A stretch of DNA of 64,000 nt from a virus (taxonomy: Duplodnaviria; Caudoviricetes): positions 32,001-96,000 of IMG/VR virus record IMGVR_UViG_3300025723_000017. One strand, 5' to 3'. The notes beneath the pieces were generated by a model. It made no database searches and was not told where the DNA came from. It saw only the letters and a list, made by a program, of their open reading frames with translations. Below are positions 1 through 64,000 of the stretch, one piece after another (positions within the stretch are counted from its first letter, which is position 1; each line of letters starts with the position of its first letter). The position numbers were made by a program, and so were the translations under genes.

Positions 1-612
1 ACAAGAACCACTAATGATGAGTACTCTACCCCACTTAATATTGAATGCCAAGGGATAGATATACTTGATAAATTACCTGTTGCAATGTCTTACCCTAACA
101 TTACCTATCAAAAAACTGATTTTGAAGGTACAATTTATACATCTAAAGATAAATTCGATGTATTATGGTGTCATGATGCTTTTCAATATGCAGTCAACCC
201 ACTACAAACTTTAATAAATTGGAGAGATATTACTACCGACGGCGCAATGTTAGCACTTGCACTGCCGCAGACTACCAATTATTATCGAAAAGAATTAGAC
301 TTTACATTAAGTAACGGATGTTATTATCATCATACTATTGTAAGTCTTATTCATATGTTAGCTGTTGCTGGATGGGATTGCAAAGCGGGATTTTTTAAAA
401 AAAGTATATCTGATAATTGGTTGCACGCCATTGTATATAAAAGCAATCAAGGTCCATTTGATCCAAAAACAACAACTTGGTATGATTTAGTAGATGCTAA
501 ACTATTACCTGAATGGGCTGACCGTTCAATTTTATCCAGGGGAATATTGCATCAAAAGGATTTAGTTCTTCCGTGGTTAGACAAAGGATTGTATAGAATG
601 GCATCTCAGTAA
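1..612 (+). CDS. 5'-truncated class I SAM-methyltransferase-like protein
   Basis: Frame is open from base 1; 'FDVLWCHDAFQY..NP..L..W...G.ML' resembles a methyltransferase C-terminal half. Confidence 0.45.
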   Translation, partial: TRTTNDEYSTPLNIECQGIDILDKLPVAMSYPNITYQKTDFEGTIYTSKDKFDVLWCHDAFQYAVNPLQTLINWRDITTDGAMLALALPQTTNYYRKELDFTLSNGCYYHHTIVSLIHMLAVAGWDCKAGFFKKSISDNWLHAIVYKSNQGPFDPKTTTWYDLVDAKLLPEWADRSILSRGILHQKDLVLPWLDKGLYRMASQ

Positions 613-620
613 TATTTCTT

Positions 621-642
621 AGCCCTATTAGTAGGGCTTTTT
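621..642 (+). terminator. intrinsic terminator
   Basis: AGCCCTA-TTAG-TAGGGCT hairpin followed by T run. Confidence 0.75.
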
Positions 643-643
643 G

Positions 644-672
644 TTGACATTTAATTCAAATGCAAGTATAAT
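644..672 (+). promoter_or_regulatory. sigma70 promoter
   Basis: TTGACA-17-TATAAT perfect consensus. Confidence 0.85.
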
Positions 673-700
673 TTGAACATATTAAACAAATGGAGTTAGA

Positions 701-877
701 ATGAATACTAATGATATAGTTTATGTCACTTATACTGCCTATGAAAAAGGCAGTCCTAATGTTGTCAGTGAAGGTGTAATCCCATTGCATGGATGTACAA
801 CTTGGCAAGCCGAGCAAACGGTCAAAGCAATGTTTAGCACATTGGATGTTAGCATTCGTTCTTCGTCTAGAGTTTAA
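701..877 (+). CDS. 58-aa hypothetical protein (not in ORF track)
   Basis: GGAG SD, MNTNDIVYVTY...SSSRV*, directly downstream of consensus promoter. Confidence 0.7.
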   Translation: MNTNDIVYVTYTAYEKGSPNVVSEGVIPLHGCTTWQAEQTVKAMFSTLDVSIRSSSRV

Positions 878-950
878 ATTTAATATTTCGATTGATTAAA
901 AAATATTTTGAAATTATAATATTACTTTACAAATAGTTAGGAGCTATAGT

Positions 951-1961
951 ATGTCGAGTGTACTAATCAAAAAAGGTATTTATCGTGGTATGTCTATTGA
1001 AAATCAAACTCTACCTTTAGTTAGAGGATATACTGCTGGAGCAAAAAATAATTATATTACTGTTAACAGTAATGGATTGTTTGGCAATGCGTTTGATATT
1101 GTCCGTGTCAAAGTTGACAGTACAGATGACTTTGTCATCATTCCCACAGAATCAGAATTAATTTCAACTACCTCATCTATTGCAGTTGAATCTGATGATG
1201 AGATTATGGATCGAATTGAACAGAGATTTGAAATCCTACAACAAATGACTCGAGCAATCATTTCAGGTGATGTACGTGCAATGATTGTAACTGGCCCGCC
1301 TGGTGTGGGTAAAAGTTATGGTGTAGAATATGAATTAGAAAAATATGGTTTATTTGAACATATTTCTAGACGAAAAATTAAGTATGAAGTTATCAAAGGT
1401 GCCATGTCTCCCATTGGATTGTATTGTACTTTGTATAAAAATTCTGATCCAAATAATGTATTGGTATTCGATGATTGCGATAGTGTATTCCAGGACGAAT
1501 TGGCGTTGAACATTCTCAAAGCTGCATTAGATTCAGGCAAAAAACGTAGAATTCATTGGAATTCAGATTCATCTATGCTACGTCGAGAAGGTGTGCCAGA
1601 CTGTTTTGATTTTAAAGGTGGTGCTATTTTTATCACTAACTTAAAATTTGATCACTTAAAATCTAAACGTATGCAGGATCACTTGGAAGCATTACAATCA
1701 CGCTGTCACTTTTTGGATTTGACACTGGATACAATGCGTGATAAATTTTTACGCATCAAACAGATTTTTCGCCAAGGGCAATTATTCAATGATTATGAAC
1801 TTACTAAAGAAACTGGTGAAGAGATCTTGGCATTTATGGATGCTAACAAGAATCAGTTACGTGAAATGAGTTTGCGTATGGCTTTGAAATTAGCCGACTT
1901 AACCAAAGTATCTGAAACAAACTGGAAAGCATTAGCAGTTTCAACTTGTATGAAAATTTAG
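951..1961 (+). CDS. AAA+ ATPase
   Basis: Walker A GPPGVGKS, Walker B VLVFDD, sensor ITN, arginine finger ALQSR. Confidence 0.85.
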   Translation: MSSVLIKKGIYRGMSIENQTLPLVRGYTAGAKNNYITVNSNGLFGNAFDIVRVKVDSTDDFVIIPTESELISTTSSIAVESDDEIMDRIEQRFEILQQMTRAIISGDVRAMIVTGPPGVGKSYGVEYELEKYGLFEHISRRKIKYEVIKGAMSPIGLYCTLYKNSDPNNVLVFDDCDSVFQDELALNILKAALDSGKKRRIHWNSDSSMLRREGVPDCFDFKGGAIFITNLKFDHLKSKRMQDHLEALQSRCHFLDLTLDTMRDKFLRIKQIFRQGQLFNDYELTKETGEEILAFMDANKNQLREMSLRMALKLADLTKVSETNWKALAVSTCMKI

Positions 1962-1969
1962 TCATGTTT

Positions 1970-2060
1970 TATAAATATTGCTAAGTATTTGTATAGCTCC
2001 TGCATCGTCCTAACTACGATGCATTTTACCAGGCACCTGTAAAATGGTGCCTGTTTTTTT
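1970..2060 (+). ncRNA. candidate late small RNA ending in an intrinsic terminator
   Basis: TATAAATA at 1970, hairpin 2001-2023, terminator CAGGCACC/GGTGCCTG + T run at 2030-2060. Confidence 0.35.
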
Positions 2061-2094
2061 GACTTTGCAGAGTCAAATATGTTACTATATCTGT

Positions 2095-3555
2095 ATGAAA
2101 ACTGCAACAATAATAATTAAAGATGAAGTAAATATTAAAATTGAAGGACTTGATCTTGACGCACGCAAGAAATTAGTTAGTACATTTAAATATGATGTAC
2201 CAGGTGCTAGGTATCAACCATCAGTTAGATTAGGGCGTTGGGATGGCAAAGTTGCTTATTTTCAACTAGGCGGAAGCACATATACTAACTTGCTACCAGA
2301 AATCGTGCCTATACTAGAAAATTTTAATTATGATTTTTTGATTGATGATCAACGAGAATATCAAACAAATTTCACATTCGAGCGTGTAACTGAAGATACA
2401 TTTGCACATATTAACTGGGCAGATGGTCATCCGATGGCAGGGCAACCAATTAAATTGCGTGACTATCAAGTTGAAATTGTCAACAATTTTTTAGAAAATC
2501 CTCAGGCTATTCAGGAAATTGCCACTGGTGCAGGTAAAACTATTATGACAGCGGCATTAAGCCAACGTTGCGAAGCACACGGCCGTACTGTTGTAATTGT
2601 ACCCAATAAATCACTCGTTACACAAACAGAAAAAGACTATCGAGGCTTGGGATTAGATGTTGGTGTTTACTTTGGTGATAGGAAAGACATAGGAAAAACC
2701 CATACAATATGTACTTGGCAAAGTCTAAATATACTATTAAAAAATACAAAAAATCACGAAGCAGACATAACAATACATGAATTTTTAGAGAATGTAGTAT
2801 GTATAATGGTTGACGAGGTACACATGGCCAAGGCCGATGCTCTTAAGACATTATTAACTGGAGTGATGAGTCGTATCCCAATTCGTTGGGGACTGACTGG
2901 CACAGTACCTAAAGAAGCATTTGAATTTCAAGCACTAAAATGTAGTTTGGGTGCAGTCATTAATCAATTATCTGCTAGTGAATTGCAAGACAGAGGTGTA
3001 TTGGCACAATGTCATGTAAATATAGTACAGCTGGTCGACCACGCAGAATTTGCAAATTATCAAAGCGAATTAAAATTTTTATTAGAAGATAGTAAACGTT
3101 TAGAAACAATATCCAAATTGGTTGCTAATGTAAACCAAACAGGAAATACATTAGTATTAGTGGATCGTGTTGCAGCAGGGCACGCATTAGTAGCTCTGTT
3201 AGGTGATCGTGCTGTATTTGTATCAGGTGCAACAAAAGGAACAAAACGCGATGAAGAATATGCAGAAGTTGCAATCAGTGATGATAAGATTATTGTGGCT
3301 ACCTATGGTGTTGCCGCTGTGGGTATTAATATCCCTAGGATTTTTAATTTGGTTCTTGTTGAACCCGGAAAGAGCTTTGTCCGCGTTATTCAAAGCATTG
3401 GGCGTGGCATAAGAAAAGCTGAAGATAAAGATCATGTACAAATTTGGGATATCACCAGTACTTGTAAGTTTGCTAAAAGACATTTAACTAAGAGAAAAGT
3501 TTTCTATCGCGACGCCAATTATCCGTTTACACAAGAGAAGTTGGAATGGAAATAA
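2095..3555 (+). CDS. uvsW: UvsW-like superfamily 2 helicase
   Basis: LRDYQ, ATGAGKT, DEVH, GLTGT, QSIGRGIR motifs; RLGRWDGK N-terminal region; start moved to MKTA downstream of terminator. Confidence 0.85.
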   Translation: MKTATIIIKDEVNIKIEGLDLDARKKLVSTFKYDVPGARYQPSVRLGRWDGKVAYFQLGGSTYTNLLPEIVPILENFNYDFLIDDQREYQTNFTFERVTEDTFAHINWADGHPMAGQPIKLRDYQVEIVNNFLENPQAIQEIATGAGKTIMTAALSQRCEAHGRTVVIVPNKSLVTQTEKDYRGLGLDVGVYFGDRKDIGKTHTICTWQSLNILLKNTKNHEADITIHEFLENVVCIMVDEVHMAKADALKTLLTGVMSRIPIRWGLTGTVPKEAFEFQALKCSLGAVINQLSASELQDRGVLAQCHVNIVQLVDHAEFANYQSELKFLLEDSKRLETISKLVANVNQTGNTLVLVDRVAAGHALVALLGDRAVFVSGATKGTKRDEEYAEVAISDDKIIVATYGVAAVGINIPRIFNLVLVEPGKSFVRVIQSIGRGIRKAEDKDHVQIWDITSTCKFAKRHLTKRKVFYRDANYPFTQEKLEWK

Positions 3556-3610
3556 AGTGGTTGCTATACGTCGACATATACTTTATAATATCACTACACG
3601 GAGAAATAAA

Positions 3611-4111
3611 ATTAGAATTTTAACACTTGACAATGAACCTTATGACTTAGATCATTTACCTGACGAAATAGATGATATGCGATTTAGTATTTTAGACAAT
3701 TCTAATCCGCAAGACCCTGACTATCACTACATACCATTAATATTTTTGGAAAGTTTTAATAGTCCTGCGTTAGTTTTACAAATAGGCAAATATAAAATTC
3801 GAATGCCAGTTGATTGGCAATTGCTTATTGGTGATCCGGATGCTGGAGACTTAGAAGTTATACCGTTATCAGCTCTTAACGATAGAGGTTTCAAAGCGTT
3901 TCAATTTAATCCCTTGTCTAGTTTTAGACCAAGTTTTTTGGACGTTGAAATTTTAGATGTATATCAGGATGTAGCATGGTACGCTCCAAAACTTAAAAAT
4001 GGACAGTTATTGTGTATTCCATTAGGGGAAGGTAGTAAACCTGAGTGCGTATATTTTGTTAAAGATATTAGTCGCACTTGTGAAATAGTTAATTACAGCA
4101 AGTCCTTTTAA
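3611..4111 (+). CDS. hypothetical protein, probable ATT start
   Basis: Promoter at 3561-3589 lies inside the GTG-started ORF; GGAG SD 7 nt before in-frame ATT. Confidence 0.6.
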   Translation: MRILTLDNEPYDLDHLPDEIDDMRFSILDNSNPQDPDYHYIPLIFLESFNSPALVLQIGKYKIRMPVDWQLLIGDPDAGDLEVIPLSALNDRGFKAFQFNPLSSFRPSFLDVEILDVYQDVAWYAPKLKNGQLLCIPLGEGSKPECVYFVKDISRTCEIVNYSKSF

Positions 4112-4112
4112 T

Positions 4113-4331
4113 ATGGCAAATATTTTCGAACAATATAATCCAGATGAAGAACCCATTAAACCTAATCGCATAGCCGTTAAAGAAAAAATGGTTATTGATT
4201 TAGAAAGCATGGTTAGAAATCTTCAAGCTGCAAATGAAAAAAATGTAAGAATTATTAATAAAATGGAACGCGACATTGTACGTCTCAAAGATCAAATTAG
4301 CCAATTAGCAGGTGCAATTAAACGTGGATAA
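4113..4331 (+). CDS. coiled-coil hypothetical protein
   Basis: Tightly packed ORF with heptad pattern. Confidence 0.7.
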   Translation: MANIFEQYNPDEEPIKPNRIAVKEKMVIDLESMVRNLQAANEKNVRIINKMERDIVRLKDQISQLAGAIKRG

Positions 4332-4764
4332 ACTTAGTATTGCAAATGAAATGGCATGTTTTGATCGTAAAGATCGTAAATTTTACGATAATCTTACTGA
4401 TGAAGAGCGTAAAAAATTTAGCAATTATCTAATGATTCGCTGGGGTAGTAGTGTGCAAGGAAGTTCTGAATTACAAGAATATTATCTAATTGCCACTAAT
4501 GAAAGATTGAATAAACATTTCTTTGACATTAATAAGCATCCTAAGTTACAATGGTTATGTTCTACTACAGTAAGTCCTGATATGGGAACGTATCGACACA
4601 ATTGGATTTCTAATAAGAAAAAGGATATTGCATCTGGTGGCATTACAAAACAATTAATTGAACTATTTCCCAATTTAAAAAATGACGAAATTGAACTAAT
4701 GGCTAAAATTAATACTAAGAAAGACATTGATAATTATTTAAAAGAATTGGGTCGTGACAAGTGA
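4324..4764 (+). CDS. possible clamp-loader small subunit (gp62-like)
   Basis: Size, 'YLMIRW', 'KLQW', 'HNWI..KK' pattern reminiscent of gp62-type proteins; replication context. Confidence 0.4.
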   Translation: MDKLSIANEMACFDRKDRKFYDNLTDEERKKFSNYLMIRWGSSVQGSSELQEYYLIATNERLNKHFFDINKHPKLQWLCSTTVSPDMGTYRHNWISNKKKDIASGGITKQLIELFPNLKNDEIELMAKINTKKDIDNYLKELGRDK

Positions 4765-5435
4765 GTTATATCTGTCAATATTGTAAAAAAAACTTTGTAA
4801 AAGAATCTAGTTTGACTGTGCATTCTTGTGAACCAAGACGCAGGCGACAGGAAAAAGATGAAATAGGAGTACGATTAGGTTTCCATGCATACTTGAAATT
4901 TTATGAATTGACACAAGGATCATCTAAATTAAAGACATATGATAATTTTTGTGAAAGCCCTTACTATAAAGCATTTGTAAAATTTGGTAGATATTGCGCA
5001 AACACTCGTGTTATTAATCCAGCTCGATTCACAGAATGGATATTAAAACAAAACAAAAAATTAGACTATTGGTGCAGTGATAAGTTATACGAAGAATATC
5101 TTTTATTTTATCTCAAAGTTGAAACAATGGAAGATGCACTGACTAGGGCCATTGAACATGCAATAACTTGGGGAGAAGAAAAGGATTCTCCGCCTAACGG
5201 ATATTTGCGCTATGGTAATCATAATGCTATTGCACAAGCTATATTAACGGGCAAAATCAGTCCGTGGGTATTATATAATTGTGAATCTGGACAAAAATTT
5301 TTAGCACAGTTAAATACTGAACATCAATCTATGATATGGCCATATATTGATCCTGATGTATGGAATAAAAAATTGAAAGAAGATCCAGCCAATCGTGCAG
5401 CAGCACAAGAATTACTTAAGAGAGCCGGCTGGTAA
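4761..5435 (+). CDS. N-terminal zinc-finger protein
   Basis: CQYC...H.C motif. Confidence 0.65.
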   Translation: MSYICQYCKKNFVKESSLTVHSCEPRRRRQEKDEIGVRLGFHAYLKFYELTQGSSKLKTYDNFCESPYYKAFVKFGRYCANTRVINPARFTEWILKQNKKLDYWCSDKLYEEYLLFYLKVETMEDALTRAIEHAITWGEEKDSPPNGYLRYGNHNAIAQAILTGKISPWVLYNCESGQKFLAQLNTEHQSMIWPYIDPDVWNKKLKEDPANRAAAQELLKRAGW

Positions 5436-6034
5436 TGAGCGCAGATGTTGATTTAGATTTAGCTGATAGAGAACAAGTTCTAAAACTTATTAGAGCAATT
5501 CCGGCGTGTCAACTTAATCAAGGACAAGTTAGAAGACATAATTCAGGCATTTATGTAACTGACATTCCTTATGATCCATTGAATCAATGTGCAGCAATAG
5601 ACTACGAAACTGCCGAAAAACGCGGATATTTTAAGATAGATTTATTGAATATGTCGGTATATCAACTTATAAAATCTCAACAACACTATGATGAGTTATT
5701 GGGTAAGGAACCTGATTGGCAACGTCTTTGGACTGATGTTCAATGGGCTAAACAAATTGTTCATATAGGTAACTATACTGATTTATTGGCAAAGATGAAG
5801 CCGGATTCCATCACACGTATGGCAGCATTTATAGCTATTATACGTCCAGGTAAAGCACATTTGCAAAATCGACCATGGAAGGAAGTTTTTGATTCAGTAT
5901 GGGATGGTGATGCTAGTCTTGGGTTTGTGTTCAAACATTCGCATTCGATTTCCTATGCGGCACTTGTTGCGCTACATATGAATCTCTTAGACGAAAAAAC
6001 AGTTACTAGTCCGGCATCCGGCGTACAAGAGTAA
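5435..6034 (+). CDS. minimal DnaE/Pol III alpha-like polymerase core
   Basis: DVDLD, RHNSG, GYFKIDLL, IIRPG, FKHSHSISYA in the order of the DnaE motifs. Confidence 0.75.
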   Translation: MSADVDLDLADREQVLKLIRAIPACQLNQGQVRRHNSGIYVTDIPYDPLNQCAAIDYETAEKRGYFKIDLLNMSVYQLIKSQQHYDELLGKEPDWQRLWTDVQWAKQIVHIGNYTDLLAKMKPDSITRMAAFIAIIRPGKAHLQNRPWKEVFDSVWDGDASLGFVFKHSHSISYAALVALHMNLLDEKTVTSPASGVQE

Positions 6035-6410
6035 TGGATTTTCTTTTGGATTTCTTACGGGCTATTTCAGCTAAACTACATGCTGGTCCATGTATTATTT
6101 CTAAATCTTTATTGGCAAACGTTCTAGTATAACCTCTAAATGGTTCCCATTCCTGTTTAAGAAATATGTTAATGGGAATGCTTCTATTGCTTTCCCACCA
6201 CCAAACATTAGCTAATTCTAAAAATAATTTTTTAGCTTCTATATTGACTATGCTGCCAAAATCGTACATGGTGGTGATAGCATCATCGCGGTTCTGAATT
6301 ATCCCTACATATTCTTGGGAAGCATACACACACAGCGTTATAAACGGATATTTTTCGCTTAATTGATTAAAAATTTCTTTATTCATTGAATGGCAGTTAT
6401 CATATAGCAA
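6006..6410 (-). CDS. hypothetical protein
   Basis: ORF with TAAATA-type site at its 5' end on the minus strand. Confidence 0.7.
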   Translation of the reverse strand: MLYDNCHSMNKEIFNQLSEKYPFITLCVYASQEYVGIIQNRDDAITTMYDFGSIVNIEAKKLFLELANVWWWESNRSIPINIFLKQEWEPFRGYTRTFANKDLEIIHGPACSLAEIARKKSKRKSITLVRRMPD

Positions 6411-6456
6411 TATTTATGTTCCAAAAATAAGTTGTAAAATATCACTAAATACTGGT

Positions 6457-7605
6457 ATGTATTCAACCACTGCTTATCTTTATCAGCAACGAACAACCGT
6501 GCTATTGCTCGACAGCAGTGGGCAATATTTCACAATGAGGTACAATCCAGTGTACGCTAAAAAACTAACTTTAAATTTAGGAGTCGATAATGTACTCTTA
6601 TTTTCCTTTGTTAACCAAGATGAAAAACCAGTTAACGTAAACGGCTGCACCTTTACATTTCGTATCACTGATACACAGGGCACAAATTTATTACTACAAG
6701 AACCAATGACCATACTTAATGCAGCTACTGGTCAAGTAAAAGTTTATGTTCCTGCTGCTGATACATTGGAATTAATTGCACAACCTGCTAGTTATTCCAT
6801 TACTGTTCAAAGTGGTAATCTAAATCAAGCAGTATTTACAAATTCTCAAGCTGGTGCCCGTGCTCCTATAGACCTCGTTAATTCAGTATTTCCACAATTT
6901 ATACCTTCAATTCCTTGCACCATACCAACTACTAGTTTAAGTTCGCAAGCACAATTAGATGGCACAGCATACCAAAACTATCCTGGGTGGGCTGGTAATT
7001 GGTATTATGGTGGTAATGGAAGTAATTTTTTCAATAATTATCAAAATACAGAATTCCATTCGAGTTTTATCCAACCTCGTAATTATGTAACTACAATTCA
7101 ATTGGATTTGATCGGATATACAGGTACTATCAAAGCACAATGGGCACAAAATTATGAGAGTATTTGGTACAATGTTACTGAATCCACTACTTATCTGAAC
7201 AAAACTGGCACCATTTATATGAACGTATTAGGGTGGTATCCGTTATTACGTTTATGTTTTAACAACAGTATATTTTCTACACCAAATCCTCCTGGGGTAC
7301 CAGCTTCGGCCTATGCGGTATGTACTGACGGTGTATTGACTGATGTAGTATTACAAAATGGCGGGTCAGGATACTTAGCTCCGCCTAAAGTTGATATTTT
7401 AGGGAACGGGTCAGGTGCGATAGTCACAGCTAACATTGGTGGAAACGGTACAGTTACTGGGTTTAACATTATCAGTGGTGGATCAGGATATTGGCCGATA
7501 CCATCAGGTGGTGTGAATCCATCTGCGTATCCGGTGCCGCCAGCTAGTCAAGGTGCATTTCCGATTATATCAACTGGCTATGCTACAAACATTCTTTACC
7601 GTTAA
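6457..7605 (+). CDS. virion structural protein (BppU-like N-terminus, GGSGY repeats)
   Basis: 'KPVNVNGCTFTF','AATGQVKV' and two 'GGSGY' tail-type repeats; late promoter upstream. Confidence 0.6.
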   Translation: MYSTTAYLYQQRTTVLLLDSSGQYFTMRYNPVYAKKLTLNLGVDNVLLFSFVNQDEKPVNVNGCTFTFRITDTQGTNLLLQEPMTILNAATGQVKVYVPAADTLELIAQPASYSITVQSGNLNQAVFTNSQAGARAPIDLVNSVFPQFIPSIPCTIPTTSLSSQAQLDGTAYQNYPGWAGNWYYGGNGSNFFNNYQNTEFHSSFIQPRNYVTTIQLDLIGYTGTIKAQWAQNYESIWYNVTESTTYLNKTGTIYMNVLGWYPLLRLCFNNSIFSTPNPPGVPASAYAVCTDGVLTDVVLQNGGSGYLAPPKVDILGNGSGAIVTANIGGNGTVTGFNIISGGSGYWPIPSGGVNPSAYPVPPASQGAFPIISTGYATNILYR

Positions 7606-7642
7606 ATTTGAATTAGCATAGAACAATCTGCTAAAATATAGT

Positions 7643-7732
7643 ATGAATTACTATGTATATCTGTATCTGCGTAAAAACGATCTAACACCTTACTATGTTG
7701 GTAAAGGCAAAGGCTCGCGAGCATATGATTGA
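7643..7732 (+). pseudogene. 29-codon remnant of a GIY-YIG homing endonuclease
   Basis: MNYYVYLYLRKNDLTPYYVGKGKGSRAYD*. Confidence 0.75.
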
Positions 7733-8714
7733 TATCTTGTCTTTTTTGCCAGCTAAACGTAAACAAACATCAAGCGGGTGGTGGAGTTTTTGCGCGCCGT
7801 GTTGCATACATAACGGAGATAGTCAGGATCGACGTATGCGTGGCGGACTCAAAGTCAACGCAGATGGATGGAGTTATCATTGTTTTAATTGTAATTTTAC
7901 AGCCAGTTTTGTATTAGGACGCAATCTTTCTATTAAGGCTCGTAAATTATTATCGTGGGTTAATGTTCCGCAAGAAGAAATCGAACGTGTTAATCTAGAA
8001 AGTATGAAGCATCGATCTATGGAAGGATTGATTCACGATCGTAATCAAACAGCTGAGGCATTATTAGGAATTCATTTCAAAGAAAGTGCTTTGCCGCCGA
8101 GTTCGATTCTATTGGATAATCAAGATCATGCTAAGGAGCTAGATTATTTAAAATCTAGACATATTCCAACAGATTATCCTTTTTTAGTTCGAACAGAAAA
8201 TGTCGGGATACACTGGTCACGGCCTCACATTATAATCCCATTTACATATAAGAATATTATAGTAGGACATACTAATAGATTTTTAGATAATAAAACTCCC
8301 AAATACATAAATTCTATACAATCTGGATATGTATTCGGTACTGATTTACAACAGACTGACTGGCAATATGTAATTGTAGTCGAAGGAGTGTTTGACGCAT
8401 TAAGCATCAATGGACTAGCAGTTATGCACAGCACAATTAATGATGCACAAGTCAGGCTAATAAGAAATTTAGGAAAAGAAATAATCGTAGTTCCAGATCA
8501 AGATTTGGCTGGTATGGAATTAGTAGATCGTGCAATAGAATTAGGATGGGCAGTTAGTATTCCTGATTGGCCTGACAATGTTAAAGATGTAAATGATGCA
8601 GTAATAAAAATTGGCAGGATTGCAACACTGCTAACTATATTGCAATCTAGAGAAACTAGTAAAATTAAAATTGAATTGAGGAAAAGACAACTTGTTAAAC
8701 GATTACGGCATTGA
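7725..8714 (+). CDS. DNA primase
   Basis: Zn-binding CxxC...HCFNC, PKY, TOPRIM EGVFD, DQD, KDVND. Confidence 0.9.
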   Translation: MIDILSFLPAKRKQTSSGWWSFCAPCCIHNGDSQDRRMRGGLKVNADGWSYHCFNCNFTASFVLGRNLSIKARKLLSWVNVPQEEIERVNLESMKHRSMEGLIHDRNQTAEALLGIHFKESALPPSSILLDNQDHAKELDYLKSRHIPTDYPFLVRTENVGIHWSRPHIIIPFTYKNIIVGHTNRFLDNKTPKYINSIQSGYVFGTDLQQTDWQYVIVVEGVFDALSINGLAVMHSTINDAQVRLIRNLGKEIIVVPDQDLAGMELVDRAIELGWAVSIPDWPDNVKDVNDAVIKIGRIATLLTILQSRETSKIKIELRKRQLVKRLRH

Positions 8715-10086
8715 CACACAACGATTATTTTTAGAGATGATGTTACACGACGCAGAATCATTTGTACGTGTGCAAAACATTTATAATCCAGAAAATTTTG
8801 ATCGAAGCATTAAACCAGCGGCTGAATTTATTAAAAAACACTACGAAGATTATAGTTCATTGCCTATACTGGCACAAGTATCAGCTGCGTCTGGAGTAAA
8901 ACTTACAGAAATTCCTGAATTACCCGATGGTAGTTTGAATTGGTTTATGGAGGAATTTGAAAAATTTACACAGCGGCAGGAATTGGAACGTGCTATTCTT
9001 AAGTCTGCAGACTTATTAGAAAAAGGTGAATTTGGGCCTGTTGAAAAATTAATCAAAGATGCAGTACAGATTAGTTTACAAAAGGACATGGGAACAGATT
9101 ATTTTTCTAATCCTAAAGAACGCAATGACAAATATTTTAATAGTGGGGGACAAGTCAGTACAGGATGGCCTAGCTTAGATAAAATATTATATGGTGGGTT
9201 TAGTCGCGGTGAATTGAATATTTTTGCTGGTGGATCAGGTTCAGGTAAATCATTGGTTATGATGAATATTGCCATTAGTTGGTTGCAACAGGGACTAAGT
9301 GGTGCATATATTACGCTAGAACTTAGTGAAGAATTAGTAGGTTTAAGAACTGATGCTATGCTTTCAGGCATGTCAACCAAGGACATTAGAAAAGATTTAG
9401 ATACCGCAGAATTAAAAGTTAGGATGTTTGGAAAAAAAGCAGGGCAATATCGAGTCAAAGGATTGCCAGCACAGAGTAATGTCAATGATGTAAGGGCATA
9501 TTTAAAGGAAGTGCAGGTACAAACGGGTATTGCAATTGATTTCGTAATGGTAGATTACTTGGATTTGTTAATGCCAGTTTCGGCTAAAGTTAGTCCAAAT
9601 GATTTATTTGTTAAAGACAAATATGTATCGGAAGAATTACGTAACTTGGCTAAGGAATTGAATATATTATTTGTCACAGCAAGTCAATTGAATCGTTCAG
9701 CTGTAGAAGAAATTGAGTTTGACCACAGTCATATTTCAGGTGGTATTAGTAAAATTAACACAGCAGATAATGTATTTGGTATTTTTACAAGTCGAGCTAT
9801 GAAAGAACGTGGGCGTTATCAATTACAATGTATGAAAACACGTACTAGTAATGGAACTGGGCAAAAAGTTGAGCTAGAATACAATGTAGAAACTATGAGA
9901 ATTACTGACTTACCAGAAGAAGCAAGCCCAGTAAGTTCATTTAAACGTCCTAATGTATTAGATAATATAAAAACACAAAGTCGAGTAGTTGACGGTACAT
10001 CGATGTCGTCAGAAACTGGAAAAATTACAGCCGAAGTGCAAAGTAATAAATTAAAATCTATGTTAGCGCAAATTAAAAGTGTATAA
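8692..10086 (+). CDS. DnaB-like replicative helicase (gp41-like)
   Basis: GGSGSGKS, TLE, VDYLDL, TASQLNR. Confidence 0.92.
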   Translation: MLNDYGIDTQRLFLEMMLHDAESFVRVQNIYNPENFDRSIKPAAEFIKKHYEDYSSLPILAQVSAASGVKLTEIPELPDGSLNWFMEEFEKFTQRQELERAILKSADLLEKGEFGPVEKLIKDAVQISLQKDMGTDYFSNPKERNDKYFNSGGQVSTGWPSLDKILYGGFSRGELNIFAGGSGSGKSLVMMNIAISWLQQGLSGAYITLELSEELVGLRTDAMLSGMSTKDIRKDLDTAELKVRMFGKKAGQYRVKGLPAQSNVNDVRAYLKEVQVQTGIAIDFVMVDYLDLLMPVSAKVSPNDLFVKDKYVSEELRNLAKELNILFVTASQLNRSAVEEIEFDHSHISGGISKINTADNVFGIFTSRAMKERGRYQLQCMKTRTSNGTGQKVELEYNVETMRITDLPEEASPVSSFKRPNVLDNIKTQSRVVDGTSMSSETGKITAEVQSNKLKSMLAQIKSV

Positions 10087-10139
10087 TTTAGGGCCTGATA
10101 TTTAAAAATCCAATAAATAATAAAAAGGTTCTGGCAAAG

Positions 10140-10388
10140 ATGCAAAAGAAAACTCGTAGTTTATTAGAAGAATTAGATTCTATGTATGTTGCACGTGATC
10201 AACGACATATAATCGAAAATCGAGCCAGTAATATAATCACTTCGGCTATTCGTTTATTAGAACAAATAGACGAATCCTATACCCCCGAGCAAGCAGAAAA
10301 TCTTACACGAAAATTAATTAATGCAATTAAAATGCGTGATCCGGGTAAATTTACTCGCACTGTGAGGAAAACTGATGCAAATTCATGA
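10140..10388 (+). CDS. hypothetical protein
   Basis: ORF after TAAATA site. Confidence 0.7.
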   Translation: MQKKTRSLLEELDSMYVARDQRHIIENRASNIITSAIRLLEQIDESYTPEQAENLTRKLINAIKMRDPGKFTRTVRKTDANS

Positions 10389-11472
10389 AATAACTAAAGG
10401 GCCTCAACGTACTGACGAGGGTATTCTCGACAAGGTTAAAGCGGGTGTAAATGCTGTTAAAACTGGATATAATAAAACTAGTGATAAAGTAGATGCAATT
10501 ACACAAAAAATTGGTAATAATGCTCGTGATGCACAATGGAATAATACACAAGATAAAATAAATCGACAAGCTGCTGCTGCGGCTAAACGATTGCATAAGC
10601 AAGGATTTAGTGTCAATAATGTAGATCAAAAAGGAAATCTTGTAGCTCCATTGCCAAGAGCAAGTACTCCAAAGAATGTAGCTGCACAAAAAGCTGCGGC
10701 TGTTGCTGCACAAAAACAGCTTCTACAACAATTTTTGCAGTCATTTGTTGGCCCACAACAGCCAGCAGCAAATGTAAATACTGCGGCCACTCCAAAGGGT
10801 ACAGTATATACACCAAATACTGCTAATACCAATGCATTAACACCAGGACAGGCTAATCAACAAACTGCTGTACAACAAATGAAAGCAACTAATTCGTCTA
10901 ACATTCAACAAAGTAATGCCGATAATCAACTCAGAGCTGCATATCGTGCAGCAATTGCCAAACCAGGATTTAACAGAACTCTAGCAGATAAAAATGCTAT
11001 AAAAGCTGCTACTGCACGTGGTATCAAAGAAGATCAGGAATTAACAAATGGGCAACATCTTGACATACAAAGAGATTTTCCTAATTGGATTAGTAAACAA
11101 ATTCCTGGTTTAGCCAAAGCAGAAAAAAATCCAGAAGTAAAGCAACAATTAGATCAAGAATTAGCGGCCATGGTTGCTGCAAAATCTAATATACAAGCAT
11201 TATCTGCGGCATTTGAAAAATATGTTTCAATTGCAAAATCTGCAATTGCTAAAATAGATACAAGCAATGTAAATAGTAATCCTTTAGGCAGCACAAATGT
11301 ACCTGGGTATGCATCGAGAAATCTTGCATTTGTGGCTAAAAATTTAGGAGTAGATCCATCGGCATTGCAAAAGATACAGAATAAAATATATCAAAATAAA
11401 GAATCGGTACGTCCTGTAGACACTGGATCGCCAACAATGAATACCATAATCAAAGCCATGAAACCAAAATGA
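10375..11472 (+). CDS. Ala/Gln/Asn-rich probable internal head protein
   Basis: MQIHEI start, low-complexity composition, late operon. Confidence 0.5.
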   Translation: MQIHEITKGPQRTDEGILDKVKAGVNAVKTGYNKTSDKVDAITQKIGNNARDAQWNNTQDKINRQAAAAAKRLHKQGFSVNNVDQKGNLVAPLPRASTPKNVAAQKAAAVAAQKQLLQQFLQSFVGPQQPAANVNTAATPKGTVYTPNTANTNALTPGQANQQTAVQQMKATNSSNIQQSNADNQLRAAYRAAIAKPGFNRTLADKNAIKAATARGIKEDQELTNGQHLDIQRDFPNWISKQIPGLAKAEKNPEVKQQLDQELAAMVAAKSNIQALSAAFEKYVSIAKSAIAKIDTSNVNSNPLGSTNVPGYASRNLAFVAKNLGVDPSALQKIQNKIYQNKESVRPVDTGSPTMNTIIKAMKPK

Positions 11473-13037
11473 AATTATTAAAAGAAAATGATGGTATGTT
11501 CAAAGATAATGATGGACAAATGGACACACAGCGTATAAATCAAACTGACATTAAGACAACAGTAGATTGGCTTGAACAAATGATTGACTTAGATTTATTA
11601 GATACTATAGAAAATAATGGTGATAGCAGTTTAAGTAAATTAGAATTATGTATAGATTCAAATAAGTTATCTCCAGATCAGTTGATTGCTGAACTAACAC
11701 AATGGTGTAATAGTCATGATCTCAAAGCTAGAGAATATGTAAAAAATTCAGGTTCAAAGATTTATTTTAAGACCCCAATCAACGGAAATCCAAACAACGG
11801 ATATATACAAACTAATTTCAGTTTTGCGAAATCTAACGAAACACACACTGAATCAGAAGTACACTTTTTATCTAGATTAAGAGATCGTATAGTTAATCAA
11901 GGTATGTTAAAATTAATTGAGTCGGATGAAGTTAAAATTAATGGCGGTAAAGCAAAAGGTATAGAGCATATCGAAGATTTAGTATTTAGAAAAGGAACAT
12001 CTGGAATTAAAGATGCATTAATGCATATTAAACATTTAGCATCTGATACTAAAAATTCCGCCACTATTAAATGGGATGGTAAACCAGCAATTATATTTGG
12101 TAGAAATCAAGATGGTGAGTTTATATTAACTGATGTCAGTGGATTTAAAGCTAAAGATTATGACGGATTGTTCACTAGTCTAGTACGTATTAGAGAACAT
12201 TTAACCCATCGAGATAGTAATGCACCTGGTATTGCACATCGTGTTGAACAACTTGGTCCTATATACGACATATTATGGCCCATGTTGGAACAAGCGGTTC
12301 CTGCAAATTTTAAAGGATACATTCAAGGCGACTTATTGTATACTAATACCCCAGAAGAAGAATCAGGTGCTATGGTTTTTAAACCAAATACCATAGAATA
12401 TAACATTCCAGTTAATACCAAATTAGGTGAGGAAATTGCCAATAGTCAAGTAGGCATCGCTGTGCATACTTATTATAAAGATCATGACAGCAATAAAGAG
12501 CCAATTTTTGATGTAAAATTACTTACTGTTCCTGGGTTGCTACTAATCAAACCTATACGTCCAGTTGAAAACGTCAAACCTAAAGATGCTAAATTAATTA
12601 AAGAATTGAGAAGTATACTAACTGCATACGGGGATTCACTTGATACCTTGTTTAATCCAGCAGAACTTAGACAATTACAAATTAGTGATTTACCAAAATT
12701 ATGTATAGACTATATTAACAGTTTAATTAATGACGAATCTGAAGTTGGATTCGACATAGATACATTGATACCAAAATTTGGAAATTGGCTAATGAATAAT
12801 ACCAGTCGAAGAAAATATAAAAATATTGTAGAATATTTACAAAGTCCACGATCTAATGCAGAAGGCATGAGTGCGGCATTTACTGCATTTGTATTATTAC
12901 ATGATATTAAGCTAGATTTATTGCAACAATTAGATAGACAAAACCCCGGTCAAGAGGGTTGGGTAATTGCTACACCTGGTGGATTATGTAAACTTGTCAA
13001 CAGATTCAAATTTACACGTAACAATCAAAAAAAATAA
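11469..13037 (+). CDS. degenerate NTase-like N-terminus fused to DUF6267-like (ligase-like KWDG) domain
   Basis: 'IEHIED','TIKWDGKPAIIFG','IQGDLLY','EGWV','KLVNR..F'. Confidence 0.6.
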   Translation: MKLLKENDGMFKDNDGQMDTQRINQTDIKTTVDWLEQMIDLDLLDTIENNGDSSLSKLELCIDSNKLSPDQLIAELTQWCNSHDLKAREYVKNSGSKIYFKTPINGNPNNGYIQTNFSFAKSNETHTESEVHFLSRLRDRIVNQGMLKLIESDEVKINGGKAKGIEHIEDLVFRKGTSGIKDALMHIKHLASDTKNSATIKWDGKPAIIFGRNQDGEFILTDVSGFKAKDYDGLFTSLVRIREHLTHRDSNAPGIAHRVEQLGPIYDILWPMLEQAVPANFKGYIQGDLLYTNTPEEESGAMVFKPNTIEYNIPVNTKLGEEIANSQVGIAVHTYYKDHDSNKEPIFDVKLLTVPGLLLIKPIRPVENVKPKDAKLIKELRSILTAYGDSLDTLFNPAELRQLQISDLPKLCIDYINSLINDESEVGFDIDTLIPKFGNWLMNNTSRRKYKNIVEYLQSPRSNAEGMSAAFTAFVLLHDIKLDLLQQLDRQNPGQEGWVIATPGGLCKLVNRFKFTRNNQKK

Positions 13038-13127
13038 CCTACAAATTTAAACCAAAACTGCACTTTTTTATCATTTAACTAAATACAAGTAGGACCTTTG
13101 AGTCCATAAACTTAGGAGATTTAAAAA

Positions 13128-13577
13128 ATGGCACAGATTCCATTAGTAAACGGCGGTTCGCAACCAGTATTCGCTATTGATACACTCAATGGCCCACAAT
13201 TATCAGCTAACACAACATATAGCCCAGCTGGTACACCAGTACAAATGGCAGGTCCAAAACTGGACTTTTTCGGTATTGGTTTAGGTAACTCAGCTTTTAA
13301 TCAAGCTGGTGTTAACGGTGCAGTTCAGTTGATTCTTCAAACAATTCAACAAACAGCTACAGTAGCAATGTATCAAGTTGACAACACAAATAACACTGTT
13401 GACTTCAGCGTTGCAATTTACCCAACAGCAGCTTATACAGCTTCAACATTACAAGCAGCTATCCAGGGTTTAGGTAACATTTATAACTCAACAGCTAATA
13501 CATATTGTAACGTAGCTGCTGCTACTGTTACCAATGTTGGTTTCCGTTTAGCTTCAACAGCTACATCAGCTAGCTAA
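13128..13577 (+). CDS. highly expressed virion structural protein
   Basis: Late promoter, strong AGGAG, biased codons, Ala/Thr-rich, terminator follows. Confidence 0.6.
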   Translation: MAQIPLVNGGSQPVFAIDTLNGPQLSANTTYSPAGTPVQMAGPKLDFFGIGLGNSAFNQAGVNGAVQLILQTIQQTATVAMYQVDNTNNTVDFSVAIYPTAAYTASTLQAAIQGLGNIYNSTANTYCNVAAATVTNVGFRLASTATSAS

Positions 13578-13601
13578 TTTTAAAGGCAACTTTAAGACAC
13601 T

Positions 13602-13623
13602 AACCCGCTTCGGCGGGTTTTTT
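13602..13623 (+). terminator. intrinsic terminator
   Basis: AACCCGC-TTCG-GCGGGTT + T run. Confidence 0.9.
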
Positions 13624-13660
13624 GTTGACATCATATAATAATTAGTTAAATACACACATA

Positions 13661-13906
13661 ATGATGGTCAGCAAAATAACAGAATTAACAATTTTTGAAA
13701 GCCCAGACGGCGGACGCACAGTGTACGCACGTAAACCTGGGCATAACCAACGCGAAATGTTTTCTCGAGATGAGCTTAGAGAGAAAGAAACAGCTGAATA
13801 TGAACGTTGGCTTAATGTTTTTAATGCTAGACGTACTAATACTGCATTAGATGAGCTTTGTAAGCAAGCTGAGATATTATATGAATTATCTAAGAAATCA
13901 GAATGA
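13661..13906 (+). CDS. hypothetical protein
   Basis: 'IFESPDGGRTVYAR' phage-type motif. Confidence 0.7.
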   Translation: MMVSKITELTIFESPDGGRTVYARKPGHNQREMFSRDELREKETAEYERWLNVFNARRTNTALDELCKQAEILYELSKKSE

Positions 13907-14316
13907 GATTTTCCTGCAAAACACTATTCGATATTACTGCAACAGGTGTCACTGGGCATTATAAATCAGCACGGGTTCCATTCAAAGACTTGTCAGGAAA
14001 AATGATAGAAGATGAAAAATCCTGGAATCATGCGAGAAATCAGCAGCGTAATTGGGAAACATTGACTCAGTTGATAGGATTGCGAACTCAAATAGCTAAA
14101 ATGAGTAATCCAGTTAAGTCCAATATTACATGGAGTTTTGACTTTGAAGTAGATACTCCTTACGTATTTGGACCTGAAAATAATCCCACTGAAATGCTTT
14201 TGTCTGATTGTATTGGTGTACCAATGTTAATAGGATTAGAAAATGTAAAAACTTTATTGCCTTTTTTGATAGTCGAAGGTATTGATCAAAACATATGGTT
14301 TGGAACTTTAGACTAA
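13903..14316 (+). CDS. hypothetical protein
   Basis: ATGA overlap with upstream gene. Confidence 0.7.
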   Translation: MRFSCKTLFDITATGVTGHYKSARVPFKDLSGKMIEDEKSWNHARNQQRNWETLTQLIGLRTQIAKMSNPVKSNITWSFDFEVDTPYVFGPENNPTEMLLSDCIGVPMLIGLENVKTLLPFLIVEGIDQNIWFGTLD

Positions 14317-14335
14317 ATAGTGTAAAGGAATCGCT

Positions 14336-14599
14336 ATGATCGAAACTACTGATATTGAAAAAAAGAGCCTAGAAGCGCATGTTGAGTTATGCGCTGAACG
14401 TTATAATGCCGTAGATACCAAATTAGTTACCTTAGATGATAAAATCAGTCATTTATGCTCAGAGATTGCAGAAGTTAAAACTAGTCTGTCAAAATTAAAT
14501 GAAAAAAATACTGATCGTTTAATTACATGGGGAGTTTCAATCATCGGAGTTATGGCATTGATTATAGGATTTTTTATAGAGCACTACGTTGTAAAATAA
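14336..14599 (+). CDS. coiled-coil protein with C-terminal TM helix
   Basis: Heptads then hydrophobic segment; SD AAGGA. Confidence 0.7.
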   Translation: MIETTDIEKKSLEAHVELCAERYNAVDTKLVTLDDKISHLCSEIAEVKTSLSKLNEKNTDRLITWGVSIIGVMALIIGFFIEHYVVK

Positions 14600-15093
14600 T
14601 GAACGAAATTTTATTTGACAAATTATTCCGTAAGGAATTTCCGGAAATGACATCCAATCTTATTTTTCAAAATGAGAATGGAGAATATGAAGTTTTTGGT
14701 CGTTTCATTATCAAAAAAGAAAAAAATCTGTGTCGAGTATACTGTTCAGATACAGAAAAAGGTGTTTTTAGCAGTACAAAATCAGCATTAAGTTGGTGCA
14801 TTGCCATTAAATTTTATCAATATAACTTAGCTCGTGATATATTAAATTTAGATAATAAATTAACATCACTAAGCAATGATATAAATGCAAGAGCTAATAT
14901 TGCAGATCAAAGCAAAAATCTAGATTTCCAAGAAACTGTGGAAATCAAATTAGAAAATAAAATTATCCATAAAAAGCAAATGGAACAACAATTAAATAAA
15001 TGTATCAATTACGCTAAATACTATCAACAAAAAGGATTTAATAATGAAACTGTTCGAACTGGCATCAACTACGCCATCAAAACAAGCCGCTAA
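14599..15093 (+). CDS. hypothetical protein
   Basis: TAATG coupling to upstream gene. Confidence 0.65.
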   Translation: MNEILFDKLFRKEFPEMTSNLIFQNENGEYEVFGRFIIKKEKNLCRVYCSDTEKGVFSSTKSALSWCIAIKFYQYNLARDILNLDNKLTSLSNDINARANIADQSKNLDFQETVEIKLENKIIHKKQMEQQLNKCINYAKYYQQKGFNNETVRTGINYAIKTSR

Positions 15094-15994
15094 AGTATTC
15101 GAAAGTTACTTTGGTGATACCATCAATGTCGATGTGATTTCTCCGCGTCAAGCACGCATGATGTTAAACAAAGTATCCAAATTAGTAAATGAACATCGTG
15201 CTACACCTGATTTTCATCATAGTGAGCAGAATCCAACTTATCTAAAATTGATGATGATGGAGCGTGTACTAAAAGCTAAAGTTAATGAAACTCCTACTGT
15301 AGCTGTAGGTTCAACTGCTGGGGCTACTAATAATCAACAACAATCCACTACAGGTATGCCTCCAGTTAATCCTACGGTAGCCGCTGGCGATGCTGCTAAA
15401 AAACAACAACAGCAAGCACAAGTCAACAGCATTAGCGATCCTAAACTCAAAGCCGCAATGCAAAAGGCTACGCAAGGACAAACATTGAATCCAATGGATC
15501 AACAAATGGTTGCACAAGCAGCATTGCAAACAGAAAGTAAATCAATGCGTCGTCAATTGTATCGTTTGTTACGCGAATCTGAAGTACAACAAGCGCAAGT
15601 TGTTCTTGCCGCACAAGCTATGGTTGATGAAATCCAAACCATGTTAGAAGAAACTACAAAGATGCAATTCAAAGATTTACCAGGGTTAGTCAGTGAAATG
15701 AAAAACCAATACGGTGTTGATCGTGCAATGCAATTCAATACAGATGCGGTAGCAGCAATTAGCGCATTGGTTCAAAGCATTCAAACTGCTAAACAACAAA
15801 TGGATCAAGCATTAGGTGTAGTGACTGGGCAGGCTTCTCCTGTAATGCCAGGTGAAGAGCCAGGTGAAGAATCAATGGATGAATTACCATTACCAGGCGA
15901 TGAACCTGATTTAGATACCGATGCAGGAATGGAAGAATTACCTCCCGAAGAACCTGAAATGAATGGTGCTGGTCTAGGCCGTACTAAACGCTAA
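15044..15994 (+). CDS. probable head scaffold/internal protein
   Basis: MKLFE start, internal L.E sites, acidic Pro-rich tail. Confidence 0.5.
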   Translation: MKLFELASTTPSKQAAKVFESYFGDTINVDVISPRQARMMLNKVSKLVNEHRATPDFHHSEQNPTYLKLMMMERVLKAKVNETPTVAVGSTAGATNNQQQSTTGMPPVNPTVAAGDAAKKQQQQAQVNSISDPKLKAAMQKATQGQTLNPMDQQMVAQAALQTESKSMRRQLYRLLRESEVQQAQVVLAAQAMVDEIQTMLEETTKMQFKDLPGLVSEMKNQYGVDRAMQFNTDAVAAISALVQSIQTAKQQMDQALGVVTGQASPVMPGEEPGEESMDELPLPGDEPDLDTDAGMEELPPEEPEMNGAGLGRTKR

Positions 15995-16350
15995 TGTTAA
16001 TATTTGAAGTAGAAAATTCTGAGCCAGTAGATACTGCCAAATTAATGGCATTGGTAAATCTATTGGCTGGCAGAGCTAACGATACCGATTCAACTAAACA
16101 AATATCTTTAGCTGCATTTGCTAATGCAGCGAAAAAGATAGGTATCAATATTAGCGGAAACGAGGAAGAAATCAGTAATTTGATCGATAATCCTCCTTTG
16201 AGTAATTTATTGTTACCATACGAGCCAGGATCAAATGTAATTAAATTTAAGGGCAATAATGATCCAGGTGATCAAACAATGCCAGTAAATCAAGCCGAAC
16301 AAATAGTAGCAGCTAATGCCAAGTCTGCTATGAAAAATTTTGGTAAATAA
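15994..16350 (+). CDS. hypothetical late protein
   Basis: TAATG coupling, MLIFE start. Confidence 0.65.
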   Translation: MLIFEVENSEPVDTAKLMALVNLLAGRANDTDSTKQISLAAFANAAKKIGINISGNEEEISNLIDNPPLSNLLLPYEPGSNVIKFKGNNDPGDQTMPVNQAEQIVAANAKSAMKNFGK

Positions 16351-16417
16351 TCAAATATCTTGATTTTTCATACTAAACTAAATACAATCAATATACAGTT
16401 CATCTAAGAGGTCTATT

Positions 16418-16753
16418 ATGGCAAAGAAAAAATTTATTTTATCATTGATTTTAGCATTTACTGCCACCTCATCATTGGCTCAATATCACAGTGGACATAC
16501 GTATCATGGTCCAGTAGTCGTTAATCGTTATTATGGACATGGCGGATGCTATGGCTGTGGTATCGGTGCTGCAATTGTAGGTGGTACTATTATTGGATCT
16601 GTCTTATCACGACCTTACTATGCTCCTGCTCCGATTATTGTTACTCCACCCCCGATAGTGTATACAACCCCAGATGTTCCGTACGGATATCATTGGCAAA
16701 CCATGTTAGATTCTACATGTAATTGTTATCGAAATGTGTTGGTTCCCAATTAA
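16418..16753 (+). CDS. exported Gly/Pro/Tyr-rich small protein
   Basis: Signal peptide, glycine-zipper-like segment. Confidence 0.65.
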   Translation: MAKKKFILSLILAFTATSSLAQYHSGHTYHGPVVVNRYYGHGGCYGCGIGAAIVGGTIIGSVLSRPYYAPAPIIVTPPPIVYTTPDVPYGYHWQTMLDSTCNCYRNVLVPN

Positions 16754-16800
16754 TATTATACAGCGATAGTAGAATTTTTTTATAGTATAAATACTATACT

Positions 16801-17628
16801 ATGAAAAAAATACTATTACTTTTGACATTATTGCTTACAAACACAGTGGCTATGGCCCAACTGTCTACATCTGCCGTGCCTCTTCCGCCAGATATCGCTG
16901 CAATTAAAAAACGAAATGTTTTAGTTGTAGCAATGACTAAGCAAGATTCCCCTCCCTTTTACAGCGGTGATGCAGAACATCTACAGGGATTAGATGTTGA
17001 TATTGCCAAAAGCATAGCACATATATTAAATGTACCTGTTGAATTTCGTCGAGATGCAGCTAGTTTTGCCGATGTTGCTGAACAAGTACGAGATGGTCGT
17101 GCCGACATAGCTGTCAGTAAATTATCTATTACCCCGCCAAGATTACAAACATTAAGATTTAGTGTTCCTTATCTACGTCTTAAACAGGCTATGATAGTTA
17201 ATCGCTTATGGTTAAGCAAAAATTTAGACGGCAGAGAACCTTATGAAGCAATAAGAAATTTTAATGGTCGTTTGAGTTTTATCAAAAACAGCAGCTATGA
17301 AACATTTGCAAAAATTAATTTTCCCAATGCCGAGTACAACTCCGAAGTAAATTGGGGGAAAATTGTAGAAGATGTAATGTCTGGACGTAGTGCTGGTGCA
17401 TATCGAGATGAGTTTGAAATGAAAAAAATCAGTTTCGAAAAACCAGATGCAGCACTTAGTACTAAAGTAATCACTATAAGCGATGCTGTCGATGATATTG
17501 CAGTAGCAGTTAATTACCAATCGCCGCAATTACTGGCTATAATTGACTATGTTATTACTAATCAATATAGCAACATTAATGTTAAAAAATTAATGGATCG
17601 TTATAAATCAGAAATTTCAAAGAAATAA
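16801..17628 (+). CDS. periplasmic amino-acid-binding protein (SBP family 3)
   Basis: Signal peptide; 'PPF','GLDVDIA','GRADIAVS.LSIT..R....FS.PY'. Confidence 0.9.
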   Translation: MKKILLLLTLLLTNTVAMAQLSTSAVPLPPDIAAIKKRNVLVVAMTKQDSPPFYSGDAEHLQGLDVDIAKSIAHILNVPVEFRRDAASFADVAEQVRDGRADIAVSKLSITPPRLQTLRFSVPYLRLKQAMIVNRLWLSKNLDGREPYEAIRNFNGRLSFIKNSSYETFAKINFPNAEYNSEVNWGKIVEDVMSGRSAGAYRDEFEMKKISFEKPDAALSTKVITISDAVDDIAVAVNYQSPQLLAIIDYVITNQYSNINVKKLMDRYKSEISKK

Positions 17629-17643
17629 TCGGGATAAATCATA

Positions 17644-18936
17644 ATGTCATATTTAAAAAGTTTTTTAACGAGTCCATGGACCATATTAGGTTCTATTATA
17701 TTAGGGGTACTGACGGGAATTTATACTCCTGAGTTTGCAGTAAATTTTGAACCTGTTGGCGGTATCTATATTAGCTTATTAAAAGTTGTTGTATTGCCAT
17801 TCTTATTTGCTACTATTATGGTAGGTGTAATTAATCTACTGCAAAAAGAAGGCAGTCAGACTATGATTAAGCGTATCATTTTGGGATTCCTAGCAAGTAT
17901 GTTTCTTTCCTCGCTGATAGGAGTGGGTACAGTGGTTATTACAGGAAGCGAAATGACCACTGAAAAGAAAATACAATTGGGAGCATTGGTTAATAATAAA
18001 GATCAATCTTCGGACATGAATATTACATTGCACGAACCTATGCCTGTAACTGAAAAAGTTAATCCAATGGCAGTAGCCGATAAATTTATTCCTGAAAATA
18101 TTTTTGCCACATTGGATCGCGGAGAAAGTTTAAAGATTGTTATATTTTGTTTAATATTTGGTATTGCATTAGGCAGTATCAAATCCCCAGGACAGCGTAT
18201 TATAGTGGATATATTCCAAAGTGTACAACTAGCTAGTATCAGTATTTTCAAATTCTTAAACTATGGATTACCATTTGCTCTATTGGCTATGATTAGCGCA
18301 CAAGTAGCCAAAGTAGGCGTAGGTATATTTGGCACAATGATAGAATTTATCTATCAGCAGTTTATTGGCGGCATGTTAATCGTTATTGTAGGAACACTAG
18401 TAATTTGGGTAAGAGCTGGTGGCAGTATTATGAATGTAATAAGAGAAACCAAAGAAACGTTGATTGTTGCAGTAAGCTCACGCAGTAGTTTGGCATGTAT
18501 TCCTTATGCACAAGAAGCACTGTCTAGATTACAATTTGACAAATCTGGAGTTGAACTTACGGTTCCATTAAGTTTTACTGTTAATCGAGTTGGTAGTGTA
18601 TTGTATTATGCTATTGCGACTGTTTTCATTGCCAATATATATGATACTCCAATGACAATTGGAACCTTAATGGTGGTATTATTTGGCAGTATATTAGCTG
18701 GATTAGCCAGTGCTGGTACTACTGGTATACTAACAGTGGCTACTGTGGCTGTTGTTTGCGATTTATTAAAATTGCCGAGCGAGGCAGTGCTAGTACTATT
18801 GATAGCCGTTGACCCATTGATGGATATGATTCGTACTGCAAGTCATGTACATGGTAATGTTGCAGTGACTGCATTTGTATGTGATAAGGAAAAACAAGAT
18901 GAGCGAAATCAAACAATTCCTACTCAATCTACTTGA
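17644..18936 (+). CDS. dicarboxylate/amino acid:cation symporter (DAACS/GltP family)
   Basis: Multi-TM; 'LLKVVVLP','FIPENIF','SSRSS','DPLMDMIRT'. Confidence 0.9.
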   Translation: MSYLKSFLTSPWTILGSIILGVLTGIYTPEFAVNFEPVGGIYISLLKVVVLPFLFATIMVGVINLLQKEGSQTMIKRIILGFLASMFLSSLIGVGTVVITGSEMTTEKKIQLGALVNNKDQSSDMNITLHEPMPVTEKVNPMAVADKFIPENIFATLDRGESLKIVIFCLIFGIALGSIKSPGQRIIVDIFQSVQLASISIFKFLNYGLPFALLAMISAQVAKVGVGIFGTMIEFIYQQFIGGMLIVIVGTLVIWVRAGGSIMNVIRETKETLIVAVSSRSSLACIPYAQEALSRLQFDKSGVELTVPLSFTVNRVGSVLYYAIATVFIANIYDTPMTIGTLMVVLFGSILAGLASAGTTGILTVATVAVVCDLLKLPSEAVLVLLIAVDPLMDMIRTASHVHGNVAVTAFVCDKEKQDERNQTIPTQST

Positions 18937-19507
18937 ATGGATAGGACATAGTCCTTTTAGATTATTTACAGTAATATTATTGTGTTTCTTAACCTTTATT
19001 GGGTGGGTCGGATATACCGAAAAAGATAAATTCATGGAAAGCTATCGCGCCCAACAGGCATTGCCGCACATGAATGGTAAGTATGAAGAAGCGTCTAATT
19101 TTATAATCAAGAATAGTCAAGCAGAGTTAATTGCTATTTACGAAGTTAACACACTATTAAACACACGCAAGTTGATATATTTTACCACACGTAGTGGTGG
19201 GCAGGACACCACTAGGTATGGATCAGATGTTGGACTACTGACAAAAGATTATGACAATAATAATGATGTCATTTCCATGATGTCAGGTAAAGTTCCTTGT
19301 CAAACTTATGAACGTCCGCAAAGTTTTATGGGATTCGTGTATGTAGAGCATGGAGTAAAGTATATGTGCAGAATCAGTGTACCGACAGAACCTGGCACAT
19401 TCATAGGACAAATTTCAGTAGGTTGGAAAGAAATTCCCAGTAAACATGATATTGAAGTTGGACAAACTGTAATGTCAGTCGCCAGCGGTATATTGTATAA
19501 AAAATGA
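18899..19507 (+). CDS. single-TM protein with periplasmic domain (T4 holin T-like topology)
   Basis: SD TAAGGA; amphipathic N-terminus, one TM helix, ~160-aa domain with two Cys. Confidence 0.4.
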   Translation: MSEIKQFLLNLLEWIGHSPFRLFTVILLCFLTFIGWVGYTEKDKFMESYRAQQALPHMNGKYEEASNFIIKNSQAELIAIYEVNTLLNTRKLIYFTTRSGGQDTTRYGSDVGLLTKDYDNNNDVISMMSGKVPCQTYERPQSFMGFVYVEHGVKYMCRISVPTEPGTFIGQISVGWKEIPSKHDIEVGQTVMSVASGILYKK

Positions 19508-20190
19508 AACGGCTAGGCGTATTGGGTGGGATGGGACCAGCGGCTAGTGCAGAATTTCTTGTAAGATTGACTGAACAAACTCCAGCAGGATGTGATCAGG
19601 AACATATTCCTGTTGTGGTATGGAGTGATCCAACTGTGCCAGATCGCAGCACTAGTTTGATTAATCAAGATGATCAGCCTTGGCCTAAACTCTGTCAGGG
19701 TATGCTAGGATTAAAAGCGGCCGAATGTGATCATATAGTAATTCCCTGTAACACAGCACATTTTTGGTATGATCGAATGATGGAATTTGGTATACCGATT
19801 ACACATATTGTAGATAGTGTAGCTGATGAATTAAAGTCTCAAAATATAAAAGGTACCATTGGTATATTAGGAACTCGTGCCACCATGCGGTTGGGTCTGT
19901 ATGATCAAAGACTCACCGCAATGGGATGGGATTGTATAACTCCCACTGTAGAAGAAATAGAAAACTATGTGCAGCCTGGTATAGATTTAATTAAAGCTAA
20001 TCAATTCGAAATAGCTCATGGATTGTTTGTTACAGTTATCGAATCTTTAATTAATCGAGGGGCATCAGCAATAATTTTAGGCTGCACTGAAATTCCATTG
20101 GTTGTTAAAGAAACACAATATCATAGTATTAGTTTAATAAATAGCATTGACAGTTTAGTTAAATCGACTATTAATAAATTCAAAGGATAA
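19504..20190 (+). CDS. aspartate/amino-acid racemase
   Basis: GGMGPAAS, PDR, IPCNTAH, LGCTEIP with both catalytic Cys. Confidence 0.93.
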   Translation: MKRLGVLGGMGPAASAEFLVRLTEQTPAGCDQEHIPVVVWSDPTVPDRSTSLINQDDQPWPKLCQGMLGLKAAECDHIVIPCNTAHFWYDRMMEFGIPITHIVDSVADELKSQNIKGTIGILGTRATMRLGLYDQRLTAMGWDCITPTVEEIENYVQPGIDLIKANQFEIAHGLFVTVIESLINRGASAIILGCTEIPLVVKETQYHSISLINSIDSLVKSTINKFKG

Positions 20191-20193
20191 ATT

Positions 20194-20391
20194 ATGTTGA
20201 CATTTGTAAAATCATTAGTTATACTAGCAGTATTAGTAGGCACATACCATGGTATGTCATGGGCAATTGACAAAAAAGCCGATGAAAAAGCATTATCTAT
20301 GATAATGACTGAATATCAAACAAGTGCTCGCGAAGATGCAAGAGATCAGGCAATGAAAGCAATCGTAGATTCATATGTAGCTAAAAAATAA
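20194..20391 (+). CDS. small membrane-anchored protein
   Basis: SD AAGGA, N-terminal hydrophobic helix. Confidence 0.65.
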   Translation: MLTFVKSLVILAVLVGTYHGMSWAIDKKADEKALSMIMTEYQTSAREDARDQAMKAIVDSYVAKK

Positions 20392-21833
20392 TGGCCTATT
20401 CAGATAAAGTTTTAGATCATTATGAAAATCCTCGCAATGTGGGTTCATTTGCCAAAGACGATGCTGATGTTGGCACAGGCATGGTAGGAGCTCCTGCGTG
20501 TGGAGATGTAATGAAGTTACAGATAAAGGTATCAGATGGCGTTATTACAGATGCAAAGTTTAAGACCTACGGATGTTTAACTAGTAATACCCCTGTTAAT
20601 ACTCCAACATGCGTTAAAAAAATCAAAGATTTAAATATCGGAGATGAGGTACTGGCTTGGGATGGCAATCGCATTGTTAATCAAAAAATAAGAGATATAA
20701 TCAAACATTCAGTTGATATCAGTGATTTGTTGGTAGTTTCATTCCAACGAGAAACAAGTAGAAAAAATATCAATCCCGGCACCTTTTCGTTGATTTGTAC
20801 CAAAGAACACATATTTTGGAATGCCGATAATAATCCTGTAGAAGCACAACAACTACAGGTGGGGCAAGAATTATATGAAATAACCGAACATGAGTTAAGA
20901 ATTCTTACCAACAATAGACATCGAACAGAAATTAAACAGAAAAATAGCGCAAGAATGAAAAAATGGAACACCGAATTTGATCATTCTGTATTGCCACAGA
21001 ATCAACCCGGATATGTATGTAAGAACCCAGAAGCTAAAAAGCAACGCTCCAGTGCTGCTTCAATTAAAAACTGGCAAGATCCTAGTTATATTGAAAAGTG
21101 GCAACAAGGAATGGCACAACGAGATTGGTCTAAACCTACTAGTATTGAAAAAAAATATATTGATTTATTTGAAGAAAATAATGTAGCGGCAAGATGGAGT
21201 GCTGGAACAATATGGATTCAAACCACATCAGGCCCCGCAAGTCCGGATTTTATTGTTCCCGGCAAGAAAAAATGTATAGAAGTTTATACAAAGAAAATGC
21301 CAAAGTTTATGCAAGATAGATCAGAAGAATCGGATTATGTCCAAAAAAGAAGTCAACAACTTGCAACAGCAGGATACGATTCATTATTTTTGTCAGTAGA
21401 AGAAATTGAACAGGCACTGCCTAAGGTACAGAATTTTATACATAATGGCATGAAAATTATCGATATTTCTCCAATCACACATCATAATCAACTACGAGGA
21501 TGTGAGCGTGATGACAAAAATGTTGTAGTATATGATTTAAAATTAGAGGATGGTGCCCATGTATTTTTTACAAATAGAGTCGGCTCACACAACTGCGGAT
21601 CAGCAATCGCAAGTAGTTCTTTGGTCACTGAATGGGTCAAAGGAAAATCTCTCGAAGCTGCTGGATGTATTAGAAATAGCGACATTGCCCAAGAACTGGC
21701 ACTTCCACCAGTCAAAATCCACTGTTCAATCCTTGCCGAAGATGCAATTAAAGCAGCAATAGCTGATTATAGAAACAAACATGAAACTACCAATAGTTCG
21801 ATGGCCAGATCCAGTACTACTGACACCATGTAA
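20391..21833 (+). CDS. iscU: Fe-S scaffold IscU interrupted by an intein
   Basis: MAYSDKVLDHYENPRN, APACGD, FKTYG|CGSAIASSS, LPPVKIHC. Confidence 0.95.
   Translation: MAYSDKVLDHYENPRNVGSFAKDDADVGTGMVGAPACGDVMKLQIKVSDGVITDAKFKTYGCLTSNTPVNTPTCVKKIKDLNIGDEVLAWDGNRIVNQKIRDIIKHSVDISDLLVVSFQRETSRKNINPGTFSLICTKEHIFWNADNNPVEAQQLQVGQELYEITEHELRILTNNRHRTEIKQKNSARMKKWNTEFDHSVLPQNQPGYVCKNPEAKKQRSSAASIKNWQDPSYIEKWQQGMAQRDWSKPTSIEKKYIDLFEENNVAARWSAGTIWIQTTSGPASPDFIVPGKKKCIEVYTKKMPKFMQDRSEESDYVQKRSQQLATAGYDSLFLSVEEIEQALPKVQNFIHNGMKIIDISPITHHNQLRGCERDDKNVVVYDLKLEDGAHVFFTNRVGSHNCGSAIASSSLVTEWVKGKSLEAAGCIRNSDIAQELALPPVKIHCSILAEDAIKAAIADYRNKHETTNSSMARSSTTDTM
20574..21593 (+). mobile_element. 340-aa intein with Vsr/DUF559-like endonuclease domain
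   Basis: Starts CL, block B CTKEH, block F VYDL, ends SHN before Cys; internal 'PTSIE','PDF','IEV'. Confidence 0.93.
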
Positions 21834-22275
21834 CACTTGGTTCTTTGACACGTTGACGGAACCTAATATAGAACAAGATCTCATCGATACATTGTTAGGT
21901 GAAAGTGCATTGGGACTAGCAGCAAATCAAGTGGGCATTCCTTATCGAGTATTGGCTATGAATGTACAAGCAGGTGAGTTTGCTGGACAACAGATAGTCA
22001 TGTATAACCCCGTTATTGATTCTGTCTCGACCGATCTATGGGAGCATAGCGAGGGTTGTTTGAGTTTTCCCGGAGTATGGTTATCTATCTCTCGTCCTAA
22101 TTCCGTTGATGCCAGTTGGCAAGACCAGGCGGGGATATCACATTCATCAACCTTTACGGGAATGGATGCCCGATGTTTCCTACATGAAATGGAACATTTA
22201 GATGGGCATGTATTCAAAGAACATGTAAGTGATCTGAAATTTACTCGAGCATTAACAAAAGCGAGGAAGAAATAA
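21781..22275 (+). CDS. def: peptide deformylase
   Basis: GLAANQVG, EGCLS, HEMEH. Confidence 0.95.
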   Translation: MKLPIVRWPDPVLLTPCNTWFFDTLTEPNIEQDLIDTLLGESALGLAANQVGIPYRVLAMNVQAGEFAGQQIVMYNPVIDSVSTDLWEHSEGCLSFPGVWLSISRPNSVDASWQDQAGISHSSTFTGMDARCFLHEMEHLDGHVFKEHVSDLKFTRALTKARKK

Positions 22276-22502
22276 TGGGATTAGGCCCATCGGTTTGTCA
22301 GCATTGCCAGGTGATTGCTGAATACGAGCACAATGATATCGCACCCTTTCATCGCACTTGGTGTAAATACTGTGGTGAGACAGATATAACAGATTATTCA
22401 GGCTTGAATGATGAGCGTTGGGAAATGCTGGAAGATAATAGACGCCGACTTGAACGATTTCATAACTTTGTAAAAGGTATAGACAATGATAACAATAACT
22501 GA
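22275..22502 (+). CDS. small zinc-ribbon protein
   Basis: Two CxxC motifs. Confidence 0.6.
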   Translation: MGLGPSVCQHCQVIAEYEHNDIAPFHRTWCKYCGETDITDYSGLNDERWEMLEDNRRRLERFHNFVKGIDNDNNN

Positions 22503-22812
22503 AACAGCAGCAAAAAAAATCGTAGCTAACATAGCCAAGCGTGGGGCAGGTATTGGAATTCATGTTGGTGTAAAGACTACAGGATGCTCGGGACTGGCCT
22601 ATGTATTAGAATACTTGGATCATGCACCTGTTACTAGAGATTGGTTCCGTTATGAAAATGCCGGGGCTACGGTTTGGATTGCAGGAAGAGATCACGTATA
22701 CTTAGATGGATTAGAAATTGACTATGTACGTCGAGGACTCAACGAAGGCTTTGAGTTCCGGAATCCTCGGGAAAAGGCTCGCTGCGGATGTGGTGAATCG
22801 TTTACAATCTAA
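22486..22812 (+). CDS. iscA: Fe-S carrier IscA
   Basis: TTGCSGLAY, CGCGESF. Confidence 0.95.
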   Translation: MITITETAAKKIVANIAKRGAGIGIHVGVKTTGCSGLAYVLEYLDHAPVTRDWFRYENAGATVWIAGRDHVYLDGLEIDYVRRGLNEGFEFRNPREKARCGCGESFTI

Positions 22813-22851
22813 AAGGTTGTTTTATATCAACTGGTTTGCTATACTTGATTA

Positions 22852-23571
22852 ATGTATACACCTAAATTTGACTATAAAAATCTATCACGAACTACTGATG
22901 AAGCAGGAAAGCGATTATATAGCACTCCCGACGGACGACGAGTTCCATCAGTCACTACAATTCTTTCCGCGACACAACCAGAAGAAAAAAAACAAGCATT
23001 ACAAAATTGGCGTAAATCAGTTGGAGTTGACCGTGCGCAAGCTATTACTACAGAGGCTGCTAATCGAGGTACTAGGATGCACAAATATCTCGAAGATTAT
23101 ATTCGCAATGGAGTAATAAGTGATCGTGGATCTAATCCCTATAGTTGGGCAAGTCATAGAATGGCACAAACTGTAATCGAAGATGGGCTCAAAAATGTTA
23201 ACGAAATATGGGGTGTAGAAATACCCTTATATTTCCCTCAATTATATGCTGGTACTACTGACGGATGTGGTATACACATGGGAGACGAAAGTATTCTTGA
23301 TTATAAACAAACAAATAAACCTAAAAAAATAGAGTGGATCGAAGATTACTACTTACAGTTGGTAGCGTATGCTTTAGCGCATAATGAAGTTTATGGAACA
23401 AATATACGTAAAGGAGTGATTTTGATGTGTGTCAAGCCTCCTGTAGATCCTAATACTATGGAACCAACTGAACGTCCTCAATATCAGGAATTTATCTTGA
23501 AACCTGAAGATTTCTCTCATTGGGAACAAGAATGGTGGAAACGATTAGAACTCTACTACACGAATAGCTAA
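22852..23571 (+). CDS. PD-(D/E)XK exonuclease
   Basis: PSVTTIL, RGT.MH, YAGTTD, DYK, QL.AY. Confidence 0.85.
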   Translation: MYTPKFDYKNLSRTTDEAGKRLYSTPDGRRVPSVTTILSATQPEEKKQALQNWRKSVGVDRAQAITTEAANRGTRMHKYLEDYIRNGVISDRGSNPYSWASHRMAQTVIEDGLKNVNEIWGVEIPLYFPQLYAGTTDGCGIHMGDESILDYKQTNKPKKIEWIEDYYLQLVAYALAHNEVYGTNIRKGVILMCVKPPVDPNTMEPTERPQYQEFILKPEDFSHWEQEWWKRLELYYTNS

Positions 23572-23597
23572 ATACTTAATATTAAGGAATCAAGTAA

Positions 23598-25418
23598 ATG
23601 GCCATTGTCCAAATTTCACAAATCACGAATCGACTAGGATTAAATGCAGATTTACCGCAACTTGCGGGGGCTGAACTAGGTTGGTCCACTGACACCCGTC
23701 AACTCTATATCGGCAATGGCACTTTATCAGAGGGTGCACCTGTTATTGGCAATACTGAGATTTTAACAGAATTTTCTGACATTTTAAATATAGCTGCTAG
23801 TTATACTTATAAAGGCACCGCAGCTGGTTATACTGTACAAACTGGACCAACTCCTAGCACTCCGGTTAAATTAAGTTTACAAAATTGGATGGATCAGTTT
23901 GCATCTGTTTTAGATTTTGGTGCAGTTGGAGATGGGTTGACTGATGATACCGCTGCTATTAATCGTGCATTAAATCAATTATATTGTCAACAATCTAATC
24001 CACAGATTCGAAGAAATTTATTTTTTCCCGCGGGAGTATATGCAGTTTCTAGTCCAATTAATATTCCCCCGTATGCCACCTTGTACGGCGAAGGATCAAA
24101 TAGTTCCATCATAAGAATGATAGCATCAGGAGGAACCGGAACTTGCGTGGCACAAACCGCAGATAGTTTGCAACAAACTGGGTCTAATATCGGAAATGGT
24201 AGTGCGATCCCGCCTCAACATATTACTATTAGTACTATGGGATTTCAAAGTTTAGACAATACAAAAAATATATTTTTAGTTGATTCTGCCACCAGCACTA
24301 CATTTGACAATGTAGGATTTTTTGGACCAGGTAGTACCAGTACATTAACTGTTGCTACATTAAATACCTCTAGTGTAGCTTTTGTAATATCGAATGGATT
24401 TAAAATAGAAGATATAATACTTGATAATTGTAGATTTTTTGGAACAGTTTATGGGGTTTCTGATAATGTTTCTACAAAAGGTGTTACAGTTACAAATAGT
24501 AATTTTAATACATTATATCAAGGTGTTAATGTAACGAATGGAGCAACAGGAACACGTATTACTAATAATATATTTGATAATATTTATGAATATGGTATTT
24601 TATTTGGTACTGTATCCCTTAATGTAAGCGGATATAATATATTTTATGATGTCGCAAATCATTTTCTAGGTACAACATCGCCGCAGCAAGCAGTAATATT
24701 AATCGAGGGCAATAATAATGCCAGTGTTGGAGACATGTTTCAACGCTCAGATTTATATGCAGAACAATATCCTCGAGTATATTTAACTGATACAGTTAGT
24801 ATCGCAACAACTAATGGATCTCAATTACAATTAGGTAATAAAACAGTTGAGTCAGGTGTAGCAGTTGAATTACAAACTGGACATGCTACCCCAACAACAT
24901 TATTCACTGTTGATAATTCTATATTTTGGCAACAAGCAGTAAGTTTCAAAATAGATTATTCAATAATATTAGGAGCTGGTCAATTTAGAACCGGAGTATT
25001 ATTTGTAGCTAGTTCAGAACGTGGCGGCACAATATTGCCCATAACAGGTGCATCAGGCGACGGTACTACCGTGACTTTAACATTTACTACCCAACCTACT
25101 GCACCATTCGCTATAGGCAGTGTAATTTCAATTGACGGAATTTATCCACTTGATTATAACGAAACATACGCTACCGTTACATCATGTACTACATCTACAG
25201 TAAGTTATGCTAGTGTTGCGACTGATGCATACGTTAGCGGTGGACAAGTAAGTTTAAATAATCTCAACTATAGTGATGACTATGTTGAAAACAGTGATAC
25301 TGGAATTGTATTGACTGTTTCTCAAATAGGAACTGTAGTATCAGTACAATATACTTCACTAGCAGCAACGAATGCTGGACAAATGAGTTATTCTATTAGT
25401 TATTTTAATGTGGCATAA
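23598..25418 (+). CDS. tailspike/fibre with pectate-lyase-like beta-helix
   Basis: N-terminal 'LAGAELGW..DTRQLYIGNG'; 'DFGAVGDGLTDDTAAI..A','FFPAGVY'. Confidence 0.8.
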   Translation: MAIVQISQITNRLGLNADLPQLAGAELGWSTDTRQLYIGNGTLSEGAPVIGNTEILTEFSDILNIAASYTYKGTAAGYTVQTGPTPSTPVKLSLQNWMDQFASVLDFGAVGDGLTDDTAAINRALNQLYCQQSNPQIRRNLFFPAGVYAVSSPINIPPYATLYGEGSNSSIIRMIASGGTGTCVAQTADSLQQTGSNIGNGSAIPPQHITISTMGFQSLDNTKNIFLVDSATSTTFDNVGFFGPGSTSTLTVATLNTSSVAFVISNGFKIEDIILDNCRFFGTVYGVSDNVSTKGVTVTNSNFNTLYQGVNVTNGATGTRITNNIFDNIYEYGILFGTVSLNVSGYNIFYDVANHFLGTTSPQQAVILIEGNNNASVGDMFQRSDLYAEQYPRVYLTDTVSIATTNGSQLQLGNKTVESGVAVELQTGHATPTTLFTVDNSIFWQQAVSFKIDYSIILGAGQFRTGVLFVASSERGGTILPITGASGDGTTVTLTFTTQPTAPFAIGSVISIDGIYPLDYNETYATVTSCTTSTVSYASVATDAYVSGGQVSLNNLNYSDDYVENSDTGIVLTVSQIGTVVSVQYTSLAATNAGQMSYSISYFNVA

Positions 25419-25818
25419 AGATTTTAATGATCGACTAAAATCCTGGTCGGCCTTACGTACAGAAATTCAAACTATCCCATTAGAGCAAGCTCTCTATATG
25501 ATTAACGATTGGTGGCATCAAGCACCATGGACTGGATATTATCTACATTGGGATGACCGGGAAACATGGCCTGACCCTTGGCAACTTTTGAGCGATAACA
25601 TTTATTGTGATGTTGCTCGTGGGCTGGGAATACTGTATACTGTAACTTTAACGCAACATAAAGAGTTGACTTCTGCAGAGTTGGTTTTGACTGAAGATAG
25701 TCGTAATTTAGTGTTAATTAACAAAGGAAAATATACGCTTAATTGGGACAAAGAAGTTATGGTAAATACTCCATTATCAAAAAAAGTGAGACATTGTTTT
25801 ATAAAGTCTGGGTTGTAA
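25408..25818 (+). CDS. hypothetical protein
   Basis: Trp-rich ORF overlapping upstream gene. Confidence 0.7.
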   Translation: MWHKDFNDRLKSWSALRTEIQTIPLEQALYMINDWWHQAPWTGYYLHWDDRETWPDPWQLLSDNIYCDVARGLGILYTVTLTQHKELTSAELVLTEDSRNLVLINKGKYTLNWDKEVMVNTPLSKKVRHCFIKSGL

Positions 25819-25859
25819 TAGTATCATAAGTAGTACACAAAATAAAAAAAGAGAAATAA

Positions 25860-28187
25860 ATGACTCAAATTACAGTTGTAAAAAGAGGCGGAAATAAAGA
25901 ACCGCTACAAATTGAAAAATGGCAAGCTCAAGTAGCAAAGGTTTGTAAAGGCATAGCTGATGTAAGTCAATCAATGGTGGAAATTAAAGCACAATTGCAT
26001 TTTTATGATGGAATTACTACTGAGGAAATTGATGGGATTACACTTAGGGCTATTGTAGATCTTATTGATACTGAAACAAATCCTGATGTAGGCCATACCA
26101 ACTACCAGTATGTTGCTGGTAAACAAAGATTGTCAATGCTAAGAAAAGATGTGTATGGGTCATATGATCCACCTGCACTTTATGAAATTGTAAAGAAAAA
26201 TGTTGCAGTAGGTTTATATACCCCAGAACTTCTTGAATGGTATACAGAAGATGATTGGAATCGTATGAATGATATGATTGATCATTCTAAAGATGAGCAA
26301 TATGGGTATGCGGCCATTGAACAACTTATTGAAAAATATCTAGTCCGTAATCGTGCTACAAAGGAGATCTATGAAACTCCTCAAGTTAGATACATGGTGG
26401 CCGCGGCCACAGTCTTCCATCGAGAAGAACCTAATACAGTCCGTATGCGCTACATTAAAGAATACTACAATGCGGCAAGTGATGGCTTATTCACTCTTGC
26501 CACTCCTGTGCTTGCAGGCCTTGGGACTCCTACTAAACAGTTTTCATCTTGTGTTCTTATCCGCAGTGACGACAATCTCGATAGCATCTTTGCTTCCGGC
26601 GAGATGATGGCCAAGTATGCCGCCAAACGTGCAGGCATTGGGCTGGAAGTTGGTCGTTTACGTCCATTAGGCAGTCCTATACGTGGCGGTGAAGTAATGC
26701 ACACTGGTATGATACCATTTCTTAAAAAATGGTTTGGCGATCTGCGTTCGTGTTCGCAAGGAGGTATTCGTAATGCTTCGGCTACGATTTTCTACCCCAT
26801 TTGGCATTACCAATTCGATGATCTTATTGTTCTTAAAAACAATCAAGGTACAGATGAGACACGAGTAAGATTTATGGATTATGGAGTTGTGTTATCTGCA
26901 TTTTTCTGGCGTAGATTTAAGAACAAAGAAAATATTACTTTCTTTGATCCCAATGAAGTGCCTGACTTATACGAAGCATTCTACAAAGATACTGAATTAT
27001 TCGAAAAATTGTATGTAAAGTATGAAAAACGTAAAGACTTACGTACTAAAACAATGGCAGCTGAAGATGTATTCAAAGGCGGCATATTAAAAGAGCGCAC
27101 AGATACTGGACGCATTTATCTTGTGTTTATCGACAACGTACAGAATCAAGGTCCATTTGATCCTGAATACCACACCATTTATCAGAGTAATCTTTGCTGT
27201 GAAATTCTCCTTCCTACTAAATCCTTTAAACGTCTGGATGATGACGCTGGCCGTATTGCTTTGTGTACGCTTGGTAGTATTAACTGGGGATCTTTCCGTA
27301 ACCCAGAGGACATGCGGCGTGCTTGCCGTATTCTTCAGCGTAGCCTGTGCAATATACTTGACTACCAAGATTTTCTAAGTATTCAATCTAAATTAAGTAA
27401 TGACGAAATCCAACCATTAGGTATTGGTATTACAAATTTAGCCTACTGGCATGCTAAACGCGGGTTGAAGTATGGCGACGCTGATGCATTACAAGAAGTT
27501 AAATCTTGGATGGAACACCAAGCATTTTATCTTACAGAAGCTACTGTAGAGTTGGCTAAGGAACGTGGTAAATGCTTAGATTCAGATCGTACTCGATATG
27601 GACAAGGCGTATTTCCTTGGGAATTACGTGCCCGTGGCGTTAATGATCTAGCTGACTTTACTCCAGAACTTGACTGGGAAACCTTGCGCACTAATATGAA
27701 AGAATATGGGGTCCGTAATGCTACATTAATGGCAGTGGCACCTGTAGAGTCAAGCAGTGTGGTGATTAATAGCACTAATGGAATTGAAATGCCTATGAGT
27801 TTGATCACAGTTAAAGAATCAAAAGCAGGGTCACTGGTACAAGTTGTTCCGGAATATAACAATTTAAAAGTTCGTAAAAACTATCAATTGATGTGGGATC
27901 AAAAAGATTGTAGTGGATATCTAAAAACTGCTGCAATATTGGCAGCTTTTGTGGATCAATCTATTTCAACTAATACTTTTTATAATCCAGCACACTTTGC
28001 AGATCGTAAAGTACCAACTACATTGATTGCTAAGAATTTGATGAATTTCTGGTATTGGGGCGGAAAAACTCTGTATTACTCACTCATAAACAAACAGGGT
28101 AGTAAAGGACAAGATGCCGAAGAAACTAAACTTGAAATAATTGATTTTAGTGAAGAAGAAGAGGATTGCATCGCCTGTAAACTTTAA
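25860..28187 (+). CDS. nrdA: class Ia ribonucleotide reductase alpha with ATP cone
   Basis: VVKR ATP cone, SSCVL, SNLCCEI, LCTL, TLYY, C-terminal CxxC. Confidence 0.97.
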   Translation: MTQITVVKRGGNKEPLQIEKWQAQVAKVCKGIADVSQSMVEIKAQLHFYDGITTEEIDGITLRAIVDLIDTETNPDVGHTNYQYVAGKQRLSMLRKDVYGSYDPPALYEIVKKNVAVGLYTPELLEWYTEDDWNRMNDMIDHSKDEQYGYAAIEQLIEKYLVRNRATKEIYETPQVRYMVAAATVFHREEPNTVRMRYIKEYYNAASDGLFTLATPVLAGLGTPTKQFSSCVLIRSDDNLDSIFASGEMMAKYAAKRAGIGLEVGRLRPLGSPIRGGEVMHTGMIPFLKKWFGDLRSCSQGGIRNASATIFYPIWHYQFDDLIVLKNNQGTDETRVRFMDYGVVLSAFFWRRFKNKENITFFDPNEVPDLYEAFYKDTELFEKLYVKYEKRKDLRTKTMAAEDVFKGGILKERTDTGRIYLVFIDNVQNQGPFDPEYHTIYQSNLCCEILLPTKSFKRLDDDAGRIALCTLGSINWGSFRNPEDMRRACRILQRSLCNILDYQDFLSIQSKLSNDEIQPLGIGITNLAYWHAKRGLKYGDADALQEVKSWMEHQAFYLTEATVELAKERGKCLDSDRTRYGQGVFPWELRARGVNDLADFTPELDWETLRTNMKEYGVRNATLMAVAPVESSSVVINSTNGIEMPMSLITVKESKAGSLVQVVPEYNNLKVRKNYQLMWDQKDCSGYLKTAAILAAFVDQSISTNTFYNPAHFADRKVPTTLIAKNLMNFWYWGGKTLYYSLINKQGSKGQDAEETKLEIIDFSEEEEDCIACKL

Positions 28188-28196
28188 GGATAGATA

Positions 28197-28817
28197 ATGT
28201 TAGAAACTATATGTGAAGTATTAGAAGACGCATACAAGCGTAATTGGATTACCAGTAGAGATGGCAATGTAAGTATTCGTCATCACGACCGGGATCATTT
28301 TTATATTACACCTAGTGGTGTACGTAAGCAGACCTTACAACCTGATCAGTTCAAAAAGATCAGTATACACGGACTGCTATGGCAAGAAGAATATTATACT
28401 GACATCAGTTCTAATCTAAAGCCCAGTGGAGAAATACCTTTACACTTTGGGTTACAGCGCAACATGGGACAACATCATGAAGAAGTTCGTGTAGTCGTGC
28501 ATGTTCATCCTACTTACTGTATTGCTGCTATGCACGCTGGAATTGATCTAAGTACTATTTGCGACGCATTTCCTGAACTTAACCGATATACTCGTGTAGC
28601 ACCAAATGTAGGAGATGTGGCACCAATTAGTCAGGAACTGGCAAATGAATGCTTTAAAAATTTGAAATTAGACAAGCATGGTAACATTGACTATGACATT
28701 GTAGGCATTAAAGGGCATGGAGTAGTTGCAATTGATACGAACCCATGGCGAGCATATGAACATATCGAACGCTTGGAACATATTTGTAAGATTGTGTTAG
28801 CCAGTGGAAAATATTAA
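28197..28817 (+). CDS. class II aldolase/adducin family protein
   Basis: DGNVS, ITPSG, PSGE..LH, VVHVH, GHG. Confidence 0.9.
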   Translation: MLETICEVLEDAYKRNWITSRDGNVSIRHHDRDHFYITPSGVRKQTLQPDQFKKISIHGLLWQEEYYTDISSNLKPSGEIPLHFGLQRNMGQHHEEVRVVVHVHPTYCIAAMHAGIDLSTICDAFPELNRYTRVAPNVGDVAPISQELANECFKNLKLDKHGNIDYDIVGIKGHGVVAIDTNPWRAYEHIERLEHICKIVLASGKY

Positions 28818-29046
28818 ATTTGCGTGGTGGCCAACACGAGTAACAAGTGGTAAGTGTGTATGGCTAACAAAATATATATTACATCAACAGTTATATGATG
28901 ACTCAACCGGACGTCCACCGATAAATAGTTTATATTTTGTATGGACCGAAACACTTCAAGAAAAAACTTGGAGATTATTAAAAGAACAAATGGTTCACAA
29001 CAGAAATATCTGGAATGAACCGGTACTAACACAACAAGATTTATGA
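28804..29046 (+). CDS. hypothetical protein
   Basis: 'FAWWP..V.SGK.VWL' phage-type motif. Confidence 0.6.
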   Translation: MENIKFAWWPTRVTSGKCVWLTKYILHQQLYDDSTGRPPINSLYFVWTETLQEKTWRLLKEQMVHNRNIWNEPVLTQQDL

Positions 29047-29067
29047 AAACTATATGAGAGTTAAATT

Positions 29068-30171
29068 ATGAGTAAAGAACAATATAATTTGAAGAATAAA
29101 ACTGACTATCTTAGTCGTAAGATGTTTCTAGATCCCGCCGGCCCAGTTACTGTACAACGGTTCGAAGAAGTGAAATACAATAAGTTAACAAAATTCGATG
29201 CCGAAGCTCGTGGATTCTTTTGGGTGCCGGAAGAAATTAGTTTAACCAAAGATGCAGGTGATTTTAAAGAAGCAAGTAATACAGTAAAACATATTTTTAC
29301 CAGTAATTTATTAAGACAAACTGCATTGGATAGTTTACAAGGTCGTGGCCCAACACAAGTATTTACACCAGTATGCAGTATACCTGAACTAGAAGCGTTG
29401 ATGTATAACTGGGGATTTTTCGAAACAAATATTCACAGTCGATCATATAGCCATATCATTCGTAATATTTACAATGTGCCTAAAGATGAGTTTAATAAAA
29501 TTCATGAAACAAAAGAAATCATTGAGATGGCATCGAGTATCGGAAAATACTATGATGAATTACATCGTCTCAATTGTATCAAAGAACTAGAGATCAGTGG
29601 GTTAACTGAACAAACTCATATTAATGCTATATGGTTAGCACTTAATGCCAGCTATGGATTAGAAGCGTTTCGTTTTATGGTATCATTCGCTACAAGTTTA
29701 GCCATGGTGGAAAATCGTATCTTTATTGGTAACGGTAATATTATCAGCTTGATTCTACAAGACGAAATTCTACACAAAGAATGGACAGGTTGGATTATCA
29801 ATCAAGTTGTTAAAGAAGATCCGCGGTTTGCTCGTGCTAAACAGGAATGTGAAGCAGAAGTTTATCAGATGTATTTAGATGTTATACAAGAGGAGAAACG
29901 ATGGGCTGACTATTTGTTTAATCAAGGTCCAGTAATTGGACTCAATGCTAACATTCTAAAGGACTTTGTTGATTATACTGCAATGATTTCACTGAAAGAG
30001 ATTGGTATTAAGTATCAAAATTCTGCACCCAAAACTACACCAATCCCATGGTTCAACAAACATGTCAATGTAAGCAATAAACAATCTGCGTTACAGGAAA
30101 CCGAATCAACAAATTATGTAATCGGTGTTATGGGCGATACTTTAGACTATACTGCACTGCCTGATTTATAA
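29068..30171 (+). CDS. nrdB: ribonucleotide reductase beta
   Basis: FFW.PEE, LDSLQ, E..IHSRSY, DE..H, QE.E..Y. Confidence 0.97.
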   Translation: MSKEQYNLKNKTDYLSRKMFLDPAGPVTVQRFEEVKYNKLTKFDAEARGFFWVPEEISLTKDAGDFKEASNTVKHIFTSNLLRQTALDSLQGRGPTQVFTPVCSIPELEALMYNWGFFETNIHSRSYSHIIRNIYNVPKDEFNKIHETKEIIEMASSIGKYYDELHRLNCIKELEISGLTEQTHINAIWLALNASYGLEAFRFMVSFATSLAMVENRIFIGNGNIISLILQDEILHKEWTGWIINQVVKEDPRFARAKQECEAEVYQMYLDVIQEEKRWADYLFNQGPVIGLNANILKDFVDYTAMISLKEIGIKYQNSAPKTTPIPWFNKHVNVSNKQSALQETESTNYVIGVMGDTLDYTALPDL

Positions 30172-30173
30172 AA

Positions 30174-30332
30174 TTAAATTCTTACAGTAGTCCATTTAGC
30201 ATCAAATTTTTTGCCTTTAGCTTTATGTTTTACAATTTTGCGGAATTCTTCTTTACGTAATTCCGCAATTTTGTTGTCATCATGTTCTAAACAGGCTTGG
30301 TAAAGTCTAGTAATTAATTTTTTTTGTTTCAT
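30174..30332 (-). CDS. 52-aa basic protein (not in ORF track)
   Basis: GGAG SD, TAAATA upstream, [11 protein letters not shown]...WTTVRI*. Confidence 0.7.
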
Positions 30333-30386
30333 ATCTTCTCCATGTAATAAAATTGTAATAAAAGTATTTAGTATATAAAAATAAAA

Positions 30387-31262
30387 TTAGATTACAGTCA
30401 AATGTTCTTGTATTAGTTGTATTGCTCGTTCTTTGTCGGCTCCCTTTGGGGTTCCAATTTCGCCTGATTTGACTGATATCATGGAACGAAATAATCCTTT
30501 GATACGGGCAAAACTACGGGGATTTTTAATTTTAGTTTTAATTTCTGAAACAAAATTTTCAAAGTTATCTGTTATATGATATCCAGACAATAGATACAAC
30601 ACATGTGTGAAATGAGTAGATGTCCAGATTATTTCCCGACTAATTTGATTAAAAGTGCCTGCTGCATACCGCACTCGTCTTAACTGTAGTTCACTACTGG
30701 ATAAATTAAATTCATATTCCTCATCTGGACCTAACTTATCCGGACCAAATGGAAGCTGCAATCTTATAAAAAGCTCTTCGATGGGATTTTCCAATGTAGC
30801 AACTTTGACTAATCCCAGTATCAAGCCTTGCATTGGTGCCGTCAGATTTAAAAACTTTATTTTAAAATCAGCCTCCTCGCCACTAGTCGCAATAATATTA
30901 TCTATTTGTGCAGAATAACCCAATTTGGAATCATAATATCTTACCGTTACAATTTCACCTGAATTATATGTGCGTCGATCTAGATATTTAGGATTACTAA
31001 AGGGTATAATAACATCTACTGGTTGATTGTTAAAAAACTCAACCAGTGACTTTTTAAGAGTTGTTTTGGTCAATTTGGTGCGAAAACACACAACTAAATC
31101 CATATCGCCAAATGTTTCTTTATCTAAATCTGAATTATAGCTGCCGGTTGGTGCCATGTAATACGGCTCAGAAAACTGCTTAATAAGATAAAAATAGCTT
31201 GTCATAAACTGTTGGAAATCTTTTCGACTTCTAATACGGTCTGCGCCTGCTACCCCACTCAT
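30387..31262 (-). CDS. Pol-beta superfamily nucleotidyltransferase
   Basis: TGS...GDMDLVV and downstream QID. Confidence 0.7.
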   Translation of the reverse strand: MSGVAGADRIRSRKDFQQFMTSYFYLIKQFSEPYYMAPTGSYNSDLDKETFGDMDLVVCFRTKLTKTTLKKSLVEFFNNQPVDVIIPFSNPKYLDRRTYNSGEIVTVRYYDSKLGYSAQIDNIIATSGEEADFKIKFLNLTAPMQGLILGLVKVATLENPIEELFIRLQLPFGPDKLGPDEEYEFNLSSSELQLRRVRYAAGTFNQISREIIWTSTHFTHVLYLLSGYHITDNFENFVSEIKTKIKNPRSFARIKGLFRSMISVKSGEIGTPKGADKERAIQLIQEHLTVI

Positions 31263-31645
31263 AGCAACTCCTCAGATTTTTCAAAAGCTATAATCGCTGG
31301 TAGTATCAATATAGCTCGTTGATCACCTAATGCCGTCAACACGCGAACTTGATTTATTGGTAATGATAGATAATCAGCCGATTCGGGCCAGACAATTAAG
31401 GCTAATATGGCAGAACATGCCACAGAATAAACTGTCGACGTATATACCGCAGAAGCCGCGTTTAAAGCCTCTCGTACAATGAATTTAAATTCGACTGCAT
31501 TTCTGGCTGCCTCATGACGTGCATCCCAAGTAGTTTTGTTAATCACATCCCACGCCGCACTCAAGTTGGCTAGATTGGGTTTTAGATCGGCTAAGATTCG
31601 ATCTATATGTGCGGCATTGGGTAGGTGACTCCAAGCTGTGGTCAT
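31259..31645 (-). CDS. Ala-rich hypothetical protein
   Basis: ATGA overlaps on both sides; AAWD/AAR motifs. Confidence 0.7.
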   Translation of the reverse strand: MTTAWSHLPNAAHIDRILADLKPNLANLSAAWDVINKTTWDARHEAARNAVEFKFIVREALNAASAVYTSTVYSVACSAILALIVWPESADYLSLPINQVRVLTALGDQRAILILPAIIAFEKSEELL

Positions 31646-32586
31646 AATGCCGCCCTCAACTTAGAATCTTCTGGCAAAAACTTACCAGTCAATTGCAATC
31701 GATCTCGTCTATCTAACCATTCTGCTTGTAAGTCATCAGGAATATCAGCACGGGTGTGATCCAAAATTTCAAAATAGATATCAATCATTCGGTCATAATC
31801 AGCTGTTGAAAGTTGATATTGTAACAGAGTATTGAGTTTGTAATAATCTTCAGCGATACTACGTGTAATATCAACCCCAAGTCTTTGGTTGAGAATTGTT
31901 AGGGCCTGATCTGGTTCAGTAGCCAACATCATTTTACTGATCCTATCTTTAACACCAACTCCATGACTGAATGATAATCCAGCGACACGAAACGCCGATA
32001 ACATTAGTTGTGTACGATGTAATCCTTTGACATTCGAATCTGTACAATATTCTGCCGAATAGTATGAGAACCTTAACCAATCCAAATCTCCCACCATCCA
32101 ATCAATTTGCACGCCTGCATCAATGTCATTTAACTGTGCATCTTTTTGTGGAAATAGAGTAAACATTCCGCCTACGTCTACTTTCTTTTCATTGCAATGT
32201 ATACTAGTAGCATTTTTATTGATATATTTGGTCAAATGAATCAGGAACGCCTTAATACGTAATTGATCGTCTGTAGAAGTGATCGCCCTGCGTTTAAGTT
32301 TATTAAAAGTAATAGATACTTCTGATGGATCAATGTTCCATTGCGCTACTGCATTGTCTGACAAATCTTTATCTAATATAGTTGAAGGGGCAACCCCCAA
32401 ATCGATATCACCTGACTGGGGCTTCTTGCCAGTAGATCCTAGTGATTCAAATTGAATATTATTAAAAATATCTGCTTTATTTGGAAACAATTCACACAAT
32501 TCAGAAAAATATGCAGACAATGTTGGCTTGATATTTTCTCTTAAAATTGGGGTTGTTTTACCAGTAAAGACATTGCCGCCCATCAT
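31642..32586 (-). CDS. Pol-beta superfamily nucleotidyltransferase
   Basis: GGNVF, LGSTGKK..SGDIDL, VQIDWM. Confidence 0.75.
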   Translation of the reverse strand: MMGGNVFTGKTTPILRENIKPTLSAYFSELCELFPNKADIFNNIQFESLGSTGKKPQSGDIDLGVAPSTILDKDLSDNAVAQWNIDPSEVSITFNKLKRRAITSTDDQLRIKAFLIHLTKYINKNATSIHCNEKKVDVGGMFTLFPQKDAQLNDIDAGVQIDWMVGDLDWLRFSYYSAEYCTDSNVKGLHRTQLMLSAFRVAGLSFSHGVGVKDRISKMMLATEPDQALTILNQRLGVDITRSIAEDYYKLNTLLQYQLSTADYDRMIDIYFEILDHTRADIPDDLQAEWLDRRDRLQLTGKFLPEDSKLRAAL

Positions 32587-32612
32587 AAACTCCTAAAATT
32601 CGTATTATACAT

Positions 32613-32641
32613 ATTATAAATGATAATTAATATTACGTCAA
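32613..32641 (-). promoter_or_regulatory. sigma70 promoter for the NTase operon
   Basis: TTGACG-17-TATAAT on minus strand. Confidence 0.75.
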
Positions 32642-32708
32642 TATTTGAGTGTAGCATATTTGCAACGCACTAAATATCATGCTAAAATACAAAATTATAG
32701 GAAATAAT

Positions 32709-32936
32709 ATGTCAACAGCAATAGTATGGTCAAAAGATGGATGTCCATTTTGTGATCAAGCAAAATCATTATTAAAAATAAAAGGTATTGAATTTGAAGA
32801 ACGCAATGTTTCTCAAGATTGGACCAAAGAACAGTTATTAGAAGCTGTGCCAACGGCTACAACTGTACCACAAATCTTCCTAGATGATGCTTACATAGGC
32901 GGATTTACAGAATTACGCAAACATTTGCAAGGGTAA
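32709..32936 (+). CDS. glutaredoxin
   Basis: CPFC, TVPQIF, IGGF. Confidence 0.95.
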   Translation: MSTAIVWSKDGCPFCDQAKSLLKIKGIEFEERNVSQDWTKEQLLEAVPTATTVPQIFLDDAYIGGFTELRKHLQG

Positions 32937-32937
32937 T

Positions 32938-33240
32938 ATGAACATAGAAAAAGACACAGTATATACATTTAAGTTAAGCAATGCTGACGAAATTGTTTGT
33001 AAAGTAGTTGAGATTACAGATGATTCATACATTGTATCAAGTCCATTGAGTGCAGTGCCTACTGAGAAAGGGGTACAGCTTATTTTTACTATTTTCACAG
33101 GCGATCCGCGTGAAAATGTGACTATAAATAAAGCTACAGTGGCAATGGTCTGCACTACACGAGATGAAGTTAAAGATCATTACCTTGAAGCTACAACAGG
33201 TATTAAACCTATTCGTAAGCCTTCAATCATAATGGGATAA
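32938..33240 (+). CDS. Sm-like-fold hypothetical protein
   Basis: 'FKLSNADEIVC', beta-rich pattern, 'HY...TTGI'. Confidence 0.55.
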   Translation: MNIEKDTVYTFKLSNADEIVCKVVEITDDSYIVSSPLSAVPTEKGVQLIFTIFTGDPRENVTINKATVAMVCTTRDEVKDHYLEATTGIKPIRKPSIIMG

Positions 33241-33243
33241 TAT

Positions 33244-33522
33244 ATGGCAGGCGGCGTGGTAAGAGTTACAGATCCAAATTCATGTGGTGGATTTCCAGTC
33301 AATGGAGTTCCTTCTGTGCGTGTTAACGGAGTACCTATTGTAGTCAGTGGAACTTTAGTCACTCCGCATGTTAATTACCATTCCCCTCACACATCTGCGC
33401 ATACTATATCAGGTAGTCCTAATGTTAGAGCGGGTGGTATTCCTATAGTAACTGCCTCAGATTTTGACTCATGCGGACATCCTAGAGTTAATGCCAGCCC
33501 TAATGTTAGAGTAGGGTCATAA
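33244..33522 (+). CDS. PAAR spike-tip protein
   Basis: 'V.VNG.P','H..PH','GS.NV','D.CGH'. Confidence 0.9.
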   Translation: MAGGVVRVTDPNSCGGFPVNGVPSVRVNGVPIVVSGTLVTPHVNYHSPHTSAHTISGSPNVRAGGIPIVTASDFDSCGHPRVNASPNVRVGS

Positions 33523-34518
33523 ATGGCCCAGTCTGCTAGTTTATTAACTCCTTTTCAATTAACTGTTACTGATAGTTTATTACATAACGTAGGCATATCA
33601 GTTAATGCTGCATTTGTAACTGCCGAAGCTACCTTTAATTCTTTACCTTATGTAACCGCATTAAATTCAGCTATAGCTGCCTCTGGTGCTGTACCTGAAT
33701 TATCTAAGCCCATTTTTCTTCAATTGTATAATATAGGGGTAGGTAATTGTTCTACCTTAGGTGATAGCATACCTGTACATTCGGGAAATAATGTATATCC
33801 CAATAATATTTTATTTTCAAATTTGTTACTGGACACAGCATATTCTTATATGGGGCAAGGTGCCACTGGAGGCAATAAAGATTTAAGTATTTTCTGTCAA
33901 GGATTCGGGGCACTTGTCGGTTATAACGGTATTACCAATAATTTTATTAATTCAGCGGTTAACAGCCAAACATATTTAAGCGGAACTTATACCAACGCTG
34001 ATAATATGGTCAGTGGTGGTATTACTAGTGTTAATCTTTGTACTGAACAATGGGGTAATGATCTTGCTAAATTAGGTGGACTAATTGACCTCAGCAATCT
34101 TAGTGAGCTTGGCACTCCACTGGCTTTAGTTAAACAATTAGCCAAAGTTGGCGGTATTACGCCAGATCTTACATTATATTTTTCAAACGCAGGAGTCAGC
34201 TTAGATGTGGTAGTAAATTTATCATCACTGAATCTTACTGCAACTGATGCTGATCAAAAAGCCATGTATAATGCGATGACGCAGATTACTGGAACAGCAT
34301 TAACACAAATATTAAAAATATTAAATGTCACAACTGCCAATATTAACACAATGGCTGATTTACTAAATCCTTATAAAATATTTCCAAATAGTTTCCAGAC
34401 GCTAACATTCACTGGAACAAATGGAGTTAGTCAAAATATTTACTTGAATGCCAGCGGAACTGTCAATGATACTATACAACAGTATTTGCCAAGAATAGCA
34501 GTGAGCACATTATCATGA
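33523..34518 (+). CDS. probable baseplate/structural protein
   Basis: Follows PAAR; composition typical of virion proteins. Confidence 0.5.
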   Translation: MAQSASLLTPFQLTVTDSLLHNVGISVNAAFVTAEATFNSLPYVTALNSAIAASGAVPELSKPIFLQLYNIGVGNCSTLGDSIPVHSGNNVYPNNILFSNLLLDTAYSYMGQGATGGNKDLSIFCQGFGALVGYNGITNNFINSAVNSQTYLSGTYTNADNMVSGGITSVNLCTEQWGNDLAKLGGLIDLSNLSELGTPLALVKQLAKVGGITPDLTLYFSNAGVSLDVVVNLSSLNLTATDADQKAMYNAMTQITGTALTQILKILNVTTANINTMADLLNPYKIFPNSFQTLTFTGTNGVSQNIYLNASGTVNDTIQQYLPRIAVSTLS

Positions 34519-35474
34519 CTGCATTAGATCGTTTAAGTCAAATTATTCCTCCTGCACAAGCTCTAGCTAATAAAGCATTGTCAGTTGCATTACAACAAAT
34601 AACAAATATAGCATCTTTAAACCTGCCACAATTTGCTAATGCTGTTAGTGGGGTACAGACTAATTATGGATTGCCACTAGTTAATTCGCAAACTACCGCG
34701 GTAGATCCAGCAGTGGCACAAAATCTGATTAATACATTAGGAACAGGCTCAGGTCCTAATGGTACACTTACCATAGATGATTCAATGGGGTTGGCAGCTG
34801 GAGTCGTAGTTACTGGTGCGCTAACCAATACAATTACAATACTTAATTCGATGAATTTATCTAATCTAGTTAGTATATACAATGACATAACAGCCACTGC
34901 CACTGGCACGTATGGTCCTCCGACTGGACCAATTACTATTACAACTGGGCCAGCTATTGGAACTTATGATAATATAGACGCAGCATTTGCAGGACAAACA
35001 GCGAATCTAACAAGTAATACTGCCGGAGGAAAAGGGCTTATCCCATCAGTTAATTCAAATGTTATTCCCGCCATTATTACATTATATCCAAGTCAAACCG
35101 CTAATTTAAATACAAATTGGAATAACATGATGACTCAGTTGAATAATGAAAAAACTATTCAAAAGAGTGCTAGTATCCAATTCGCTAATATGACTGCCAG
35201 TAGTAATCCTGCAATATATAGTTTTGTTTTATCCCTACCATATTATGGACAAGACACCATAGCCAATGGAGCTTTTCAATATCTCGAATCAGTGGCCGAT
35301 ACAAGTACTCTCGGCGGACAAACTCTAATTGCAGCGTTGCGCCAAGGACAGTCAAACATCAGTACTTCAGGATTGGTTACTACTAGTAATATACCATTGG
35401 CACCAAACCCCCCTGCACCAACTGCTAATTTAACTGTATCTCAGTATCCATACCCACTACCGCCTGCTAGCTAA
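34515..35474 (+). CDS. probable baseplate/structural protein
   Basis: ATGA coupling; Thr/Asn/Ala-rich. Confidence 0.5.
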   Translation: MTALDRLSQIIPPAQALANKALSVALQQITNIASLNLPQFANAVSGVQTNYGLPLVNSQTTAVDPAVAQNLINTLGTGSGPNGTLTIDDSMGLAAGVVVTGALTNTITILNSMNLSNLVSIYNDITATATGTYGPPTGPITITTGPAIGTYDNIDAAFAGQTANLTSNTAGGKGLIPSVNSNVIPAIITLYPSQTANLNTNWNNMMTQLNNEKTIQKSASIQFANMTASSNPAIYSFVLSLPYYGQDTIANGAFQYLESVADTSTLGGQTLIAALRQGQSNISTSGLVTTSNIPLAPNPPAPTANLTVSQYPYPLPPAS

Positions 35475-35491
35475 TCTAACTAAATAATTGT

Positions 35492-36184
35492 ATGAGAGCA
35501 AAAGAATTTATCACTGAATTGACATTTATGGGAAGTCCATGCACTAAAGATTGTAGTGGACATCGAGCGGGATATGAATGGGGCAAATTAAATGGACAGG
35601 AAGCCGTAACACCTAGTCAAAGTTTTAATAAAGGCACTTATATATCACAAAACTATAAAGAAAGACAACAAGGTGGCGGAAAAGTTAAAGGTCAACTAAG
35701 CCAAAGCCCCAGTGCTATACGTAGACGAGAACAACGTGCGCAGTCTCGACAACCAACTGCTCCTGTAGCCGAAGCAACAGGCGACGCAAGTTTTGATCAA
35801 ATGATGCAAAATATTACAAATCCAAATGCATTAGATGCACATGCTCGAGATGAACGTGTTAGAACTGCTGATCATGAATTTTTACAATTAGGTGATCATA
35901 TATGGGCGCATTTAGAAAAATTAGGTAAGCAAATACTTAATAAACCACAAAGACTTAACTGGTACAACCAATCAATTAAGTCAGGTGATTACGATGCAAT
36001 ATCCGATTGGCTAACACAAGTACTAGGCATCAGCCACGAAATTTTAGAAAAATTAAATCAACTGTGTTATGAATGGGGTCGTCCACTAATAGAATTTGTC
36101 GAATCTGTACAAGAAGGTACCTTTGCACAGGATTATATGCAGCATTGGAAACAATATAAATTACATGCCGAGGGCAGCGATTAA
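35492..36184 (+). CDS. probable internal head protein
   Basis: TAAATA promoter, MRAKEFITE start, CTKDCSGHRAGY motif. Confidence 0.55.
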   Translation: MRAKEFITELTFMGSPCTKDCSGHRAGYEWGKLNGQEAVTPSQSFNKGTYISQNYKERQQGGGKVKGQLSQSPSAIRRREQRAQSRQPTAPVAEATGDASFDQMMQNITNPNALDAHARDERVRTADHEFLQLGDHIWAHLEKLGKQILNKPQRLNWYNQSIKSGDYDAISDWLTQVLGISHEILEKLNQLCYEWGRPLIEFVESVQEGTFAQDYMQHWKQYKLHAEGSD

Positions 36185-36211
36185 GTCGTTGCACACTCAC
36201 AACATTACCAA

Positions 36212-36240
36212 TTGACACTTAATTACCAAATTGCTATAAT
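36212..36240 (+). promoter_or_regulatory. sigma70 promoter
   Basis: TTGACA-17-TATAAT. Confidence 0.85.
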
Positions 36241-36268
36241 TTGATATTATAACAATTTGGGATTTAAC

Positions 36269-36868
36269 ATGGACAACAAATTATTGTCTTATATTGTGTT
36301 TGGTCTAGCCGCAGTTTTTGTAGTTCATACGGAAATACGTATGGATAAAATCGAAGCTCGTATAGAAAGACTTGAATCTCGCGTAGATAAAATCGAACGT
36401 CAATTTGATCGTATCGAACGACAAATGGATCGTATTGAAGAAAAATTAGACGAAATTATCCATATCAAAGAATCGATTGTATATACTCCCAAAGAATTAG
36501 AATGTCTAACTAAAAATATTTACTATGAAGCCGGCATTGAAGATCGTACAGGTAAGTATGCAGTGGCCAATGTTACTGTCAATCGTATGAAGTCAGGTAA
36601 ATGGGGCAAAGATTTATGCAAGGTCGTATATGCACCTAAACAGTTTAGTTGGACGATAAAAAGTCATTTGCCTAAACCCTACAAAGATTTGTGGGAAGAT
36701 TCACAACAGATTGCAGTTGATGTTCTGTCAGGTGCCCGGGTACGCGGGTTAAAGGATAGTTTATTTTATCACGCAAATTATATCAAAGTACCAAATTGGG
36801 CCGATGCAAATGAATATGTTATTACCATCGGTCGACATATTTTTTACAATCGTGCAAAACTAGCTTGA
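36269..36868 (+). CDS. SleB/Hydrolase_2 cell-wall hydrolase with TM anchor and coiled coil
   Basis: CL..NIYYEA, VA.VT.NR, QFSW, FYHA.Y, IGRHIFY. Confidence 0.9.
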   Translation: MDNKLLSYIVFGLAAVFVVHTEIRMDKIEARIERLESRVDKIERQFDRIERQMDRIEEKLDEIIHIKESIVYTPKELECLTKNIYYEAGIEDRTGKYAVANVTVNRMKSGKWGKDLCKVVYAPKQFSWTIKSHLPKPYKDLWEDSQQIAVDVLSGARVRGLKDSLFYHANYIKVPNWADANEYVITIGRHIFYNRAKLA

Positions 36869-36893
36869 CAATTAGTTGTTAGTTAGTTATAAT
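36865..36893 (+). promoter_or_regulatory. sigma70 promoter
   Basis: TTGACA-17-TATAAT. Confidence 0.85.
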
Positions 36894-36923
36894 ATTCATA
36901 TAATTAATCAATCAGGTTGTGTT

Positions 36924-37634
36924 ATGTATAATTTTCAAGCTCGTAGTACACCTTACACATATCGTAAATCAGTGAACAAAAAAATTCCTATTGTAGTTAA
37001 TTTAGTTCCAGCTGACCAAGTGTGGGCCACCGCAGCCTATGCTGACCGCGTTAACGGTGGATTTTACTTTAAAGAAACTCAGTACGAAAACGAAGTTGTT
37101 AAATATGATGCTAATCGCACGATTATAAATCGTCTACTAGACCCTAGCTATATTAATAAAGATATTACAGAAGCAGATTATGAAATGGGCAGACTTGCTC
37201 GTGATTGGCACAAAGGTCGTACATTGATGGCAGCTATTAAACGTCCACTATCTGGCTTTGAATCTAACCTAGCAAAAGCTGCTAGTATGGATGAATTTGC
37301 GCTGGAAGTACATAAATTAGAAATTGCCACCATTGCCAGTCAGATCCGCAGCTACCGTCTTGGTGTAGTGGAAGAAGAAAAGATGTGGGGTACTGATACT
37401 ACGCCGCTAGCTGAGATTGGTGCAAAAGTACAATGTGAAATCGAAGTTATTAAATCAATTTACAGCCCGGCATATGACTGTGTTTTTATTCGCGCACTTA
37501 CGGTTGATACAAAAAAAGTATTACTGTTTACCTACCGTGAACCGTTTGTGGTTGGAACTATAATTACAATCAAAGGCACAGTTAAAGGACATCACCCAGA
37601 CTGTACTCAACTTAATCGTGTAAAGGTGTTATAA
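36924..37634 (+). CDS. hypothetical protein with C-terminal OB-fold-like domain
   Basis: 'IKGTVKGH...TQLNRVK'. Confidence 0.6.
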   Translation: MYNFQARSTPYTYRKSVNKKIPIVVNLVPADQVWATAAYADRVNGGFYFKETQYENEVVKYDANRTIINRLLDPSYINKDITEADYEMGRLARDWHKGRTLMAAIKRPLSGFESNLAKAASMDEFALEVHKLEIATIASQIRSYRLGVVEEEKMWGTDTTPLAEIGAKVQCEIEVIKSIYSPAYDCVFIRALTVDTKKVLLFTYREPFVVGTIITIKGTVKGHHPDCTQLNRVKVL

Positions 37635-38056
37635 TGGGATTAGATCAATACGCTTATGTCGCAACCAACGCTGGTATGCATGAGTCTTACTATTCAGATG
37701 AGAATTATGATAAAGAAGAAGATGATCCAACTAAGATCGCCGAGCCACGTGAATTGGCCTCCTGGCGCAAGCATCCGAATCTTCAGGGCTGGATGGAACG
37801 ACTTTGGGTAGAAAAAAACCCAGGTGCCGATGAAGAGACTGGGTATATGTTTAATGGTGTTGAACTAGAACTTACATGGGAAGACCTTGATAGGTTAGAA
37901 GCTGATGTAATAGCCGGGCAATTGCCTGATACTAAGGGATTCTTTTTTGGAAATAATGCAGACGATTATTATCGAGAATCCGATTTAAAATTTATTAGAG
38001 AAGCCAAAGCAGAAGTTTTTCTTGGACTTCGTGTATTTTACAACTCAAGTTGGTGA
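37634..38056 (+). CDS. acidic phage hypothetical protein
   Basis: MGLDQY, WRKHP.L.GWM, GFFFG, YNSSW. Confidence 0.75.
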   Translation: MGLDQYAYVATNAGMHESYYSDENYDKEEDDPTKIAEPRELASWRKHPNLQGWMERLWVEKNPGADEETGYMFNGVELELTWEDLDRLEADVIAGQLPDTKGFFFGNNADDYYRESDLKFIREAKAEVFLGLRVFYNSSW

Positions 38057-38058
38057 TT

Positions 38059-38361
38059 ATGCATTACGAATTCATCGGATGGAATACAAACGGCAACAGT
38101 GATAAGATCTGGGCAGTTGCCATGCTTTCTGGTACTGTCTATACCCAGTTAAATCATAAATGGATTATAGTATGGGGTCGGCGCGGTAAAAATCTACAGC
38201 ATAAAATAGTAGAGAGTGCCGACTGGGAGATTCGAACTCGAATTAATCAACAATTGCAGTCAGGATATCGAGAAATTAGCTACGATAATGTAGATGGCGT
38301 ATATCCAGGATTATCAGAGGCCTTGGAAAAAGTTTTTACTTGGGCATTATTAAAAATATAA
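38059..38361 (+). CDS. WGR-like domain protein
   Basis: SDKIW, WGRRG, GY. Confidence 0.55.
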   Translation: MHYEFIGWNTNGNSDKIWAVAMLSGTVYTQLNHKWIIVWGRRGKNLQHKIVESADWEIRTRINQQLQSGYREISYDNVDGVYPGLSEALEKVFTWALLKI

Positions 38362-38394
38362 CTGTATTATGACACAACGAGATTACTAAATATT

Positions 38395-39762
38395 ATGAAC
38401 ACACAAATTGATTATAGTGCAACAGGGTTTGAAGGAATTAAATTGGCAGCAGATTGGATCCGTGACCTTGAAAGTGACAACAGTAGATTGCACAAGGAAG
38501 CTGTGATTGAAAAAGCCCTAATGGCAGCAAAATTAGGTTCAACCAATGCACAATGTTTTTTATTCAATTGTTACCAAGCGTACAATCCATATTATGTATT
38601 CGGTGTTAAAAAAATTCCTGAAACTGATGGATTAGTAAATCGACCTAATTCCTGGCCTAAGTTTTGGGCGTTGTTGGAAGGATTGCGTACCCGTAGTCTA
38701 ACTGGGCATGCTGCTCGAGATGCTATTGAGGATGTGAGTCAACTATTTGATTCTGTTGAATGGAATCAATTATGTCGCCGTGTGTTGATTAAAGACTTAC
38801 GATGCGGTATTACCGAACGAACATTGAACAAAATTTTAGGCAAGACTGAATGGGCCATTCCTGTATTTGAATGTCAATTAGCAACGGATTCAAATAAACA
38901 TGTAGCTAAAATGAAAGGTCGTAAACGCTTGGAACAGAAATTAGATGGCGTAAGAGTATTGGCTGTGGTATCTAGTACAGGAGTACGATTGTTTAGTCGT
39001 AATGGTAAACCATTCGACAATTTCCCACATATTGCCAAAGCTATCGACGATTGTTCCTATAATAAAATGCCGGGTACAAGCTATGTATTAGATGGTGAAG
39101 TTATCGGTGCCAGCTTCCAGGCGTTGATGAAACAGGCACAACGCAAAACCAATGTTGACTCTGCTGATATGGTGTATAATGTATTTGATTACATTCCGCT
39201 GGCAGATTTTGAACGAGGTTATTGGAATACACAGCAACACAAACGTTTAGATATATTGGAAAAATTACGTCCTGTATTTGACACTACTGATTGTATTAAC
39301 ATAATGGACGGCATCGAAGTTGACCTTGATACATGTGAGGGTCATAATCAACTAAAACGCTATGCCAATGATGCCGTATTGGCTGGATTTGAAGGCATTA
39401 TGATTAAAGATATTGATGCCCCATATGAATGTAAACGTTCAAGCTTCTGGATGAAATGGAAACCTGTTATCAGTGTAGACTTAAATATAGTTGGATTTGA
39501 AGAAGGAACAGGTCGCAATTTAGGTAGACTTGGTGCTATAATATGTGAAGGTGTTGACGATGGTAGAGATATTAAAGTTAATGTTGGAAGTGGATTATCT
39601 GATGCCGATAGAGATGAATATTGGCTTAACAGGGACACCCTAATGGGTAATGTAGTGGAAGTAGCAGCAGATGCCGTAACTCAAAATCAAGACGGAACGT
39701 ATAGCCTTAGGTTTCCAAGGTTTGTTAGATTCCGAGGATTTGAACCCGGTGAGAAATTATAA
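38395..39762 (+). CDS. lig: ATP-dependent DNA ligase
   Basis: KLDGVR, FSRNG, LDGE, EGIMIK, VGSG, LRFPRF. Confidence 0.95.
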   Translation: MNTQIDYSATGFEGIKLAADWIRDLESDNSRLHKEAVIEKALMAAKLGSTNAQCFLFNCYQAYNPYYVFGVKKIPETDGLVNRPNSWPKFWALLEGLRTRSLTGHAARDAIEDVSQLFDSVEWNQLCRRVLIKDLRCGITERTLNKILGKTEWAIPVFECQLATDSNKHVAKMKGRKRLEQKLDGVRVLAVVSSTGVRLFSRNGKPFDNFPHIAKAIDDCSYNKMPGTSYVLDGEVIGASFQALMKQAQRKTNVDSADMVYNVFDYIPLADFERGYWNTQQHKRLDILEKLRPVFDTTDCINIMDGIEVDLDTCEGHNQLKRYANDAVLAGFEGIMIKDIDAPYECKRSSFWMKWKPVISVDLNIVGFEEGTGRNLGRLGAIICEGVDDGRDIKVNVGSGLSDADRDEYWLNRDTLMGNVVEVAADAVTQNQDGTYSLRFPRFVRFRGFEPGEKL

Positions 39763-39775
39763 AAAGGAAAGTAAA

Positions 39776-39970
39776 ATGACACAAAAATATGAATTTGAAC
39801 TATTACCAGAAATAAAAGATGGCGAGACTTTGATTATTCACGTACCAGTCGGTAATCTGCCTACAGAGGCAGCAGAAGCTTATGTCGAGCAATTTAAAGA
39901 ACGTTTCTTAACAGAAATAGAACATCAATCGACAACTGCAAAATATTTTTTTGTACCAAAACGTAGTTAA
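39776..39970 (+). CDS. hypothetical protein
   Basis: SD AAGGA before ATG. Confidence 0.65.
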   Translation: MTQKYEFELLPEIKDGETLIIHVPVGNLPTEAAEAYVEQFKERFLTEIEHQSTTAKYFFVPKRS

Positions 39971-39986
39971 TCTTAAAGGGAATTAC

Positions 39987-40154
39987 ATGGCTGTGAAATC
40001 GTGGTATTTAACCGTAGTAGAAACCGGCACCAATAAAAAAGTTTTTGATAAACTATTTTTTACCGCCCCAGTAATGAACAAATATATCAAGGAAGAAAAG
40101 ATCCTAGAGAAATATCCTAAACCACAATATTATATTGTGAAGGAAAATTACTAA
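39987..40154 (+). CDS. hypothetical protein
   Basis: SD AAGGG before ATG. Confidence 0.65.
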   Translation: MAVKSWYLTVVETGTNKKVFDKLFFTAPVMNKYIKEEKILEKYPKPQYYIVKENY

Positions 40155-40426
40155 TGAAAGTAAAACGACGAAAATTTAACATTTTCGAACAATTAGAATT
40201 AGCGCATGCCGATGCAACTGCATCAGGTCCAGTAGAAGAATATATACTGACCCCTGAAGAATTTCATGAATTCCAGCTGGATGCAAAGAATCGACCCGGC
40301 ACAAGTTTTCGAGTAGTCAAAGGTCGACCTGGGGATATGTTAGGTGGCGACTGGTATTTTCGCGGTGCTATTATATCAGTAGAAGAATATATTAAACCCA
40401 AGCGCAATGTCAAATCAAAATCATGA
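40154..40426 (+). CDS. hypothetical protein
   Basis: TAATG coupling. Confidence 0.65.
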   Translation: MKVKRRKFNIFEQLELAHADATASGPVEEYILTPEEFHEFQLDAKNRPGTSFRVVKGRPGDMLGGDWYFRGAIISVEEYIKPKRNVKSKS

Positions 40427-40808
40427 TCACGACGAATTAATACGTCATTTGCGTGGTATACAATATGTCGTAATTAATTCCCAGCATGGTGGGTTTGGAC
40501 TTAGTAAAGAAGCTAGATATCTTTATTTACAGCTAGCTGGAATCGATTATACAACTACCTCGAACCGAGATCGTGATACTGAAAATTGGTACGGTCACAG
40601 TATTATAGTAAATGGTTCGCAATGGCATGAAAACGACATTGCTCGAGATGATCCTGCACTAGTAAATGTAGTTCGCCAATTAGGTAGCAAAGCTGATGGT
40701 AGATTTGCTAAACTAAAGATTGTAGAAGTCCCTGCTGGGGTCAAATGGCGCATAGCCGGGTATGACGGCATCGAATGGGTAGAAGAAGTACACAGAACTT
40801 GGAGCTAA
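40407..40808 (+). CDS. phage hypothetical protein
   Basis: 'VVIN..GGFGLS','RDDP.LV','YDG.EWV.E.HRTW'. Confidence 0.75.
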   Translation: MSNQNHDHDELIRHLRGIQYVVINSQHGGFGLSKEARYLYLQLAGIDYTTTSNRDRDTENWYGHSIIVNGSQWHENDIARDDPALVNVVRQLGSKADGRFAKLKIVEVPAGVKWRIAGYDGIEWVEEVHRTWS

Positions 40809-40816
40809 ATAATTAA

Positions 40817-42481
40817 ATGATATTTGGATTAATAACTTTATTTACGGCAATCGCAATCAGTATTTCGGCGGCAATATATTCAATTTTAGGGCTAACTGCC
40901 ATATTTTCTGCTGCCTATTGGCCCATAGTTATACTCGGCGGATCTCTTGAGTTTGGCAAAATTATAACTACATTATGGTTACATAAGTATTGGAAAGAAG
41001 CTGAACTACAATATAAATTATATTTGTCATTTTCAGTATGTGTTTTAATGGTAATGACATCAATGGGTGTATTTGGTTTCTTGTCAAAAGCACATTCAGA
41101 TCAAGCAGTACCAACAGGCGATATCGCAGCTCAAATAGAGTTAATAGATACTAAAATTCAAACTCAACGGGAGAATATCAATGCAGCACGTAAAGTTCTT
41201 ACTCAAATGGATGGCTCAGTTGATGAAGTGTTGTCACGTAGTAAAACCGAACAAGGTGCACGTAATGCCAACACACTTAGACAACAACAAGCCAAAGATC
41301 GTACGAAACTTGCGACTGATATTGGCCAGGCGCAGACTGAAATCGCAAAACTCAATGAACAAAAAGCTGTAATATCTAAGGACTTGCGTAAAGTAGAAGC
41401 TGAAGTTGGTCCAATTAAATATATTGCGGCGTTGATATATGGCGATAACCCTGACACTAATTTACTAGAGAAAGCTGTTCGCTGGGTAATCATATTGATT
41501 GTATCAGTGTTTGACCCACTTGCCATCACATTATTATTAGCTGGTACCAAGGCGTTTGACTGGGAACGTGAAAAAAGAAAAAAGCTAGATGAATCTAAAA
41601 TTGATGCCGATCACTACGATAAATTGATTAAAAATCTTACAGATAACAATAATCAATTGCAACAAGAAAATGCTAATTTAATATCTAGCATTAATAATAT
41701 TGAAACAACGACAGTATCTGATACAGCGCAACAAGACATGTATACAGAATTGAACGAAAAAATTAAAGAATTTTATGCAGACCCCGAAGTTGTTGTTTTT
41801 GAAACTCAAGATCCTGCTACTGCAAAAGGGTCAACGGTAACCAACTTACCAGCGTATGAACCTGATGATGGTCCATTAACTGATGATCAAATTGAACAGA
41901 TTAAAGAACTAGTAAAAAACGAACTACCTGCAGATGAATTGATTGCCAAAGATTCATTATTTCCGGAAGAAATATATGAAGATATAAAACCTTATGGTAA
42001 TGAATTGCAACAACATGCCATGAAAGTTTGGAAAACAAATAACCTAGACAAAACATACAGAGAATATATTGAACAATATAATGCAGGAAAAATAACAGAG
42101 TTACCTTGGGATCATCCAAGTCATGTAGATGGACTTAATTTAAGCGATAGAGATTTGATTACTCTCAAGTTGGGGTTAGAAGCTGACAATGATCCTAATG
42201 TTGGCGAATTAAAAGGATTCGGTGTTGAATTTCCTAAATCTGCAAAGAAAAGTGATATGTTCCTTCGTGTAGATAATTTACCAAGCATGCTTTACAAATA
42301 CAATGGTAGTCAATGGATAAAAGTAAATAAAAATTTAAGTGACAGCTATATATACGATGATGCGTATATCAATCATCTAATTGAAAAAATTGGAACAGGA
42401 GAATATGATCCTGATCTGTTGAGCGATGCTGAACGCGACCGTATTGCATTACAACTCAAGAATACATCTGACCTAGGATAA
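40817..42481 (+). CDS. multi-TM coiled-coil membrane protein
   Basis: Three N-terminal TM segments, long coiled coil, 'VFDPLA' TM segment. Confidence 0.75.
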   Translation: MIFGLITLFTAIAISISAAIYSILGLTAIFSAAYWPIVILGGSLEFGKIITTLWLHKYWKEAELQYKLYLSFSVCVLMVMTSMGVFGFLSKAHSDQAVPTGDIAAQIELIDTKIQTQRENINAARKVLTQMDGSVDEVLSRSKTEQGARNANTLRQQQAKDRTKLATDIGQAQTEIAKLNEQKAVISKDLRKVEAEVGPIKYIAALIYGDNPDTNLLEKAVRWVIILIVSVFDPLAITLLLAGTKAFDWEREKRKKLDESKIDADHYDKLIKNLTDNNNQLQQENANLISSINNIETTTVSDTAQQDMYTELNEKIKEFYADPEVVVFETQDPATAKGSTVTNLPAYEPDDGPLTDDQIEQIKELVKNELPADELIAKDSLFPEEIYEDIKPYGNELQQHAMKVWKTNNLDKTYREYIEQYNAGKITELPWDHPSHVDGLNLSDRDLITLKLGLEADNDPNVGELKGFGVEFPKSAKKSDMFLRVDNLPSMLYKYNGSQWIKVNKNLSDSYIYDDAYINHLIEKIGTGEYDPDLLSDAERDRIALQLKNTSDLG

Positions 42482-42482
42482 T

Positions 42483-43673
42483 ATGACTGAAAAAATTAAT
42501 CACTGCTCATTTTGCGGCAAACATAAAAATTCAGTAGTGAAATTAATAGTTGGACACAATGTTGCTATTTGTAATGGATGTATCGAATTTTGTGACAAAT
42601 TATTAAAAAATAAACAAAGCACAGAAAAATCTGCTACTATGATGGACATACCAAATCCACAAGATATCAAAAATTATTTAGATCAATACGTTGTAGGGCA
42701 AGATAATGCTAAGATAGTGTTATCAGTAGCAATTACTAATCATTACAAACGTATTGGCAATAGTGATAACGAAATCGATAAAGCTAATATTTTAATGGTT
42801 GGTCCTACTGGAACAGGTAAAACTTTGTTGGCTAAAACAGTGGCAGAATATTTAAATGTTCCGTTTGCCATAGCTGATGCTACTACACTAACGGAAGCAG
42901 GGTATGTTGGGGATGATGTTGATTCAGTAATAATGAGACTATATCAAAATGCTGATTCAGATGTTGAAAAAACACAGCGTGGTATTATATTTTTAGACGA
43001 AATAGATAAAATTGCTCGCAAAAGTGAAAGTGCCACTGTTAGTAGAGATGTGTCGGGAGAAGGGGTACAACAGGCTTTACTAAAATTAATCGAAGGCACT
43101 AAAATTAAAATTAGTCCAACTAATTCACGTAGAACTGAAACCACAGTAGAAATTGATACTTCTAATATTTTATTCATTGCCGGGGGTGCATTTGTTGGGC
43201 TCGATAAAATTATAAAAAATCGTGTACGTGGCACTGCGATGGGGTTCGGTGCCGAACTCACTAAAGATGATGCAGATGAAACTGTTAACACTATGCCAGA
43301 TGATTTAGTTAAATATGGTATGATTCCTGAGTTTGTGGGAAGATTTAGTAATTTGGTAAATTTAGAAGAGCTTAGTAAAGATCAACTGATCAGTATTTTA
43401 ACAGAGGTTAAACATAATTATGTAGGGCAATATCAATGGTTGTTTAGTCAAGATGGGGTCGATCTTAATTTTGAAAAAGATTCTCTTAATTTAATTGCTG
43501 AACGCACACTTAAGACTAAAACAGGTGCCCGTGGTTTGCATACGGAATTAGAACGTATACTACTTCCACACATGTTTGATTTGCCAAAATATCGCAAACA
43601 AAGTATATTATCAGTAGCAATTACGTTAAATTTAGTAAATACTCCAGTGACACTTGCACAGGAGAATGAATGA
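42483..43673 (+). CDS. clpX: ClpX unfoldase
   Basis: CSFC Zn domain, [20 protein letters not shown] loop, GARGL. Confidence 0.95.
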
Positions 43674-43891
43674 AACTTTATGGACACACCGTAATCGTCA
43701 GCGATGATAACGTAGAACGAGCATTAAGAAAATTTAAGAAGAAAATTCAAGACTCTGGATTACTCGATGAACTAAGAGCAAGAGAAACTTTTGAAAAACC
43801 CACAACAGAACGTAAACGAAAAAAAGGTGCAGCTAAATCACGTTGGCGCAAGAAACTTCGTTCACAAGAACTTCCAAAAAAATTATATTAA
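43670..43891 (+). CDS. rpsU: ribosomal protein bS21
   Basis: ALRKFKKK...[16 protein letters not shown]. Confidence 0.92.
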
Positions 43892-43944
43892 TTTTGCCAA
43901 ATAATATATATAGTTAATGATTTTACAGTATAATAAATACTGTT

Positions 43945-43996
43945 GTAGGTGCCGATGGTCGGGCTTACACTATGTCACTTCGTTTAATTAAAGGAG
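43945..43996 (+). promoter_or_regulatory. structured 5' leader shared with 53764-53813
   Basis: Hairpin GTAGGTGCCGA-TGG-TCGGGCTTAC then TCGTTTAATTAAAGGAG. Confidence 0.55.
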
Positions 43997-44002
43997 AAAA
44001 CA

Positions 44003-44449
44003 ATGACAAAAATCACTACCATGGATCTCAATCCATTCTATCGTAACTCTATTGGTGTAGATCAATTATTTGATCGTATTTTAAATCAAATGGATCGACA
44101 CAGTAACGACAGCACTAATTATCCCCCATATAACATTATTAAAACAGGCGACAATACTTTTGAAGTTCAAGTAGCAACTGCCGGATTTAATGAGGGAGAG
44201 GTTAATGTAGAAGTTAAAGACAATACTCTTATTGTCAATGGCACAAAACAAGATAAAGAGTTGCCTGAAGGACATGAATATTCATTCAAAGGCATCAGTG
44301 CCCGCAATTTTATACGTACATTTAGCCTAGCTGATTATGTAGAAGTTGTAAGTGCTTCATCGAAAAACGGTATCATAACTATTAAGTTAGTACGTAATAT
44401 TCCAGATGCTCTGCAACCTAAATCAATTGCAATCACATACGAATCATAA
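44003..44449 (+). CDS. Hsp20/IbpA-family small heat-shock protein
   Basis: NYPPYNII, AGF, GIS.R.F.RTF.LA, NGI. Confidence 0.95.
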   Translation: MTKITTMDLNPFYRNSIGVDQLFDRILNQMDRHSNDSTNYPPYNIIKTGDNTFEVQVATAGFNEGEVNVEVKDNTLIVNGTKQDKELPEGHEYSFKGISARNFIRTFSLADYVEVVSASSKNGIITIKLVRNIPDALQPKSIAITYES

Positions 44450-44517
44450 TACAATGTAATTTAGTAAATACAGTACGGGATATGTTGTCCCGTACTTAAC
44501 AATCATAAGGAACTGGT

Positions 44518-44826
44518 ATGTCACAGCAAGATATAATTACAAAAATTGATGTCAATCATGAGCTTAAAGAACCGCCACTATTTAAAGTTATATATTTAAA
44601 TGATAACGGCACAACAATGGAATTTGTAGTTGAATCTTTAATAAAAGTTTTCGACTATAATACTGATACTGCTGTAAAAATTACTCAAGATATACATGAA
44701 GCAGGATCAGCTGTAGTGGCTGTATTGCCTTATGAAATTGCAGAACAAAAAGGTGTCGAAGTTACAATGTCGGCTCGCAGAGTAAACATGCCTTTACAAG
44801 TTAAACTGGAACCCGAAACCGATTAA
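44518..44826 (+). CDS. clpS: ClpS adaptor
   Basis: PP.FKVI.LND..TTMEFVV, IH..G.A, YEIAE. Confidence 0.93.
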   Translation: MSQQDIITKIDVNHELKEPPLFKVIYLNDNGTTMEFVVESLIKVFDYNTDTAVKITQDIHEAGSAVVAVLPYEIAEQKGVEVTMSARRVNMPLQVKLEPETD

Positions 44827-45611
44827 ATTTGTATAGTAATACGTTTTGGATAATACATAGATTGTGAATATAGTGTATCCTCGTTATCACGAGGATTACT
44901 TACATATCTAATTCCATCAATAACAGTATCTATGGGCCTATGATAATGGCCAAAACACCATAATTTTATTTTATTTTCTAGATCCATTGGAAGTACAGTT
45001 TGCATATATCTGTTTCCCATAGTATTAAATTTCCAAGAGTTAATTAATTCTAAATCATGTTGTATAATACTGGGAATAGGTACAGTATGTGTAACTACAA
45101 TTATAGACTTTACATCCTTGTAAGTTTGTAATTTAGAGATACTGTTGTTTATATAGCCAGCATCTCGATATGACACTCCGTGTATGTTTATAGCATCTGT
45201 CTGACTCATATTATCATTATATTGAGCCCATGCCACTGATTGATCTAAATCTAAATGCGGGTCAAAATCATAGCTCCACCATCCATTAGTTGCTATTATA
45301 GCTAGTCCATTCATAATTACAATATTATCTTGCGTATAAATTACATTTTTTATTGGCTTGATAAGTTCAGCTAATTCAGTATAACTTCGATTTAAATTTT
45401 CAATATGATTTTTATGTTCTTCATTTCCATCAATATAAAATACTCCAGTATAAACTTGTCCCAGTTGTTCTAATGTGTCAACTACAAGAGAACGATCTCT
45501 TGCTATATCTCCAGCAACTATACAATATTGTGAAGTTGGTTGCCCCTGCCAATCGAAATCAGGCCAAGTTTCGCGATGCAAATCGCTTATGAGATCAAAA
45601 GTAAAATTCAT
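44823..45611 (-). CDS. calcineurin-like metallophosphoesterase
   Basis: SDLH, AGD, GNEE (GNH His replaced), THT, FGHYH. Confidence 0.85.
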   Translation of the reverse strand: MNFTFDLISDLHRETWPDFDWQGQPTSQYCIVAGDIARDRSLVVDTLEQLGQVYTGVFYIDGNEEHKNHIENLNRSYTELAELIKPIKNVIYTQDNIVIMNGLAIIATNGWWSYDFDPHLDLDQSVAWAQYNDNMSQTDAINIHGVSYRDAGYINNSISKLQTYKDVKSIIVVTHTVPIPSIIQHDLELINSWKFNTMGNRYMQTVLPMDLENKIKLWCFGHYHRPIDTVIDGIRYVSNPRDNEDTLYSQSMYYPKRITIQI

Positions 45612-45674
45612 TTAAGTGTATCTTTTTTGTGGGTGGATGTGTATTCATGATAATTATTTAACAGGAGATACATC

Positions 45675-46028
45675 ATGAATATAATTTTCGGCACCGCAGA
45701 AGCAACAAAAATACAAGAAAAATACATTGTACTTGAGTTAGATATGATAACCATTAAAAGTAGCGATCCTATTAATACATATTGCGTATTAGAAACTGTG
45801 CCACTTGAGGAGTTAGCAGGAGTTGAAATTTTTAAAAAATTACACGCTGATTTAATTTTAAACTATCGAAATCGTAATTGGGATTTTTGTAATCAGGCAC
45901 TAGATCAATTAATAGGACGATGGGGAAAAGAAATTGATTCATTTTATGAAATATTAAAAAATCGTATAGTTAGTTTTAGGGAACAAGAACCAACGGATAA
46001 TTGGACTTATGTAATAGCCAAATCTTAA
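45675..46028 (+). CDS. hypothetical protein
   Basis: AGGAG SD. Confidence 0.7.
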   Translation: MNIIFGTAEATKIQEKYIVLELDMITIKSSDPINTYCVLETVPLEELAGVEIFKKLHADLILNYRNRNWDFCNQALDQLIGRWGKEIDSFYEILKNRIVSFREQEPTDNWTYVIAKS

Positions 46029-46068
46029 CCATTTAACAATAAATACTGTTAACTAAAGGATTTAAAAA

Positions 46069-46653
46069 ATGGCTTTGATAGATACAGTTTTATCCATGAT
46101 AACAAGAAAAAATAAAAATGATATTATGACTCCGCCTGCAAAAGGTAGTCGTAGCGAGCGCGAAGCAAAAATTAAAGATAAAGCAGGTATGGTAATCAAT
46201 GTATTTGCTTTATTGCTGGCAGTCAACACTTATTTTAGTAATGGATATAGCAGCTTAATACTTAACAATACTATCAAAGCCAACGATACTTGGAGTTTCT
46301 ATCAAGCAAAAGCACTAAAACAAACCCTAGCCGAATATGCTCTTGACAGTGCCGTTAAATCTCAGGATCATGTGCGTATTAAAGAATTAACTGCACGTAT
46401 TGAACGATATGAAACGGAACCAGTTGAGGGAAAACGTGATTTAATGGCACATGCTATTAAACTAGAGAATGATCGTGACGAAGCCAAAAAGAAATCACCT
46501 TGGACTAATTATGCATCAACTGCATTTCAATTAAGTATTGTTTTATTATCAGCTAGTATATTAGCTGTTAGTATGACACTATTCTGGGGAAGTTTTGTCG
46601 TGGCAGGAATAGGAGTATTCTTAATGAGTCAGGGAATTTGGTTGTGGTTTTAA
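46069..46653 (+). CDS. DUF4337-like membrane protein
   Basis: 'A.DTWSFYQAK..K', 'FQLSIVL.SASI', three TM segments. Confidence 0.75.
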   Translation: MALIDTVLSMITRKNKNDIMTPPAKGSRSEREAKIKDKAGMVINVFALLLAVNTYFSNGYSSLILNNTIKANDTWSFYQAKALKQTLAEYALDSAVKSQDHVRIKELTARIERYETEPVEGKRDLMAHAIKLENDRDEAKKKSPWTNYASTAFQLSIVLLSASILAVSMTLFWGSFVVAGIGVFLMSQGIWLWF

Positions 46654-46677
46654 GTAGCTGATTAAAAAATTTGCAGT

Positions 46678-47586
46678 TTATTTTTCATTATCGTCTTCGT
46701 CTCTAGAATGAAAGTAACTTTTAATATCTTCTAGTAACTTAGGTTTATTTGCTCTAAGTTTAATTAACCCATTATCCCGATATCCTAGATCTTCGATAGG
46801 ATTAAACTTGTTTTCGCTAAGTATTTTCCAACGCCAGTTATAACCACGATTACTTTTCTTACCATGCCAATTATGATTTATTGTGACTGGTACATACCCT
46901 ACATTTCCAGCTACGCATTCTTCACATTTATCAGCCCACTGCTGTATTGCTGCACTACTATATCCGCCGCTCTTGCTATCTAAACTAGAATCTTTAATTT
47001 GTCTAGTAAGTGCAAATGCCATAAACCAATCACCAGATCCAACAATACCCCAGTCTATTAACCCACCTGTGTGATTTAATGCAGTTCGTGTAGCAGCCCA
47101 TGCTAAGCCTGATCGGCCACGTTTTTTAGGATTCCAATCATTATTGACCCAACGATTTATAAAACTTTTTTCAGTGCTAATGATTTCACCGTCTGGCCCT
47201 AAGTCATTAGCCTGTTCAAACATTTGTACAAACGGATGGTTATCTAATGCATCTATAGTATCTTGGACCCATGTGTCATTATCAAAATGTACATCAGCAT
47301 CAATCCAAGCAATATATTTGGCATCCGCTGGTAAATGATTTATTCCAATATTCAATAAATTTTCTTTATACCAAAGTATTTCATCAGTTGTAAGTTGTAT
47401 ATGGTGGTTACAATCGGCATCAGTTACTGAAAATTTTTGTCCCTCAAAAATAAGTTCTACTGTCCATAGTTCTATATTTTTGAATTGCTTCATGTAGTTT
47501 ACAAAATTATGATATAACCTGTACCTAGATTGATAACCTTCCGGATTAAATACGCAGGTTACGATATACAGCTTATCATTCTTCAA
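46678..47586 (-). CDS. glycosyltransferase (GT-A-like)
   Basis: KENLLNIG, AWIDAD, G.AWA, HNWHG. Confidence 0.7.
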   Translation of the reverse strand: MKNDKLYIVTCVFNPEGYQSRYRLYHNFVNYMKQFKNIELWTVELIFEGQKFSVTDADCNHHIQLTTDEILWYKENLLNIGINHLPADAKYIAWIDADVHFDNDTWVQDTIDALDNHPFVQMFEQANDLGPDGEIISTEKSFINRWVNNDWNPKKRGRSGLAWAATRTALNHTGGLIDWGIVGSGDWFMAFALTRQIKDSSLDSKSGGYSSAAIQQWADKCEECVAGNVGYVPVTINHNWHGKKSNRGYNWRWKILSENKFNPIEDLGYRDNGLIKLRANKPKLLEDIKSYFHSRDEDDNEK

Positions 47587-47752
47587 TTAAATCTCCGTTG
47601 TGCTGACATAGCATTTGTGCATTAAAATATTATTTATATTAATAAAAAAATGAATTAAAAACTGGTTACGAGTTCCAGTGACATTCTATTGGTATGTCCG
47701 ATTGCATTTATTTATTGATATAGCAGTATATTATTATTGCTATTTTATTACA

Positions 47753-48775
47753 CTAGCAGTTCCATTTACGCAACGATTTATTGATGCGGCTATTAGGATC
47801 ATGCGCTGTTTTCGACCCAGTTCGATGTTTCTTCATTCCCTTCATACGAGCACAGAAACTTTTACGACGTTTAGCTGCTTTACTGCCCTTTTTAAGTTTA
47901 CTGGGTTTAGTAGTTACGGCAGTTTGCAATTTCGAACCAGGATGTTCTCGCCGATAACTGGCTACACCTTTTTTGTTTAGCCCACCATTTTTATTTTTGC
48001 CTGATGATTTTTGCCAGGCTGCTGCCTCGGCTAATAATTCCTCATCTGATGCAGATTCTAATAAATCCCAAATTGTATCAGAATCAACTCCTGCTTCTTC
48101 GGCGAGATAATCAACCATGGATTCTATCTGGTCAAATTGCTCATCTTCTGTTACCTGCTTGGGTTTTATATGTTGCTTTTTCATATTAACCGCAATAGCT
48201 GCTTGCTGGGCTGCATTGGCTGCCTCAGTCATTTCGTCGTCGTTAATTAGTTTGTAATTCAGTTTGCTTGCAATATGCGACCATGCTGTTGGATTTTCAT
48301 TATTACCCCCTATAAATAATGCCGGCTTCAGGTTTGGCTCATTTTGCATCAATTGTTCTGTCGTTTGTTTGATAGCCAATTCTAATACACCTTTATACGG
48401 GCCGGTAACAACATCCCATAGGTACACTCCGACATATCCGTCTTCGATTAATGCGTCGCCAATAACAGTTAACTCACCATTCTCGCTTTCTACCCCATCG
48501 CCTCTTAACTGAAATTTACCCTGCGGATATTTTTTCTTAAGAATTTCCAGTAGATTTTGGCAAAAATCTACATTTGATTCTATTTTTTTCGCATTATTAA
48601 CCGCAATAGCTGCTTGCTGGGCTGAGGCGCCGTCTTCCTCTATACTTTCGTTGGGTACACAGTTGTTGACCCTAACTCCACCTTTGATCTTGGTGCCAGT
48701 CTTATGCTTGCCTTTCCAGCAATGTGCATCAAGTCTCTGCTTGATTGCTTCATTTATGAATTCATTCGCTCTCAT
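47753..48775 (-). CDS. modular probable internal head protein (DUF6321-like C-terminus)
   Basis: MRANEFINE; 'CWKG...VNNCVP'; 'GGLN..G','RRKSFCARM','SRINKSLRKWNC'. Confidence 0.65.
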   Translation of the reverse strand: MRANEFINEAIKQRLDAHCWKGKHKTGTKIKGGVRVNNCVPNESIEEDGASAQQAAIAVNNAKKIESNVDFCQNLLEILKKKYPQGKFQLRGDGVESENGELTVIGDALIEDGYVGVYLWDVVTGPYKGVLELAIKQTTEQLMQNEPNLKPALFIGGNNENPTAWSHIASKLNYKLINDDEMTEAANAAQQAAIAVNMKKQHIKPKQVTEDEQFDQIESMVDYLAEEAGVDSDTIWDLLESASDEELLAEAAAWQKSSGKNKNGGLNKKGVASYRREHPGSKLQTAVTTKPSKLKKGSKAAKRRKSFCARMKGMKKHRTGSKTAHDPNSRINKSLRKWNC

Positions 48776-48777
48776 GA

Positions 48778-49035
48778 TTACTGTTGGTTATTTTGTAAAG
48801 CCCCGCATCCCGCAGTCAACCCTAGATCGTGCTGTTCGTGAATCGCCACTGCCATGGAATCGTTCTGTATATCTATCACATTCAAATCGTCCGGAAACGA
48901 ATATGAACTACCGTTTAAATCCAAAGCCAATCCAGCCTGCGCCAATTGAAACATAACCCAATGTAATTTTCTCTCTAAATCGCGCAAAGGTGTTCCTTCT
49001 TCTATGCGCGGATCATGCTTGAAAAAATCATCCAT
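48778..49035 (-). CDS. hypothetical protein
   Basis: AGGAG SD, TAAATA upstream. Confidence 0.7.
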   Translation of the reverse strand: MDDFFKHDPRIEEGTPLRDLERKLHWVMFQLAQAGLALDLNGSSYSFPDDLNVIDIQNDSMAVAIHEQHDLGLTAGCGALQNNQQ

Positions 49036-49099
49036 ATCTATCTCCTATACAAATATTTAGTTATTTTTTTCATAATCTAATTAATGAATAAGTAATAGC

Positions 49100-49660
49100 A
49101 TGAATATACAATGGATTCTTGCTGATAATCTTATTTTAGATCCCGATATTGATATCGATCGAATGAAAAGTGCCGGGGCATTCTGGGGCTCCTGGAAAAC
49201 ATGGCGAGCATATAATACTGATAATGTAGTTTGTCATGATATATCAAAAGCACAGGAATTGATCAAAAGAGCTTTTCAAGCCAACTGCAATTTTTATATC
49301 GCTAACTCAACATATTTGACACTAGGACGTCCGCAAGGAGTTAAGTTATATGAAGGCGACTTCATGGGACACAATGTTAAAAATCAAGATGAATTGGTAG
49401 CTATGAATTTAGCTGCAAGTATTTGTGATGTTGTATTATTAATGGGATTCAATTGGGAAAATCCCCCATCGACTGCTGATAAAATAGAAGAAGTCAAAGC
49501 CAATAATTACTTAGGATTAGTACACCAAGCTATAAAATCAACCCCCCACGTACAGTGGATATTGATAGATCACACTGCTGACATTCGACAAGATCTATTA
49601 ACCTTACCAAATCTTGAGCAAGATACTTTCGAAAACGTTTTGGCTATTCTTGGTAGTTGA
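49100..49660 (+). CDS. hypothetical protein
   Basis: 186-aa ORF, Rossmann-like 'VVLLMGFN'. Confidence 0.65.
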   Translation: MNIQWILADNLILDPDIDIDRMKSAGAFWGSWKTWRAYNTDNVVCHDISKAQELIKRAFQANCNFYIANSTYLTLGRPQGVKLYEGDFMGHNVKNQDELVAMNLAASICDVVLLMGFNWENPPSTADKIEEVKANNYLGLVHQAIKSTPHVQWILIDHTADIRQDLLTLPNLEQDTFENVLAILGS

Positions 49661-49714
49661 CAAATAACAAATAAGACAGTATTATAACATTATGATGACT
49701 AAGGAGGTCTCAAA

Positions 49715-50041
49715 ATGTTTAAAGATATGTTAGCAATTTTAGGCAGTGTTATCTTAGGAGCACTGCTACTTTTCGGTATCAGCTTTGGCGGATATCAAAT
49801 GTACAAATTCCTTGCACCAAAATATCGTGCTGTAGATAATATGGTGTTCAAAGAAAGCGAACAATATAATGATGGTATGATTCGTGATCTGGAAAATCTC
49901 CAGATGGAATATGTCAACGGTGATGCAGATAAAAAACAAGCACTTCGTGCTATTGTATTGCATCGTTTTAGCGTATATCCACAAGATCGTATGCCACCAA
50001 ATCTTCGTAATTTTTATAATCAACTTAAATCAGGATATTAA
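49715..50041 (+). CDS. membrane-anchored protein
   Basis: TTGACA promoter at 49657, AGGAGG SD, N-terminal TM segment. Confidence 0.75.
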   Translation: MFKDMLAILGSVILGALLLFGISFGGYQMYKFLAPKYRAVDNMVFKESEQYNDGMIRDLENLQMEYVNGDADKKQALRAIVLHRFSVYPQDRMPPNLRNFYNQLKSGY

Positions 50042-50043
50042 TC

Positions 50044-50532
50044 ATGGTTGAAACATTTGTGCTTTTTGCATCCACTTGGTTTATTACCTGGCAAGTACTA
50101 GTAGCATTTTGTATCTTTGGCGTGTGGAGTGAACATTGTGAATCTAGAGGATTTGCGGTATTTTGGGCACTTGCTGCTGCTGTATTGGGATTCTTTTACT
50201 TTAAGATGCCACTAATCCAAGTTGCGATGTATGCTGGAGCATATCTAGTAGTTGGAATTGTATGGAGCTTTTATCGTTACAAACGATTTATCGTTGCTAA
50301 GATTGAATCCATGAAGGAAATGAATCATCGAATGGATCGGATTAGTAATTATCATCCAAGTAATATGCTTAACGCCATTGCAGCATGGATCATTATATGG
50401 CCGTTTAGCTTGATCGAAAATCTGTGTGGGGATATAATTAATGGGATCGAAACACTAGTTAAGAAAGTATTCAAAGGTGTGTATAATCGTATTTACGAAA
50501 ATGCAGTCAAACAAATCAACGTTACCGAATAA
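50044..50532 (+). CDS. membrane protein
   Basis: Several TM segments. Confidence 0.75.
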   Translation: MVETFVLFASTWFITWQVLVAFCIFGVWSEHCESRGFAVFWALAAAVLGFFYFKMPLIQVAMYAGAYLVVGIVWSFYRYKRFIVAKIESMKEMNHRMDRISNYHPSNMLNAIAAWIIIWPFSLIENLCGDIINGIETLVKKVFKGVYNRIYENAVKQINVTE

Positions 50533-50542
50533 GGAATTTGAA

Positions 50543-51037
50543 ATGAAATTAAAACTAATTGCAGTATTCTTCATGGCTTTGGTATTAGCCGGATGCGATG
50601 TACAACAACCAAGTGGCACATCGATTGAACGCAAAAAACAAGCAGAATTAAGCCTGCAAGCAATGCAAACAGTGGGTATGCCAGCCATCGTAAACTTTGC
50701 TGAAAAGCGTATGATGAAAGATATCATGGAATTGCGTGATCAAAATGTAGCAACAACAACTTACATTGTTGACATGAACGGAAAACTACACAAGATTTGT
50801 AATTCGGTCGGGTACGGATTACCCTATGCGACCCAATATACCAATCCACAAATGCCACAAAGAACATATGACGGAGGTTCAGTTTATGTACTGCCACAAG
50901 CCGATCCAAACGGCCTATATAGTCCTGCATCGGCGGATGGTACATGGATATTGTGTGTTGATGGCAAAACTGGTAAACCATCCCCTGTGTTTATGGAACC
51001 ACGTGTTATTGTTAGCCCGATTGCAATCGGCGAATAA
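50543..51037 (+). CDS. lipoprotein
   Basis: Lipobox LAGC; SD AAGGA. Confidence 0.8.
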   Translation: MKLKLIAVFFMALVLAGCDVQQPSGTSIERKKQAELSLQAMQTVGMPAIVNFAEKRMMKDIMELRDQNVATTTYIVDMNGKLHKICNSVGYGLPYATQYTNPQMPQRTYDGGSVYVLPQADPNGLYSPASADGTWILCVDGKTGKPSPVFMEPRVIVSPIAIGE

Positions 51038-51060
51038 TGATTGTATAATTAGAAAAGAAC

Positions 51061-51267
51061 TTGCTTACTTTACTTTCTAAACATCCAGTCAACTTAGACC
51101 AGTTGGGAAAAATGGTTAAATATTGTAGACAAACTTTAGGCGAACGTGGCAAGCAATGGGACTATGACGGCGGATTCCGAGTACGATTTAATTTCAAAGA
51201 AGAAAAAGATCGTACTTGGTTTTATTTTATTTTTGCACCTTACTTAGAAGATCCACATGAAAGGTAA
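51061..51267 (+). CDS. small hypothetical protein
   Basis: Resembles the 59309/59808 family. Confidence 0.55.
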   Translation: MLTLLSKHPVNLDQLGKMVKYCRQTLGERGKQWDYDGGFRVRFNFKEEKDRTWFYFIFAPYLEDPHER

Positions 51268-52303
51268 ACTAGGATTCGCTTGTAAATGGATTGATACTCC
51301 AGAACAAGTTAATGGCATTAAAGCAACAGACGATGCTAAGAAGTACAACACAGGTGGAACTACAGTAGCTTGGCTTAGTCGCCAATCTAAAGTAGTTGCT
51401 GAACAAAAGCTATGGGATTTAATGACTCAAAACATTGAGTCAACCTATCAACTAGTTAAAAGGGTAAGTGAATTAGATGAGCAGCTTCGCATGGTTCGTA
51501 TTAGTAGTGATATCCTACCAGTGTATACTCACCGGGATTGGAGTTATTTTTGGTGTCAGTCTGACGTTAGGCATTATGCTGAACAGGCGTTTGCTAAAAT
51601 TGGCATGTTGGCTCGTGAGCGTGGGGTGCGTCTTAGCTTTCATCCTGGCCAGTTCACAGTTTTGGCTTCAGATAGTGAAGACATTGTTTCTAGATCAATA
51701 GAGGAGTTTGAATATCATGCAGACATGGCTAGATGGATGGGCTACGGCCAAAAATTCCAAGACTTTAAAATCAACGTCCACATTGCTGGGCGGCAAGGGC
51801 CAGAAGGAATCAGGCGTGTATTGGGACGCCTTAGCCCCGAAGCCCGTAATACCATTACTATTGAAAACGAAGAAAACGCTTGGGGATTAGATGATTGTCT
51901 TACTATCAGTGATATCGTGCCTATTGTTCTTGACGTCCATCACCATTGGTGTCGTGAGGGCGAATACCTCGCAACTGGGGATGATCGCGTACAACGTGTG
52001 CTGGATAGCTGGCGTGGTGTTAGGCCTACTATGCACTATTCTGTAAGCCGCGAAGATTGGCTTCCTGGACATGACGTAACCACATTACCTGATTACAAAT
52101 CATTATTAGAATCTGGACACAAAAAACAGAAACTTAGGGCGCATAGTGATTTTTATTGGAATCGTGCTGTTAACACTTGGGCTTTGGGATTTTTAGATCA
52201 ATTTGATATCATGTGTGAATCAAAAGGTAAAAATCTATCTAGTTATACATTATATGAGCAAATGAAAAATGGAATGGATCACGCCAGTTTGGCAGTATAT
52301 TAA
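51257..52303 (+). CDS. uvsE: UV-damage endonuclease UVDE
   Basis: GFAC, RISSD, HPGQFTVL, IEN, DVHHH, HSD, E.KGK. Confidence 0.93.
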   Translation: MKGKLGFACKWIDTPEQVNGIKATDDAKKYNTGGTTVAWLSRQSKVVAEQKLWDLMTQNIESTYQLVKRVSELDEQLRMVRISSDILPVYTHRDWSYFWCQSDVRHYAEQAFAKIGMLARERGVRLSFHPGQFTVLASDSEDIVSRSIEEFEYHADMARWMGYGQKFQDFKINVHIAGRQGPEGIRRVLGRLSPEARNTITIENEENAWGLDDCLTISDIVPIVLDVHHHWCREGEYLATGDDRVQRVLDSWRGVRPTMHYSVSREDWLPGHDVTTLPDYKSLLESGHKKQKLRAHSDFYWNRAVNTWALGFLDQFDIMCESKGKNLSSYTLYEQMKNGMDHASLAVY

Positions 52304-52559
52304 ACAAGATTGGAACAGTAATCGAACGAGATTTCTCGCGGAAGTATTTGCTTGGACCTGTTCTGTAGTTAGTGCTCTGATATTTGCTTTTACTGCGCCT
52401 AATATTCCTATTGTACCACTTTATATGATTTTTATTAGCGGGTGTTGCGCAAGTGGATGGGCATGTTGGACCAGACGGAGCTTCGGTCTAATGGCAAACT
52501 CCGTCTTTTTGGTCACTATTGATTCAATTGGATTAATTCGTATGCTGATTATTCAGTAG
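52269..52559 (+). CDS. small membrane protein
   Basis: Three TM segments. Confidence 0.7.
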   Translation: MEWITPVWQYIKQDWNSNRTRFLAEVFAWTCSVVSALIFAFTAPNIPIVPLYMIFISGCCASGWACWTRRSFGLMANSVFLVTIDSIGLIRMLIIQ

Positions 52560-52830
52560 TTTTCTTAGCACGTTTTGTAGCTGGTTTCTTTTCAGACGGA
52601 GCTTTTTTTGCAGCCGTCTTTTTTACGGATGACTTTTTAGCTTTTGTCACTGCTGACTTTACTTCAGCAACAGTATCAATACCTAGGTCTGCTGCTTTTG
52701 CAACTACCGCTGGTGCAATAGTAACCTTGACCCCTTCTACTACAATGGGTGGTTCAATCTTATATGGTGCTGCTGGCGTAGTATCTACAGTTTTAATTCC
52801 AAATACACGCTTAATAAATGTTAATAGCAT
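52549..52830 (-). CDS. protein with Lys/Ala-rich histone-like tail
   Basis: AGGAG SD; KKTAAKKAP..KKPA. Confidence 0.7.
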   Translation of the reverse strand: MLLTFIKRVFGIKTVDTTPAAPYKIEPPIVVEGVKVTIAPAVVAKAADLGIDTVAEVKSAVTKAKKSSVKKTAAKKAPSEKKPATKRAKKTTE

Positions 52831-52879
52831 AATGCTCTCCTGTTATATTATATTTAACTCTTTTGACGTATAGTTATAA

Positions 52880-53344
52880 TTATTCTACAATAAAGTAGTT
52901 TGATTTTTGATTATTTTCAAAATAAGGAATGACACGAAGATTATTCTCTACATGGAGACCGCATACCAAAGGATGCCTTAGTGGCACAATATGATCAACG
53001 TGATAGGCAATACCTGTTTCTTTAGTTAGCCTTTTGGCTTCTTTATAAAATTCTTTAATGGCATTTTTATCTGCCCACTTCGGTGTGACAAATGATTTTA
53101 AGTTTATTCCATATCTTGCACAACGCCAGTCATTAGTTGGTTTATTTCCAGATTTCACACTATCAGCATCGATTAATTTTACACCTGGTATTGTCATAGC
53201 TATACCATTTTTCCAATCAGATCTTGGAGGCTTAATAGCTGGCATAGAAGGAAGCATTCCTATACCTCTTTCTTTTTTAATTCTTTTAGGCAATATAGGA
53301 CCAACAAAAGTTCTTTTAAATTTAGCGTATTCTCTACTATTCAT
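52880..53344 (-). CDS. HNH endonuclease
   Basis: TPKWAD, HVDHIVPL, CGLHV..NL, N..K.N. Confidence 0.88.
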   Translation of the reverse strand: MNSREYAKFKRTFVGPILPKRIKKERGIGMLPSMPAIKPPRSDWKNGIAMTIPGVKLIDADSVKSGNKPTNDWRCARYGINLKSFVTPKWADKNAIKEFYKEAKRLTKETGIAYHVDHIVPLRHPLVCGLHVENNLRVIPYFENNQKSNYFIVE

Positions 53345-53390
53345 AAAATTATTTATGTTTATCTTGAAAGAACATAGTATAATTACTAAT

Positions 53391-53408
53391 TATGTGCAGC
53401 CGCACATA
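53391..53408. promoter_or_regulatory. palindromic operator (PhaR-box-like TGC-N4-GCA)
   Basis: TATGTGC-AGCC-GCACATA. Confidence 0.55.
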
Positions 53409-53449
53409 AATAAATACTAGTAGAAGTACTAATATAAGGAAATCACAAA

Positions 53450-53608
53450 ATGAAAACTTTTTTAAAATGGATCACAAGTCTATTCGCAACACCAACTTAC
53501 GGCCAACGTTTAGAAGCGTTCATTGTAAGTAAACACCCGGTTAATCATGCAGATGTTGAGCACTGGGCAAATGCATTTGAACGTGCCACAAGCAAAGGAT
53601 TAGTATAA
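53450..53608 (+). CDS. 52-aa protein, DUF3563-like (not in ORF track)
   Basis: SD TAAGGA; MKTFLKW...LEAFI...ADVEHW..FER. Confidence 0.65.
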   Translation: MKTFLKWITSLFATPTYGQRLEAFIVSKHPVNHADVEHWANAFERATSKGLV

Positions 53609-53697
53609 TGAAAAAATTCTTGAAAAACATTTGGGAAGTATTTGTGGAATCAAGAATGGCAGCTGCCAAAGCTACTATTCGTTACTATAATTATTAA
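53608..53697 (+). CDS. 29-aa amphipathic peptide
   Basis: TAATG coupling; MKKFLKNIWEVFVESR. Confidence 0.5.
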   Translation: MKKFLKNIWEVFVESRMAAAKATIRYYNY

Positions 53698-53715
53698 TCA
53701 TATTGTTCAAACTAC

Positions 53716-53744
53716 TTGACAAAAATGTGCAGTTGCAATATAAT
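53716..53744 (+). promoter_or_regulatory. sigma70 promoter with TGC-N4-GCA box in the spacer
   Basis: TTGACA-17-TATAAT containing TGTGCAGTTGCAAT. Confidence 0.75.
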
Positions 53745-53819
53745 ATAAATAAGATAGAGAACAGTTAGTGCCGAATGGGTCGGGCTAACATAAAAGCTCG
53801 CTTAATTTAGGAGTTCACT

Positions 53820-54062
53820 ATGGAATTTATGAAAACACTTAATGAAGTACTTGATCCAATTAAAATGATTGATCAAGCTGAAAAAAACATGTCCTACATG
53901 ATTGGATATGTACAACCAAAGGAATTGGCATCTGCACTGACAAAGTTGACAGAAGCTAATGCTAAGTTTGCCAAAACTAATTTAGAAACTTTGAAAACTG
54001 TTGTTGACGTAGTTAAAGATAACACAACAAAGTTTACTAAGAGTTTTGACAAAACTGCCTAA
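53820..54062 (+). CDS. amphipathic helical protein, phasin-like
   Basis: All-helical Ala/Thr/Lys-rich; operator context. Confidence 0.45.
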   Translation: MEFMKTLNEVLDPIKMIDQAEKNMSYMIGYVQPKELASALTKLTEANAKFAKTNLETLKTVVDVVKDNTTKFTKSFDKTA

Positions 54063-54083
54063 TAATTAGTATATCCCTGATAC

Positions 54084-54116
54084 AAAAAGCCCTTATACAA
54101 CAAAGGGCTTTTTTTT
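54084..54116 (+). terminator. intrinsic (bidirectional-type) terminator
   Basis: AAAAAGCCCTT...AAGGGCTTTTTTTT. Confidence 0.85.
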
Positions 54117-54118
54117 GA

Positions 54119-54147
54119 TTGACATTTGGCTTGATTTTGAGTATAAT
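54119..54147 (+). promoter_or_regulatory. sigma70 promoter
   Basis: TTGACA-17-TATAAT. Confidence 0.85.
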
Positions 54148-54192
54148 ATAGTAGTAATAATTTTTTTCCATTAATCAATCAAGGAACTTGAC

Positions 54193-54483
54193 ATGAAATC
54201 AGGTATTTTAATTTTAGCGGTAAGCGTTGCTATTGTGTCTTTGGCAGGATGCAGTTCAACTCCTGAGTATCATGCTGTAACACAGGAATCTGTTGCGGTA
54301 TATGAAAGACATGATTTTAGAGAAATTCAACAACGTGCAAGACTAAAGGCCATGGCACAGGCACGAGCTCGCGGTGCAAGTAGAGTAGAAGCTGAAACTA
54401 TCGGAGCCGATGCAGGTAATCGCGCAGGTGTAGCAGCTTTTGAAGAATTCAATAGTCCACGAAAGTATGCACGCGGAAATTAA
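54193..54483 (+). CDS. lipoprotein
   Basis: Lipobox LAGC. Confidence 0.8.
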   Translation: MKSGILILAVSVAIVSLAGCSSTPEYHAVTQESVAVYERHDFREIQQRARLKAMAQARARGASRVEAETIGADAGNRAGVAAFEEFNSPRKYARGN

Positions 54484-54497
54484 TCAATAAATTTTGG

Positions 54498-54526
54498 TTG
54501 ACATTACGACTATTCGATAGTATAAT
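54498..54526 (+). promoter_or_regulatory. sigma70 promoter
   Basis: TTGACA-17-TATAAT. Confidence 0.85.
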
Positions 54527-54573
54527 GTCTTGTAGTAGTAAAACAATTTTTCACTTAACTATAAAGGTTTATT

Positions 54574-55365
54574 ATGAAACAACGTATTTTAATGTTATTA
54601 ACAGTTGGTGTATTTGCACTAATCACTGGCTGTACATCAGCACCACAAAAACATACTGTATCATATGATACAAAGTCAACTCAAGAAGATGCTACTAGAT
54701 ATAATGACAGTGACGACTCAAGTGAAACTGCATCAGCTGACTCTGAGGCACAGGGTGATAATGCTCGTGGTGCTATTGCTGACCAACGTTTGGCCATGTC
54801 TGAATTTAAGAAAGATGGTGTAAAAATTATTTACGATCTTAAAGGACGTATTGTAGCCATCGAAGTTACGGGCTATGCAGCCACGTGGGGAGGTTCACAT
54901 AATGCAGGACGTGAAGCGTATCGTATCGCTGAACTGGAAGCTAAAAAATCCCTAAATGATTTTATTCATAAAGAAACTATTATTTCCAAAACTTCGGTTG
55001 TTATGATCTCTGAAAATTTAGAACATGCACAAGATAATGTAGATAATAAATTATCCACTAGTAAGAAATCTAAAAACAACGAAGAGAAATCTGTCGACGA
55101 ACTAGTGGCTACAGATGATGACGCACGTAATCGAATTGAGAACGAACAGGTTGATGATCAATCTCAAACACTGCGTAACAATGCGGCACGTATTGCCAAC
55201 CGACTGCGTACCACCATCATTGCATCCAATCGAGGTATTATCTCAGGGCTGTACTATAAAGAAGGTGGCATTATCGATGGTGGCAAAGCTGTCAAGGTTG
55301 TGATGCGTTGGGATAAAAAACATAATTCATCGCGCCTTGAAATTGGCCGTATGATGAATATGTAA
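54574..55365 (+). CDS. lipoprotein (LPP20-like)
   Basis: Lipobox ITGC; 'A..IAELEAK..L..FI'. Confidence 0.65.
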   Translation: MKQRILMLLTVGVFALITGCTSAPQKHTVSYDTKSTQEDATRYNDSDDSSETASADSEAQGDNARGAIADQRLAMSEFKKDGVKIIYDLKGRIVAIEVTGYAATWGGSHNAGREAYRIAELEAKKSLNDFIHKETIISKTSVVMISENLEHAQDNVDNKLSTSKKSKNNEEKSVDELVATDDDARNRIENEQVDDQSQTLRNNAARIANRLRTTIIASNRGIISGLYYKEGGIIDGGKAVKVVMRWDKKHNSSRLEIGRMMNM

Positions 55366-55369
55366 TATC

Positions 55370-56443
55370 ATGTTAAGATACGTTGCATCTTTAGTTCTGG
55401 CTTTACTGACTTCAGTGAGCCAGGCTCAAATATTACCCATAGTAGCACAAGTTCCATTTGGCACAATCGTCACTATTGGACGCTGGCTTACTGAAAATCC
55501 CGATCCAGTTTACTATATAGAAGTTGTGGGTGTGGGCCGTACCGTAGAAGAATCCAAATTAAATGGATTTAGATTGGCAGTGGAACAGGCTGTGGGTTCT
55601 GTACTGGCATCCGAAACAGTGGTAAATGATGCACGGTTAACTCGTGATGAAATTATTTCCTATGCATCCGGATACATAACTCAATTTACTATAGTTGATC
55701 AAACATACGATGCCAATAACGCATCGCGTACAACAATGAAGGTATGGATTAAGAAAAGTATTCTTGCCAATCGTCTGCTACATGAAAGCTCAGCCGCAGG
55801 TGATTTAGAAGGAGCCAAAGCTGCTGTTAATTTGTCATCGTTCCAGTATGAACGAGAGCAAGGGGACAGACTAGTTGGCACTGTGTTAAATGATTTTTAT
55901 CGAATGGGAATGAATATTGAGCTAAAGCCAGCACGTATATCCTTTGATGACGAACGTAACGGCCTAGTGGAAATTCCTTTTCGATTAAGCTGGGATTCTA
56001 AATATATCAATTCACTGTTGGCAGCATATCAAGCCACTGCCCAAAATTCCAGTTACAACCTATGCAGAATCAATTGCAACGGTATCATATCGAATGTCAA
56101 TATATCAGGCATAGTATTGCAGTTTTCCGATGCTGCCAAAGTACAGGCCTTAATTGATGTTATGATATCATCTGAGCCTCAAATTGAACTTACTCTAAGT
56201 TCACTACAGGGTCAAGTGGTGGTTAAACAATGTTTTCATTGGCCTGAATTGGATCATGTGGAAAACGGGCATGTACGTGGTGGGTATTTTGTTACCGTTT
56301 CTCCTATAAGTCCCAATAACGTAGCCGTGAATGGTAATTTTTATATGAATTCTGCGGTTCAAATTAAAACTTCTGCCGAACAATTGAAATTGGCCAGCAA
56401 GGTACAATTGAAATTAGTGCCAGCAGCCAAGTGTTCTGCTTAA
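55370..56443 (+). CDS. exported protein with LPP20/FlgT-N-like domain
   Basis: Signal peptide; 'V.G.G.T.EE....AVEQAVG..L.SET'. Confidence 0.6.
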   Translation: MLRYVASLVLALLTSVSQAQILPIVAQVPFGTIVTIGRWLTENPDPVYYIEVVGVGRTVEESKLNGFRLAVEQAVGSVLASETVVNDARLTRDEIISYASGYITQFTIVDQTYDANNASRTTMKVWIKKSILANRLLHESSAAGDLEGAKAAVNLSSFQYEREQGDRLVGTVLNDFYRMGMNIELKPARISFDDERNGLVEIPFRLSWDSKYINSLLAAYQATAQNSSYNLCRINCNGIISNVNISGIVLQFSDAAKVQALIDVMISSEPQIELTLSSLQGQVVVKQCFHWPELDHVENGHVRGGYFVTVSPISPNNVAVNGNFYMNSAVQIKTSAEQLKLASKVQLKLVPAAKCSA

Positions 56444-56528
56444 ATTTTGTCACATGATATGTGCCATAAATATTTGCTGTTGGCCCGATCTACAGTAAAA
56501 TATATGCAGTTAACCTAGCAGAGCAAAT

Positions 56529-57110
56529 ATGACATCAACTATCTCAGAAGCAGACATCAGTAGCAAAGAACCTGGACAATTATTACAAGATTCGGGTATG
56601 TATGTATTCATGGATGAAGTGAATAATGAAACTATCAAACCCATTGTTGAATGGATACTCTGTGCCAATCATACGGCAAAGAAAAAACGTAAAGAATTAT
56701 TATTGATGATTTGCAGCGAAGGTGGCAGTATGGATCATGCATTTGCCCTAATTGATGTCATGCGTAGCAGCTCCATACCAATTAAAACAGTGGGCTTAGG
56801 TACAATTGCCAGTTCTGGATTGCTGATATTTTTAGCCGGTACTCGGGGTCGTAGAATATTAACTCCCAATACCAGTATATTAAGTCATCAATATTCAGCA
56901 TATACCGAAGGCAAACACCACGAATTATTTTCCATAGCCAAAGAATTTAATTTAGCCAATGAACGTATGGTGGAACATTATCGTGAAACTACAGGTTTAG
57001 ATGAAGCCACTATTAAATCGCAACTACTGCCCACTAGTGATGTTTGGCTTACAGCAGAAGAAGCATTGGCCTTGGGCATTTGCGACTACATAAGTGACCT
57101 TAAAAAATAA
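56529..57110 (+). CDS. divergent ClpP-family protease
   Basis: SEGGS, IASSG (Ser), SHQ (His), SDVWL (Asp), AEEA..LG..D. Confidence 0.88.
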   Translation: MTSTISEADISSKEPGQLLQDSGMYVFMDEVNNETIKPIVEWILCANHTAKKKRKELLLMICSEGGSMDHAFALIDVMRSSSIPIKTVGLGTIASSGLLIFLAGTRGRRILTPNTSILSHQYSAYTEGKHHELFSIAKEFNLANERMVEHYRETTGLDEATIKSQLLPTSDVWLTAEEALALGICDYISDLKK

Positions 57111-57120
57111 TAAATAACTA

Positions 57121-58545
57121 ATGCGTTATTATGAATTCCGTTATCTAATAGAAGGTTATCCACAAGCACAAGCTGCTTTTATACAAGCAGGTGCCGACAC
57201 AGCCTCTGTACAAAAAACTATAGCCGACTTCAAACAATTAGTTACACGCAATCAAATAAAAGACATTAATCAAAAGAACATAGACTGGTGGGCAAAACAA
57301 GGTTGGGATAAGTTTAGCCAATTTGTCAATCAAGCAGCAGCCGTACCCAGTAAATCTCAAATTGAAAAAAAGAAATTACCCGGACAAAGTATTAATTTAG
57401 TTGATAATGCTCAATGGTTTATAGTAATTCCACTTGATAAAGATGCCAGTTGTTTTCATGGGAAAAATTCAGATTGGTGTACTACAAAAGTACATCAAAG
57501 TTATTTTGAACAATATTTTTATAATAGACAAGTAACTCTAATATATTGCTTTAATAAATCAACCGGCGGTATGTGGGCCATAGCCGTACATAAAGACACA
57601 GATAAATTCGAAATGTTTGATCAGAAAGATAGAAGTTTAACAGTAGATGAATTTAAACGACAAACCGGGTTAGATCCTGCTCAACTACGTGATATGGCCT
57701 TAGGTGATGTACATCAACCTAAAGTACAAGCCACACGTGATAAATGGAAAGATTCCAAAGCATTGACTAATAAATTATTGAATGACTTACCAGAAAAAAC
57801 TAGATCATCTGAGATAGAAAAACAATTGCTATATAATAAATCTAGAAATGAATGCCTGAAGTATATTCGCAAGATCGGATCAATTGATTCTAATGATTTT
57901 CCATTGGCAATAGAGATAGCAGCAGTTTCACTAGATAGTCATGCAATACAACATATTAAAAATCCAAAACCTATTGTGCAAAAAACAGCAGTTTCACAAT
58001 ATGGTGGAGCAATACAATATATTATCGAAGCTGGTATTACACCCACGGAAGCAGTACAAATAGCAGCAGTTTCAAATGATGGTAGTGCAATAGTTTATAT
58101 TATCGACGCTGGTATTACGCCTAGTGAAGCGGTACAACGGGCAGCAGTTTCACAATATGGTGGAGCAATACTATATATTATCCGCGCTGGTATTACGCCT
58201 AGTGAAGCGGTACAAAAGGCAGCAGTTTCAAATGATGGTAGTGCAATAGTTTATATTATCGACGCTGGTATTACGCCTAGTGAAGCAGTGCAAATAGCAG
58301 CAGTTTCACAATATGGTGGAGCAATACTATATATTATCCGCGCTGGTATTACGCCCACGGAAGCGGTACAAAAAACAGCAGTTTCACAACTTGGTCGTGT
58401 AATACGATATATTATCGACGCTGGGATTAAACCCACGGAAGCAGTACAAATAGCAGCAGTTTCAAATGATGGGCTTGCAATAGAATTTATTATCGACGCT
58501 GGTATTACGCCCAGTAAAGCGGTAAGGCGAGCGTATTACAGCTAG
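57121..58545 (+). CDS. probable head protein with 26-aa helical repeats (DUF4116-like)
   Basis: TAAATA promoter, MRYYEF start, 'ASC..G....WCT', repeats AVS..G.AI.YII.AGITP.EAVQ. Confidence 0.7.
   Translation: MRYYEFRYLIEGYPQAQAAFIQAGADTASVQKTIADFKQLVTRNQIKDINQKNIDWWAKQGWDKFSQFVNQAAAVPSKSQIEKKKLPGQSINLVDNAQWFIVIPLDKDASCFHGKNSDWCTTKVHQSYFEQYFYNRQVTLIYCFNKSTGGMWAIAVHKDTDKFEMFDQKDRSLTVDEFKRQTGLDPAQLRDMALGDVHQPKVQATRDKWKDSKALTNKLLNDLPEKTRSSEIEKQLLYNKSRNECLKYIRKIGSIDSNDFPLAIEIAAVSLDSHAIQHIKNPKPIVQKTAVSQYGGAIQYIIEAGITPTEAVQIAAVSNDGSAIVYIIDAGITPSEAVQRAAVSQYGGAILYIIRAGITPSEAVQKAAVSNDGSAIVYIIDAGITPSEAVQIAAVSQYGGAILYIIRAGITPTEAVQKTAVSQLGRVIRYIIDAGIKPTEAVQIAAVSNDGLAIEFIIDAGITPSKAVRRAYYS
57986..58530 (+). 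repeat. seven 78-bp coding tandem repeats
   Basis: CAGCAGTTTCA...GGTATTACGCC recurs every 78 bp. Confidence 0.9.
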
Positions 58546-58647
58546 TGAAGCAGTAATCCAAGCAGCTGGCAAAAGATAACCATACCGTTTGACAATATAA
58601 TGTAGCCGTGTTACTATAACTTAACATTAACATTATAAGGAAGTTGA

Positions 58648-59244
58648 ATGCCCAGTTTAATCCCCATGGTAGTAGAGCAAACCTCAAAAGGCGAAAGATC
58701 CTACGATATCTATAGTCGGCTATTACGAGACCGTATTGTTATGCTGGATACAGATGTCAATGAAACTAGTGCAAGTCTAGTAGTGGCACAGATGTTATTT
58801 CTCGAAGCCGAAGATCCCGCTGCAGACATCCTATTTTATATTAATTCACCAGGTGGGTCAGTTACAGCGGGCATGGCTATTTACGATACCATGCAGTTTA
58901 TTCAGTGTGACGTTTCAACTATTGTCATGGGACAGGCCTGTAGTATGGGTAGTCTACTGGCACAAGCAGGCACCGCTGGCAAACGTTTAATCCTTCCCCG
59001 CGCTAGACATATGATTCATCAACCATCAGGTGGTGCACGTGGACAAGCTACGGACATGCTGATTCAAGTTAATGAAATTCTCAAGATGAAACGGGAGTTA
59101 ACTGGAATCTACGTGACGCATAATTCTGCAAACAAGACATACAGTGAACTGGAACAGGATATGGAACGGGACAACTTTATGTCAGCCGAAGAAGCTGTGG
59201 CATATGGTCTAGCTGACAAAATTGTTGCCAAACGAGGACAGTAA
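58648..59244 (+). CDS. clpP: ClpP protease
   Basis: [33 protein letters not shown]. Confidence 0.96.
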
Positions 59245-59308
59245 CCTTCTGCGTCTGACTATTGAACTAGAGAACTAAGGCGCGAAGCGCCCTAGCTCCT
59301 GAGCCACA

Positions 59309-59539
59309 ATGAAAAAAGTTTTAATTGATCCCGATAGTTATAAACCCATTAATCCCGGTCGGCTGTCTGAGATGATGACAGATTGGTGTAAACTGCAAAA
59401 TCTAGAATACGGACATGACTATGCCTGGAGTTATCGACCCATATCTCTAAATAACCTTCCTCACATAGTAATGGAATTTCGTTTTTACAACGATGACAGC
59501 AACGTAGCAACCATGTTTGCACTAAAATGGCGTAGATAA
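59309..59539 (+). CDS. small protein, ATMFAL family
   Basis: WCK...DY.W...FRFY.DD...ATMFAL shared with 59808. Confidence 0.7.
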   Translation: MKKVLIDPDSYKPINPGRLSEMMTDWCKLQNLEYGHDYAWSYRPISLNNLPHIVMEFRFYNDDSNVATMFALKWRR

Positions 59540-59760
59540 ATGATAGATAAAGAACTTACGGGAAAGTATACCGACGAAGAAATACAGCAAATAGGCCTAT
59601 GGTTAGATCAGTATATGCCCAATCCGCCCTTATCTCTTAAACAACGATGGAGTGTGGGACATCACTGGATACAAAATGATGAATTCTCCTTCGGCAGATG
59701 GGCATACAGTTTACTGATGATCGAGATGCTACACTATTCGCACTACGCTGGGAAAAATAA
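59540..59760 (+). pseudogene. frameshifted member of the same small-protein family
   Basis: -1 frame from 59701 reads GIQFTDDRDATLFALRWEK*. Confidence 0.6.
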
Positions 59761-59807
59761 CAGTCCAGGATGACAATGAAATCGTGGATTTACCTGGGAG
59801 GGAATAG

Positions 59808-60023
59808 ATGATTATAGTTAAAATACCACATAATGATACTCAGTTACTTGCTACTAAACGTGCCATTAAAATGAGTAATTGGTGTAAGGAAAACGGACTA
59901 GTACATAGTAAGGACTATGATTGGGCATTTAGGAATCTGTCAAATGAAATACACTTTAGATTCTATAGTGATGATCAAAGCCTAGCCACCATGTTTGCAC
60001 TATTATTTAACAAAGGCAGATGA
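59808..60023 (+). CDS. small protein, ATMFAL family
   Basis: Paralog of 59309. Confidence 0.7.
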   Translation: MIIVKIPHNDTQLLATKRAIKMSNWCKENGLVHSKDYDWAFRNLSNEIHFRFYSDDQSLATMFALLFNKGR

Positions 60024-60166
60024 CTAAATTACTGTATCTAGATGATACTGTAAGTATGATTCTATACAGTGTGGAGATAGAAAAATTTGTGGCCAAAATT
60101 TTTTGATCAGCTGATTTAAATCCTGATGAAGTTTTTGACCCCTGGGGTCCTACATAGTGGAAGAAG

Positions 60167-60221
60167 ATTGATTTATACGATCCAGGATTGACAAAATTGA
60201 TTTATACGATCCAGGATTGAC
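60167..60221 (+). repeat. 26-bp direct repeat x2
   Basis: ATTGATTTATACGATCCAGGATTGAC at 60167 and 60196. Confidence 0.9.
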
Positions 60222-60296
60222 GCAAAGCTAGTATACATACAATGTATTGTAGCTAAAAAACAACACCGGGGTGTCCGAAGTTTTTGAAATAGCTAA

Positions 60297-60325
60297 ATTA
60301 TAGCATGTAATTTTATAAAATGCAA
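60297..60325 (-). promoter_or_regulatory. sigma70 promoter (GA-free)
   Basis: TTGCAT-17-TATAAT with extended -10 TG. Confidence 0.7.
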
Positions 60326-60355
60326 GCGCATAAAATGCAAGCGCATAAAATGCAC

Positions 60356-60400
60356 GCTGTAACGCATTAGTACAGCGTAGTGTACATAATGCGTTACAGC
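60356..60400 (-). terminator. long hairpin/terminator after the 61028 gene
   Basis: GCTGTAACGCATTA/TAATGCGTTACAGC 14-bp arms plus inner GTACA/TGTAC. Confidence 0.65.
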
Positions 60401-60413
60401 GTGCTTGCTACGC

Positions 60414-61028
60414 TTACAGCGTGCTTGCTACGCTTACAGTTTGCTTGTTAGCTGTAATGCTAACTAAGTTAGCTAGTGCAATAGTGCGCACTTTTACAGT
60501 ATGTAACACGTTGTTAGCTACGTTGTGCGTTACAGCACTTTGCGCTAGCAGTTTGTTGCGTGCGCTAGCAGTTAAGTATTGTGCTACTTGTAGCTTAGTT
60601 GCTAATTGGCCGTTAATAAAATACATACTGCTAGCGTTGTTAAATATAGCGTATAAGTACAGCGCATTAGTTTGCTTGTGCTTAACTATGCTATGTACGT
60701 TAGTGTGTGTAAAATAGTTACTTTGCGTTGTAAAGTTAGCTACGTTGCTAGCGTTGTTAGCTTCAATATTATTTGCACTTTTTTGTACAGCGTTAGCGTA
60801 AACGTTAGTAAATGCGCTAATGTTGCTAAAAAGTTGCACGTTAGCACTAACTACTTTTTTAATGCTAACTAAGTTGTGTTTTGCGCTAGTAGCTACTTGC
60901 GTAACGTAGCATACGTTAGCAAACGTAGTGCTTTTGTTAGCAAGTAATACTTGTATAGTTTGTGCGCTAATTGTGTTAGCGTTAGCGTGTGCTGTAAGTG
61001 CTTGTTGTGCTTGCTGTAAATTTAACAT
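60414..61028 (-). CDS. early protein nearly lacking D/E/G/P/W
   Basis: 204-aa ORF downstream of three tandem promoters; leader AAGCGTAAACAAAAATG shared with the 61645 gene. Confidence 0.8.
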   Translation of the reverse strand: MLNLQQAQQALTAHANANTISAQTIQVLLANKSTTFANVCYVTQVATSAKHNLVSIKKVVSANVQLFSNISAFTNVYANAVQKSANNIEANNASNVANFTTQSNYFTHTNVHSIVKHKQTNALYLYAIFNNASSMYFINGQLATKLQVAQYLTASARNKLLAQSAVTHNVANNVLHTVKVRTIALANLVSITANKQTVSVASTL

Positions 61029-61075
61029 TTTTGTTTACGCTTATAAAATGTGTTTAAGTTGTTTACTGCAACTAA

Positions 61076-61282
61076 ATTATACTGCTAACTGCGCTAATTT
61101 GCAAGTGCTACTTTGTTGCAAAAAAACAACGCTTGCTAACTGCTGTACTGCTTACTATGCAGTAATTATACTGCTAACTGCGCTAATTTGCAAGTGCTAC
61201 TTTGTTGCAAAAAAACAACGCTTGCTAACTGCTGTACTGCTTACTATGCAGTAATTATACTACTTGCGTAGCTAATACGCAA
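61076..61282 (-). promoter_or_regulatory. three sigma70 promoters at 89-bp period
   Basis: TTGCAA/TTGCGT-17-TATAAT at 61076-61104, 61165-61193, 61254-61282; two identical 89-bp units. Confidence 0.85.
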
Positions 61283-61297
61283 GTAGTATTTTGTAAG

Positions 61298-61645
61298 TTA
61301 TGCGCTAGCAAATAAGCGCAACAATACGCTATTGTTGTCCGTTGTTACAATTTGCGCATTGTAACGCTTTGCAATAATTAGCAAGTTAGTGCATACTTGC
61401 GCTTTAGCTACTTTAACTGCTATAAACTTAGCACGCAAGTTAGTATAAACACGCTTAGTAAAATATTGTGCTTGTACTGCTTGCGCTAGTGCTTGCGCTT
61501 GTGCGTGTTGTTCGTTTGTGTACAAGTGCGCATTTTTTGCATTTTGCGCTTGCACTTGTAACACGCTTATATAACGTGCGTGCTTTACAGCGTTGTTTTT
61601 TGTTGTTAAAACAACGTGCGCTACTGCTTGAGGCTTTTTTTGCAT
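61298..61645 (-). CDS. early basic protein nearly lacking D/E/G/P/W
   Basis: 115-aa ORF downstream of two promoters, same leader as the 61028 gene. Confidence 0.75.
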   Translation of the reverse strand: MQKKPQAVAHVVLTTKNNAVKHARYISVLQVQAQNAKNAHLYTNEQHAQAQALAQAVQAQYFTKRVYTNLRAKFIAVKVAKAQVCTNLLIIAKRYNAQIVTTDNNSVLLRLFASA

Positions 61646-61697
61646 TTTGTTTACGCTTTATAAAATGTTGTTAAGCTACTTGTTTACTGCAAGCTAA

Positions 61698-61817
61698 ATT
61701 ATACTGCTAACTGTGCTAATTTGCAAGTGCTATTTTGTTGCACGTTTACAACACTTGCTAACTGCTGTACTGCTGTACTGCAAGCTAAATTATACTGCGC
61801 ATTGTTTTAATTTGCAA
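61698..61817 (-). promoter_or_regulatory. two sigma70 promoters
   Basis: TTGCAA-17-TATAAT at 61698-61726 and 61789-61817. Confidence 0.85.
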
Positions 61818-61854
61818 GTGCTATTTTGTTGCAAAAAAACAACGTAATTAACGC

Positions 61855-61971
61855 TTGCAATTTAGCGCAAACGACTTTACAATGTAGTTGTTGTTAGCAG
61901 TTAGCAGTTAGCAAGTGTTGTTTTTTTGCAACAAAGTAGTGCTTGCAAGTTAGCGCAAAATGCGTTACAAT
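61855..61971 (+). promoter_or_regulatory. two divergent sigma70 promoters
   Basis: TTGCAA-17-TACAAT at 61855-61883 and 61943-61971. Confidence 0.85.
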
Positions 61972-62002
61972 GTAGTTGTTGTTAACAAAAAGGAGCTGTA
62001 CT

Positions 62003-62233
62003 ATGTTAAATAGCACAAACGTTCGTCGCCTAGGCGAGATGGCGGCAGAATTTGGCCTTGATTCTTTTTTCAGCACAATGCGAGTGTTGCATAATTGCGA
62101 CAACAAAGACCAGCTTAATACGCAGGACGAAGCTGTACTGTATAACATAGCAGAGGAAGCTGTGCAATACGTTGTGCAGTATCAAATGTCAGCACTAAAA
62201 GAAGCTTTAGCAGAACTTAACGCTAAAGTGTAA
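62003..62233 (+). CDS. small early protein, paralog of 62322
   Basis: AGGAG SD; V.RL...A.E.GLD.F...M..L...D.K..L shared. Confidence 0.75.
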   Translation: MLNSTNVRRLGEMAAEFGLDSFFSTMRVLHNCDNKDQLNTQDEAVLYNIAEEAVQYVVQYQMSALKEALAELNAKV

Positions 62234-62244
62234 CAAAAAAGCAC

Positions 62245-62273
62245 TTGCGTTTTAATAGCGCAAGTGCTACAAT
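62245..62273 (+). promoter_or_regulatory. sigma70 promoter (GA-free)
   Basis: TTGCGT-17-TACAAT. Confidence 0.75.
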
Positions 62274-62321
62274 GTAGTTGTTGTGCAGTAAGTAGTTTAA
62301 CTTTTAACAAAAGGATCTACT

Positions 62322-62555
62322 ATGAGCGTAAAACGCCTAGCTGTTTTTGCCCGTGAACGCGGCCTGGATGACTTCTGTGACGTCATGCTGACACTGGACC
62401 AAATGGATCAGAAGGGAGACCTGATGCCAGGAGACCCCATCTTTGATCTGCTCGAGGATGTTAACGAAGAGTTAACACGCTTTATGAGCCTGTACCGAAC
62501 CCGCATGCTCAAACCCGAATACGTGCAGACCTATCCCGAGACTGCACTGGCTTAA
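62322..62555 (+). CDS. small early protein
   Basis: AAGGA SD; terminator follows. Confidence 0.75.
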   Translation: MSVKRLAVFARERGLDDFCDVMLTLDQMDQKGDLMPGDPIFDLLEDVNEELTRFMSLYRTRMLKPEYVQTYPETALA

Positions 62556-62560
62556 ACCAA

Positions 62561-62580
62561 GGGGCTCGGGCCCCGTTTTT
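62561..62580 (+). terminator. intrinsic terminator
   Basis: GGGGC-TCGG-GCCCC + T run; near copy at 62848-62869. Confidence 0.75.
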
Positions 62581-62584
62581 AGGT

Positions 62585-63246
62585 TGAAATCTGCAGGCCA
62601 AATTCTGCAGACCAAATTCTAGGATCAAATTTCTCAGGAGAACTACATGGCTTCAGTAGAAGGCAAGACCGTCAAGGTGGGTGACTACGTTTGTTTTAAA
62701 TCAGACTTTGAGCAAACGGGCAAAATTGTCAAAATTAACGGCAATAACTTGACCCTGTTCAGGGATGACGAGGGGTTTGGCGGCGACTACATTGGCGGCG
62801 AGAACTACACAACGGTACACGCCGCCGACTGTTGGATCGATTAGTCCAGGGGCTCAGGCCCCATTTTTTGTTTATTTTCTTGGCCTCAAAATCTAGGATG
62901 AAATTCTCAGAGTCAAATTCCCAGGGTCAAATTCTTGACCCTCATCTCCATTATCAAATCTGCTAGACCAATCTCTCGTCAGCCTCTGACTCCACAGGCG
63001 AAATTCCCAGGGTCAAATCGTCATGGCGAAGGTCATACACAAGGCCAAATCTTTAACGCTACACGACAGAATCCTAACCTTGACATCACCTCTAGCCGTT
63101 GATGTTGGTCTACGAAGTCTAGTTCTGTCTACGACAGGGTCAAATCGTCTCGCCAATATTAAATCCCTGAAGGGATTTTGTAGAATTGACCTTTGCTGTC
63201 AAAGGTCTCGGCTAATGTCTAAGCCTCTGTTTCGCAGGGTCAAATC
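62585..63246 (+). repeat. dispersed degenerate AGGNYCAAATY repeats
   Basis: Runs at ~13-15-bp period at 62585-62638 and 62884-62941; further CAGGGTCAAAT copies at 63008, 63135, 63235. Confidence 0.65.
62647..62844 (+). CDS. small SH3/KOW-like protein
   Basis: AGGAG SD; 'VKVGDYV.F....GKIVKI'. Confidence 0.7.
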   Translation: MASVEGKTVKVGDYVCFKSDFEQTGKIVKINGNNLTLFRDDEGFGGDYIGGENYTTVHAADCWID

Positions 63247-63453
63247 TTAGACTGAAGTCTGCTGCCTAAGTCTCAGGATAAAGGCTTCGTGTAGCTCGTC
63301 AACTTCTTCCTGCCAAAGATACAGGTCAGTTCTGGGATCGTAGTATTGACCTTCACGTACATCATAGTAAAGAACACGCCCTGTGGCAAAGGCATAGGGA
63401 CCTTCTAATCCCGGGCGAGGTTTGTAAGGCCAAGTTGCAGATTTCTGTCGCAT
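63247..63453 (-). CDS. hypothetical protein
   Basis: 'GLEGP.....GRVLYYD..EG.YYDP.TD' phage-type motif; start uncertain. Confidence 0.7.
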   Translation of the reverse strand: MRQKSATWPYKPRPGLEGPYAFATGRVLYYDVREGQYYDPRTDLYLWQEEVDELHEAFILRLRQQTSV

Positions 63454-63655
63454 AATAAAGTCTCGATATTGAAATTTCAAACGTGTCGTCTAAGACGAAA
63501 AGTCTAAGATTGAAGTCTAAGATTGAAGTCTATTTGGGAAAACATCGCCCTAGGATCGAGGCCACAAGCATAACACCTAGAACTGCCAGTGCAGGATAAG
63601 TTAGATAAAATATCAAGTTTAACACGTTTGTCTCCCCTGCCTGTAGGCTGAGCTG

Positions 63656-63931
63656 TTAACTGTTGATGGTGCGGAAGGGACTGTAAATGTCTTCAACCAA
63701 TCGTTGCTGTGCAGTGGGACTCCACTGGCTGAAATCCTTAACTGACCCAGCCTCAAGATATATTCCTGTCTCCTGCTGCTGTGTATAGTCAGGGTCTTCG
63801 TATACTACTTCGAATGATGTCATTGCGTCAATCCTGGTTAAAATATTATTATACTGTCTGGGCTCCTGTCTGTCAAGCCCAGGTGATTTCGGTACCCTGG
63901 ATGGTGTGATCCAGTCCCTGCTCGATGACAT
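63656..63931 (-). CDS. hypothetical protein
   Basis: ORF ending YSPFRTINS; start uncertain. Confidence 0.5.
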   Translation of the reverse strand: MSSSRDWITPSRVPKSPGLDRQEPRQYNNILTRIDAMTSFEVVYEDPDYTQQQETGIYLEAGSVKDFSQWSPTAQQRLVEDIYSPFRTINS

Positions 63932-64000
63932 AGAGGTCTACGGTATAGCCATTCCGCTTCAATAGTTTAGAGGCCAAATACCATTCGTTACTAGAGGGGC

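What the first reader, a model, noticed from the sequence alone, without database searches (positions are those of the whole stretch)
60414..61660. Two proteins written in a reduced amino-acid alphabet with a substitute SD
Seen: the 204-aa protein has 1 E, 1 G and no D/P/W; the 115-aa protein has 1 D, 1 E, 1 P and no G/W. Both use the leader AAGCGTAAACAAAA(A)TG instead of AGGAG. Inference: the DNA-level constraint overrides protein sequence, the few retained residues may mark essential sites, and the products are candidates for host takeover or anti-defence.
Basis: partly seen in the sequence, partly recalled or inferred. Interest (0 to 1): 0.75.

Follow-up and report, generated by a model that had tools for sequence, protein, structure and literature searches.

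The report
Phage proteins recoded by dinucleotide ban
Two real early genes of an uncultured giant phage have been rewritten by natural selection, promoter, ribosome site and protein included, so that the DNA steps GA, GG, TC and CC almost never occur, which strips five amino acids from proteins whose relatives use them freely and shows that something in the infected cell reads exactly those steps.

Summary
The 204-aa and 115-aa minus-strand ORFs have the stated compositions and share the leader AAGCGTAAACAAA(A)ATG. Both are real genes: ORFs this long never arose in 1000 simulations, each belongs to a conserved phage family, dN/dS is about 0.2, and both fold confidently.

The reduced alphabet is a by-product of the DNA. 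A 1705-bp island holds 9 GA/GG/TC/CC steps where about 300 are expected. Synonymous codons, codon junctions and promoters obey the same ban. Most clusters of the 204-aa family have normal composition, and replacements run D>N, E>Q/S/A/T, G>N/K, P>A/K.

In relatives the ban follows the direction of transcription. TC/CC on the message strand is the stricter half. It runs from about 50 nt before the start site to the terminator, and it has been lost several times.

The Shine-Dalgarno site is missing because it cannot be written. Relatives that allow GA/GG use AAGGAG. The shared leader is a duplicated cassette, and its last 30 nt are conserved in distant relatives.

I favour a DNA-level block to the host polymerase over Rho or an RNA-attacking enzyme. 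Protein function is unknown; both are very basic, and the larger has a weak Sm/WYL-like resemblance.

This scan had already noted the same phenomenon in other jumbo-phage genomes.

The parts
60287..61991 (.). Island almost free of GA, GG, TC and CC (9 in 1705 bp), holding both genes and all their promoters
   Evidence: unique in the 154-kb contig
60414..61028 (-). Gene for the 204-aa protein (17 amino-acid types, pI 10.1); member of an unnamed phage family of about 190 clusters at 50% identity
61298..61645 (-). Gene for the 115-aa protein (18 amino-acid types, pI 10.4); second unnamed family, usually found near the first
61029..61072 (-). 5' leader of the 204-aa gene, ending in AAGCGTAAACAAAA before the ATG; no Shine-Dalgarno; no significant structure
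61646..61694 (-). 5' leader of the 115-aa gene, ending in AAGCGTAAACAAA before the ATG; last ~30 nt conserved in L018 and L084
61076..61104 (-). Promoter TTGCAA-N17-TATAAT, proximal copy for the 204-aa gene (89-nt cassette)
61165..61193 (-). Second, identical promoter cassette for the 204-aa gene
61257..61289 (.). Perfect 14-bp inverted repeat written without banned steps, directly after the 115-aa gene (3' hairpin)
   Evidence: I15
61698..61726 (-). Promoter TTGCAA-N17-TATAAT, proximal copy for the 115-aa gene
61789..61817 (-). Outermost minus-strand promoter TTGCAA-N17-TATAAT
61855..61883 (+). Divergent promoter TTGCAA-N17-TACAAT, an inverted copy of the cassette, facing the normal-composition genes from 62004
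   Evidence: (I3, D6)
61943..61971 (+). Second divergent promoter, followed by the first AAGGAG (61990) outside the island
60297..60325 (-). Fifth minus-strand promoter copy (TTGCAT-N17-TATAAT) downstream of the 204-aa gene
   Evidence: (D3)
60258..60285 (.). G+C-rich hairpin (ACACC GG GGTGT) with T/A runs on both sides: bidirectional terminator marking the left edge of the island
   Evidence: read directly from the sequence

Best explanation
Shown. Both ORFs are genuine protein genes of two unnamed phage families, driven by tandem near-consensus sigma-70 promoters. Their 17- and 18-letter alphabets are not something the proteins need. They are the by-product of site-by-site selection that removes GA, GG, TC and CC from the whole transcription unit. 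That unit runs from about 50 nt upstream of the start site, through promoter, leader and coding region, to the 3' hairpin. Without GA, GG and CC, the codons for Asp, Glu, Gly, Pro and Trp cannot be written. The same holds for TCN Ser codons, the TTGACA -35 box (here TTGCAA) and any Shine-Dalgarno sequence.

Shown in relatives. The ban is aware of strand. Some lineages purge only TC/CC on the message strand, which is the same as G-purine on the copied strand, and this follows gene orientation. The window's lineage bans both halves. The ban has been relaxed repeatedly.

Inferred. Translation starts without SD pairing, on an unstructured A/U-rich leader whose last ~30 nt are conserved.

Inferred, about 50%. 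The ban is read on DNA, in connection with host RNA polymerase, and not only on the message, because it applies with full force to untranscribed promoter spacers and to the -35 box. The version I rate most likely (about 30%) is that G followed by a purine carries a mark or lesion in the infecting DNA. Such a G in the promoter or the copied strand would stop the host polymerase, so the first genes are kept free of those sites.

Protein function is unknown. Both proteins are very basic, and the larger one has a weak Sm/WYL-like barrel resemblance, so nucleic-acid binding is my guess (about 40%).
For: Real genes: ORF lengths were never reached in 1000 simulations. There are 307 homologues at E<=0.01 and 190 clusters in the exhaustive profile search. 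Thirty-four columns are invariant among the 26 aligned relatives. dN/dS has a median of 0.21 with dS 1-1.9. pLDDT is 88.9 with pTM 0.82 for the larger protein, and 78.8 for the smaller.

By-product of the DNA: 0 of 198 banned synonymous codons against 35.7 expected, and 3 of 317 junctions against 47. Pooled observed/expected values are GA .12, GG .14, TC .10, CC .11, with no other trinucleotide ban. Of the representatives of 150 aa or more, 105 of 132 have normal composition, and the normal forms are basal in the tree. In recoded genes, 61% of residual exceptions sit at codon positions 1-2, against 31% in normal genes.

Strand awareness: L057-L060, L058 and L072 have GA 24-35 and GG 14-25 but TC+CC of 0-4. 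In L060 a minus-strand gene is TC/CC-free on its own sense strand. The 115-aa family shows the same two tiers. Residual exceptions number 115 for G-purine against 70 for pyrimidine-C.

Promoter DNA included: 38 distinct promoter spacers have observed/expected values of .07 (YC) and .12 (GR), against 1.05 and .89 in 65 control promoters of the same genome. Sixteen units whose upstream DNA is normal still have clean promoter cores. The -35 box is TTGCAA or TTGCAT here, against TTGACA or TTGACT elsewhere.

SD: lineages that ban only TC/CC keep AAGGAG. Twelve of 42 recoded leaders break the ban only for GGAG or AGGA.
Against: No agent has been identified. No DpdA/TGT gene was found in 11 partial related records totalling about 1.2 Mb, and no QueC or thymidylate-synthase-type gene in this contig. 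All of these records are 8-45% complete.

Phage CAjan carries proven dPreQ0 at GA and GGC, yet it has no such island. A known guanine modification therefore does not by itself force this recoding.

About 65 other consensus sigma-70 promoters in the same genome drive genes of normal composition. A general block to the host polymerase would have to spare them or delay their use.

Tandem promoters are common, so part of the promoter DNA is also transcribed. Early timing and translation are inferred, not measured. The fold matches are weak: Z of 6.5 or less, and no Foldseek hit in the PDB.
Confidence: 0.5

Rival explanations
1. Rho evasion at the RNA level. Rho's primary sites grip 5'-YC dinucleotides, so a message without UC or CC cannot load Rho and is transcribed to the end even when translated poorly.
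For: The stricter and more widespread half of the ban is exactly TC/CC on the message strand, and it follows gene orientation. YC recognition by Rho is established (PMC12360218; PMC13323073). Rho avoidance is published as a force shaping coding-strand composition in Bacilli (PMC13323073). The genes here lack an SD, so their RNA would be exposed. The best, though weak, fold match of the 204-aa protein is the Rho inhibitor YaeO/Rof (Z 6.5).
Against: It does not explain the GA/GG ban on the same strand. It does not explain the ban in untranscribed promoter spacers or the rewritten -35 box. Rho needs several YC steps and acts quantitatively, whereas here single sites are purged at the cost of invariant Gly and Pro residues. 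Other early genes of the same phage are unconstrained.
Confidence: 0.2
2. Escape from an enzyme that attacks single-stranded RNA at dinucleotides, either an ADP-ribosyltransferase like CmdT or an endoribonuclease, host- or phage-encoded. These few messages must stay translatable while the others are hit.
For: CmdT modifies adenine in GA of single-stranded RNA and blocks translation (PMC11618068). That is a single-hit reader of one of the four banned steps. The near-absolute purge fits a single-hit attack. SD sites, which are covered by the ribosome, are the commonest tolerated exceptions. Repeated loss of the ban fits an arms race. The phage itself encodes a DNA/RNA non-specific endonuclease.
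Against: I know of no enzyme that reads UC/CC, which is the stricter half. Two readers would be needed. It fails to explain the promoter DNA. The phage's endonuclease gene was not found in five related partial genomes.
Confidence: 0.15
3. A pyrimidine-C-specific single-strand DNA cytosine deaminase, or a similar lesion-maker, acts on DNA opened by very strong transcription. The most heavily transcribed units evolved to offer it no targets.
For: The reading is strand-aware and tied to transcription units with stacked strong promoters. TC and CC are the classic contexts of such deaminases (my own knowledge of APOBEC-type enzymes and DddA). D>N and G>N/K/S fit G-to-A changes.
Against: Cytosine is not depleted: C is 20-25% of the sense strand, and AC and GC are enriched. 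E>K is only 3%, and Pro goes to Ala or Lys, not Leu or Ser. Replacement therefore followed protein fitness, not a mutation path. The spacer and -35 box are not single-stranded.
Confidence: 0.07
4. The proteins themselves are selected to lack acidic residues, Gly, Pro and Trp, for example as extremely basic nucleic-acid binders, and the DNA pattern follows from that.
For: Both proteins are very basic, with pI above 10 and net charge +12 and +13.
Against: Synonymous codons, codon junctions, UTRs and promoters obey the same ban. Most family members have normal composition and the same predicted fold family. One tier of relatives keeps D, E and G and loses only what TC/CC encode.
Confidence: 0.02
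5. The ORFs are chance open frames in non-coding, low-complexity regulatory DNA that cannot contain TGA.
For: TGA and TCA are impossible in the island, so both strands carry longer open frames than usual. The plus strand has Cys-rich ORFs of 66-108 aa.
Against: Frames of 204 and 115 codons never occurred in 1000 composition-matched simulations. There are hundreds of homologues with dN/dS near 0.2, including normal-composition ones, and confident folds.
Confidence: 0.01

Closest known systems
Rho avoidance through coding-strand composition (purine bias of genes in Bacilli; Nat Microbiol 2026, PMC13323073), and the 5'-YC specificity of Rho's primary binding site (PMC12360218)
   Same: Selection on the message strand against pyrimidine-C. 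It constrains codon usage, follows gene orientation, and matters most when transcription outruns translation.
   Different: The published effect is genome-wide and quantitative. Here the ban is near-absolute, confined to a few transcription units, also removes GA/GG, rewrites amino acids, and extends into untranscribed promoter DNA.
CmdTAC defence: CmdT ADP-ribosylates adenine in GA dinucleotides of single-stranded RNA (Nature 2024, PMC11618068)
   Same: A proven reader of one of the four banned dinucleotides, in which one hit on an mRNA blocks translation.
   Different: It reads GA only. It is triggered late by capsid protein. No GA-free escape genes have been reported. It does not explain TC/CC, GG or the promoter DNA.
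Motif-specific 7-deazaguanine DNA modification by phage DpdA: CAjan at GA and GGC (PMC7544227); iggy at GA only (PMC10484667)
   Same: The only known phage DNA modification whose target is G followed by a purine. It would leave the island unmodified on both strands.
   Different: No DpdA or preQ0 genes were found in the 11 partial records searched. CAjan shows no GA/GG-free island. Those modifications are known as anti-restriction marks, not as blocks to transcription.
Dinucleotide suppression in eukaryotic viruses (CpG versus ZAP, UpA versus RNase L, TC depletion as an APOBEC3 footprint); my own knowledge, review PMC8420353 listed
   Same: A virus removes a two-letter step that a host factor reads, including at synonymous sites.
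   Different: Those cases are partial, genome-wide biases. This case is an almost complete purge of four steps in single transcription units, and it reduces proteins to 15-18 amino-acid types.
Restriction-site-free first-entering DNA of T5 and T7 (my own knowledge)
   Same: The earliest expressed region of a phage is kept free of sequences that would be attacked before counter-measures are made.
   Different: Palindromic sites such as GCGC, AGCT, GTAC and GCTAGC are abundant in this island. The ban concerns dinucleotide steps and is strand-aware.
Sm-like and WYL small beta-barrel proteins (Rof/YaeO 6jie, PafBC, BrxR, CapW, DriD, Hfq; phage WYL_2 PF10902)
   Same: Part of the 204-aa model superposes on these barrels, with Z 5-6.5 over 58-85 residues. 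An ESM Atlas structural neighbour is a phage WYL_2 cluster.
   Different: There is no sequence or profile match to any Pfam, PHROG or PDB entry. The Z values lie in the range of common arrangements. The protein is 200 aa with extra helices and strands.

Membership tests
Shine-Dalgarno-led bacterial genes | GGAGG-like purine tract 5-10 nt upstream of the start codon | tested here: not met
   There is no GG or GA in either leader. The neighbouring gene at 62004 has AAGGAG. Relatives that ban only TC/CC have AAGGAG.
Rho-avoiding transcripts | Depletion of UC/CC on the message strand, following gene orientation | tested here: met
   Sense-strand TC and CC have observed/expected values of .10 and .11. 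Orientation is followed in L060.
Rho-avoiding transcripts | Constraint confined to transcribed RNA, with no requirement on the opposite strand | tested here: not met
   Promoter spacers and -35 boxes are purged. GA and GG are also purged on the message strand.
DpdA-type 7-deazaguanine DNA modification system | Phage-encoded DpdA (TGT family, PF01702) and preQ0 synthesis genes | tested here: inconclusive
   There is no PF01702 match in the window's contig or in 10 related records, and no QueC in this contig. All records are fragments, 8-45% complete.
DpdA-type 7-deazaguanine DNA modification system | Modified phages keep their early units free of the GA/GG target | tested here: not met
   CAjan, 59.7 kb: no 300-nt window on the strand read has fewer than about 12 GA+GG or TC+CC, and its longest run free of GA/TC is 81 nt.
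DpdA-type 7-deazaguanine DNA modification system | Modified bases present in virion DNA | not testable with these tools
   This needs LC-MS or raw long-read signal from phage DNA.
Escape from CmdT-like RNA ADP-ribosylation | GA depleted in the single-stranded message | tested here: met
   GA has an observed/expected value of .12 on the sense strand. GG, TC and CC are depleted equally, which CmdT does not explain.
WYL / Sm-like barrel proteins (204-aa protein) | Five-stranded bent beta-barrel superposable on Sm/WYL domains | tested here: inconclusive
   VIA-align gives Z 6.5 for 6jie_A (69 residues, rmsd 2.4) and Z 5.0-5.8 for WYL domains. An ESM Atlas neighbour is WYL_2, TM .65 over 84 aa. Foldseek finds nothing in the PDB.
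WYL / Sm-like barrel proteins (204-aa protein) | Sequence-profile membership (Pfam WYL or WYL_2) | tested here: not met
   There is no Pfam hit for 32 family members at E<=0.1-1, and no PDB profile hit.
Rof/YaeO Rho inhibitors | Binding to Rho's N-terminal domain and inhibition of termination | not testable with these tools
   The only evidence is the weak fold match.

The most novel reading that the evidence does not exclude
The infecting genome of this phage clade carries an undescribed strand-blocking mark or lesion on G followed by a purine. It is not DpdA-type. It makes most of the DNA unreadable to the host RNA polymerase at first. The few units written without those steps are then the only immediate-early genes. 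Their very basic products, the 204-aa and 115-aa proteins, would be the switch that unlocks the rest of the genome. As a side effect, nature has produced folded 200-residue proteins built from only 15 amino-acid types.
Probability: 0.2. Interest if true: 0.92.

Novelty: new variant of a known kind. Interest (0 to 1): 0.8.

Why it matters
First, this is a natural experiment in reduced protein alphabets. One family holds both ordinary members and members built from 15-17 amino-acid types: no Asp, Glu, Gly, Pro or Trp in 5 locus proteins and in 13 of 120 database homologues. The recoded members are still under purifying selection and are predicted to fold. This gives direct test material for how far a fold tolerates the loss of acidic, turn-forming and aromatic residues.

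Second, the near-absolute, strand-aware purge of four dinucleotides from single transcription units points to a sequence reader in phage-infected cells that has not been identified. It could be a DNA mark, a lesion-maker, Rho, or an RNA-modifying or RNA-cutting enzyme. The pattern tells an experimenter exactly which steps to re-introduce to find it.

Third, it shows that promoter and ribosome-site consensus can both be overridden. TTGACA becomes TTGCAA and the SD is lost, which makes SD-independent initiation on a conserved leader testable.

Fourth, the pattern is a simple computable signature for finding the very first genes of uncultured jumbo phages.

Tried and rejected
1. Chance ORFs: rejected by composition-matched simulations.

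2. Protein-level cause: rejected by synonymous, junction and promoter statistics.

3. General restriction-site avoidance: rejected, because GCGC, AGCT, GTAC, TGCA and GCTAGC are frequent in the island.

4. CRISPR PAM avoidance: rejected on reasoning. A local and strand-specific purge cannot protect a genome that is targetable elsewhere, and several PAMs remain writable.

5. Hypermutation decay: rejected. C is not depleted, and the replacements for E and P do not follow transitions.

6. Known RNA families: nothing below E 0.4 in Rfam.

7. A leader hairpin hiding the start codon: the folds are weak, -3.5 to -6.4 kcal/mol, with z-scores no better than shuffles.

8. Function by homology: there is no Pfam match. 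The only PHROG match is weak (phrog_7986, unknown function, E 0.0096, for the 115-aa protein). PDB sequence and Foldseek-PDB searches found nothing for either protein. BFVD gave only uncharacterised phage proteins. The names JGI gives to two homologues ('ParB-like nuclease', 'YaaR/DUF327') were not reproduced.

9. Cultured relatives: tblastn of the window protein and of a normal-composition homologue against 50,697 phage records found nothing. The window's DNA also has no match there.

10. A co-varying gene: TGT, QueC, thymidylate-synthase type and RegB were not found. The Endonuclease_NS and GT4 glycosyltransferase genes of this contig are not shared convincingly with five related fragments.

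Contexts therefore came from the search for related loci only.
Full report
**What is there.** The window is bases 32001-96000 of a single 154,059-bp viral contig with 38% G+C, which CheckV rates as 45% complete. Pfam matches show a T4-like core: tail-sheath stabiliser gp15, T4-type large terminase, UvsW, a RecA/UvsX-like protein, a DnaB-like helicase and a primase. The contig also carries ribonucleotide reductase, ligase, ClpX and ClpP, UvdE, PhoH, a dNMP kinase, a non-specific DNA/RNA endonuclease and a GT4 'conflict' glycosyltransferase.

At 60287-61991 lies a 1705-bp island with only 9 GA/GG/TC/CC dinucleotides. The genome average is 17.9% of all steps. No other tract of the contig comes close.

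The island contains two minus-strand ORFs, 61028..60414 (204 aa) and 61645..61298 (115 aa). It has five minus-strand promoters of the form TTGCA[AT]-N17-TATAAT, partly as exact 89-nt tandem cassettes. It also has two inverted copies that fire rightwards into normal-composition genes, and the first AAGGAG (61990) marks the island's right edge. A G+C-rich bidirectional terminator (60258-60285) marks the left edge.

**Check of the observation.** The residue counts are exact: E89 and G140 in the larger protein, and P5, E45 and D103 in the smaller. In 1000 first- and second-order Markov simulations of the island, the longest ATG ORF averaged 52-55 codons with a maximum of 154. A second ORF of 115 codons or more never occurred.

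**The genes are real.** The 204-aa protein has 307 database homologues at E<=0.01, all about 200 aa. An exhaustive profile search finds 190 clusters at 50% identity and no fused forms. An alignment of 26 relatives has 34 invariant columns. Pairwise dN/dS among recoded members has a median of 0.21, while dS is 1-1.9. Synonymous sites have therefore turned over completely while both the protein and the ban were kept. AlphaFold gives pLDDT 88.9 and pTM 0.82.

The 115-aa protein has fewer detectable relatives: 8 in the word-indexed search and 14 distinct ones in fetched loci. It usually lies within 1-2 kb of the first family. It folds at pLDDT 78.8 as a disordered N-terminus, a helical hairpin and a small alpha/beta domain.

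**The reduced alphabet is a by-product of the DNA.** Only 3 of 317 codon junctions are forbidden where 47 are expected. Pooled over 12 islands, the sense-strand observed/expected values are GA .12, GG .14, TC .10 and CC .11. No other di- or trinucleotide is excluded.

The family is ordinarily normal in composition: 105 of 132 cluster representatives are normal, 12 are recoded and 3 lack only proline. In a tree rooted on the most distant member, the normal forms are basal and the fully recoded forms make up the crown. Relaxed forms are nested inside that crown; for example, the normal L047 is sister to the recoded L008.

At columns where normal homologues share D, E, G or P, the recoded ones carry these residues:
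- D: N 49%, Q 14%, A 14%.
- E: Q 26%, S 20%, A 19%, T 16%.
- G: N 37%, K 17%.
- P: A 41%, K 20%.

Five locus proteins and 13 of the 120 listed database homologues use exactly 15 amino-acid types.

Residual exceptions in recoded genes number 183 in 7049 codons. Of these, 61% lie at codon positions 1-2, mostly Asp and Glu, against 31% in normal genes. The ban is therefore broken mainly where the protein insists. Of the window's own retained residues, only G140 sits at a Gly that is invariant in normal homologues, and most recoded relatives have Asn there.

**Anatomy of the ban across relatives.** Eighty-four related loci were fetched. In L001 the two genes are separated by normal genes, and each sits in its own clean islet. 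The ban therefore travels with the transcription units.

A metaprofile places its start about 100 nt before the ATG and its end about 60 nt after the stop.

The ban is aware of strand. One lineage (L057-L060, L058, L072) keeps GA at 24-35 and GG at 14-25 per gene, but has TC+CC of 0-4. In L060 three plus-strand genes have no TC or CC at all. A minus-strand gene there, a homologue of window 62647-62844, lacks them on its own sense strand. The 115-aa family shows the same tier in L045 and L071. Even in fully recoded genes, residual G-purine steps (115) outnumber residual pyrimidine-C steps (70). The ban on TC/CC in the message strand, which equals G-purine in the copied strand, is thus the stricter half. 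The ban on GA/GG in the message strand is an addition in the window's lineage.

**The ban reaches untranscribed promoter DNA.** Thirty-eight distinct promoters of recoded units have spacer observed/expected values of .07 (YC) and .12 (GR), at 20% C and 20% G. Sixty-five promoter-like sites elsewhere in this genome have values of 1.05 and .89. Sixteen units whose DNA further upstream is of normal composition still have clean cores, with the boundary 8-35 nt upstream of the -35 box. The -35 box itself is rewritten from TTGACA or TTGACT to TTGCAA, TTGCAT, TTGCAC or TTGCGC. Lineages that ban only TC/CC keep TTGACT or TTGACG.

**The 'substitute SD'.** GGAGG, GAGG and AGGA cannot be written in this lineage. 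Where GA and GG are allowed, the same genes use AAGGAG. In 12 of 42 recoded leaders the ban is broken just for GGAG or AGGA. Among the other 30 leaders, AAG lies 7-13 nt before the ATG in 16, against 5.6 occurrences expected. That is where the 5' part of an SD would sit. The rest are plain A/C-rich leaders.

The two window leaders are about 90% identical over the whole ~90-nt promoter-leader cassette, so their shared motif is a duplication. The last ~30 nt (ACATTTTAWAAAGCGTAAACAWAAA) recur before 115-family genes in L018 and L084, whose proteins are 63% and 34% identical to the window's. The leader is thus better conserved than the protein. The leaders have no significant structure. I read this as SD-independent initiation on an open A/U-rich leader. 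This is inferred.

**What reads the dinucleotides?** This is not shown. Seven facts constrain it:
- It is strand-aware and follows transcription.
- It selects site by site, strongly enough to override invariant residues.
- It covers the promoter.
- It ends at the terminator.
- Only a few units per genome are affected, while about 65 other consensus promoters drive normal genes.
- The trait is gained and lost repeatedly.
- SD sites are tolerated exceptions.

Rho's primary site binds 5'-YC (PMC12360218; PMC13323073), and Rho avoidance is known to shape coding strands. Rho, however, explains neither GA/GG nor the promoter DNA nor the absoluteness of the purge.

CmdT (PMC11618068) shows that a defence enzyme can read GA in mRNA, one hit at a time. 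No reader of UC/CC is known, and the promoter again stays unexplained.

A mark or lesion on G followed by a purine would hurt most in the promoter and the copied strand. It explains both tiers with one reader. The only known such mark is DpdA-type 7-deazaguanine, at GA and GGC (PMC7544227, PMC10484667). I found no TGT-family gene in 11 partial records. Phage CAjan, which carries that mark, has no clean island.

Mutational decay by a deaminase is unlikely, because C is not depleted and the replacements of E and P do not follow transitions.

My ranking is:
- DNA-level reading linked to host RNA polymerase: about 0.5. Within this, a mark or lesion on G-purine is about 0.3.
- Rho: 0.2.
- An RNA-attacking enzyme: 0.15.
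- A single-strand DNA deaminase: 0.07.
- Protein-level selection or chance: 0.03 or less.

**What the proteins do.** This is unknown. Both are strongly basic, with pI 10.1 and 10.4. There is no Pfam match. The only PHROG match is weak (phrog_7986, unknown function, E 0.0096, for the 115-aa protein). There is no PDB-sequence match for the 204-aa family and no Foldseek-PDB match for either protein.

The 204-aa model matches four uncharacterised phage proteins in BFVD at E 2e-7 to 2e-5. It matches Sm-like and WYL barrels weakly in the PDB: YaeO/Rof at Z 6.5, and PafBC, BrxR, CapW, DriD and Hfq at Z 5-5.8. An ESM Atlas structural neighbour is a phage WYL_2 cluster. These values lie within the range of common arrangements. 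Nucleic-acid binding is a guess.

The 115-aa model gives only generic alpha/beta matches at Z 6.6 or below.

**Novelty.** Two searches of the held literature found no description of transcription-unit-scale dinucleotide bans or of such reduced-alphabet phage proteins.

Notes of this scan show that the same phenomenon was seen before in other jumbo-phage genomes, often as a ban on TC/CC only. Those notes gave me the CmdT lead and the paper on purine bias. I tested the Rho, CmdT and deazaguanine readings against my own data as described above.

Noticed in passing
window 60394-60453: A 20-nt tandem repeat (TTACAGCGTGCTTGCTACGC: two exact copies and one diverged) spans the stop codon of the 204-aa gene. 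The window protein ends with three extra residues (STL) beyond the longest relatives, most of which end 3-4 residues earlier.
   Followed up: partly
window 60297-60325 (-): A fifth copy of the minus-strand promoter (TTGCAT-N17-TATAAT) lies downstream of the 204-aa gene and faces the bidirectional terminator about 10 nt away. It could give only a very short RNA, or it may be a decaying cassette.
   Followed up: no
window 61022-61049 and 61639-61666 (+): Promoter-like sites (TTAACA-16-TAAAAT and TTTGCA-16-TAAAAT) lie on the opposite strand, exactly over the two start codons and leaders. The conserved leader might therefore double as an antisense or divergent promoter.
   Followed up: no
window 60164-60221: Two 29-nt direct repeats (AAGATTGATTTATACGATCCAGGATTGAC, 97% alike) lie just outside the island. 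They could be a protein-binding site.
   Followed up: no
L060:1690-2790 and L060:3241-3465: In a related phage, three plus-strand genes of normal Asp/Glu/Gly content have no TC or CC at all. A minus-strand gene, a homologue of window 62647-62844, is TC/CC-free on its own sense strand. The window's copy of that gene is not constrained.
   Followed up: partly
L007:4591-4896; L006:5137-5487; L012:4964-5278: Further small genes written in the reduced alphabet sit next to the 204-aa family in other phages: a 101-aa protein that looks like a winged helix, and a 104-116-aa family. More than two gene families are therefore subject to the ban.
   Followed up: no
L089:3642-4463, L094:14129-15190, L088:11254-11913 (same contig, outside the window): The phage encodes a DNA/RNA non-specific endonuclease (PF01223, E 7e-38), a GT4 'conflict-system' glycosyltransferase (PF20706) and a T4 gp1-like dNMP kinase. 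These are possible hints of nucleic-acid degradation or DNA modification. They are not shared clearly with five related fragments.
   Followed up: partly
window 57121-58545 (+): A 474-aa protein whose C-terminal half is about seven tandem 33-residue repeats (AAVS..G.AI.YII.AGITP.EAVQ.A).
   Followed up: no
table (database contigs): Most database contigs that carry the 204-aa family are only 1-2.5 kb long. Assemblies seem to break around these islands, perhaps at the repeated promoter cassettes.
   Followed up: no
P0054, P0123: JGI names two homologues 'ParB-like nuclease family protein' and 'YaaR (DUF327)'. Pfam scans here do not reproduce either name.
   Followed up: yes
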